The notes beneath the pieces were generated by a model. That model ran no database searches. It saw nothing but the letters and a program-made list of their open reading frames with translations, and was not told the origin of the DNA. 40,117 bases of DNA, from positions 1-40,117 of the forward strand of contig JANQEP010000008.1 in NCBI GenBank assembly GCA_028278305.1, in the 5' to 3' direction. This DNA comes from Candidatus Gastranaerophilales bacterium (GTDB taxonomy: Bacteria; Cyanobacteriota; Vampirovibrionia; Gastranaerophilales; UBA9971). Within the stretch, counting starts at the first letter, position 1; each line of letters starts with the position of its first letter. The position numbers and the translations under genes were made by a program. This document shows positions 1 to 40,117 of the stretch, one piece after another.

Positions 1-3
1 TTC

Positions 4-86
4 GCCTTTAACAATTCCATATAGATTTTGAGAAAATTTCAGCAGGCTATTACGAGTTTTACGTATTTCGTGACTCAGGTTATTTA
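4..86. repeat. Right arm of a palindromic MITE/REP-like element (family A), cut by the window edge
   Basis: 4-41 GCCTTTAACAATTCCATATAGATTTTGAGAAAATTTCA is the reverse complement (1 mismatch) of 10004-10041. 24-81 aligns directly with 10073-10131. Confidence 0.8.
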
Positions 87-182
87 GAGTCTTCAAGACA
101 TAATTTTATAAAGATTTCCGGCTTTATAAGCAAAATTTATATGAGATAATTAAAAAAATTAGTAAAAAAATAGGTACAAAAC

Positions 183-986
183 ATGACAGAGAAAATAAAA
201 GTAGCAGTAAGCGGCGCCTGCGGGAAAATGGGACAGGCTGTAATTAAGGCTGTTCTGGCAGAAGATGATATGGTTCTTGTTTCTGCTATTGACGTTGCTA
301 ACACCGGTAATGATATAGGTGAAATCGTAGAAAACAGACCCTGCGGGGTTTTAATTGAGGAATCTTTAGAAAAAGCCCTCACTGAAAAGCATATTGACGC
401 TGTGGTAGATTTTACAAACCCGGAGTTGGTATTCCGGCATACAAAACTGATACTGGAAAAAGGATCAAGACCTGTTGTAGGTACAACCGGATTAAGGGCA
501 AACGAGCTTGAAGAGTTAAAAAATTTATCACAGCAAAAGGGTCTGGGCTGTCTTATAGCTCCTAATTTTGCGGTGGGCGCTGTTCTTATGATGATGTTTG
601 CGCAAAAAGCAGCAAAGTATTTTGGTAACGCAGAAATTATCGAACTTCACCATAACGGCAAAAAAGATGCCCCTTCCGGAACAGCCATAAAAACAGCTGA
701 GCTTATGACAATGCAAAGAGATAAGTTCGGCGAAGATAACTGTCCTGAGATCGAAACCCTGAAAGGCTCAAGAGGCGGGGTTACTGAGTCGAATATTCAC
801 ATACACAGCGTAAGGATTCCCGGATTCATTGCTCACCAGGAGGTCATTTGCGGCTCTTTGGGGCAGGCTTTGACCATAAGACACGATTCCTTTGACAGAA
901 TCAGCTTCATGCCCGGTGTTATTCTCAGTATAAGATACGTTATGACTCATAACGATTTTATTTACGGATTGGATAATATTCTTTAA
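183..986 (+). CDS. dapB: 4-hydroxy-tetrahydrodipicolinate reductase
   Basis: Motifs V-S-G-A-C-G-K-M-G, VDFT, VVGTTG, APNFAVG, EIIELHHNGKKDAPSGTA, HSVRIPG..AHQEV, RHDSFDR.SFMPG. Confidence 0.97.
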   Translation: MTEKIKVAVSGACGKMGQAVIKAVLAEDDMVLVSAIDVANTGNDIGEIVENRPCGVLIEESLEKALTEKHIDAVVDFTNPELVFRHTKLILEKGSRPVVGTTGLRANELEELKNLSQQKGLGCLIAPNFAVGAVLMMMFAQKAAKYFGNAEIIELHHNGKKDAPSGTAIKTAELMTMQRDKFGEDNCPEIETLKGSRGGVTESNIHIHSVRIPGFIAHQEVICGSLGQALTIRHDSFDRISFMPGVILSIRYVMTHNDFIYGLDNIL

Positions 987-1071
987 ATCAGGAATTTTAC
1001 AACCTTATTACAAAATTTTTGTCAAATTTTATCTTTAGGCTTTTTATTAATAATTAATATAATAAAATTAT

Positions 1072-1100
1072 CTTGAATCACGAAATACATAAAACTGTAA
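1072..1100. repeat. Solo degenerate terminal repeat of family A
   Basis: CTTGAATCACGAAATACATAAAACTGTAA matches the reverse complement of 50-79 (CCTGAGTCACGAAATACGTAAAACTCGTAA). Confidence 0.65.
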
Positions 1101-1108
1101 GTGAATTT

Positions 1109-1312
1109 TTAATCCGGAATATACTCAAAAATATCATGTGCTGTGCATTCAAGTGCATAGCATAATTTATTCAATGTGTCGAAGCTTATTTGTGTAGTTC
1201 TATTATAGTAAATTTGAATAATTGTACCCTTAGAGAGACCGCTAATACTCTGTAGCTCACCTGTCTTCATTCTTTTTTCACCCATTATTTTTGATAAATT
1301 ATTTTTAATCAT
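1109..1312 (-). CDS. Cro/C1-type (HTH_26/YozG-like) transcriptional regulator
   Basis: 67 aa, pattern L..IM..KRM...EL...SGLS..TI..IY......I.FDTL.KLC.AL.C...DIFEY. Confidence 0.85.
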   Translation of the reverse strand: MIKNNLSKIMGEKRMKTGELQSISGLSKGTIIQIYYNRTTQISFDTLNKLCYALECTAHDIFEYIPD

Positions 1313-1341
1313 AATGAGATCATAATATTAATTTTAGCATC

Positions 1342-1390
1342 TTGTATTTTAGTTCACCATGCTGTAATATATTACAGTATGGTGAACTAA
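1342..1390 (+). promoter_or_regulatory. Sigma70-like promoter overlapped by a 42-bp palindrome (probable HTH operator)
   Basis: TTGTAT(1342)-17 bp-TAATAT(1365). Palindrome 1349-1390 TTAGTTCACCATGCTGTAATA/TATTACAGTATGGTGAACTAA has 1 mismatch. Confidence 0.65.
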
Positions 1391-1421
1391 TAAGTTAATA
1401 TTTCTTAAAAGGAGCAAGAAA

Positions 1422-1628
1422 ATGAGTGAAAAGAAAAAGCTGGAAAAAATTCATAAAACAGCATCAGATAAGTGCTATGAAAACAGGGCTATTTTAGATA
1501 GTTTAATATTAAATTCACAGGCTTGTTCTGCTAAATGCCATGTGTTGCTTGAAATGGTACAAAAGAGAAACTCAAAAATATCTGAAAAAATCGAGGAGAG
1601 CAGGGAAATTTTAGACATAGCAGATTAA
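1422..1628 (+). CDS. Small hypothetical helical protein, divergent from the HTH gene
   Basis: 68-aa ORF with AAAGGAG RBS and an upstream promoter; no family recognised. Confidence 0.65.
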   Translation: MSEKKKLEKIHKTASDKCYENRAILDSLILNSQACSAKCHVLLEMVQKRNSKISEKIEESREILDIAD

Positions 1629-1638
1629 AACTTTTCCC

Positions 1639-4600
1639 TTATAATTTATCCAGTAAGTCAGGTTCGAGATCAAGGGCTTTTTTTAAATATTTATTTGCCT
1701 CTTCTTTATTTCCGCTATCCCTGAGAATTAATCCCGTGTAATAGTAGTAAAAAGCATTGTCTTCATCGAGATATTTTACGTTTTTAAGGCTCTTTACCGC
1801 TTTTGATTGGTATCCCCGGGCAAGCTGCACTTTTGCTAAACCGAGCCATACATGATAATGTTCCATAGGAGCGGCTGAGAGGACTTTTTTAAGCATCTCT
1901 TCCGCTTCCTCGTATTGTTTCCTGTTTGCGAGAATCACCGCGATATTATAAATTACATCAGTATTTTCTTTATCTGCATCCAGTATTTTTTTGAAATAAT
2001 CAAGGGCTTCATCTTCTTTTTCCAGGTAAATGTGCAGTTTAGCCATGCATAGCAGGGCGTCAATGTTTTTAGGGTTGGTTTGCAGAACTTTCTGGTAGTA
2101 CTGCCGGGCTTTTGAGTATTTTCCGTATAAAAAGTAAATATTCCCCATTTTTAAATTGGATTTTACGTTGTTTTCATCCAGCATCAGGGTTTTTTCAAAA
2201 TATTTCCGGGCGGGCTGGAACTGGTCAATTTCATAATATGCTTCCGCGAGCAGCTCAAAAATATAGGGTTCGCTCTCTTTGTCCGCAAGTTTGTTTAAAA
2301 TACTTATAGCGCTGTCAATTTCTCCCTGGATTAAATAATAATAAGCCTCGTAATACTTGCTCAGAACAATATTTTCCCTGAATTGTTTTACTTTTAGCCA
2401 GTAATCATATGATTTAAACTTTTTCCAGAATTCCTTATCCTTTATTTTATGGCTTTTGGTAATTAAATTGACCTGGTTAATTGTTTTTTGCGCCTCATAA
2501 ATTTCATTTTGCCCTGATAGGACCTCTATTTTCAAGAGATTATAAGTTAAATTTCCGGGGTTTATTGATAAAGCCAGGTTTATTTCATTTTCTGCTTTTT
2601 GAAGTTCTTTTTTCCCGGTAAGGGCTTTTGCCCTTAAATAATGGATGTAGTCGTATTTTTCGATGTCTTTTGTTAATTCCAGGACAAAATCCGGGTCATT
2701 TTTATAATTCAGCGCATAAAAAGCTGTGTATAAAATTTTTTCTTTTTCATCCGGGAAAAACTGCCTCGGAAAATAAAGAACATAAAGCTCATTTATAAAA
2801 GAACCCCAGATTTCCCTGTCATTCACATCATCAAGCACTTGCCTGGCAAAATTAAAATAGTTCATGCTTATTAATTTAAGTACAAGTTTCATTTTTAAGA
2901 AATTATCATCAGGGTGGATGGTTTCATAAAAATTCTTCAGCTCCTGAAGCGCATTTTCTGTTTCCCCTCTGGTAAAGCTGTAAAAAGCTTCTTTTATGCT
3001 GTCTTTTTCTTCCTGGGCGGGAAAGTCAATTTCCCGGATTTCTTCCCTGGCCGGGCGAAATTCATTTATTTTTATGCTGACAAAGTTATTTGCAGCCCTG
3101 AAGTCCCTGTTATCCAGGTTAACCTTAACTTTCGGCTTTGAGCCGGTCTTGCTTACCACGGGCTTGGAAACATTGAGAATTTCAATATCCAGTTTTTTAA
3201 AGCTGTTTATGATATTCACCACCATATCAGAGCGTGCGGATATATTGTTAATATCACTCTCTGTCATGGCAATATGCAGGGGCGTAAAATTGTCATAAGG
3301 AAGACTCGGGTCAAGACTTACCCATTTACCTGTATATGCCTTAACCCACATATGATACGTAAACGCGTTTTCAGGAGAATCGGTATATACAAGCCCCACA
3401 ACGACCTTTGCCGGGATTCCCGCCGCGCGCAGCAGCGACGCCAAAAGTATAGAATGCTCAGTACAGTCACCGCTTCCGGTTTCCAGTACTTTTACCGAAT
3501 TTGCAAAATCAAAAGCAAAGCTTTTATCTGCTATATTGTCATAAACCCATTGTTTCATTTTTTTTGCTATTTTAAAAGCGTCATTTTCATTTGCAGTAAG
3601 CCTGTCTGCCAGGTTTTTGATTGACTCGCTGTCTGTAATTACAAAAGGACCGGACCTTAAGTAGTTTTCGTAGCCTTCTTTTTTAACCGGGTATGGAAAT
3701 TTATAATCTTCGTATTTTTCAGCTTCCACTTTTAAGAAGACAGTATTGTCCTTTACCTGTATAATCCGCTGGTTTTCATCAGTTATAAAAATATTATCCA
3801 CAGCCATGTTTTCAGCTGTAATTTTATAAATTGCCTGGTCAATCGAACCCGGGTCTGCTATGGTTTTTTCCACTTTTATGCAGCTCTCTGAAAAGACATC
3901 AAATTCCGGGGAAATATTCAGAATTTCATCCCTGTCAACTTCAAACTGCTCCATATCAAGTATTGAAGTGTATTCCCTGACGACATGCCCGTTTTCATCA
4001 CGCCAGACATAAAGATCAGTATTCGGAAAAATATTTACTTCATTCCTGTATTTTGTGTAGACACCGTTCAGTTTTCCCTGCTTAAGCAGTTGTTTTTCGA
4101 GTTTTTCTGATTTTATTTCCAGTATTTGCGGGTTAAGACCCGGCTCCAGCGTGTAATACCTTAAGGCATTACTTTTTGTTTCCCTGTACAATCTGTCTAT
4201 AGCATATGGAAACAGGATTTTTTCATCCAGGTCTATTATTTTTTCTTCTTTTATATTATTTATCTTTGCTTTGATAAGTACTTGCCCTGTTTCCCGGTTA
4301 AAATTTCCCGTAAGCCGGATATCTTCCCCTTTGCTTTTTGAGCTGAATGAAAACTGAACAGGGTTTCCTGATTCATCTTCCACAAATGACTGATCCTGGA
4401 TTATCTGTATTTTATCATTATGCCGTTTAAATTTTTGTTCAAAGTGTTTCCTGGTAACGATTACAGTTGAATTTTCCCCTGCCGGTTTTTTTCTTTGCGA
4501 AACATGTATATATCCTGTTTTTATTCCTTTTGATTTAATTATATAAATCTTTTCATATAGAATTTCTGATTGCCCGGCAATTGATACATTGCTTAGAATG

Positions 4601-4647
4601 CATAGGGATATGATAATAAAAGTTCTGAGAAAACCTGCTAAAATCAT
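1639..4647 (-). CDS. Secreted transglutaminase-like domain protein with C-terminal TPR array
   Basis: N-terminal hydrophobic signal; GDCTEHSILLASLLRAAGIPA..V.G...HMWV.AY..W..LDP (Cys-His-Asp triad); many TPR-like helix pairs in the C-terminal half. Confidence 0.85.
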   Translation of the reverse strand: MILAGFLRTFIIISLCILSNVSIAGQSEILYEKIYIIKSKGIKTGYIHVSQRKKPAGENSTVIVTRKHFEQKFKRHNDKIQIIQDQSFVEDESGNPVQFSFSSKSKGEDIRLTGNFNRETGQVLIKAKINNIKEEKIIDLDEKILFPYAIDRLYRETKSNALRYYTLEPGLNPQILEIKSEKLEKQLLKQGKLNGVYTKYRNEVNIFPNTDLYVWRDENGHVVREYTSILDMEQFEVDRDEILNISPEFDVFSESCIKVEKTIADPGSIDQAIYKITAENMAVDNIFITDENQRIIQVKDNTVFLKVEAEKYEDYKFPYPVKKEGYENYLRSGPFVITDSESIKNLADRLTANENDAFKIAKKMKQWVYDNIADKSFAFDFANSVKVLETGSGDCTEHSILLASLLRAAGIPAKVVVGLVYTDSPENAFTYHMWVKAYTGKWVSLDPSLPYDNFTPLHIAMTESDINNISARSDMVVNIINSFKKLDIEILNVSKPVVSKTGSKPKVKVNLDNRDFRAANNFVSIKINEFRPAREEIREIDFPAQEEKDSIKEAFYSFTRGETENALQELKNFYETIHPDDNFLKMKLVLKLISMNYFNFARQVLDDVNDREIWGSFINELYVLYFPRQFFPDEKEKILYTAFYALNYKNDPDFVLELTKDIEKYDYIHYLRAKALTGKKELQKAENEINLALSINPGNLTYNLLKIEVLSGQNEIYEAQKTINQVNLITKSHKIKDKEFWKKFKSYDYWLKVKQFRENIVLSKYYEAYYYLIQGEIDSAISILNKLADKESEPYIFELLAEAYYEIDQFQPARKYFEKTLMLDENNVKSNLKMGNIYFLYGKYSKARQYYQKVLQTNPKNIDALLCMAKLHIYLEKEDEALDYFKKILDADKENTDVIYNIAVILANRKQYEEAEEMLKKVLSAAPMEHYHVWLGLAKVQLARGYQSKAVKSLKNVKYLDEDNAFYYYYTGLILRDSGNKEEANKYLKKALDLEPDLLDKL

Positions 4648-4662
4648 TTTATCTCAACAATC

Positions 4663-7284
4663 TTACTTAGTAAGCTCTTTTTTACCGGGGTTATATAAAC
4701 CTTCAAAAAATTCTACTATTCTGTTTTCTTTTTTATCCCTGATTTCTTGTTCTTTTGCAAGAATATTATGAAAATCACTTAAGGTATATTTTTTAAATAA
4801 TTCCTTTATTTTATCAGTTATTTCATAATCTTCCCCGTATAGGAGTATACTTAAAATTTTGTAAACACTAAGGGTAAAGAAACTATCCACCACTTTCGGA
4901 TCAAAGTGTATACCTGAATCTTTTTTTAGTATGTTTAATACGTTGATAAAAGGCATTCTGTCACGATAATGACGTTTTGAGGTTATTGCGTCGAATACAT
5001 CCGAGACAGCAAGGATTTTACCTCCAAGACATATATTATCGCCTTTTAATTGCCTGAAATAACCTGTTCCGTTATATTTTTCGTGATGGGAAGCTGCTAT
5101 TTCAGGGACATCCTTAAATTTTTCTTCAAAATACATTTTATTAAGAATATCAAAAGTAATACGGGCATGTTCCTGTATATGTCTGTACTCTTCATCAGTA
5201 AGCTTACCCTGTTTGCACAAAACACTGTCTTTAATCCCTATTTTGCCTATGTCGTGAAGAAGCGCGCCATGCTCAAGGGCTTCGAGTTCATCGCCTTCTA
5301 TTTTTAATTTTTCCGCTATGGCAATACTGTACAGGGTAACCCTTTTTGAATGACCGGCTGTAATTTTATCCCGCGCGTCAATGGAAGCTGCAAGGGTATT
5401 TATAAAACTTATAAAAGAACGTTTTTGTTCTTCATACATTGTCTGCTGTTTTTTAAAAAGGCGGGCATTTTCCAGGGCAATCCCGGTACTTGAGCCGATT
5501 GCAATCAACAGGTCCTCATCTTCCGTTGTAAAATAGTCGTTCCCGAATTTGTTTAATACCTGGAAAACTCCTACTATTTCATGATTCAGGTTTCTCATAG
5601 GCATACACAGAATGGTTTTTGTTTTATACCCGGTTTTTTTGTCAATTTCCTTGTTAAACCTGGAATCGTTATATGCATCTTTAATATTTATGGTTTCGCC
5701 TGTCTGGGTAACATGCCCTGCCAGTCCGGTATTTGCAGGGAACCTGATTTCCTGGCTGCCCATGCCAAGAGCAATTTTGGACCAGAGTTCCTCGTTTTCC
5801 CGGTCATAGAGAAAAACCGTACACCTGTCCGCAGAAAGCGCTCTTTGTGTTTCCTGGGCAATTATGGACAGCAGTTTATCCAGGTCGGTTTCTGCTGCAA
5901 TTGACCTGCCTATTCTCAAAAGGGCAAGAAAAGGGTCTTTGTTTCCCGAACTCCTTGAAGTATCACCGATAACAGAGATATCTTCCAGCAAGGATTTTCC
6001 CTCAGAAAATAAATCTTCTTTTTTAACGGTTTTATCAATTATATTTGACCATTCTTCTTCGTCAACTTCAAAGAGAACATCTTCAATTTTTTTGCCCAGA
6101 ATATGTAAATTATTCAATTTTACAATTGATAGAGCTTCTTTCAGGCTTGAAGAGGCTTTTGGAAAGTCTGAAAAGTTTTTGTATATTAATCCCAGTTTAT
6201 AATAACTTTTTGCAATCTCAGAAGAGCTCTCAGCTTCCGTAAACAACTCTATAGCTTCCTGAAGACATTCTATAGCCTGCTTTATCTGCCCTTCCTGCTC
6301 GTAAATTAATGCCCTGATCTGTTTTGCAAACCCCTGCCCCCGCGGCGTTGAAAAATTATTAAAAACCGGGTCTACTTCTGTTTCCAGAATTTTTTCAGCT
6401 TTGCTAATGCTTTTATTCCTGATGGCTATACTTGCAAGAATACAGTGGGCAAAAGCCTTAACCAGGTTCAAATCAAGTTTTTCAGCTATTTCAATTGATT
6501 TTAGAGCATTTTTTTCTGCATTTTCAAAGTCTTCAAGCTCAAAATAGACTTTTGCCAGCTCTCCCCATATTCTTGCGCCGGTATGGTAATCACCGAAGTT
6601 TTCAATGGTTTTAATTCCGTTATGCAAATGAACCCGCGCTTCTTCATAATTTTCTATATTAGAGAGATATCTGCCCAGCAAAAGTTCGGTTATTGAAATT
6701 TCCCGGGGGTTATTAATTTTCTTCTTTATTTCAAGAGCCTGGTTCATACATTCAACAGCAGTATAGTAATTTCCGGTTCTTAAGTAAAAAATTGCAAGGC
6801 TGTCATAGACTTTAGCGTATTCAAGTTTGTTTTTATCAAGTAAGTTCTGGGCAAGCTTAAAATATTTCAGCGCATCGCTGTATCTCTTTTCAAAATAATA
6901 TATAATTCCGTAGTAATGAAGTATCTGTGCTGTTATTTCTTTTTCATTCTCTATTTTTGAATTTTCCAGAAGGTATTTTGCATCGTTTAATAAGGTTAAA
7001 GATCTTATTAAACGGTCATTACAGTTTTTGTAATGTATAATTGCAAGCTCTGCAAGGCATATGACAATTTTTTGAATATCTTTAAGCTCATTATAGAGTT
7101 TTTGAGATTCTTCTATGTATTTTATGGATTTATCGTAATTTTTACGAAAAGCTTCAATAAGGCCTAATTCCAGAAGAATTTTCGCCCTGTCATGAGCGCT
7201 TTCAGTATTCTCCAGCTCTTTTTCCAGTTTATTCAGCTGTTTGGGAGAAGAAATATTTATAGATTTATTATCAGTATTAAACAT
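4663..7284 (-). CDS. TPR-GAF-HD-GYP family cyclic-dinucleotide phosphodiesterase
   Basis: N-terminal TPRs; GAF (ADRCTVFLYD, G.AG.V..TGE.INI.DAY.D.RFN, ILCMPM, VGVFQVLNK); HD-GYP (T.GHS.RV, LLHDIGKIG, HHEK.NG.GYF, AVSDVFDAITS.R.YR). Confidence 0.9.
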   Translation of the reverse strand: MFNTDNKSINISSPKQLNKLEKELENTESAHDRAKILLELGLIEAFRKNYDKSIKYIEESQKLYNELKDIQKIVICLAELAIIHYKNCNDRLIRSLTLLNDAKYLLENSKIENEKEITAQILHYYGIIYYFEKRYSDALKYFKLAQNLLDKNKLEYAKVYDSLAIFYLRTGNYYTAVECMNQALEIKKKINNPREISITELLLGRYLSNIENYEEARVHLHNGIKTIENFGDYHTGARIWGELAKVYFELEDFENAEKNALKSIEIAEKLDLNLVKAFAHCILASIAIRNKSISKAEKILETEVDPVFNNFSTPRGQGFAKQIRALIYEQEGQIKQAIECLQEAIELFTEAESSSEIAKSYYKLGLIYKNFSDFPKASSSLKEALSIVKLNNLHILGKKIEDVLFEVDEEEWSNIIDKTVKKEDLFSEGKSLLEDISVIGDTSRSSGNKDPFLALLRIGRSIAAETDLDKLLSIIAQETQRALSADRCTVFLYDRENEELWSKIALGMGSQEIRFPANTGLAGHVTQTGETINIKDAYNDSRFNKEIDKKTGYKTKTILCMPMRNLNHEIVGVFQVLNKFGNDYFTTEDEDLLIAIGSSTGIALENARLFKKQQTMYEEQKRSFISFINTLAASIDARDKITAGHSKRVTLYSIAIAEKLKIEGDELEALEHGALLHDIGKIGIKDSVLCKQGKLTDEEYRHIQEHARITFDILNKMYFEEKFKDVPEIAASHHEKYNGTGYFRQLKGDNICLGGKILAVSDVFDAITSKRHYRDRMPFINVLNILKKDSGIHFDPKVVDSFFTLSVYKILSILLYGEDYEITDKIKELFKKYTLSDFHNILAKEQEIRDKKENRIVEFFEGLYNPGKKELTK

Positions 7285-7380
7285 AATTATTTATTATATA
7301 TTATAAGGTTATTTAAATCTATGATTACGGATAATTACATCTTTTCTTTGTTTTATTACCGGATGCCTGTTTTGGCGCAA

Positions 7381-8166
7381 TCACAGTCTTCTTTGTAAAA
7401 ACGCCTCGTATAAAATTATTCCTGCAGATACGCTAAGGTTTAGAGATTCAACTTCCGCCTGCATGGGAATTTTTACGCTAAAATCAGATTGATCAAGCAA
7501 ACCTTCAGAGATCCCTTCTGCTTCGGAACCAAAAATTATGACTGACGGAGTTTTATAATTAACTTCAAAATAATTTTTTGTGTTTTCATAACTCACAACC
7601 GTGCTGATAAATTGAAAATCCCTGTATTTTAATAATTTTTGCCTTAAATTTTTAGTGTTATCAAGATAAATTATCGGTATTTTCCACAAATTTGCAGCAG
7701 AAGCCCTGACTGTTTTAGGGTTAAAAATATCAGCCGTATCTTCCGTAAGTATAATACCTGAAGCAGCGGCAGCTTTTGCTGTTCTTATTATTGTTCCGAG
7801 GTTTCCCGGGTCTTTTATGTTTTCAAGTATTATGATCAGGGGATTTTCATCTTTCATTAAGTCATTAATCTTATATTCAGTCTGCTTAGCAACAGCAAGA
7901 ATTTCACAAGGGCTGTCTGTGGTTGATATTTTTTTTAAAACTTTTTCATTTACAAGGTATATAAGGTTTTTGGGAAGTTTTTCCATATCTTCCCCGGTTG
8001 ACTTGTTTAAAAAGATATGAGTGATTTTAAGTCCATAATCCAGGGCATCTTCCACGCTTTTACGTCCTTCAATTAAAAACAGTCCTGTTTTCTGCCTGTT
8101 TTTTTTCTGGTGAAGCGATGCAGCCATTTTGATTATGGAATTTTGAACGCTCGATACCTGTTGCAT
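7381..8166 (-). CDS. TrmH/SpoU family RNA methyltransferase
   Basis: FLIEG, LENIKDPGNLGTIIRTA, FNPKTVRAS, FGSEAEG, IPM...VESLNLSVSAGIILYE. Confidence 0.95.
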   Translation of the reverse strand: MQQVSSVQNSIIKMAASLHQKKNRQKTGLFLIEGRKSVEDALDYGLKITHIFLNKSTGEDMEKLPKNLIYLVNEKVLKKISTTDSPCEILAVAKQTEYKINDLMKDENPLIIILENIKDPGNLGTIIRTAKAAAASGIILTEDTADIFNPKTVRASAANLWKIPIIYLDNTKNLRQKLLKYRDFQFISTVVSYENTKNYFEVNYKTPSVIIFGSEAEGISEGLLDQSDFSVKIPMQAEVESLNLSVSAGIILYEAFLQRRL

Positions 8167-8167
8167 C

Positions 8168-9916
8168 TTAGCCTATTTTAAACCTGTTATAATTTTCCAG
8201 CCATGTTTTTTCCTGTTCAGTAAGCTTATCGTAGTTTATAAGATTTTCATCCAGCGGTGCTCTTGTGAGGGTTTTGATTTTAACTTTTCCATCTTCTTCA
8301 ACTATCATTACAGTATTTTCTAGCCTGACACCGCCCTGGTTTTCTTTATATAATCCGGGCTCAACCGTGAAAACCATGCCGGCTTTCAGAGGGATTTTAG
8401 AAGATTCTGACGGACCAATTCTCGGAGGTGATTCATGAACCGGGATTCCAACTCCATGCCCTGTGGCGTGTGAAAATTCAAATCCTTCCGGTTTATTGGC
8501 TTCTACAGCTTCTCTTACCGAATAATCCAGGTCATATCCTGTTGTATTTTCACTAATTTCCAGGTTTATGCCTTTTAAAAACCCTTTTAAAACTGCAGTG
8601 TATAGTATTTTTTGCAAATCATCAGCAGGGACTTCATGTCCTGCTGCAAGAAAAGTTCTTGTCTGGTCAGTTGCATAACCTCCTTCAAAATAAGCTCCGC
8701 AATCAAGAAGGATAAGATCTCCCTTTTTTATAAACTTTTGGGGATCCGGACAGGTATAATGTATAAAAGCTGTGTTTATTCCGACCGTTGTTATGGGCTC
8801 AAAGCTAAGTGAAACAGCTTCTTCCTCTTTAAGAAGACTTTTTATCTTGTTGGAAAAGTCTTTTTCAGAAATTTTCCCGCCTTTTTCCAGGCTTTGATTA
8901 AGCCAGCACATAACACGGTTTAGCGCAATATCGGTTTTAAGGTAGCATTGCGCTATGTATTTTAATTCCCGGGAGTTCTTAATTGATTTTAATTCAGAAA
9001 TATAGCTTTCTTTAATTTCAACAACTTTTTCGGCAAGTTTTTCAATTTTCCTGAAAACCGCAAGCGTAGTGGAATTTGGATGGTAATAAACGCTGAAAAC
9101 ATTTTCCTCACGGGAAAGTTTTTCAATAAAAGTATCAAATTCGCTTTCCTGCTTAAACACAAAATCTTCGCCGAAGTTTTCTGTTATTTCCTTGCAAAGC
9201 TTGTTTAAATCAGTAAAAATATATGCCTTATCCCTGAAAACCAGGGCTTTTGATTTAAAACACGAGCTATAGGGAATTTCCATCCCGCGTAAATTTGCCA
9301 GGTAAGCTATATCAGCAAGGTCTGTAACCAGCAGCAGGTCAATCCGGTTTTGTGATTTATAGTTATTTACGGATTCCAGCTTTTGGACAGGGGATTTGCC
9401 GGATATTTCAACAGGAATATATCTTAAGGACTTACCGGCTTCGGTTTTTGCGGGTATACCGGCAATTTTAAATACCGGGTCCTCTTCATATTCCAGGATT
9501 TTTATATTTTGCTTATTTTTCAGATTTTTTAATAATTCTTTAAACCCTGCACAGCTGGTTTTAGAAGAAACAATCCCGATATTTGCCCTATCACCGCATA
9601 GTTCTGCCAGTTTTTCATATAATGCTTTTTGAGGGGATATTCCCAGCCCTACTTTAACCAGTTTTACAGACTCCGGGTCAGTCTCCATCTCTGCTTGAAG
9701 ATGATACCGTCCGTCTACAAAAAGCATTGCATCTTCAGAAGTGACTATGACATCACCTGTTGAGCCGGAAAACCCGGTTAAAAGGCAGCGGGAATTTTTT
9801 TCCGCGCTCACATATTCATTCAAATACTCATCTGTTGAATTTATTATGAATAAATCCAGTTTTTCCTTTTTCAAAAATGCCTGAAAATCATTTAATATTT
9901 CTTTTGCCGCATTCAT
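8168..9916 (-). CDS. Xaa-Pro aminopeptidase (M24 family, aminopeptidase P)
   Basis: LTGFSGSTG, FVDGRY..QA, IHY, LLDCGA.....ATD.TRT, H.TGHGVG..VHE.P, TVEPGLY....GGVRLEN. Confidence 0.93.
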   Translation of the reverse strand: MNAAKEILNDFQAFLKKEKLDLFIINSTDEYLNEYVSAEKNSRCLLTGFSGSTGDVIVTSEDAMLFVDGRYHLQAEMETDPESVKLVKVGLGISPQKALYEKLAELCGDRANIGIVSSKTSCAGFKELLKNLKNKQNIKILEYEEDPVFKIAGIPAKTEAGKSLRYIPVEISGKSPVQKLESVNNYKSQNRIDLLLVTDLADIAYLANLRGMEIPYSSCFKSKALVFRDKAYIFTDLNKLCKEITENFGEDFVFKQESEFDTFIEKLSREENVFSVYYHPNSTTLAVFRKIEKLAEKVVEIKESYISELKSIKNSRELKYIAQCYLKTDIALNRVMCWLNQSLEKGGKISEKDFSNKIKSLLKEEEAVSLSFEPITTVGINTAFIHYTCPDPQKFIKKGDLILLDCGAYFEGGYATDQTRTFLAAGHEVPADDLQKILYTAVLKGFLKGINLEISENTTGYDLDYSVREAVEANKPEGFEFSHATGHGVGIPVHESPPRIGPSESSKIPLKAGMVFTVEPGLYKENQGGVRLENTVMIVEEDGKVKIKTLTRAPLDENLINYDKLTEQEKTWLENYNRFKIG

Positions 9917-9969
9917 TAGATCTTCCGGTTTTCCTTTTTATAAATTATAAAATCAAAATTAATGTTTGA

Positions 9970-10137
9970 CTATTAAATAACTCGAATCACGAATTGTATT
10001 TTTTGAAATTTTCTCAAAATCTATATGAAATTGTTAAAGGCTGCGCCTTTAACCACCTCTGGGCGGGTGGGGGATTTTGAGAAAATTTCAACAGGCTATT
10101 ACAGGGTTTTACGTATTTCGTCATTCAGGTTAAATAG
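9970..10137. mobile_element. Near-complete non-autonomous palindromic element (family A, MITE/REP-like)
   Basis: Nested inverted repeats: ends CTATT..TAACTCGAATCACGAA / TTCGTCATTCAGGTTAAATAG; inner TGAAATTTTCTCAAAATC / GATTTTGAGAAAATTTCA; core GTTAAAGGC-TGC-GCCTTTAAC. Other copies lie at 4-86 and 1072-1100. Confidence 0.7.
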
Positions 10138-10255
10138 TTGGAAGCAAAATAGTCTCAAAAATGCCTTATAAAAATCACAACGTCATTCGTGTGTATAAAA
10201 TAAGGATTAGTTAAAATATTACGATTGCCAAATTATTAAATTTATATAAAAAGTC

Positions 10256-10291
10256 TTGCAAATTAAAAAATTAATTAATACAATTGTATTA
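10256..10291 (+). promoter_or_regulatory. Promoter of the tetR-RND operon with a probable TetR operator
   Basis: TTGCAA(10256)-17 bp-TACAAT(10279). A perfect 16-bp palindrome TAATACAATTGTATTA (10276-10291) covers the -10 box. Confidence 0.7.
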
Positions 10292-10344
10292 TATATTTGT
10301 ATTATATGATCGAATAAACTAAAACCACGAAAATCCTGTAAAAT

Positions 10345-11055
10345 ATGAGCAAGTATCCGGAAGAAAAAGAAAATATAAGGAATAAAATCCTTGATGCAGC
10401 AAGCAGGATTTTTGCTGAAAAAGGTTATCAAAATACAACGGTCAGGGATATTTGCCAGAAAGCCGACGTTTACCAGCTCTCTATAAATTATCATTTCGGA
10501 AACAAGGAAAACCTGTTTAAACAGGTGCTTTTAAAGACTTACCAGGATACACATGAAATTGACCTGATTGAAAAAACAAAAGATCTTTCTCCTGAAAAGC
10601 AGCTGGAAGAAATTATAAGAATAAGGGTAAAATCTGTTTTCAGTAATGAAAAAGAAGGATTATACTTCAAGATAGTTGCAAAAGAAATCTCAAATAACTA
10701 CAATTTTATCGTTGAAATAATGAATGACCCTTTTTTAGAGTACTTTAAATTCATCAAAGGAATTATTGACAGGTTATCAGGGCACAAACTTGATAATTTC
10801 GGTTTGAATTACTGTGTATACATTCTAATGTCACATATATCAGTGCTGGCATTTCATGAAAAAGGGCGCTTAGTGCTTTTCAACACCTGTAATCCTGATG
10901 AAAGACAGCTTGAGGAATTTATACAGTACATAAAAAAATTTATTTGTGCAGGCATAGAGAAAATAAAGACAGAAAGATCAGTTAATGAGGTTCAAAATGA
11001 AAAAGAAAATAATAATTGCAATAGTAATTCTGGGTGCACTGGCATTTACGGCTAA
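10345..11055 (+). CDS. TetR/AcrR family transcriptional regulator
   Basis: R.KILDAA..IFAEKGY..TTVRDIC.KA.V....INYHFGNKE.LF. Confidence 0.93.
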   Translation: MSKYPEEKENIRNKILDAASRIFAEKGYQNTTVRDICQKADVYQLSINYHFGNKENLFKQVLLKTYQDTHEIDLIEKTKDLSPEKQLEEIIRIRVKSVFSNEKEGLYFKIVAKEISNNYNFIVEIMNDPFLEYFKFIKGIIDRLSGHKLDNFGLNYCVYILMSHISVLAFHEKGRLVLFNTCNPDERQLEEFIQYIKKFICAGIEKIKTERSVNEVQNEKENNNCNSNSGCTGIYG

Positions 11056-12193
11056 AACGTTTTTCCTGAAAGGCGGACCGCCATCCGAGCATGGGCAGAT
11101 GCCCCCGCCAATGGTGAGTCTTGCCAAAGTTGAGCAAAAGGAAATTGTAGATACCAAAGAGTATATAGGAAGAGTCGTGGCAAAGGACGAAGTTGACCTT
11201 GTCCCCTACGTCAACGGGTATCTGCAGAAAAAATACTTTACGGAAGGCGAAATGGTCAATGAAAGGGATCTTTTGTTTCTCATAGAACCCGATGAATACG
11301 AAGCAGCAGTAGCCCAGGCAAAAGCCGATATAGAAAATGCAAAAGCATTGCTCTGGGAGAGTGAAAAAAACCTTGAAAGAGCAGAAGAACTTGTTGCAAA
11401 GGACTTCATAAGCAAATCTGAATATGATAATAAACTGGCTTTGCGGGATAAAAACCGGGCGGCCCTTGAAGCCGCAAAAGCTTACTTAAAAAAAGTCAAC
11501 AATAACCTGAAACATACAAGAATTTACGCGCCAATCCCGGGCAAAATCGGGGATGTCAAAATTACGGAAGGTAACCTCGTAGGCTCAAATATGGGTTCAC
11601 TGGCAACAATAGTCAGGGTTGATCCTATTTACGTAACATACAATATAGCTGCTGGTGAGTTTGTAAAACTCCGGCTTCAACTTGAAAAAGAAAACAAAAA
11701 AATGAATAACTGCAAGGTTAAACTGGAATTTCCGGATGGAACCCCTTATCCTGTCCAGGGAATACAAGATTTTTATGATAACAGGATAGACCAGACAACC
11801 GGAACAATAAAAGTCCGGGCAACTTTCAGGAATCCTAAAGGTATTCTTTTGCCGGGAAAACTTGTTAACGTAATAGTATATGAAAATAAAGGCGATGTAA
11901 AAACCGTTATTCCGCAGGCGGCAGTGCTTGAAGACCCCCGGGGTAAATATGTTTATATTGTGGATAAAGAAAATAAGGCTCAGCAAAAAAGAATTAAGCT
12001 GGGTAAGGAAACAGGCAAGTATTTTGTAGTGAAAGAAGGTCTTAAACCCGGTGAAGAGATAATCTTAAACGGCATACAGAAAATAATGATGCCAGGAATG
12101 CCGGTTATGACAGCTCCCGCAGAAGGCGAGCCTTCTGCGGAAGAGAAACAGTCCAAAGAGTCATCCCGGAGGGAAAAAGCTGATGTTCAGTAA
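10997..12193 (+). CDS. RND efflux periplasmic adaptor (MFP) subunit
   Basis: N-terminal membrane anchor; V.G.L....F.EG..V...DLLF.IEP, TRIYAPI.GKIG, D..TGTI.VRA.F.NP...LLPG. Start chosen at 10997 (GAGG upstream); the ORF is also open from 10985. Confidence 0.92.
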   Translation: MKKKIIIAIVILGALAFTAKTFFLKGGPPSEHGQMPPPMVSLAKVEQKEIVDTKEYIGRVVAKDEVDLVPYVNGYLQKKYFTEGEMVNERDLLFLIEPDEYEAAVAQAKADIENAKALLWESEKNLERAEELVAKDFISKSEYDNKLALRDKNRAALEAAKAYLKKVNNNLKHTRIYAPIPGKIGDVKITEGNLVGSNMGSLATIVRVDPIYVTYNIAAGEFVKLRLQLEKENKKMNNCKVKLEFPDGTPYPVQGIQDFYDNRIDQTTGTIKVRATFRNPKGILLPGKLVNVIVYENKGDVKTVIPQAAVLEDPRGKYVYIVDKENKAQQKRIKLGKETGKYFVVKEGLKPGEEIILNGIQKIMMPGMPVMTAPAEGEPSAEEKQSKESSRREKADVQ

Positions 12194-15100
12194 TTTTTTC
12201 ATAAACCGTCCCCGTTTTGCTATAGTTTTATCTTTAATCATAGTTATAGTAGGAGTCATAGCGTTTAAATTTCTTCCTATTGAGAGATATCCTATAATAA
12301 CTCCCCCGCAGATTGTTGTAAGGGCGGCATACCCGGGAGCTAACGCAGAAGTTGTGGAAAAAACCATTGCCGCACCGGTTGAAACAGAAATCAATGGCGT
12401 GGAAGATATGATTTATATGCAATCCACCTGTTCTGATGGCAGTTATGAACTTAATGTGTATTTTAAAGTCGGATCTGACACTGATATGGCGATGATTCGG
12501 GTGCAGAACCGGTTAAACCTTGCTACTCCCAAACTTCCCCAGGAGGTAAGAGACCAGGGGCTTGTTGTTAAGGAAAGAACAGGCGGGCATGGGATTTTTA
12601 TTTTCACGCTGAATTCGCCTGATAATTCCTATGATGAAGTTTACCTGGATAATTACGCAAATATATATATAGGCGATGAACTGGCAAGGGTTCCGGGAGT
12701 TGGCGAGGTTGCCACATTTGGGGACAGGTCTTATTCAATGAGAATCTGGCTTAACCCCAGGAAAATGGCAAATCTGGGCATTACTACAACAGAAACCATA
12801 GAGGCTATAAAATCACAGAATATTGAAGTCCCAACAGGCAGTGTAGGCGCCTATCCGGTGGATTCCGACCAGCAGTTTCAATACACTGTAAGGACCCGCG
12901 GCAGGTTTATAAATGTGCCGGAGTTTGAAAATATCATTGTCCGTTCAAATAGTGACGGCTCATCCGTAAAAATAAAGGATATAGCAAAAGTAAGCCTTGG
13001 AGCTAAGAATTACGGGGTATTTTCACGAATTAACGGGGCAAATGCTATAGGTATGTCCGTTAACCAGCTTGCTGACGCGAACCTCATAGAAGTCGTGGGA
13101 AACGTAAAGGAAAAACTCGAGGAAATTAAAAAGCGCCTGCCGGAGGGTATACAGGTTGACATAGTCTATGACGCAGCCGAATATGTTGATGAGTCAATGA
13201 ATGAAGTGTTCACTACCCTGTTTTTAGCTCTGTTCCTGGTAACAGTTGTTATATTCATTTTTTTGCAGAACACAAGGGCAACATTTATCCCGGCGCTTGC
13301 AATCCCTGTTTCTGTTATAGGGACATTTGCCTTTCTTAAGATCTTTGGTTTTTCAATAAACACATTTACGCTATTCGGGCTGGCTCTGGCGATTGGTATT
13401 GTTGTAGATGACGCTATCGTTGTTATTGAAAACGTCCAGCGTTACCTGGGGCAGGGATTAGACCCAAAAGAAGCCGCTTTCAGGACAATGAAAGATGTAA
13501 GCGGGGCAGTTATTGCAACTACACTTGTTTTGCTGGCTGTTTTTATTCCCGTCGCGCTTTTACCAGGAATTACCGGCAAAATGTACAAGCAGTTTTCAGT
13601 AACCATTGCAATTGCAGTTTCAATTTCCTCGCTTGTTGCTCTGACGCTGACTCCTGCGCTTTGCTCAACCATGTTAAAGGTTAAAACAGGCAAAAAAGTC
13701 CGGATTGACCGCTGGGCATGGTTTAATAATGCCTTTGACGCCTTTCAGCAAAGATATTTAAAAGTCGCAACCTTTTTCATACACAGGTCAAAAATAACCT
13801 TAATGGCACTGGCAGGACTGATATTAGGGGTTGTTGGAATGTTCTCCATAATTCCCACAGGCTTTTTGCCCTCAGAAGACCAGGGATTCATTCTCTGCCA
13901 TGTACAATTGCCTGAAGGCGCCTCACTTGTGCGGACAAACGAGGTAGTTAAAAAAGTTGAAAAAATAGTCAGTAATACCCCTGAAATTAATAAAGTAGTT
14001 GCTGTACCGGGCTTTAGCGGTTCAAATACAGCGATAATATTCTGCGATATGAAAAAATGGGGTGAGCGTCCCGGCAAGGAACAGTCAGTTCACGCGGTAA
14101 TAGGACGCCTTCAAAGGCAGTTCTTTATGATAACCGAAGCGCAGATTTTTGCTTTTATACCGCCTTCTATCCCGGGGCTGGGTATGTTTGGAGGTTTTGA
14201 ATTCGAGCTTCAGGACAGGGGTGATAATTCACCGCAGTATCTTGCGCAGAATGCCTGGAAACTCATAGGCGCAGCCAACCAGAACCCTAAGCTGGAGCGG
14301 GTATTCACAATGTTCCAGGCAAACACACCACAGCTGAACATTAGTATAGATAGGGAAAAAGCCCTTGCACAGGGAGTTAATATCAGGGATATCCTGCAAA
14401 CAATAGGTACACAGTTTGGTTCTACTTATATAAATGATTTTAATAAGTTAGGACGTATATTCCAGGTGCGAGTACAGGCAGATTCCAAATATAGAGATAA
14501 CATATCAGATATTACCGATTTGTATGTAAGAAACAGCAGGGGAGAAATGGTTCCGCTAAGCACTTTTGTCACCATAAACTCAACTGTAGGACCTCAAAGC
14601 CTCAGCAGGTTTAACCTGTTCAGGTCAGTGACCATAAACGGGAGCGCAGTAATGGGTGTCAGCTCAGGTGAGGCAATCGAGACAATGAAAGATATCGCGG
14701 AAAAACTGCTTCCCAGGGATATGTCCTATGAATGGTCAGGAACCACAAGGCAGGAAGTCGAGGCAAGCGGTCAGACAATGTATATTTTGCTTCTTGCGCT
14801 GATATTTGTCTATCTTTTCCTGGTTGCCCTGTTTGAAAGCTGGACGCTTCCGTTTGGAGTTATACTTATAGCGCCTGTTGCGGTTGTTGGAGCTCTAATT
14901 GCCCAGATGATATCCGGGTTAAGCCTTGATTTGTACTGCCAGATCGGTCTTGTAATGCTGGTCGGGATGGCAACAAAACATGCCATTTTGATTATTGAAT
15001 TTGCAAGAACCCAGAGGGACGAAAACGGATTAAGCCCTATGGATGCGGCTATAACAGCTGCAAAATTGAGGTTCAGGGCAGTTTCAATGACGGTTTTAAC

Positions 15101-15338
15101 CTTTGTGCTCAGTGTAACCCCTCTGGTTATAGCTACCGGGGCAGGGGCAGAAGCCAGGAATTCCATTGGTATAACTGTTTTTGGGGGAATGATAGCTTCA
15201 GCAGTTATTGGTACGGTCTTTGTACCTGCTTTTTACATAATTATTGAGAACACTAAGGATAATTTCAGAAAACAAAGAGAAAAAGCCGCGGATAGTAATA
15301 TTCCTGATCGAGAAGAGGCATTGAGCTATGAGAAATAA
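12183..15338 (+). CDS. RND efflux permease (HAE1/AcrB-like)
   Basis: FFINRP.FAIV, YP.I.PP.I.V.A.YPGA, GIVVDDAIVVIEN, AVFIP, ALTLTPALC, R.RAV.MT; 1051 aa. Confidence 0.96.
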   Translation: MFSNFFINRPRFAIVLSLIIVIVGVIAFKFLPIERYPIITPPQIVVRAAYPGANAEVVEKTIAAPVETEINGVEDMIYMQSTCSDGSYELNVYFKVGSDTDMAMIRVQNRLNLATPKLPQEVRDQGLVVKERTGGHGIFIFTLNSPDNSYDEVYLDNYANIYIGDELARVPGVGEVATFGDRSYSMRIWLNPRKMANLGITTTETIEAIKSQNIEVPTGSVGAYPVDSDQQFQYTVRTRGRFINVPEFENIIVRSNSDGSSVKIKDIAKVSLGAKNYGVFSRINGANAIGMSVNQLADANLIEVVGNVKEKLEEIKKRLPEGIQVDIVYDAAEYVDESMNEVFTTLFLALFLVTVVIFIFLQNTRATFIPALAIPVSVIGTFAFLKIFGFSINTFTLFGLALAIGIVVDDAIVVIENVQRYLGQGLDPKEAAFRTMKDVSGAVIATTLVLLAVFIPVALLPGITGKMYKQFSVTIAIAVSISSLVALTLTPALCSTMLKVKTGKKVRIDRWAWFNNAFDAFQQRYLKVATFFIHRSKITLMALAGLILGVVGMFSIIPTGFLPSEDQGFILCHVQLPEGASLVRTNEVVKKVEKIVSNTPEINKVVAVPGFSGSNTAIIFCDMKKWGERPGKEQSVHAVIGRLQRQFFMITEAQIFAFIPPSIPGLGMFGGFEFELQDRGDNSPQYLAQNAWKLIGAANQNPKLERVFTMFQANTPQLNISIDREKALAQGVNIRDILQTIGTQFGSTYINDFNKLGRIFQVRVQADSKYRDNISDITDLYVRNSRGEMVPLSTFVTINSTVGPQSLSRFNLFRSVTINGSAVMGVSSGEAIETMKDIAEKLLPRDMSYEWSGTTRQEVEASGQTMYILLLALIFVYLFLVALFESWTLPFGVILIAPVAVVGALIAQMISGLSLDLYCQIGLVMLVGMATKHAILIIEFARTQRDENGLSPMDAAITAAKLRFRAVSMTVLTFVLSVTPLVIATGAGAEARNSIGITVFGGMIASAVIGTVFVPAFYIIIENTKDNFRKQREKAADSNIPDREEALSYEK

Positions 15339-16734
15339 ATTACTGATATTGACGTTAATTACAGCGTTTATAATACAGGGACTGCCTTTGCAGGCAAAAG
15401 AGGCTGAAGTTGAGAATAAGAATGAAGCTAAAATTGAAGCCGGTGAAAGCGCAAAAGAAAATGAGGAAGAGGATCTCGATGAAATCAGCAAGGTTATTAA
15501 AAGCGGAATAGAAGAAAACCAATATTTAGCGCTTGATAAATGTTTAAAAATAGCCATTGCCAATAATCCTACAATAAGAGCGGCTATAAGCAATACCGAA
15601 GTATTTAAAAACAGGGTTGGCAGGGCAAGAGCAGAATATTTCCCGAAATTCGACATATCAAACGGCTATTCTTTTGATAACCAGTCAGCATTTATGAGCA
15701 TATTTGATCTGGATGTAAACTCCTTTGAAATGTTTAATATCGGGATTTCGCAGCTGATATTTGACTTTGGCAAGACCGGCACTGCAATCGACATTCAGAA
15801 AACCCACCTGAGCGCTGAAAAAGCTGAGCTCAGGGCAACCATAAACGATATTGCGTTTAATGTTAAACAGGCATATTTTACCCTGCTTCTGGCGTTTCAT
15901 ACACAGGATGTGATAAAGGAATCTGTAGAGCAGTATGAACAGCTTCTGGCGCAGGCAAAAGCGTTTTATGAAGTCGGCTCAAAGCCAAAAATCGACGTAC
16001 TCACAGCGGAAGTTAACCTCAGCAATGCAAAGCTGGATCTTATAAGAGCAAAAAACCGGGTTGAGGTGGCTTTTGCAAGTTTAAACAATACAATGGGCTT
16101 GCCGGAATCACCTGTATACCGTTTAAAAGATAAATTACGCTATTTAGAGGAAGTTTTTGAATTTAAAGAGATGATTCAAACCGCATATGATAACAGACCG
16201 GATTTCAAGTCAGCCGTATTGAAAGTAAAGGCATCCGAGAAAGAGGTTAAGCTGGCTAAAAAGGACTACTTCCCAACTATAAAAGGAGGAGCCGGTTTTA
16301 ACCTGACTGCTTTTGATACTGACCTGGGTTCTAACATAGATGAAGGATGGAGAGCCGGGGTTAACCTTGATTTGCCCATCCTGAACCCTTACCTGACTCA
16401 TAAAAAAATCAATGAGGCAAAAGCTGCCTATGAAAAAGAAACTTCTGACGCTGAATCCCTGAAAAATGATCTTTATTTTCAAGTAAAGCAGGCATATACA
16501 GATTTTGTTGAAGCAAAAAACAGCGTTCCCGCTTCAGAAGTAGCTTTAGCACAGGCAGAGGAAAATTATAGTCTGGCAAAAGGCAGGTATGAAGTCGGAG
16601 TAGGTGATCCTATCGAACTTAAAGATGCAGAGCTGACTTACAGGAGCGCTAAGCTTGCCTATTATGAAGCCCTCTATGACTATAACGTGGCGCTGGCAAG
16701 GATAGAAAACGTAATTGGCACAGGGATATATTAG
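15328..16734 (+). CDS. TolC family outer membrane efflux protein
   Basis: Signal peptide; A.ANNP.I, YFP, Q.IFDFG, V.QAYF, YE.G....DV..AE, A..RY.VG.....EL.DA; last gene of the RND operon. Confidence 0.92.
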   Translation: MRNKLLILTLITAFIIQGLPLQAKEAEVENKNEAKIEAGESAKENEEEDLDEISKVIKSGIEENQYLALDKCLKIAIANNPTIRAAISNTEVFKNRVGRARAEYFPKFDISNGYSFDNQSAFMSIFDLDVNSFEMFNIGISQLIFDFGKTGTAIDIQKTHLSAEKAELRATINDIAFNVKQAYFTLLLAFHTQDVIKESVEQYEQLLAQAKAFYEVGSKPKIDVLTAEVNLSNAKLDLIRAKNRVEVAFASLNNTMGLPESPVYRLKDKLRYLEEVFEFKEMIQTAYDNRPDFKSAVLKVKASEKEVKLAKKDYFPTIKGGAGFNLTAFDTDLGSNIDEGWRAGVNLDLPILNPYLTHKKINEAKAAYEKETSDAESLKNDLYFQVKQAYTDFVEAKNSVPASEVALAQAEENYSLAKGRYEVGVGDPIELKDAELTYRSAKLAYYEALYDYNVALARIENVIGTGIY

Positions 16735-16739
16735 GTACT

Positions 16740-16870
16740 CTGACAATTAACTATAACGGCTTATTGTCATTCAAACCTGGTCCGGAAACTTAGAAACAGG
16801 ACTTACGCAGAATAAAAATTTTCCGGTCACAACACCGGTATTTAAGACTCCCTCCGGAAATTCTTTATTA
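16740..16870. ncRNA. Candidate structured RNA/DNA element, unit 1 of a diverged pair
   Basis: Stems TGACAAT/ATTGTCA, GTCC/GGAC and CCGGT/ACCGG; ordered sequence blocks shared with 16956-17082. Confidence 0.4.
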
Positions 16871-16917
16871 AGGAAGTATGAAAAAATTCTTACGTAAAAT
16901 TTTTCATACTTCCTTAA
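16868..16917. repeat. 50-bp near-perfect palindrome (possible bidirectional terminator or cruciform)
   Basis: 18-bp perfect arms TTAAGGAAGTATGAAAAA / TTTTTCATACTTCCTTAA around a self-complementary TTACGTAA. Confidence 0.75.
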
Positions 16918-16955
16918 CTCCTATTTCAAATGAGTTATATTTTTTAAATGCTTGC

Positions 16956-17082
16956 CTGACAGACTTAATAAGGGTGTCAGACGGAAAAGAGCCTGAGCAC
17001 ATCTAGAAGATGTGGTTACGTACAACAATGACTCTGTGATTTTTACATTGATGCTTTTAAGACCGCTCTGGTTTCTTTATTA
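16956..17082. ncRNA. Candidate structured RNA/DNA element, unit 2 of a diverged pair
   Basis: Stems CTGACA/TGTCAG, CACATCT/AGATGTG and CAATG/CATTG; ordered sequence blocks shared with 16740-16870. Confidence 0.4.
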
Positions 17083-17112
17083 TTAAATTTTCGGATTAAA
17101 AAATAAGTTATA

Positions 17113-18132
17113 TTAGCAACTGCAGGTCAGCCGGGAATTTTTAAGTGCTTCTGTAAGTGCGGGAACGACTTCAAAGAGGTCACCTACTATTCCGTATGTT
17201 GCTATCTGGAAAATAGGAGCTTCAGGATCTTTATTGACTGCAATAATAATATCGCTGGAGCTTATACCTGCAACGTGCTGGATAGCTCCGGAAATTCCGC
17301 AGGCAATATAGACTTTAGGACAAACTGTTTTACCTGTCTGTCCAACCTGGTCACAGTGCTCTCTCCAACCGGCATCAACACATGCCCGGCTTGCTGCTAC
17401 AGCACCGCCTACAGCGTCGGCGAGTTCTTCCAGGATTTTAAACCCTTCCGCGTTTTTAATTCCGCGTCCGCCTGCCACAATGAATTCAGCATCTTCGATT
17501 TTGCAGCCGCCCTTGCAGGAATTTATACATTCGAGAATTTTTACTTTAATTTCTGAGGGATCAAACTCAATGTTTAATCTTTCCAGATCAGCTATATTTG
17601 TCGGATCAGGATCTGCTTTTGGTAATACTTTGGGTCTTACCGTAGCCATTTGAGGTCTGGCTGTTTTACAGAGAATTGTCGCCATTAAGTTTCCGCCAAA
17701 AGTCGGTCTTGTTGCGGCAAGTAACCCCTGCTCATTAATATCAAGTTTTGTGCAGTCAGCTGTTAAGCCTGTGTTAAGCCTTGCTGAAATTCTCGGGGCA
17801 AGATCCCTTCCTGATGTTGTAGCCCCAATCAGTACTATAGAAGGGTTTTTCTGTGTAATTGCGTCGCATGCAGCCTTTGAATACAGCTCTGTAGAATAAT
17901 TTTCAAGGCTTTCATCCTGAACAAGATAAACTTTCTGTGCACCTGCTTCTGAAATTTCTTTTACAAGGGGCTCAATATCATTATTTCCGGCAAGAAGTAA
18001 TACTCCGACTTCTTCCCCGTTTAATTTCTGAGAAAGCTCTTTTGCTGAATTAATAAGCTCAAGAGTAACTCCGGCAACTTTGTTTTCAGGTGTTCTTTCA
18101 GCTATTACCCAGATACCTTTATTTTCACTCAT
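17113..18132 (-). CDS. etfA: Electron transfer flavoprotein alpha subunit
   Basis: GRDLAPRI..RL.TGLTADCT, RPTFGGNLMATI, VAGGRG, AASRA.VDAGW, QVGQTGKTV.P..YIACGISGAIQH. Confidence 0.96.
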   Translation of the reverse strand: MSENKGIWVIAERTPENKVAGVTLELINSAKELSQKLNGEEVGVLLLAGNNDIEPLVKEISEAGAQKVYLVQDESLENYSTELYSKAACDAITQKNPSIVLIGATTSGRDLAPRISARLNTGLTADCTKLDINEQGLLAATRPTFGGNLMATILCKTARPQMATVRPKVLPKADPDPTNIADLERLNIEFDPSEIKVKILECINSCKGGCKIEDAEFIVAGGRGIKNAEGFKILEELADAVGGAVAASRACVDAGWREHCDQVGQTGKTVCPKVYIACGISGAIQHVAGISSSDIIIAVNKDPEAPIFQIATYGIVGDLFEVVPALTEALKNSRLTCSC

Positions 18133-18335
18133 TTATTTTCTCCTATTATTTTTTCCTTATTATCCTGCTGAGTTTCAGTAACTTACAGGTTTTCATTTTT
18201 AAACTAACCGGTTTTTTATGTTAGTCGGGAAAATCCCGAAACGAGCCAGCGGGCAGCTTGAGAAGCAGGGATTCGCTATACGCTCGCAATCTGTTTGACT
18301 TTTTCACAAATCAAGTTTGTGATTAAAGCTGAAGT

Positions 18336-19130
18336 TTATGCGAGTATTTTATCTCTCTTAAGTTTTTCAATAAGCTGCTCAGCCGCCTCCCTGGCGCTTG
18401 CTGCCTGTATTATTTCACCTGATTCCCTTGCTTCTGGTCTGAAAGCTTTTGATACAAAAGTCGGTGAACCTTTGATTCCTACATCTGAATGCTCAAGACC
18501 GAGGTCTTCAAGATTATATTCAGGAATCTGTGTTTTATTAGCTTTCATTGTTCCTTTAATGGAGGGTTTTCTCGGCTCATAATCACATTTAAGCATGCAT
18601 ACAACACCCGGCAGCATCATTTCTGCTTTTTGAGAACCCTCATCCACTTCACGTTTTAACAGGATACTCTGACCGCCTGTGTATTCAATTTCCTTGGCAT
18701 AAGTTACCTGGGCAATTTTCAGGTGTTCTGCTATGCTTGGACCTGTCTGGGCAGTATCTCCGTCTATAGCATACATTCCGCAAATAATGAGATCAAATTC
18801 ACCTACTTTATTTCTGATAGCAGCTGCGAGTGTGCGGCTTGTTGCCTGAGTATCGGCACCGGCGAACTTTTTATCGGAAATTAACATTGCTTCATCAGCG
18901 CCCATTGCAATTGCTCTTTTAAGAACATCTTTTGCCTGCAAAGGACCCATTGTTATTGCGGTTATGGTTGTGTCAGGGTTGGATTCCTTGATTCTGACTG
19001 CTGTTTCAACAGCATATTCATCAAAAGGATTCATTATGCTCTCTACACCTTCTCTAACCATAGTATTGTTTTCTGTCCATTTGATGTCTGCTGTATCAGG
19101 CACCTGTTTTACACAAACTACGATTTTCAT
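18336..19130 (-). CDS. etfB: Electron transfer flavoprotein beta subunit
   Basis: MKIVVCVKQVPD, NPFD.YA.E.A, MGP, A.AMGAD, FAGADT.ATS, AIDGDTAQ.GP, G..GSPT.V. Confidence 0.96.
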   Translation of the reverse strand: MKIVVCVKQVPDTADIKWTENNTMVREGVESIMNPFDEYAVETAVRIKESNPDTTITAITMGPLQAKDVLKRAIAMGADEAMLISDKKFAGADTQATSRTLAAAIRNKVGEFDLIICGMYAIDGDTAQTGPSIAEHLKIAQVTYAKEIEYTGGQSILLKREVDEGSQKAEMMLPGVVCMLKCDYEPRKPSIKGTMKANKTQIPEYNLEDLGLEHSDVGIKGSPTFVSKAFRPEARESGEIIQAASAREAAEQLIEKLKRDKILA

Positions 19131-19346
19131 AAATCACTCATCCCTTAATAATCTCTAAATCTACTTTACTTTTTATAACAAAAATAAATTTTCTTCAAAT
19201 TATGTCTTAGAGACTATCTGAAAAATACTAAAAATAAACCGGGATATTCTCAGCTGTATCGGGAATTTTAGCTAATCGGCAAGTTTGTTTAGCTATCAGG
19301 ATTTTTTGTCTTAAATATTTTTTCGGATTTGCATTATCAATTGCGG

Positions 19347-19703
19347 TTATTCACAACCGTTATTTTTAAGCAGTTTAACCAGTGATTCTATCTGCTTTTT
19401 TGAATCTGAGATTTCTTTTTCGATTTCTTTTCTGCTTTTTTGTGCCTGTTTTAATTGATCCCCGATAGAAAACAGGTATGCTCCGCCATTGCTTATGTGT
19501 TTTGAAATTATGTTTTGCTCTTGCTCTTTTGATGCCAGGTTTACACGTTGATGAGATATCTTATAGAGTTTTTCAATAAGTATTAAAAGCTGTTCTTTCC
19601 TGAATTCCAGGTTAACAAGATGAGAATCGATCTTTCTTTTTTCTTTTAATGCTTCATCCATGTTTATGTTGGCAAAATTTTTGTGTATACTCTGCTTTTT
19701 CAA
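19347..19703 (-). CDS. Hypothetical coiled-coil protein
   Basis: 118-aa K/E/L-rich ORF with AGGAGGAG upstream; the start (TTG) is uncertain. Confidence 0.6.
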   Translation of the reverse strand: MKKQSIHKNFANINMDEALKEKRKIDSHLVNLEFRKEQLLILIEKLYKISHQRVNLASKEQEQNIISKHISNGGAYLFSIGDQLKQAQKSRKEIEKEISDSKKQIESLVKLLKNNGCE

Positions 19704-20422
19704 ACATTCTCACTCCTCCTGAAAAAATTAAATCCCCATATACACTGATTAATTTTGATATTTTATCCGCTGTCTTCGCTTGGTGACTGCGTATTAACAA
19801 TATATAACAGAAAATTTTTCCTGACATTTCAAAAAGCATGCTCAAAAACCCGGCACCCAACAAAAATCATGATTAAATAGCCTTAAAACACGAAATACAC
19901 TATAAACAGCATGCCAATTTAATATTTTAAATAAATCTTTACAAAAAAATTTCAATTAAATACTGCTTAATCCTCTTACAGTAATCTATTTTAAAATTAT
20001 ATTTCTAATATTGCTATATATACAAGCTTATTAACATAATTACTTACTTATAATTTTTATTATCATTAAGTTTTACCAGATAAAAAAGCATAAATTCAGA
20101 CAGTTAAAGAAATTAACAGGCTTAAACTTTTTCAAAATTTATGGAAAAATTTTTAGATAAATTTTTGTAAAAAATATATGATTTTTTAAAAATATTTAAC
20201 TAAAACCTGAAATCCTCTCATAGAGATGCGATAAAGTACTTAATATTTTTTAATAAACAATTTGAATAGTTAATTTTTTGTTAAGGTACGCAATTGTTTA
20301 ATAAAAATTTTTTTCATATATATAAGAGTTCCAGAAAAATTAAAGGGGGGAGATATTTCAAAAATTTTTAGTTAATTTAAGATAGTAACTTTAAAAGGAG
20401 ATACTATAGGAACATTTAAAAC

Positions 20423-20456
20423 AAAGAGGCTACCCTGAAAGGGGCAGCCTCTTTTT
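20423..20456. terminator. Rho-independent terminator-like hairpin downstream of trpA, possibly bidirectional
   Basis: AAAGAGGCTACCCT-GAA-AGGGGCAGCCTCTTTTT. Confidence 0.75.
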
Positions 20457-20531
20457 AATTGGTCAATAAACATACTGAGCGCCTTATGAGTAAAGGACTT
20501 TACCCGGTATGAAAAAAGTTTTTAGAAAGCC

Positions 20532-21359
20532 TCATGGTTTAATGAAATTTATCTGCGGGGTTTTATAAAGCTCTTCTATATAAGTGCCAACCTGCTTTAG
20601 GGCAAGGTCTCTATCATAAGAATACTGGTCTATAAGCTTGAGAAAAACACTCGCCATAACCGCGCCTTCAACGCCGATCTCACGTAAATTCCCTATATGC
20701 TCAGGCTTTGAAACCCCAAAGCCTACTGCCACAGGAAGCGAACTCACGGACTTTATGTCGTGGAAAACATCCCTGAGAACCGCGGAGAAATTCTCCCGGA
20801 CCCCGGTAACTCCCGTGGAAGACACCAGGTATATAAAGCCTGATGAGATTTTTACAATATTCTTTATCCTCTGCTTATCGGATGTCGGTGATACAAGCAT
20901 TATAAAATCAATATTATTGTTTTTAAACAACGTTGCAATTTCCCCGGCTTCTTCCACGGGCAGGTCAGGAATTATAACGCCTGCTATATTCTTGTCTTTC
21001 AGCTCTTTAACAAAATTATTAAATCCAAAATTCAAGATCGGATTCAGATAAGAAAATAATATTAGCGGAATTTTCATATCCTCTTTGATTTTACCAAGAA
21101 GATCAAACGTTTTTCGTAGAGTAACACCGTTTTGCAGGGCAATTTTTGAAGCTTTCTGAATAATAGGACCGTCTGCAATCGGATCAGAAAATGGAATCCC
21201 AACTTCTATAGCAGATGCGCCTTTTTTCTGAAAAAGGTAAAATAATTCCTTTGAAAATTCCATGTCAGGATATCCGGCTTCCACAAAGGGAATAAAAGCA
21301 GGATTCCGCCTGCTGTCGGCTATAGACCTGCTGATTCTAGAAATTGCCTCTTGTTCCAT
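20532..21359 (-). CDS. trpA: Tryptophan synthase alpha chain
   Basis: AFIPF..AGYP, IEVGIPFSDPIADGP.IQ.AS, YLNP, GVIIPDLP.EE, FIYLVS..GVTG.R, P.AVGFG. Start placed at ATG 21359; the ORF is open from 21404. Confidence 0.95.
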   Translation of the reverse strand: MEQEAISRISRSIADSRRNPAFIPFVEAGYPDMEFSKELFYLFQKKGASAIEVGIPFSDPIADGPIIQKASKIALQNGVTLRKTFDLLGKIKEDMKIPLILFSYLNPILNFGFNNFVKELKDKNIAGVIIPDLPVEEAGEIATLFKNNNIDFIMLVSPTSDKQRIKNIVKISSGFIYLVSSTGVTGVRENFSAVLRDVFHDIKSVSSLPVAVGFGVSKPEHIGNLREIGVEGAVMASVFLKLIDQYSYDRDLALKQVGTYIEELYKTPQINFIKP

Positions 21360-21843
21360 ATAAATATACTTCTTCCGGCTCTTCAAGCTCATTATGTATC
21401 TCAAAAACAGATTTTTTGATTACCGGGTGAACAAACTCAGGATTTAATTCAAGCATAGGAACCAGTGCATAAGCTCTTTCATGAGCTCTGGGATGAGGTA
21501 TCTGAAGAGATTCTTCGGATATAATCAGGTCTTCATAGAAAAGTATGTCCAGATCAAGTGTCCTTGGTCCAAAGCGGTTTTCAGGGTCCCGTTTTCTGCC
21601 TAATTGCTGCTCGATCCTCATACATTCTCCAAGAAGTTCCTGCGGATTAAGAGCTGTCTCAATTTTCAAAACAGCATTAGCAAACCATTGCTGGTCTTTA
21701 AACCCTATCGGTTCTGTTTCGTAAATGCTGGAGCTGTCTACTACGGTTATTCCATTGGTGTCTTTTAGCAGGTTATTCGCCTGCTGCAGGTAGCCTACTC
21801 TATCCCCAATGTTAGAACCTGCACATAGATATGCCGTGCTCAT
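21337..21843 (-). CDS. folK: 2-amino-4-hydroxy-6-hydroxymethyldihydropteridine diphosphokinase (HPPK)
   Basis: GSNIGDR, S.IYET.P, F.NAV, R....GPRTLDLDIL, IPHPR.HER...L.P. Confidence 0.96.
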   Translation of the reverse strand: MSTAYLCAGSNIGDRVGYLQQANNLLKDTNGITVVDSSSIYETEPIGFKDQQWFANAVLKIETALNPQELLGECMRIEQQLGRKRDPENRFGPRTLDLDILFYEDLIISEESLQIPHPRAHERAYALVPMLELNPEFVHPVIKKSVFEIHNELEEPEEVYLYGTRGNF

Positions 21844-22112
21844 CGCCTGTCCTTTTTGTTCATTTTTGTTTACATCCTGTATTTTATCTTTTTTAAGTCT
21901 AAATTACAAACTATTATTGATATGAGAAAACAGGCTGTAGAGCATTTATCACTTTGGCAGGCTCAAGCTTTTCCTGAGGCTCATATATCAATAGATTCAG
22001 CGAAAAATCAATTCCTGAATCTCTGATTTTTTACAAAAATTAATGAACCGGTTGTTCAGAAATAACCTGTCAATGTGTTAATCTATACCTGTTAATTTAT
22101 TTAGGGTGAAAC

Positions 22113-24113
22113 ATGGATGATCAGGAATGCACAATAAATAACCTTGACCTGGTAGGCAGGGTAGTTGCAACGGAAAAATGTCCGAACACAGCTCAAACTT
22201 TCAGTTTTTGGACTAATCTTGATTCCCCGGTGGGTATCGGTACTATAGTAAGGGTTACGAGCGATAAAATTTACTTTAATAACAATGAAAATAAAGATTA
22301 CAGGCGGGAAGTTTTCGGTATAGTAACCGGGGGTGTAAGCTATACTGACCTTGATTCCCCCATTAATGACTATATAAGTTCGGATTATGATCCTCTATCC
22401 AGCCACAGTGCCCAGACAGAGCGCCCGGAGATCAGGTATTACACAGCTTCTGTTCTTAAAATGGATCCTGAAGAGCCTGTTCAGCCTGTACCTATTGGAA
22501 ATGTCTATTTAGCGACCGATTCCTGCGTAAAAAAATCCCTGCGTATGGATAGCTACGAGAAAACAAAAATTCCGGCAGGACTTTATATTAATGGGGATAA
22601 CCAGTCTCCTGTCTATCTTGATTCAGATTTCCTGCTGGGTCCCGAAGCTGCACACCTCAATGTCACCGGGGTTTCAGGACTTGCGACTAAAACAAGTATT
22701 ATAGAGTTCCTGCTGACAGGAATTACACAGCATTACAAATGCTCAGGCGGAATTGCAACCGTGCTTTTTAATGTTAAGGGATATGACCTGCTTTTCCTGG
22801 ACCAGCCTGCTGAAGACATGTCCGAGCAGGAGCTTAAAATGTATCAAAAACTTGGCATTAATCCTGAACCGTTTCATAATGTCAAATATTATGCGCCTTT
22901 CAAAGATGACGGGGTTAACTTAAACACACTCAGAACAAATGAAGAGTTGATAAATGACGTAAGTCCCCTTAGCTGGGGTCTGGAAGAAATTTTTGACCAT
23001 GTGCAGGTGCTGCTTAATAAGGATGATATAGATGCCAAGGCTGATGCGTTTCTTTCTTTGCTAAAAGAAAGGATTATCAATAAAGACAAGCCCGAGCCCG
23101 GTTACTGCGTTCACAAAGACGAGAAAATTAAAAATTTTAATGACCTTGAAAAATGGTTTCAAAGGGTTTTTGCGCAGATAGAAGGTGAAGAAGAGAGTTC
23201 TGAAGGTAAATCAGGATGGAAAGGACATGCTACAGCTACTATCAGAAAAATTTATAACAGGTTAATGAACATAAAAACACGATGTAAGGGATTGGTTACC
23301 CATACATCTGATTCTTATGACCTGCCCTGGGGAAATTTTGAAAATAAAGCAATATATGTTATTGATATAGCAAATGTTATACCGCTTGCGCAGGACCTGG
23401 TGTTTACCAGGGTTGTTGAAGAGCTAAAAAAACGTCTTGAAGAAGCCGCACTGGGAGTGGAAAAGGTTGTTGTATTCGTGGATGAGCTTAATAAGTATGC
23501 ATCTTCAGACTCCGGAAATTCTTATCTTAAACAAACTCTTCTGGAAATTTCGGAAAGAGGGAGATATCTTGGGCTGGTGTTATTTTCAGCGCAGCAGTTC
23601 AAGTCGCAGGTTCATAAAAGAATTGTCGGGAATTGCGCCACAAGCATTTACGGAAGAATGGATATGGATGAACTTGCTACTCAGGGCTATAGCGTAATGC
23701 CGGCATCTGTCAAGGCTGAGCTGACTGTTCTTGAGAAAGGTAAGCTTCTTATAAGGCATCCGCATTTTAATCAGTATATTTTCGTAAAATTTCCCCGTCC
23801 GCCGGTTTTAACCAGCCAGAAGGGCGCAAAAAAATTCCCGCCAGCTAAGAATAAAAGTTTTGAAGATGCAATGGTCATGCATTTTAAGCGGCTTGAGCCT
23901 AAAATAAAAGCAAATGACGTTAAGGACGCAATTTTTGAAGTTGACCGCCAGGAAGTCCTGAGAGCTTTTAACGAAACCGAACGTAAGGGCAGGGAAAACC
24001 CGCTTGAGTATTTTAAAAATACCCTGAGAAAAAGACCTCCGAGAAATTCATTTGAGGAATCGCATTCTCCTGCTGCAGGCGGCGCAACAATTGATGACTG
24101 GTTGATCGATTAA
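22113..24113 (+). CDS. HerA/FtsK-superfamily ATPase with an N-terminal HAS-barrel-like region
   Basis: AHLNVTGVSGLATKTS (variant Walker A), FNVKG.DL, VVVFVDELNKYA (Walker B), I.ERGR.LGLVLF.AQQ. Confidence 0.85.
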   Translation: MDDQECTINNLDLVGRVVATEKCPNTAQTFSFWTNLDSPVGIGTIVRVTSDKIYFNNNENKDYRREVFGIVTGGVSYTDLDSPINDYISSDYDPLSSHSAQTERPEIRYYTASVLKMDPEEPVQPVPIGNVYLATDSCVKKSLRMDSYEKTKIPAGLYINGDNQSPVYLDSDFLLGPEAAHLNVTGVSGLATKTSIIEFLLTGITQHYKCSGGIATVLFNVKGYDLLFLDQPAEDMSEQELKMYQKLGINPEPFHNVKYYAPFKDDGVNLNTLRTNEELINDVSPLSWGLEEIFDHVQVLLNKDDIDAKADAFLSLLKERIINKDKPEPGYCVHKDEKIKNFNDLEKWFQRVFAQIEGEEESSEGKSGWKGHATATIRKIYNRLMNIKTRCKGLVTHTSDSYDLPWGNFENKAIYVIDIANVIPLAQDLVFTRVVEELKKRLEEAALGVEKVVVFVDELNKYASSDSGNSYLKQTLLEISERGRYLGLVLFSAQQFKSQVHKRIVGNCATSIYGRMDMDELATQGYSVMPASVKAELTVLEKGKLLIRHPHFNQYIFVKFPRPPVLTSQKGAKKFPPAKNKSFEDAMVMHFKRLEPKIKANDVKDAIFEVDRQEVLRAFNETERKGRENPLEYFKNTLRKRPPRNSFEESHSPAAGGATIDDWLID

Positions 24114-24137
24114 CATTTCAGATATTAATAGTCAAAG

Positions 24138-24166
24138 TTAACTAACCCGTCATTGGGGTTAGTTAA
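24138..24166. terminator. Hairpin between convergent genes
   Basis: TTAACTAACCC-GTCATTG-GGGTTAGTTAA (11-bp stem). Confidence 0.65.
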
Positions 24167-24195
24167 GTCCATTTTTTGATTATTTTCATAAATCC

Positions 24196-24591
24196 TTATT
24201 TTAAAAATTCTTTGAATTTAACATTGCTCTCATTATAATATCCGCAGCCTTCAGGCATTTCAGCACCGGCTCTTAATTGTTTTACCTCTATTTTCGGGTA
24301 TAGCCTGCAATATAAAGACCTGAAAGCATAGCAGGAGCAAAGATTATCATCTTTGAGGGACTTGCAGGTAAAAAGAAGCGCGTTATTCTCATCTTTTCCC
24401 GATATAAAAAAATTATTGTACCTGGAGTCCAGCTTTTTAATCCTTTCAAACTCTTCCTGCTTTGTTAAATAGTCCTTACCGATCATAAAAGTGATATTCC
24501 TGCAGCAATTTCCGCATTTTTTGCACGAACCCTTCACTGTAAATCCGGGTGTTTTTTTAAAGAAACTTTTTATTTTTTTTATTATATTCAT
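24196..24591 (-). CDS. YkgJ-family cysteine-cluster (putative Fe-S/Zn) protein
   Basis: CKKCGNCC...C..L....C..Y..R...CR.YP...CGY. Confidence 0.85.
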   Translation of the reverse strand: MNIIKKIKSFFKKTPGFTVKGSCKKCGNCCRNITFMIGKDYLTKQEEFERIKKLDSRYNNFFISGKDENNALLFTCKSLKDDNLCSCYAFRSLYCRLYPKIEVKQLRAGAEMPEGCGYYNESNVKFKEFLK

Positions 24592-25001
24592 AAAGCCTCA
24601 ACCAAAAATTCCGCCTCTGCAATAGGCTTTTGCAGGTCAGAGAATCCAAAAATCCTGATAACATAGTTTCCCGCTTTGTGAAGAACAAAATAATCGGTCA
24701 CGTAATATTTTTCCTTACCCCGGTTAATATTAGTGCCGTAAGCTACTTCTATAGCATAATATGGGTATTTCATATCAAGTTTTATCACCTGGAGCCTTAA
24801 TTTAGTATCTTCAATAGCCTCCTTACTCGCCAGAATATAATAAATTCTCTGTCTTTGCTTAAAAACCGGGTATCTGTTTTCATGAGTAAAATTAGACGGG
24901 TCAATTTTATGGTCTGACAGCAGGATAACAGCGTCTTCCTCACGGTCACAGCCGGTGATAAGAAAAAAACAGGTGATTATTGCGAAAAAAAGCTTTTTCA
25001 T
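24588..25001 (-). CDS. Hypothetical lipoprotein
   Basis: MKK + hydrophobic stretch + LITGC lipobox. Confidence 0.75.
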   Translation of the reverse strand: MKKLFFAIITCFFLITGCDREEDAVILLSDHKIDPSNFTHENRYPVFKQRQRIYYILASKEAIEDTKLRLQVIKLDMKYPYYAIEVAYGTNINRGKEKYYVTDYFVLHKAGNYVIRIFGFSDLQKPIAEAEFLVEAL

Positions 25002-25009
25002 GACGGATT

Positions 25010-27136
25010 TCAGGGATTATAAGGTTCAGCTTCCGGATTGCCGGTATTTTCAGGTTCATTTTCCTCCGGCTTAAACCGGGGTAACTGAACCTCGGACTCT
25101 TTTTTCTTAGAAGCTTCAGCAGCTTCCTCTTTTACCGGGGCGCTCTCTTTTAATTTAATCCTGTTTTCCAGGACTTTTATCCTCATTTCAATACTTTTTA
25201 CGCTTATATTATCAGAAGAGTAAGATACAAAATTTTTGTAATTCTCAACAGCTTCCCTGTAATTCTCGTCTTTTTCTTCCAGTATGCCTAAAGCATAATA
25301 AGCATAGGGAAAATCAGGCTTAAGCCCTATGACTTCCCGGTAAATTTTCTTTGCCCTGTCTTTTTCCCCGAGCTCAGAGACCACAAGACCCAGGTTAAAC
25401 TTCGCGTTTGCGTTATCAGGTTCCAGCTTAAGCGCTTTTTCGTAAAATTCTTTTGCCTTATGGTTTTCAGTTTTATCTTTATACACGTTTCCTAATTTTA
25501 TAAGCGCCTTAACATTTTTGGAATCCAGTTTAAGGGCTTTTTCATAGTTTTTTATTGCCTCATCATATTTATTTTCCTTATAAAAAGTATCTGCAAGCCC
25601 TATGTAAGCTTTAATTTCGCCAGGATCAATTTCTGCGGCTCTTTTATAAGCGCCGCGGGCTTCATCTATTTTGTCGGTTTTCTTAAGTATATCAGCAAAT
25701 GCAATGAATAAATCCTTATTTGTTGCGTCTTTAGCAATAGCCATTTCATAAGCTGTCTGTGCTTCCCTGTTTCTGCCCATTTTTTGCAGGGTATTTGCCA
25801 TTCCTGACAGGGCGTAAAATTCTGTCGGGTTAATTATCAGGGCTTTTTTATAGTAAACCAGAGCCTCTTCGTATTTTTTACCCAGGTTTAATCTGTTTGC
25901 ATTGGCTATAAGCACGTTTTTATAGTCAGATTCCACTTTTTTATCTTTTTTAAGGTCAAGCGATTTTTCATATAAACCCAGAGCCTTATCATAGTTTTTA
26001 AGCGAATGATGGACAAGTGCAATGTTGTAATACAACTCTGCATCTTCTTTTTGGGTTTTTAAAACTTCTTCGTATAAGTCCAGGGCTTTTACATATTTTT
26101 TGGCAAGATGATAACTCCTTGCCAGCTCTTTTTTGATCATAGGATCTTCAGGTTTTAATTTCGCGGCTTTTTCCAGCTTTTGAATTGACTCACCCGTTCT
26201 TTTCCTGCCCTGATAGGTTATGCCCAGGTTATACAGGGCATCAGGGTTATCCGGGTCTATGGAGAGGTATTCTTCATAATATTTAATTGCTTCATCTTCT
26301 TTTTTAAGCTCTACCAGTGCATTTGCAATATCAAGCTTTACTTCTATCAATGAAGGGTCAATTTCAAGGCTTTTTAAAAGCTCCTGAACAGCTTCTTTTT
26401 TTTTGCCGGTGTTTAAAAGGGCTATACCGTAATTTGCGTGGGCTTCCGCATTTTGCGGATAATCTTTTATTGCCTGCTGAAGCACAAAAATAGCTTTTTC
26501 AAATTCTTTTACCTGCACAAGTGCTTTTCCATAGCAGGAATGTTCTTTAAAAGCCTCCGGCTTGTTGTCTATAACAAACTCAAATTCCTTTATAGCACTT
26601 TCAGGTTGCTTAACCGCCATATATGCGGACGCAAGGTTCTTTCTGGAATCTATATGGTCAGGATAACTCTCTAAAAATTTCTCAAAATAAGGGATAGAAT
26701 CTTTATATTGCCCTTTTAAGCTCTTTATATTAGCAACATTTACCAGGTTATACTTATACCCGGGAGAAATATCCAGGGCTCTTGTATATGCTTGAAGAGC
26801 CTTATCATACCGGCTTAATTCCTGGTAAATGTTTCCCATGCTTATGAAAACAAAGGAATCATCAGGATCTATCCTGGATGCCTGGACATATTCATTAACC
26901 GCAGCTTCAAGTTTCCCGCTTTTATAGAGCATATCAGCAAGTTTAATCCTGATCATCGGGCTGGTCGGCGCAAAATCTTTTGCTATTTCCAGCTCTCTTA
27001 TAGCGCCTTCAATATCTTTCATTTTATAAAACTTCATAGCGTTGTCAAAGTGGACTTTTGCCCTTTCATTCATTGAAAACGCAGAAGAAGATAAAAGAAG
27101 CGCTGCTATAAACAAAAGTATTTTTATATTTTTCAT
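25010..27136 (-). CDS. Secreted all-TPR protein
   Basis: Signal peptide (…SSAFS) followed by continuous TPR repeats (A...Y.KAL.L.P); short low-complexity tail. Confidence 0.9.
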   Translation of the reverse strand: MKNIKILLFIAALLLSSSAFSMNERAKVHFDNAMKFYKMKDIEGAIRELEIAKDFAPTSPMIRIKLADMLYKSGKLEAAVNEYVQASRIDPDDSFVFISMGNIYQELSRYDKALQAYTRALDISPGYKYNLVNVANIKSLKGQYKDSIPYFEKFLESYPDHIDSRKNLASAYMAVKQPESAIKEFEFVIDNKPEAFKEHSCYGKALVQVKEFEKAIFVLQQAIKDYPQNAEAHANYGIALLNTGKKKEAVQELLKSLEIDPSLIEVKLDIANALVELKKEDEAIKYYEEYLSIDPDNPDALYNLGITYQGRKRTGESIQKLEKAAKLKPEDPMIKKELARSYHLAKKYVKALDLYEEVLKTQKEDAELYYNIALVHHSLKNYDKALGLYEKSLDLKKDKKVESDYKNVLIANANRLNLGKKYEEALVYYKKALIINPTEFYALSGMANTLQKMGRNREAQTAYEMAIAKDATNKDLFIAFADILKKTDKIDEARGAYKRAAEIDPGEIKAYIGLADTFYKENKYDEAIKNYEKALKLDSKNVKALIKLGNVYKDKTENHKAKEFYEKALKLEPDNANAKFNLGLVVSELGEKDRAKKIYREVIGLKPDFPYAYYALGILEEKDENYREAVENYKNFVSYSSDNISVKSIEMRIKVLENRIKLKESAPVKEEAAEASKKKESEVQLPRFKPEENEPENTGNPEAEPYNP

Positions 27137-27348
27137 GACCCTTACCCTAAAAAATTCCTGTTAATATTTATCTAAAAAACACTCAACGTAATTATAAATA
27201 TTTATATGCTAACATCATAACTTAAATTCCGGTTTTTATGAATATTATAAACATGTTTTTGTTTACCCGGGTGATGATTAGATTTCCCGGATTATGTTAT
27301 ATAGCATAGTTTGTAATCATACTTTATAAATATCACAGAGTTAGAATT

Positions 27349-28497
27349 ATGTTCAAGATAAAAAGAGGTTATTCAGCAGGTCTAATACCGGGAATTATTG
27401 CGGCTCTTGCTGCTGTTTTTTTTGTTGCATATAGCGTAGGGGGATTTTTCGGTCCCAAAAAGATTATATTTGTAAAATTCGATGATCCCGGACCGCTTCC
27501 TCAAAATATGGAAGTTTATTTCAAGGGTATTAAGGTGGGAAAAATAACAAAAATGTCAATTTCTGAAGATTATAAAAGCTCTTTACTTAAAGTAGAGATA
27601 AAAGAGAAAGATTTTAACCCGCCAAACAATATTCACGCGGAGATAAAAATCCAGGGAGAAGCGAGAATATGGGCACAGGGCGTTGATATAACCAAATATG
27701 TAGAATTAATCTACCCTAAAGACCCCAGCGCCGTATCCCTTAAAAACGGGGATATCATCGAGGGAAGAGCCGGAGATTTAGAGAAGATCCAGGATTTTTT
27801 GGGAGAAGCTATGGACACGGAAGATGTTCAAAAATCAGTGGATGAAGTCCGGCAAATTATGAAAAATACTGAGAAAGCATCACAAAACCTGGCGAAAATT
27901 AGCGAGAAGATAAATATTTTCCTGGATAATAACCAAAAAAACCTGGATGAAATAGTTGATAATACCAGGATCGCTACTGAAAATGCCCGTCAGATAACCC
28001 TTGCAGTGAGGGAATTTTCCGACAGGCCCTCCGGGGAAAGAGGTTTAAGATCCACTCTGTATGGTCTTTCAGGGATTACGGAAAATGTTTATACACTTAC
28101 ATCTGATATCAGCAAAATTACCGGCAATAGCGAACTTCAAAGCTTTATGGCGCAAAGTCCGTTTTTGTTTAAAAAAGCCCTGTGCAGCGCAATTACAACG
28201 CTTGATAAAACTAATGAAACTCTTACAAGGGTGGATATAACCCTTAATGATGTTGAAAGAATTGTAAACAGGTATGATTGCTTCGGGGCATGTTTAAGTG
28301 ATCTTCTTAGCAAGAGGTTTTTAGGGTTAAAACTTCTTTTTGGAAGACCCGGAGAAGCTTTTGAAATATGCAGAGGAGCATGTCCTCCTGATTACGGAGC
28401 TTTTAGTTATTATAGCCGTCCTTCGGCTTCAATGCCTTATAAATCTTATCCTTATGTAATGAGACCGGTCATTCCCTGTCCTGCATGCCCTAAGTAG
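27349..28497 (+). CDS. MlaD/MCE family protein with coiled-coil and Cys/Pro-rich tail
   Basis: N-terminal TM; F.D.G.L.....V.FKG.KVG.I, KYVEL; heptad-rich middle region. Confidence 0.8.
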   Translation: MFKIKRGYSAGLIPGIIAALAAVFFVAYSVGGFFGPKKIIFVKFDDPGPLPQNMEVYFKGIKVGKITKMSISEDYKSSLLKVEIKEKDFNPPNNIHAEIKIQGEARIWAQGVDITKYVELIYPKDPSAVSLKNGDIIEGRAGDLEKIQDFLGEAMDTEDVQKSVDEVRQIMKNTEKASQNLAKISEKINIFLDNNQKNLDEIVDNTRIATENARQITLAVREFSDRPSGERGLRSTLYGLSGITENVYTLTSDISKITGNSELQSFMAQSPFLFKKALCSAITTLDKTNETLTRVDITLNDVERIVNRYDCFGACLSDLLSKRFLGLKLLFGRPGEAFEICRGACPPDYGAFSYYSRPSASMPYKSYPYVMRPVIPCPACPK

Positions 28498-28542
28498 CAA
28501 ACAAAAATTTTTACGTCTTCATCAATACCTGAACAGGTTTTT

Positions 28543-28571
28543 TAGAATGCGCAATGCGCACTCTACTGCTA
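28543..28571 (-). repeat. GTAG-type REP-like palindrome (family B)
   Basis: TAGAATGCGCAATGCGCACTCTACTGCTA; its reverse complement matches 38992-39022 AGCAGTAGAGGGTGCGCAATGCGCACCCTAC. Confidence 0.75.
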
Positions 28572-28604
28572 ATCTGTTACTTTTTACCTTTTTATCAACA
28601 CCTG

Positions 28605-28805
28605 TTGACATTAAATTGCGGTTGTATTACAAAAGAATAGATACAATTTAATATATCCCTCCAGGAATATTGAATGTGATCTACGCAGGGGGCGCAATAT
28701 AAAAGAAAGGGGCGCCGTATAAAGGAAAAAGACGCCGCTGTTAAGTAAAACCCCCGCCCGGTAAAACAAAGTAGTTACGTAGCGCTCACACAGAGAGGAA
28801 AAAGA
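28605..28805 (+). promoter_or_regulatory. Probable promoter and structured leader of the r-protein cluster
   Basis: TTGACA(28605)-17 bp-TACAAA (weak -10); GC-rich leader with CTACG/CGTAG and GGGCG/CGCCC complementarity and a 20-nt tandem repeat. Confidence 0.45.
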
Positions 28806-29459
28806 ATGAGTCCTAAAGAATCATTAGGTTTATTTGGCGAAAAATTAGGAATGACACAGATTTATGACGAAGAAGGTCTGGTAATTCCTGTTACAGTTAT
28901 TAAATTAGAAAAGATGATTGTCACTCAGGTTAAAACTGAGGACAAAGATGGTTATAACGCAATTCAGGTAGGCTTTTGTGAAGTTAAAAAAAGAAAACTT
29001 ACGAAAGCCGAATTAATGCATCTGGAAAATAATAAACTTCCTGCATTCAAGTATTTAAGGGAATTCAGGGTAAGCGACCCTTCAAAATACGAAACAGGTC
29101 AGGAAATAGACCTGGCTGAATTTGAAAACATAGAAAAAGTTGACGTAACAGCTAAATCTATAGGAAAAGGATTTCAAGGAACAGTAAAGCGTCATAACTT
29201 CGCAAGAGGTCCGATGTCTCATGGTTCAAAGAATCACAGGCTTCCCGGGTCTATAGGCGCAGGCACAACGCCAAGCAGGGTTTATAAAGGTAAAAAAATG
29301 GCGGGTAACATGGGAAATAAAAATGTTACCGTTAAAAAACTGAAGGTAGTAAAAATAGATAAGGACAAAAACTTAATCCTTATAAAAGGCTCAGTCCCTG
29401 GACCTGAAGGAAAGATAGTCGCAATCAGACCTTCAATAACAGTATGGAACTCACACTAA
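28806..29459 (+). CDS. rplC: 50S ribosomal protein L3
   Basis: KLGMTQI, PVTVI, DGYNAIQVG, SIGKGFQG.VKRHNF.RGPMSHGS. Confidence 0.98.
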   Translation: MSPKESLGLFGEKLGMTQIYDEEGLVIPVTVIKLEKMIVTQVKTEDKDGYNAIQVGFCEVKKRKLTKAELMHLENNKLPAFKYLREFRVSDPSKYETGQEIDLAEFENIEKVDVTAKSIGKGFQGTVKRHNFARGPMSHGSKNHRLPGSIGAGTTPSRVYKGKKMAGNMGNKNVTVKKLKVVKIDKDKNLILIKGSVPGPEGKIVAIRPSITVWNSH

Positions 29460-29588
29460 CCGGTTTAAAAGGATTTACAGAACACTTTAAAAGATAATTA
29501 AGTAATCAAATAGGAATAAAACCAATCATAGCTCCGGCTTAAAATACATTCGACGGTAAATATAATAAATACTCGAGGAAATCAAATA

Positions 29589-30224
29589 ATGACAAAGCAA
29601 TTAATGATACATAACAGCGACGGAAGCCAGTTAGGACCTATAGACATAGACGAAAATGTATTTGGTACAGAACCAAACGTTCACGTGATGCACCTTGCCT
29701 TAAAAAGACAATTAAGCAATGCCCGTCAGGGAAGCGCAAATACAAAAATCCGCTCAGAAGTCAGAGGGGGCGGTAAAAAACCCTGGAGACAAAAAGGAAC
29801 CGGTAGGGCAAGGGCAGGCAGCTTAAGAAGTCCGCTTTTTGCAGGCGGCGGTGTAATTTTTGGACCAAAGCCCAGGGATTTTAGTATATCAATGCCAGTA
29901 AAAGCAAGAAGACTTGCCTTAAGATCCGCTCTTTCCTCAAAAGCAGATAACATTAAAGTTATAAAAGATTTCTCAGCTATCAAAAACCCGAAGACAAAGG
30001 AATTTATTAAAGTCCTTGATTCAATTGAAGTAAGCGGTAAAACCCTTGTAATAGCAGACACAAACGCGGCTGAAAACCAGCATTTAAAACTTTCAGCAAG
30101 GAATATCCCGACAGTAAAGCTTATATTGCCGTCTAACATTAATGTAAAAGATATTCTCGAAGCAGACCAGATAGTTATGAGCGAATCTGCAATAAATGAA
30201 ATAACAGAGAGGTTAAAAAAATAA
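29589..30224 (+). CDS. rplD: 50S ribosomal protein L4
   Basis: RQG.A.TK.RSEVRGGG.KPWRQKGTGRARAGS.RSP. Confidence 0.98.
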   Translation: MTKQLMIHNSDGSQLGPIDIDENVFGTEPNVHVMHLALKRQLSNARQGSANTKIRSEVRGGGKKPWRQKGTGRARAGSLRSPLFAGGGVIFGPKPRDFSISMPVKARRLALRSALSSKADNIKVIKDFSAIKNPKTKEFIKVLDSIEVSGKTLVIADTNAAENQHLKLSARNIPTVKLILPSNINVKDILEADQIVMSESAINEITERLKK

Positions 30225-30533
30225 ATGAGCAGAAATAAAAATGAAACAGAATACTTATACCAGCTGATTAAAAGACCTCTTGTAACCGAGAAGTCAACAG
30301 GTCAGACAGCTTTAGGGCAATATTCCTTTGAAGTGGTAAAAGACGCAACTAAAGTGGATATAAAAAAGGCAATAGAACTTCTTTTCCCCGGAAGAAAGGT
30401 ATCAGAAGTAAGAACAGCTTACATGCCAGGTAAGCAGAAAAGGCGCGGATTAAAAACAGGTAGAACCCAGTCAGGTAAGAAAGCCATCGTAACCATACAG
30501 GGCGAACCTATTGAAGAATTAATAGGAGCATAA
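30225..30533 (+). CDS. rplW: 50S ribosomal protein L23
   Basis: [31 protein letters not shown]; synteny. Confidence 0.96.
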
Positions 30534-30538
30534 TAAAA

Positions 30539-31363
30539 ATGGGTAATCGTAAACTAAAACCAACAACACCCGGACAAAGATTCGTAATAATAACGGACTT
30601 TTCAGAACTAACAACGGATAAGCCTGAAAAGTCCCTGCTAAGGTCCATGAAAAATCATGCCGGCAGGAATAATTCCGGCAGAATTACCTGCCGTCATAAA
30701 GGCGGAGGGCATAAAAGGGCATACAGGGTCGTTGACTTTCACAGAGATAAAGTTAATATCGAAGGGATTGTAAAATCAATAGAGTATGACCCGAACAGAA
30801 ACGTAAGAATTTCCCTGGTCCATTATGTTGACGGGGAGAAAAGATACATACTCACTCCACAGGGTTTAAAAGTAGGATCAAGTATTCAAAGCGGTGCTGA
30901 AAGTGAGATAAAAGCAGGAAATGCAATGCCTCTGGATAATATTCCGCTTGGCACAATGGTGCATAATGTAGAGTTGGTACCGGGAAAAGGCGGTCAAATA
31001 TGCAGAAGCGCGGGTACCGGAGCACAGCTTATGGCAAAAGAAGGCGATTATATAACATTAAAACTTCCAAGCTCAGAGATGAGAATGGTACGCAGGGAAT
31101 GTTACGCCACAATAGGCGTGCTTGGTAATATTGACCATAAAAACCAGAAACTGGGCAAAGCCGGCAGAAAACGCTGGATGGGAATTAAACCGACAGTAAG
31201 AGGTTCTGTAATGAACCCCGTAGACCACCCGCACGGAGGAGGGGAAGGAAGAGCGCCTATAGGAGGAAGCCAACCTAAAACTCCCTGGGGTAAACCGGCT
31301 TTAGGTAAGAAAACAAGAAAAAGCAAATCATCTGATAAATTAATTGTCAGAAGACGTAAATAA
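30539..31363 (+). CDS. rplB: 50S ribosomal protein L2
   Basis: [40 protein letters not shown]. Confidence 0.99.
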
Positions 31364-31376
31364 CAAGGAGTAATTA

Positions 31377-31658
31377 ATGTCTCGTTCACTAAAAAAAGGA
31401 CCATTTGTAGAAGAATCATTGATGAAAAAAATTGAGAAGATGAATGAATCAGGCGGTAAAAAAGTAGTAAAAACCTGGTCAAGAGCGTCAATGATTGTTC
31501 CTGACATGCTAAATCATACAATAGCAGTGCATAATGGAAAAACACATGTCCCTATTTATATAACAGAACAAATGATAGGACACAGGTTAGGCGAGTTTGC
31601 TCCGACACGTATGTTTCGTGGTCATGCAGGCTCTGATAAGAAGGCTAAAAGAGGTTAA
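31377..31658 (+). CDS. rpsS: 30S ribosomal protein S19
   Basis: [33 protein letters not shown]. Confidence 0.99.
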
Positions 31659-31663
31659 GTAAG

Positions 31664-31990
31664 ATGATGCAGGTAAATCAATCCGGGCAATCAGGCATTT
31701 CATTCGGCAGAGAAACTATTGAACAGCTTGTAGTTAAAGATAGCTTTAACGGAATAACACAAATTCCTTTTAAGCCAGGTATAGTTATCAACCCGGTTGG
31801 AGATGACAAATGTACAATTACAACACCTCCTTTTAAAATTGATAAATTACAAAAAGAAGAGGTATATGCTCAAGGTAGCAATAATTTTCTTATTGTTTAC
31901 CCAAATACAGATTCACAACTTCAAGGACCGCTTAGAAATGGACAATCCGTAAAAGTTAATGATGAAGGTAAATTTGAAGTAATCGCTTAA
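31664..31990 (+). CDS. Hypothetical protein inserted between rpsS and rplV
   Basis: 108-aa co-oriented ORF starting 5 nt after the rpsS stop; resembles no r-protein. Confidence 0.75.
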   Translation: MMQVNQSGQSGISFGRETIEQLVVKDSFNGITQIPFKPGIVINPVGDDKCTITTPPFKIDKLQKEEVYAQGSNNFLIVYPNTDSQLQGPLRNGQSVKVNDEGKFEVIA

Positions 31991-32020
31991 ACTAAACTTA
32001 AACTAAAAAGGAAAATAAAA

Positions 32021-32779
32021 ATGGAAGCAAAGTCAAAACAATCGAATATAAGAATGCCCGCAAGAAAGGTAAGAAGAGTCATTAACACAATCCGGGGAAA
32101 AAGTGTTAAAGACGCAAGCACCATGCTGAAATTCATGCCATATTTTGCGGCAAAAGTGGTGGAAAAAAACCTTAAATGCGCGGTTGCTAACGCATCTGAA
32201 AAACTAGGCGCAATTGAAGAAGAATTAATAGTATCAGAAATTTACGCGGACGACGGTCCGACATATAAAAGAGCAAAACCCCGGGCACAGGGACGTGTTT
32301 ACAGAATACACAAGCGTAACAGCCATCTGACAATAATAGTCAGGGTTTCGGAAGAGCTAAAAGAGAAATTAAAAGAGAAAAAGAAAAAAGCCGGAAAACC
32401 AAAAGCTAAAAAACAGGAAACAAAACCTGTAGAAACAACAGCTCAAGCAGCGGCTGACATTCCTGAAAATGAAGCAAAAACTGAAAAACAGGAAGTTATC
32501 GAACAGGAAGTGGTAATAGAAACCAAAGAAGCCGAAGTCCTGGAAGAGGCAAAACAGGAGCTGGAGCAGGGAATAACTCCCGACATAGAAACCCAGCCGG
32601 AAATTGAGTCACCGGTCGAGAGCGAAGCTGAAAAGGCGGAAACAGGAAAAAATATAAAAGTTGAAGCCGAGCAGCGTGAATCCCACACAGAAACATCCGA
32701 AACAGCTGAAGAAACTGAAAAAACAGAGCCTGAAACAGGTTCAGAAGCGACAGATAATCAGGAAGAAGAAAATAAATAG
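32021..32779 (+). CDS. rplV: 50S ribosomal protein L22 with long C-terminal extension
   Basis: IR..ARKVR.V...IRGK, A.ANA, D.GPT.KR..PRAQGR...I.KR.SH.TI in the first ~110 aa, then a K-rich and E/T-rich tail. Confidence 0.96.
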
Positions 32780-32790
32780 GAGGTAACCCC

Positions 32791-33516
32791 TTGGGTCAAA
32801 AGACACACCCTACAGGATTCAGATTAGGAGTAATAAAAACCTGGTCAAGCAACTGGTACGCATCAAAGAAAAATTATGTAGACCTGCTTGAAGAGGATAT
32901 GAAAATCCGTAAATTCATAAAGAAAAAGCATAATTCTGCGGGTATAAGCAGGATATTAATAGATAGAAAAGCCCAGACAGTGATAATCTCGATAGTTGCG
33001 GCAAAGCCCGGGATTATTGTAGGCAGAGGCGGACAGGGTATTGATGCCTTAAGAAAGGAACTGTCAGGTTTTACATCAAAACGTGTCCAGATTGACATTC
33101 TGGAAGTAGCAAGAGTAGATATGGATGCCCAGCTGGTATCCGAGTTCATAGCCCAACAGCTCGAAAAACGTGTTGCATTCAGAAGAGCAATGAAACAGGC
33201 TATTCAAAGAGCAATGAGATCAGGATCCCAGGGAATCAAGGTTTCTGTATCAGGACGTCTGGGCGGTACTGAAATTGCCAGAACAGAATGGGCAAAGGAA
33301 GGAAGAATTCCCCTTCAGACGATAAGAGCAGATGTAGACTACGGATTTGCCGAAGCCGACACAATAATGGGAATTATAGGGGTAAAAGTCTGGATATTTA
33401 AAAATGAAATATTACCCGGTGAAAAAATAGACCAGAACATAAAAGCAAAAACATCGCCTGAAGCCGAAGGCGGACATGCAAGAAGAGGAAGAGGCAGACA
33501 GCCCAAGGCTCAGTAA
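32791..33516 (+). CDS. rpsC: 30S ribosomal protein S3
   Basis: MGQKTHP.GFRLG, PG.IVGRGG, SGRLGG.EIARTEW..EGR.PL.T.RA; TTG start with a GGAGG RBS. Confidence 0.99.
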
Positions 33517-33541
33517 ATAAATTAATTAGGAGCAAGTAACA

Positions 33542-33949
33542 ATGTTAATGCCAAAAAGAACAAAATATAGAAAACAACAACGAGGCAGGATGAAAGGCAC
33601 AGAAACCAGAGGTACTGTAGTCCAGTACGGGGATTACGGTCTTCAATCCTTAGAACCCTGCTGGGTAAACAGCAGGCAAATTGAAGCTGCCAGAAGGGCT
33701 ATGACCCGTAGCATCAAAAGGGGCGGTAAAGTCTGGATTAAAATTTTCCCGGATAAGATAATTACCGCAAAACCTGCTGAAACCAGGATGGGTAAAGGTA
33801 AAGGCAATCCTGAATACTGGGTAGCTGTGGTAAAACCGGGAAGAGTTATGTTTGAGCTCGCCGGAGTTGAGAGAGATGTTGCAGTAAGAGCACTTGAACT
33901 GGCTGCACAAAAGCTTCCCAACAAAGTCAAAATCATTGAAAGACAATAA
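33542..33949 (+). CDS. rplP: 50S ribosomal protein L16
   Basis: [39 protein letters not shown]. Confidence 0.99.
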
Positions 33950-33969
33950 TATAAAAATGGTGATAAAAA

Positions 33970-34212
33970 ATGAAAACCAGTGAAATCAGAGAACAAACGG
34001 TTGATGAGCTTAAAGATAAAGTTACTTCCTTAAGAAAGGAACTTTTTGACCTGAAAATCCAAAAAGCGACTTTCAAGCTGGAAAACGTGGCTGAAATCCG
34101 CAAAAAAAGAAAATTAATTGCAAAAATCAAAACCGTTATTAGTGAAAAAAACCATCCCGGGCACAATGAAGGGTCTTCCGGGGTTCATACAGATTCTTCA
34201 GCTTCAGAATAG
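33970..34212 (+). CDS. rpmC: 50S ribosomal protein L29 with short polar tail
   Basis: E.R..T..EL......L.KELF.L..Q.A...LEN...I...RK.IA.IKT; synteny. Confidence 0.93.
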
Positions 34213-34243
34213 CAGATGAGATAATAACCCGAGGGAAAATAAA

Positions 34244-34489
34244 ATGCCAAAAAAGGAAAAAATAGGACAGGTAGTAAGCACAAAAGCTGATAAAACAGTT
34301 GTGGTGGAAATTCCGGATTATAAACCGCATCCTAAGTACAAAAAAATTATGTGCACAACAAAAAAATACAAGGCGCATAATGAAGGAATAGACTGTGCAG
34401 AAGGCGATGAAGTTAAATTGATAGAAAACAGACCGGTAAGTAAGACAAAACTATGGAAAGTTGTTGAGATTACCAAGAAAGCAACATAG
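34244..34489 (+). CDS. rpsQ: 30S ribosomal protein S17
   Basis: G.VVS.K.DKTVVV, HPKY.K....KKYKAH, GD.V...E.RP.SKTK.W. Confidence 0.97.
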   Translation: MPKKEKIGQVVSTKADKTVVVEIPDYKPHPKYKKIMCTTKKYKAHNEGIDCAEGDEVKLIENRPVSKTKLWKVVEITKKAT

Positions 34490-34588
34490 ATTTGCCATAT
34501 TTAATCCAAAATTTGCTTGTGATAGAATCAAAGCACAAAAACAAAAAGACAAAATAAAAGAATAATCCTAGAAATAAGGACTGAAAAA

Positions 34589-34957
34589 ATGATACAACAG
34601 GAATCAAGACTAAGAGTAGCGGATAATACAGGGGCAAAAGAACTTCTGGTAATAAGGGTTCTTGGAAGCTCCAATAAGCAATATGCAGGAATCGGTGATA
34701 TTGTAGTTGCGACGGTAAAAGAAGCAGCGCCGAATATGCCGGTTAAAAAATCGGATGTAGTAAGGGCAGTCCTGGTCCGTACGGCTCATACAAAGAAAAG
34801 ACCGGACGGCACAAATATCAGGTTTGATGACAATGCGGCAGTTATTATAAATAAAGAAGGAAACCCTCTTGGAACACGTATTTTCGGTCCGGTAGCCAGG
34901 GAACTTCGTGAAAAAGGGTACATGAAAATTATTTCACTTGCTCCGGAAGTGATTTAG
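34589..34957 (+). CDS. rplN: 50S ribosomal protein L14
   Basis: [42 protein letters not shown]. Confidence 0.99.
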
Positions 34958-34970
34958 GAGAGTAAATAAA

Positions 34971-35330
34971 ATGAAAAGAACAATGAAAACCACCAAGATA
35001 AAAGGAAATAAACTCCACATAAAAAGCGGTGACAGGGTAGTAGTGACTTCCGGTAAGGATAAAGGAAAAATCGGTAATATAAAAAAATCCCTGCCTGCAA
35101 GAAACCAGGTCATTATAGAAGATGTCAATATAATTACTAAAGCAATGAAAGCCAATCCAATGGCGAATTTCCAGGGCGGCTTGATTAAAATGGAAGCCCC
35201 GATTGACTCTTCCAACGTGATGCTATACTGCCAGAAATGCGAAAAAGCAACAAGAATAAGCTTTAAAGTCCTGGAAGACGGCACAAAAACAAGAGTCTGC
35301 AAAAAATGTGATGAGCAGTTTGATACATAA
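34971..35330 (+). CDS. rplX: 50S ribosomal protein L24
   Basis: IK.GD.V.V.SGKDKGK.G, EAPI..SNV, two CxxC pairs. Confidence 0.97.
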   Translation: MKRTMKTTKIKGNKLHIKSGDRVVVTSGKDKGKIGNIKKSLPARNQVIIEDVNIITKAMKANPMANFQGGLIKMEAPIDSSNVMLYCQKCEKATRISFKVLEDGTKTRVCKKCDEQFDT

Positions 35331-35442
35331 ATAAACCAATACAATTTGATAACAAAATTTGACAAATAATATATAAAAATTTAAAAATCATCAACAAATA
35401 CTATAAAAAAGATTAAACAAAGACAAAGAGGTATAAATTAAA

Positions 35443-36006
35443 ATGCCAGAAACCAAAAAAATGAAAAAAAAATACCAGGAAGATGCAATTCCTGCACTTA
35501 AAGAGAAGTTCGGCTATAAAAATATACACGAAATCCCAAAACTGGAAAAAGTTGTTGTTAATATGGGACTGGGCGAGGCAGTACAAAACGTAAAGATACT
35601 GGATTCCGCGGTTAGCGAACTCGCTAAAATAACCGGACAAAAACCCATTGTTAACAGGGCAAAAAAATCAATCGCAACATACAAGCTTAGAAAAGGAATG
35701 CCTGTAGGTACAAACGTAACCCTGCGACAGGAAAGAATGTATGATTTTCTTCAAAAACTCATTTGCATAGTCCTCCCCAGAATCAGGGACTTCAGAGGTG
35801 TAAACGACAAGAGTTTTGACGGAAGGGGAAATTATTCCCTGGGACTGAAAGAACAGATCCTGTTTCCCGAGATCAAATACGATGACGTGGAAACAGTTAA
35901 GGGAATGGATATATCAATAGTAACAACAGCCAAAACTGATGAAGAGGCAAAAGCTCTTCTCTCAGAACTTGGTATGCCGTTTAGAAAAAGACAGGCACAG
36001 GCTTAA
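35443..36006 (+). CDS. rplE: 50S ribosomal protein L5
   Basis: [38 protein letters not shown]. Confidence 0.99.
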
Positions 36007-36030
36007 GAACAATAAAGAAGGAGAAGACAA

Positions 36031-36237
36031 TTGGCTAAAAAGTCAATGATAGTAAAGGAAAGAAGAAGAGAAAAGCTGGCTGCAGCGGGTAAATACCCTA
36101 AAGTAAGACTGCACAACAGATGCCGGGTATGCGGAAGACCAAAAGGCTATCACAGGGATTTTGGACTTTGCAGAATACACTTAAGAGAGTTTGCTCTCAG
36201 GGGTTTATTGCCGGGCGTAACAAAATCCAGCTGGTAA
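36031..36237 (+). CDS. rpsN: 30S ribosomal protein S14, short zinc-binding type
   Basis: MAKKS..., RC..CGR......FGLCRIH.RE.A..G.LPG..K.SW; TTG start. Confidence 0.96.
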
Positions 36238-36276
36238 TTTTATATAGAAAGGTAAAATAAAGAGGAAAACCTGATA

Positions 36277-36672
36277 ATGTATACAGACCCAATAGCTGAT
36301 ATGCTGACACGTATAAGAAATGCCGGAGGCGCAAGTCACGAGAGTGTTGAAATACCTTCATCAAAACTAAAAGTGGAACTTGCAAAGGTTTTAAAAGAAG
36401 AAGGATACATAACTGACTATAAAGTCAGGGAAGAAGGGAAATTCAAAATTCTCACCATCGGTGTAAAATACGAGTCGGAAAAACAGCCGGTAATAAGAAA
36501 AATTCAAAGAGTAAGCAAACCGGGCTTAAGAGTCTATAAAAAATCTAAAAACCTGCCTAAAGTGCTTGGCGGGCTGGGAATATCCATAGTCAGCACAAAT
36601 AAAGGACTCTTGACAGACAGAAAAGCAAGAAAAGAAAAAGTCGGGGGAGAAATCCTCTGCAATGTATGGTAA
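36277..36672 (+). CDS. rpsH: 30S ribosomal protein S8
   Basis: [38 protein letters not shown]. Confidence 0.99.
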
Positions 36673-36705
36673 TTAAGTTTAACTGAAAAATGGAGACTGA
36701 TTAAA

Positions 36706-37242
36706 ATGTCCAGGATAGGCGTAGCTCCTGTTGAAATACCGGATAAAGTAAATGTAGAAATCCAGGATAACCTGATAAAAGCTTCAGGACCCCTGGGAGA
36801 GCTGGAAATAAGACTTCAGCCCGTAATAAAAGTAGAAAAGGAAAATAACAGGCTCGTGGTTAAAAAAGTGAATGACGAGAGAAAAACAAGGGCTCTTCAC
36901 GGTTTAAGCAGGACTCTTGTTTATAATATAGTTAACGGGGTAAGCAAGGGGTTTGAAAAAAGGCTTGAAATCCAGGGAGTCGGCTATAAAGCGGCTCTTG
37001 AAGGCAAGAATTTAAACCTTTCCCTGGGTTATAGTCATCCTGTGAAAATTGAACCTCCGCAGGGGATTGAGCTTAAGGTTGAGGGCAACAATAAAATCAT
37101 AGTTTCCGGCGCTGATAAACAGCTTGTAGGTGATATTGCGGCTTTAATACGCGGTAAAAGACCTCCTGAAGTTTATAAAGGCAAAGGTATCAGGTATGAA
37201 GGCGAATATGTACGCAAAAAAGCAGGTAAAGCCGGTAAATAA
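36706..37242 (+). CDS. rplF: 50S ribosomal protein L6
   Basis: MSRIG..P, GVGY.A, LGYSHP, RPPE.YKGKGIRY. Confidence 0.99.
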   Translation: MSRIGVAPVEIPDKVNVEIQDNLIKASGPLGELEIRLQPVIKVEKENNRLVVKKVNDERKTRALHGLSRTLVYNIVNGVSKGFEKRLEIQGVGYKAALEGKNLNLSLGYSHPVKIEPPQGIELKVEGNNKIIVSGADKQLVGDIAALIRGKRPPEVYKGKGIRYEGEYVRKKAGKAGK

Positions 37243-37285
37243 TTCTTAATGGTAAAAACAGAAATAATAACCCAGGTGAGATAAA

Positions 37286-37654
37286 ATGATCAAGAAAAAA
37301 ATAAAAAAAATCGATACACAAAAAAGGCACAGAAAAATAAGGGTAAACCTTAGCGGGACGTCGGAAAGACCGAGGCTTGCGGTTTTCAGGAGCAACAAGC
37401 ACATTTATGCCCAGCTTATTGATGATACACAGGGTAAGACATTAGCTTCTGCCGGGTCAGTAGAGGGTTCTTTAAAAGAACAGCTGAGCCATGGCGGAAA
37501 TATTAAGGCTTCAAAGGAAATCGGCAAGTTAATTGCTGAGAGGGCAAAAGAAAAAGGCATTAAAAAAGTTGTGTTTGACAGGGGCGGAAACCTCTATCAT
37601 GGCAGGATAGCCGAGCTTGCGGACGCTGCCCGTGAGAATGGGCTGGAATTCTAG
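37286..37654 (+). CDS. rplR: 50S ribosomal protein L18
   Basis: [32 protein letters not shown]...LADAARE.GL.F. Confidence 0.99.
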
Positions 37655-37677
37655 GAGCCCGTTTTTGAAAAGATAAG

Positions 37678-37716
37678 CAAAAAGTAGGGTGCGCACCCTA
37701 CTTTTTGTTGTTTACT
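37678..37716. repeat. Perfect 30-bp GTAG palindrome (family B) plus junction motif copy 1; may also act as a terminator
   Basis: CAAAAAGTAGGGTGC|GCACCCTACTTTTTG (37678-37707) followed by TTGTTTACT. Confidence 0.85.
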
Positions 37717-37918
37717 CTCTTTCAAATTTTATTTTATAGTTTAAAGCCTTGACTATTATTTCTAATTCATTCAAATTTACAGTGCCTTTTTTTAATTTAG
37801 ACGATAAATTTTGTACACTGTATGGTTTATCTTTTGCTTTAGAAATCTTTTCCGCTAAAAATGTCAATGTTACAGCATTATCCAATGCTAATTTTCTTAT
37901 TTCATTACCTAAACTCAT
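37712..37918 (-). CDS. Small Cro/XRE-like HTH protein (paralogue 1)
   Basis: 68 aa, colinear with 38086-38292: T.T.LAEK.SK.....Y..Q..S.KL...T..L.E...I...L.Y.I.F. Confidence 0.8.
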   Translation of the reverse strand: MSLGNEIRKLALDNAVTLTFLAEKISKAKDKPYSVQNLSSKLKKGTVNLNELEIIVKALNYKIKFERE

Positions 37919-37928
37919 TATTTAAAAA

Positions 37929-38033
37929 TAAACTATATGTTAAAAAATTAAAATATAGTTTAGCTAAATCTTGACTATCTTAAACTAATAATTTAAAATT
38001 AAAGTATTAGTTTATAAATATTAACAAAAGGAG
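37929..38033 (+). promoter_or_regulatory. Consensus promoter with twin palindromic operators and RBS
   Basis: TTGACT(37971)-17 bp-TAAAAT(37994); two 10-14-10 palindromes at 37929-37962 and 37981-38014, both TAAACTA...TAGTTTA; AAAAGGAG RBS. Confidence 0.75.
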
Positions 38034-38039
38034 TTTAAA

Positions 38040-38099
38040 ATGAGTAAAGAGGGAGTTTTCAGATGCGCAACCCGCAGTTTGTCGTTTACTTTTTTATAA
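38040..38099 (+). pseudogene. 19-codon ORF MSKEGVFRCATRSLSFTFL, a probable stub of a lost divergent gene
   Basis: Strong promoter and RBS, but the frame runs at once into repeat-derived sequence and stops. Confidence 0.45.
38064..38090. repeat. Degenerate family B palindrome plus junction motif copy 2
   Basis: TGCGCAACCCGCAGTTTGTCGTTTACT. Confidence 0.7.
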
Positions 38100-38292
38100 A
38101 TTCAATATTATAATCTAATATTTCTGCTATTAGAAAAGCTTCCTTTAAGGTCAAAGTTTCTCTTCTCAATTTGTGAGAGATACTTTGAAAAGTATATTTT
38201 TCATTAGTTTTTTTTGACAACTTTTCTGCCAGCTTGGTTATAGTCATACCCTCCTGAGCCAGTAGTGATTTTATTTTGTTTCTAATATTCAT
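38086..38292 (-). CDS. Small Cro/XRE-like HTH protein (paralogue 2)
   Basis: 68 aa, aligns without gaps to 37712-37918. Confidence 0.8.
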   Translation of the reverse strand: MNIRNKIKSLLAQEGMTITKLAEKLSKKTNEKYTFQSISHKLRRETLTLKEAFLIAEILDYNIEFIKK

Positions 38293-38467
38293 AATTAACT
38301 CAAAAACAAGCTTAATAATTCTTTATTTTAAGAAAATTGAATTATCAGAGTAAAATACTTTATGTTATCATCCTTTAAGAAATTAAAACCTCCTATTGTG
38401 GAGGATTAAATTAAAATAAAATGCATATTGCACACCCAATTAATCAAAGAAAGGCAAAAAATTTTTT

Positions 38468-38803
38468 ATGGATAAAACGGAACAGCCAATGATAAACCCG
38501 GATGCAGCAATATTTCCAATAAGTGTAATTGCGGATATCCTCGAGGTTCACCAGAGGACGCTCAGGATTTATGATGATGAAAACATCCTGGTTCCAAGCA
38601 GGTCAAGCAGGAATAGACGGCTTTACTCCTTTAATGACCTGGAAAAAGGAAAGTTCATAAAGCATTTAACTCGAAACCTGGGGGTTAATCTTGCAGGAGT
38701 GAAAATAGCCCTTGTTCTGCTTAAAGAAGCGGGACTTTCTCCTGAGAGCTACACTGAAAAGGTAAATGACATAGTTGCACAATATAAAGTAGAAAATCTG
38801 TAG
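38468..38803 (+). CDS. MerR-family (HspR-like) transcriptional regulator
   Basis: FPIS..A.IL.VH.RTLR.YD...IL.P.RS..NRRLYS..DL.....I..L....GVNLAGVK. Confidence 0.9.
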   Translation: MDKTEQPMINPDAAIFPISVIADILEVHQRTLRIYDDENILVPSRSSRNRRLYSFNDLEKGKFIKHLTRNLGVNLAGVKIALVLLKEAGLSPESYTEKVNDIVAQYKVENL

Positions 38804-38843
38804 CAGTAGGTTGGTTTGAAAAATTCTATTTTTTAACCCAACA
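38801..38843 (+). repeat. Degenerate GTAG-type hairpin at the MerR stop codon
   Basis: TAGCAGTAGGTTGGTTTGAAAA...TTTTTAACCCAAC; shares the AGCAGTAG flank with family B copies. Confidence 0.45.
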
Positions 38844-38875
38844 GCTTTAAATACTGACTGGTAGTGGTATTTTTG

Positions 38876-38989
38876 TGTCATGACGCACTTGAGAAGCCTG
38901 CCCCGTGCTTGACACGGGGGCATCTATCCGCCAAACATATCAGGCAATAAGCCTAATTATACAGACCCCGCATCAAGTGCGGGGTGACA
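38876..38989. mobile_element. GC-rich nested-hairpin MITE-like element (family C, TGTCA...TGACA ends)
   Basis: Terminal inverted repeats TGTCATGACGCACTTGA / TCAAGTGCGGGGTGACA; internal hairpins CCCCGTG-CTTGA-CACGGGG and ACCCCGCA-TCAAG-TGCGGGGT. Confidence 0.7.
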
Positions 38990-38991
38990 AC

Positions 38992-39037
38992 AGCAGTAGA
39001 GGGTGCGCAATGCGCACCCTACTTTTTGTCGTTTACT
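38992..39037. repeat. Family B palindrome plus junction motif copy 3
   Basis: AGCAGTAGAGGGTGCGCAATGCGCACCCTACTTTTTGTCGTTTACT. Confidence 0.85.
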
Positions 39038-39329
39038 GAATTTCATTAAAATCCCCGTCAAAATTTATGCCTCTATCATAAATATAAGCATAAGCTGGAA
39101 TTTTTTTATTTGTAACTTCTTTTATATATTTTTCAAACCCGTATTTTTTCAACCAAACTTTTACAGAATTTGGTTTTCTTACAGTAAAAATATAAATATC
39201 ATAGTAAGTATTCAGTTCATCCAAAAACTCCAATGCACCTTCTTTTGCATTGGGCAAAATACCATTGTTCCAACCTGTATAATTATTCAGCACTCCATCA
39301 AAGTCTACTAATAATCTTCGTTTTTTCAT
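39033..39329 (-). CDS. Small HAD-superfamily (5'-nucleotidase-like) protein, possibly degenerate or truncated
   Basis: LLVDFDGVL (motif I), IFT.R (motif II), K.PA..YIYDR (motif IV normally DD); AGGAGG RBS. Confidence 0.7.
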   Translation of the reverse strand: MKKRRLLVDFDGVLNNYTGWNNGILPNAKEGALEFLDELNTYYDIYIFTVRKPNSVKVWLKKYGFEKYIKEVTNKKIPAYAYIYDRGINFDGDFNEIQ

Positions 39330-39479
39330 TAATCTACCTCCTTTAAAAACATTTTAGCAATACAATTCGTATCCGTCAAAAAAATAAATACACAAAATCC
39401 TTTATTTAAAGGAGTTTTACTCATATATAAATGAACGGTTCTGTTGATAAAATATAAGCTATAAACCAAAATCTTTATT

Positions 39480-39722
39480 ATGAGCAGAAGAAATCACAAA
39501 CGTAATAAAGTTTTATGCAGACATGTTGGCAAGAAGATTAAAGAATTAAGAACTAAGGCGAATATATCCCAAGAAATTCTTGCTTTTGAAGCAAAAATAT
39601 CAAGTGCATACCTTGGTAATATAGAAAGAGCTGAAAGCGATATGACCCTTTCAACAGCTTTAAATGTCTTTAAAGCACTAAATGTTAAAATGTCTGAGTT
39701 TTTTAAATTAATTGAAAGATAG
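39480..39722 (+). CDS. XRE-family HTH regulator
   Basis: G..IKELR....ISQE.LA..A.IS..YL..IER.E....L.T......AL.V...EFF. Confidence 0.9.
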   Translation: MSRRNHKRNKVLCRHVGKKIKELRTKANISQEILAFEAKISSAYLGNIERAESDMTLSTALNVFKALNVKMSEFFKLIER

Positions 39723-39726
39723 CTTA

Positions 39727-39745
39727 CTACTTTTTGTCGTTTACT
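39727..39745. repeat. Junction motif copy 4 (no palindrome)
   Basis: CTACTTTTTGTCGTTTACT, identical to 39019-39037. Confidence 0.85.
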
Positions 39746-39995
39746 AATATATCAAGATTAACAAGTATTTGACCTGGTTTTTCCAAATTTGATGCTAACC
39801 ATGCAATACAACCTACTGCTAAGCAGTTTGCTTCTGGCATACTTGATGGTTCCAGAGCAGGTTTAAATTCTGTAAAAAGTGAGGCTAAACATTTTACTGG
39901 CGATGTTTTAAGTAGAATAAGTAATATTTTTAAGTAGATATTAAAAGTAGCTGAAAAAAGTATTACGGGCCTGGTGCAGGATAACACCCGCCTCC

Positions 39996-40109
39996 CTACA
40001 TGCTTTTTTCTTCTTTTGAAGAAACTATTACATCGTATATAACAATAAAACCAAGTGCTAATATAGCAAAAGCAGTAAATGTTAAAGCAAAGTATTCAAA
40101 AGGTGTCAT
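39996..40109 (-). CDS. Small single-pass membrane peptide (37 aa) or 3' end of a gene starting beyond the window
   Basis: Hand-translated MTPFEYFALTFTAFAILALGFIVIYDVIVSSKEEKSM*; below the ORF-track cut-off; the frame stays open to the window edge. Confidence 0.5.
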   Translation of the reverse strand: MTPFEYFALTFTAFAILALGFIVIYDVIVSSKEEKSM

Positions 40110-40117
40110 TATTAATC

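Follow-up and report, generated by a model that had tools for sequence, protein, structure and literature searches.

A genus-specific palindromic element with a conserved tail bounds a co-oriented array of small gene modules after rplR in Gastranaerophilales

Hairpins of the REP type are usually regarded as terminators, as stabilisers of mRNA, or as selfish miniature elements. Arrays are also known in which integrase-less segments lie between att repeats, such as the cis-mobilisable elements beside ICEs and the Xer-dependent dif modules on plasmids. In the published passages on the TnpAREP of E. coli, this enzyme needs GTAG together with a hairpin, cuts single-stranded DNA at CT on either side of it, also at a distance, and transfers strands, and a model of excision as a circle has been proposed for it; the background from which the first-pass annotation of the present locus had started (GTAG, cleavage at CT, strand transfer) agrees with these passages. 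REPs are usually present in more than 100 copies per genome (PMC2817692), and the TAG of GTAG REPs supplies the stop codon to an adjacent ORF (PMC3733652). For the right ends of IS200/IS605 elements, published passages describe a subterminal hairpin, 10–20 bases, and a fixed cleavage point. Titles and the beginnings of abstracts revealed no work on gene cassettes bounded by REPs, nor any on integrons of Melainabacteria.

The window analyzed here is a whole stretch of 40,117 nucleotides from a Candidatus Gastranaerophilales bacterium (contig JANQEP010000008.1), whose genome, here called G000, is 89.8% complete; G001 denotes its sister species. Close to the right end of the window, the motif TTTGTYGTTTACT is present in exactly four copies within 2.1 kb, each on the + strand and each exact, with ends at 37716, 38090, 39037, and 39745, as had been read at first sight. 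The features of this part are as follows:

37286–37654, + strand: rplR, an ORF of 122 aa, the last gene of this ribosomal operon segment
37684–37716, + strand: site 1, a perfect GTAG palindrome (37684–37701) and the tail TTTTTGTTGTTTACT (37702–37716)
37712–37918, − strand: small HTH gene, 68 aa, its stop being the TAA of site 1 (HTH_26 E 0.03, under the cut-off)
38041–38100, + strand: stub of the partner gene, in divergent orientation; it resembles the G001 gene only to just past the ATG, and site 2 follows
38063–38090, + strand: site 2, a vestige of the right arm (ATGCGCAACCCGC), AG, and the exact tail
38086–38292, − strand: another small HTH gene, 68 aa, belonging to the family of the 37712–37918 gene, its stop being the TAA of site 2
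38468–38803, + strand: MerR-type regulator, 111 aa (MerR_1 E 1.8e-15), divergent from the HTH gene at 38086–38292
38837–38995: non-coding element that holds two REP-like hairpins in opposed orientation (CCCCGYRCTTGAYRCGGGG)
38996–39037, + strand: site 3, a long-form GTAG palindrome with one extra A (38996–39022) and the tail (39023–39037)
39011–39726: module X, common to the G001 contig C163, 99.3% identical over 716 bases
39033–39329, − strand: ORF of 98 aa in module X, with a DxDG start; its stop is the TAA of site 3
39480–39722, + strand: XRE-type HTH gene of module X, 80 aa (HTH_3 E 6e-9), in divergent orientation to the 98-aa ORF
39727–39745, + strand: site 4, only CTAC, TT, and the exact tail; no hairpin
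39746–39813, − strand: fragment of a small membrane protein gene, an internal part of a 76-aa gene that is whole in G001
39847–40117: contig-end segment, 99.6% identical to G001, in an order permuted with respect to G001

The full element is formed by a GTAG-type palindrome and a tail of 15 nt, in the order GTAGGGTGCGCA, 0–2 nt, TGCGCACCCTAC, two variable bases, and TTTGTYGTTTACT, and GTAG stands at the 5′ foot of the GC-rich palindrome GTAGGGTGCGCA...TGCGCACCCTAC in sites 1 and 3, in the C12 copy, and in the majority of the G001 sites. An intact or degenerate palindrome had been seen before three of the copies, and this is borne out, as the palindrome is perfect in copy 1, of the long form in copy 3, and a vestige in copy 2, with CTAC alone in copy 4. 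The abrupt end of similarity that had been noted after TTTACT is found again across 15 sites from the two species, where 14–15 of the 15 agree at each base from −12 to 0 (10/15 at the Y position), and agreement falls to 5–11 of 15 from +1 to +25, directly after TTTACT. Read on the minus strand, the tail gives AGTAAAC, and its TAA is, as claimed, the stop codon of three successive minus-strand genes, the ORFs that start at 37712, 38086, and 39033. The features of an intrinsic terminator (a GC-rich stem-loop and then a T-run) are present at sites 1 and 3 and absent at sites 2 and 4: site 1 is terminator-like on both strands, with a DNA fold of −16.2 kcal/mol (z −5.9); site 3 folds well and is terminator-like on the + strand; and site 2, with no stable hairpin (z −0.13), is matched at E 5e-8 by model R1, our profile of the site. 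The 22 bases at 39724–39745 are 100% identical to positions 8386–8365 of the G001 locus L006, where the tail is in tandem, and tail-to-tail duplications (...TTTACT followed by ACTTTTTGTCGTTTACT) occur in both G000 and G001.

The remaining matches to TTTGTYGTTTACT in the window have two mismatches each and are found at unrelated positions of the − strand. At the level of the whole G000 genome there are 6 forward exact matches and 1 reverse, against 1+1 for a reversed-pattern control; the copies are grouped and share an orientation, and are not scattered over the genome; among the three exact matches beyond the window, the palindrome is present at C12:893 only. Model R1 recognizes 7 distinct sites in G000 (4 of them in the array), 13 in G001, and 1 in the relative G002, and gives weak matches only in the other 28 relatives (E 0.007–0.05, to the hairpin part of the model); the element is restricted to a single genus of Gastranaerophilales. 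Scans with the exact pattern, on one genome per species, returned real sites in G001 only, and the same was true of a looser pattern, which gave 24 loci, one of which (L070) is a terminator with a similar T-run. The 27 loci of viral contigs that contain CTACNNTTTGTYGTTTACT have no hairpin and all fall within unrelated sequence. Metagenome contigs searched with CCCTACNNTTTGTYGTTTACT gave a single match, on a high-GC contig (L029), which combines the tail with a hairpin of the form GTAGGGTGCGC...CCCTAC and has the stop codon of a gene within AGTAAAC; it was left out of account, since one match in so large a collection can be due to chance on top of a REP family. A search of 37000–40117 against Rfam at E up to 10 gave four chance-level matches, none near the gathering score. 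Several further short repeat families are present in these genomes.

In G000 and G001, about half of the sites form a same-strand array right after rplR, in which the intervening genes are for the most part different, and single sites lie at at least 6 other loci, outside the arrays. In G001 the array, 4.2 kb in length, holds 6 of the 13 sites, all on one strand, and an orthologue of site 1 is present 3′ of rplR, a gene that is 98% identical between the two species and was found in 13 of 13 genomes searched. The comparison of relatives at this locus, proposed in the first-pass annotation, thus reveals in the sister species its own array of the same sites with different intervening genes. Among the 12 relatives, rpsE is the next ORF after rplR in none, and in most a hairpin with a T-run is found there (judged by eye). 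After rplR, G002 has a different stem with the same T-run and GTTTAC and, inside it, the TAA of a convergent gene, and for this reason the tail may be native to the rplR locus. The far end of the G000 array was not found by synteny, because the expected neighbors lie on other contigs of G000: the gene convergent on rplR in G002 is on C26, and FeoB, which adjoins the array in G001, is on C73. In three pairs of sites the hairpin variants stay with their left flank, and the right flanks differ.

Each interval had been described as a minus-strand small gene with a divergent gene or stub, which fits the three of them, the partner being the stub in interval 1, the MerR-type gene in interval 2, and the XRE-type gene in interval 3. 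The array intervals measure 0.3–1.7 kb, and the modules carry divergent gene pairs with promoter-like sequences between. The HTH protein of 37712–37918 belongs to a family of ~70 aa found in Melainabacteria clusters; its homologue in G001 (L079) is 90% identical and without a site, positions 1501–1834 of L079 aligning to 38043–37712 of the window, and there the partner gene is whole (51 codons, as read from the sequence). The MerR-type gene is part of a multi-copy family in the genus, with related stretches on 8 further contigs of G001 and 3 of G002. The hairpin of the 38837–38995 element has 9 exact copies in G000 and a very high contig depth, and the element moves together with site 3: the stretch 38837–39039 is 96% identical to the G001 contig C129 (L006 10546–10347), with different neighbors on both sides. 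The 98-aa ORF has a weak NIF/HAD-like match (NIF E 0.0017, under the cut-off) and, in a word-indexed search, no relatives outside its own cluster of 2; protein-atlas look-ups gave no function for a 214-aa array protein or for the 68-aa HTH. Among the 17 array proteins of both species, Pfam identified one SNase-like gene and no recombinase, HUH-type nuclease, or transposase. There are truncated genes at module edges, and some of these edges, in cutting through genes, look more like illegitimate or one-sided events than like clean cassette exchange.

The 99.3% identity of module X between G000 and G001 compares with 73.2–89.7% for 11 shared-gene alignments of at least 900 bases. The module occupies a different locus in each species, with the element on its left in both, and the next gene on the G001 contig that carries it is only 73% identical to its G000 orthologue. 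From these identities, at least one module has apparently passed between the two species recently, and a module almost unchanged in a sister species suggests that modules have been exchanged at the tail. As the left arm and the two bases after CTAC at module X differ between G000 and G001, the exchange point lies to the right of CTAC and those two bases. At site 4, the fragment of the 76-aa gene is joined as ...TTTACT followed by AATATATC, and since the intact form in G001 reads ...ATTGCT followed by AATATATC, CT is present in both partners of the junction; a recombination junction at an end in CT had been anticipated, and junctions to non-site DNA do fall at the terminal CT, this being one of them. 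An unrearranged partner is known for two junctions only, and both of these break at the terminal CT of the tail; a third break lies at the stop of the 68-aa gene, where coding similarity ends as well, and has little weight as proof. These two junctions and the tail duplications are compatible with cleavage and joining at CT, in sequence comparisons that place the joint at CT and not at an exact bond.

The site anatomy, the genus restriction, the co-oriented arrays, the near-identical module, and the breakpoints at the CT of the tail end are the observations that any explanation has to accommodate. We tentatively favor, as a possibility ahead of the others, that the repeated motif forms the 3′ tail of a palindromic element specific to the genus, and that the array and the exchange at CT are due to an HUH-type enzyme. 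Where intact, the element looks like an intrinsic terminator for transcription from the left, and its complement AG-TAA-AC often stops a convergent small gene. On this view it marks where small self-contained modules end on the right; such a module, in most cases a small HTH gene with its divergent partner, would have been stacked upon others 3′ of the rplR terminator in two sister species. Stacking and exchange would have taken place by cleavage of single-stranded DNA and strand transfer at CT beside the hairpin, through an HUH-type, RAYT-like Y1 enzyme acting in trans and encoded outside these incomplete assemblies, and the DNA between two co-oriented sites would be released as a circle that carries one of them, to be inserted again at a different site or at some chance CT. 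Against this stand the 7–13 copies, the base-paired GTAG, sites 2 and 4 without the hairpin that such an enzyme would need, and the lack of any RAYT/Y1 gene (PF01797) in G000 or G002; in G001 the only Y1 gene is a truncated IS200-type one beside a different hairpin, so that the transposase flanked by the palindrome, which the first-pass annotation had proposed to look for, did not appear. In the public runs, examined as contigs, no circular or empty-site form was seen either. Neither a Y2 enzyme (searched for without a positive control) nor a MobA-type relaxase nor an IS91-type enzyme was found. Of the initial idea of a non-integron gene-capture array, the cassette-like, non-integron part is partly supported by the clustering, the sister array, module X, the CT junctions, and the distance from integrons, and the part that called on a RAYT has against it the missing gene and the low copy number.

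A somewhat unlikely alternative is that there was no dedicated enzyme at all: the sites would be paralogous intrinsic terminators, the copy at rplR being perhaps the original, their orientation would be set by the direction of transcription, and ordinary recombination at repeats of 30–45 bases (homologous, short-homology, or illegitimate exchange between co-resident species, for example after DNA uptake) would have done the rest. Sites 1 and 3 do score as terminators, a hairpin with a T-run follows rplR by eye in most relatives, the tail that G002 keeps on a different stem may be native to the locus, no site has a recombinase nearby, genes are truncated at module edges, and the genomes hold several other short repeat families; the co-orientation itself could reflect terminator function 3′ of a strongly expressed operon. 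But this function leaves unaccounted for the 13 conserved bases past the T-run with their one-base-sharp boundary, as well as the copies that consist of the tail and have no hairpin, namely site 4 and the tail in tandem in G001, and the junctions to non-homologous DNA have only CT or TTRCT in common; 30–45 bases lies, moreover, at the lower limit for RecA-dependent exchange, which counts against this alternative. Accretion at an attachment site, with the rplR terminator and tail as attB, a tyrosine or serine integrase in trans, and decayed integrase-less segments between att repeats, appears improbable. In its favor, the array starts, in both G000 and G001, precisely where a conserved operon has its 3′ end, all the sites are direct repeats, 8–9 tyrosine recombinase matches in each of G000 and G001 and 4 serine ones in G000 exist elsewhere in the genomes, and short parts of the array occur in ~30-fold deeper contigs that could be plasmid or phage; yet the intervals of only 0.3–1.7 kb contain no integrase remnant, single sites lie at those 6 or more other loci, and none of the 12 recombinase loci of G000 has a site within 4 kb. 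Three loose tail matches near G000 recombinases are inside genes or without a hairpin. Tyrosine recombinases need an identical overlap of 6–8 bases, for which the CT/TTRCT common to site 4 and the 76-aa gene is too little. An integron remnant, that is, an attC cluster without integrase (CALIN), is highly improbable and already contradicted on three defining features, even if direct hairpin repeats bound gene units of 0.4–1 kb, stop codons overlap the site, and GTTTACT fits GTTRRRY, in the consensus as the first-pass annotation quoted it (RYYYAAC/GTTRRRY), at 5 of 7 positions. That annotation was right in placing the motif outside attC: there is no conserved R″/R′ pair, with no conserved inverse core left of the hairpin; the break is at CT and not between G and TT, the partner of site 4 having TTGCT against TTACT, with only CT in common; the modules are divergent pairs with promoter-like sequences, and the abutting genes are on the wrong side for a GTT end. 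For IntI (TIGR02249), with a cut-off of 265 bits, G000 reaches 85.5 at best, G001 85.2, and G002 83.3, and these matches are Xer-like genes of 305–319 aa elsewhere in the genomes; the lack of IntI alone is not decisive, because a CALIN needs no IntI nearby.

That the array, or its near-identity to G001, arose from chimeric assembly or binning of co-occurring species is a very remote prospect, although the public runs are all from one study in which both species occur, the contig ends inside the array, and the last ~340 bases of the window, in an order permuted with respect to G001, are not corroborated by G000-type contigs in runs X1–X3. Independent contigs from X1 and X2, which may include the source sample of the window itself, bridge all four junctions with 0–8 differences at about the depth of rplR, and cover rplR to site 1, site 2, site 3 through X to site 4, and 28 bases past site 4 (to 39773). 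At the rplR end (37600–37621), X1 and X2 show none of the G001-type differences; module X has two alleles in different runs, with 0 differences in X1/X2 and 5 in X4, each at about single-copy depth; and in G001, X lies on a contig whose next gene is the one only 73% identical to its G000 orthologue. The bin 39838–39931 has depth 0 in X1–X3, its flanking parts being present only in the ~30-fold deeper contigs, and depth 0 there, as for module X in X3, was rejected as absence, since it corresponds to a hole in contig cover; a joint 37736>38153, at ~1000-fold depth with a side of 21 bases, comes from another, abundant sequence. Whether the chemistry is that of an HUH-type enzyme cutting at CT, of an integrase acting in trans, or of simple recombination among terminator repeats is a matter of inference.

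A broader reading, which we consider rather unlikely, is that of a new gene-cassette platform in non-photosynthetic relatives of the cyanobacteria, in which promoter-bearing modules would be captured, stacked, and passed on by cleavage and joining of single-stranded DNA at CT, through an HUH (RAYT-like) protein or some other unrecognized trans-acting enzyme; if so, an outcome like that of integrons would have been reached through transposase-type chemistry. A REP-like hairpin appears here as the boundary where whole small genes stack and pass between species, and if there is an enzyme behind the array, integrons would be joined by a second route that leads to ordered arrays of mobile gene modules, and the RAYT-type chemistry would gain a gene-moving role. 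In practical terms, the universal marker operon of this uncultured lineage has a variable hotspot beside it, and repeats of this kind break MAG assemblies exactly at the places of interest.

Among the known systems, the element resembles the GTAG REPs and BIMEs in the GTAG foot of a GC-rich palindrome, in its mostly intergenic position 3′ of genes, and in the stop codon given by the element end, and it resembles the RAYT system in its breakpoints at CT, the dinucleotide cut by TnpAREP of E. coli in the published passages. It differs from REPs in its 7 (G000), 13 (G001), and 1 (G002) copies instead of more than 100, although repeats in MAGs can be under-assembled, in a GTAG that is paired with CTAC where that of REPs is unpaired, in the conserved non-palindromic tail of 15 nt, and in that no RAYT gene was found; unlike the alternating BIMEs, its copies are co-oriented, with genes between. 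With integron arrays and CALIN it shares the direct hairpin repeats that bound short units at one locus, a content that varies between close relatives, the same unit in different arrays, and stop codons that overlap the site, and it departs from them in having no IntI and no R″/R′ cores, in the break at CT, in the promoter-like sequences and divergent pairs of its units, and in a conservation of sequence and not of structure alone. As in att and dif arrays, there is accretion at the end of a conserved gene, and direct repeats bound accessory segments without a recombinase of their own, but the units are much smaller, the site is a hairpin with a tail instead of a two-arm core, and no cognate integrase was found. 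From IS200/IS605 elements or their miniatures it is set apart by the lack of a left-end hairpin past the junction (the right side is unrelated across the 15 sites), by units without tnpA or tnpB, and by the one Y1 gene of the genus, which is broken and goes with another hairpin; with their right ends, as described in the published passages, it has in common a hairpin and then a short tail up to a sharp point, and by analogy a single-strand, strand-specific chemistry would explain both the one sharp end and the co-orientation.

The array behind rplR is bounded by a site whose full form is GTAGGGTGCGCA(0-2 nt)TGCGCACCCTAC, two variable bases and the 13-mer TTTGTYGTTTACT. This 13-mer occurs without mismatch at 37704-37716, 38078-38090, 39025-39037 and 39733-39745, always on the + strand, exactly where the first-pass annotation had placed four co-oriented motifs and far beyond chance; the remaining four matches in the window have two mismatches, lie on the opposite strand and fall in unrelated places. 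The genome-wide scan proposed in that annotation gave six forward and one reverse exact matches, versus one and one for a reversed-pattern control, and among the three exact matches outside the window the palindrome is present only at C12:893. The intact or degenerate palindromes annotated before three copies were recovered at sites 1 to 3, and site 4 has CTAC and the tail only. The sites and the genes between them are as follows.

Site 1, ends 37716, + strand: perfect palindrome, A-run on one side and T-run on the other; predicted terminator on either strand
Site 2, ends 38090, + strand: right arm only, decayed; no fold
Site 3, ends 39037, + strand: longer palindrome with a single additional base; predicted terminator, + strand only
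Site 4, ends 39745, + strand: CTAC and tail only
37712-37918, − strand: 68-aa HTH gene, paralogue of the next
38086-38292, − strand: second 68-aa HTH gene, paralogue of the first
In the site intervals: MerR-type gene, 111 aa
39033-39329, − strand: 98-aa ORF, weak HAD/NIF-like match
In the site intervals: XRE gene, 80 aa

As had been annotated, the TAA in the complement AGTAAAC is the stop codon of three minus-strand ORFs (37712-37918, 38086-38292 and 39033-39329), and each interval holds a small minus-strand gene paired with a divergent partner or its stub, with promoter-like hexamers between them. The claim that similarity ends abruptly after TTTACT also stood: across 15 sites of two species, positions −12 to 0 agree in 14-15 (10 at the Y), and then at once in only 5-11, a count that leaves out a 16th site, which has its right flank in common with site 3.

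Two of the gene pairs are multi-copy. A small XRE/HTH gene with a MerR-type partner of ~110 aa (conserved ...HQRTLRIYD...RLYSFNDI...) is found at 38299-38803 and at loci L008 and L080-L085, and related stretches lie on eight further contigs of the sister species G001 and three of the further relative G002, several at contig ends. The other, a ~70-aa HTH gene of the 37712-37918 family divergent from a small ORF of ~50-70 aa, recurs in the genome studied (G000) at C92:2497-3058 and C85:15252-15494 and 33881-34096, and at L007 and L079; the ribosome-binding region TTAACAAAAGGAG is common to the copies, most have no site, and the module may be toxin-antitoxin-like or a regulator pair.

Site 4 is fused to an internal part of a 76-aa gene. 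In G001, where this gene is complete, the sequence is ...ATTGCT|AATATATC, and in the window it is ...GTTTACT|AATATATC; both partners have CT, and the break falls at or within it. In G001 the tail-only unit comes directly behind a complete tail (...GTCATTTACT|ACTTTTTGTCGTTTACT); at site 4 of the window the bases before it are ...GCTTACT. Two homologues elsewhere cease to match the 68-aa gene at the corresponding point, weak proof because the coding region also ends there. In three site pairs the hairpin variant accompanies the left flank and the right flanks differ. Site 2 truncates the divergent partner of the first HTH gene just past its ATG, and in three consecutive units on contig C259 of G001 the last part is the ribosome-binding site plus the opening 13 codons of one gene, which a site cuts off in two of them and which in the third continues into the whole gene; module edges therefore cut through genes.

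The array also holds evidence of recent exchange of modules between species. Between G000 and G001 the 11 alignments of at least 900 bases show 73.2-89.7% identity. Parts of the array are far closer: 99.3% for module X (39011-39726) against a G001 contig from a different locus, 99.6% for 39847-40117 and 96% for 38837-39039. The contig carrying X belongs to G001, because its next gene is only 73% identical to the G000 orthologue. The left neighbour of X is a site in both species; the left arm of its hairpin and the dinucleotide following CTAC are not the same in the two, which places the exchange point farther to the right. Assembled contigs of public runs X1 and X2 carry the G000 allele without differences at depth 24-29 (rplR 16-28), and those of X4 the G001 allele, with five differences, at depth 80 (rplR 83); this corroborates the assembly rather than replicating it independently, as all these runs come from a single study and the source sample may be among them. 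The window past ~39773 may be chimeric, being unconfirmed in X1-X3 and permuted in order relative to G001.

At 38837-38995 lies a non-coding element of ~160 bases that contains two hairpins in opposed orientation, each of the form CCCCGYRCTTGAYRCGGGG; G000 has nine exact hairpin copies, and the summed depth of the element in run contigs is tens to hundreds of times that of the genome. The stretches 39744-39817 and 39995-40117 also occur, with 1-3 differences, in X1-X3 contigs at ~30-fold genome depth, possibly from a plasmid, from a phage or from a far more abundant relative that has genes in common with the array. Further short families (~70-225 bases; in G001, L006 2495-2719, 4500-4613, 6781-6851 and 9185-9258) recur in G001 and on many contigs of G000, frequently at the ends of contigs, and so break the assemblies; C12 starts with one.

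rplR was present in all 13 genomes searched. In none of 12 relatives is rpsE the next ORF, most having a hairpin and T-run there (by eye); it lies elsewhere in all 12 (in G013 on the rplR contig, at a distance of ~555 kb), and was not found in the G000 assembly, which is 89.8% complete in 160 contigs, the window being the whole of one (C2). The array thus stands behind the operon's terminator and interrupts no operon. Every genome of the order that was searched has its ribosomal protein gene cluster divided behind rplR (window 37286-37716; L017-L028). On G002 contig C224 (L022/L087), 3′ of rplR, another terminator stem carries the same T-run and GTTTAC, and a convergent flavoprotein-like gene has its stop TAA inside this sequence, so that the tail may be native to the rplR locus and older than the palindrome.

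Arrays were found in two species only, G000 and G001, which have a habitat in common; comparison of the rplR locus, as had been proposed, showed that their arrays have the first site in common but hardly anything further. A model built from 13 sites and applied to 31 genomes from the order, which are fragmented MAGs with under-assembled repeats, gave seven distinct sites in G000 (four in the array), 13 in G001 (six on the same strand in the 4.2 kb that immediately follow rplR), one in G002, and in the other 28 only weak matches (E 0.007-0.05) over the hairpin part. When one genome per species was scanned for the exact pattern, real sites came from G001 alone; record titles of matching loci give the order Candidatus Gastranaerophilales, viral contigs gave chance matches only, and metagenome contigs one ambiguous match. 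The latter (L029 1542-1620, high GC) reads GTAGGGTGCGC...CCCTAC, then GGTTTGTTGTTTACT, and a dioxygenase-like gene terminates in its AGTAAAC. It represents either a remote relative of the site or a coincidence arising on a REP family.

As to mechanism, we tentatively place first, at somewhat under even chances, an exchange in which an HUH-type enzyme would act at CT next to the hairpin and tail. The form of the element and the CT breakpoints agree with the RAYT/CT capture suggested by the first-pass annotation; against it, no intact Y1/RAYT gene was found in G000, G001 or G002, and neither G000 nor G002 has a PF01797 match. The Y1 search gave one truncated IS200-type gene in G001 (L078, on the 2.2-kb contig C215), next to a fragment of another transposase and flanked by a different hairpin, GGGACTTCCAGTCCC. 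The palindrome-flanked RAYT/Y1 or tyrosine recombinase looked for in G000 did not appear, no recombinase lies within 4 kb of any G000 site, and none of the 17 array proteins is of recombinase or transposase type. Searches found no MobA-type relaxase and, in a search run without positive control, no Y2 enzyme.

Recombination between repeated terminators, which would need no dedicated enzyme, comes second and is the less probable of the two, and accretion through an integrase acting in trans, third, is improbable. That the array is the remnant of an integron is very hard to sustain, no IntI having been found, and an assembly artefact is equally far-fetched. The idea of a non-integron gene-capture array is partly upheld, in its cassette-like, co-oriented form and its CT breakpoints, though not in an enzyme.

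In summary, the array is real, genus-specific and cassette-like, bounded by a site of REP-like hairpin and tail, and it is not an integron, whose cassettes are tidy, while here the module edges run through genes. The E. coli TnpAREP, as described in PMC3479197 and PMC3333891, binds REP hairpins with a 5′ GTAG, cuts single-stranded DNA at C|T on either side and at a distance, and transfers strands, excision of a single-strand circle between two cuts being a proposal of those authors; neighbouring ORFs often take a TAG stop from GTAG REP ends, according to PMC3733652. The window element is compatible with that system in form and in its CT breakpoints, and we rate the array as a variant both of REP/BIME-type elements and of repeat-bounded accretion arrays.
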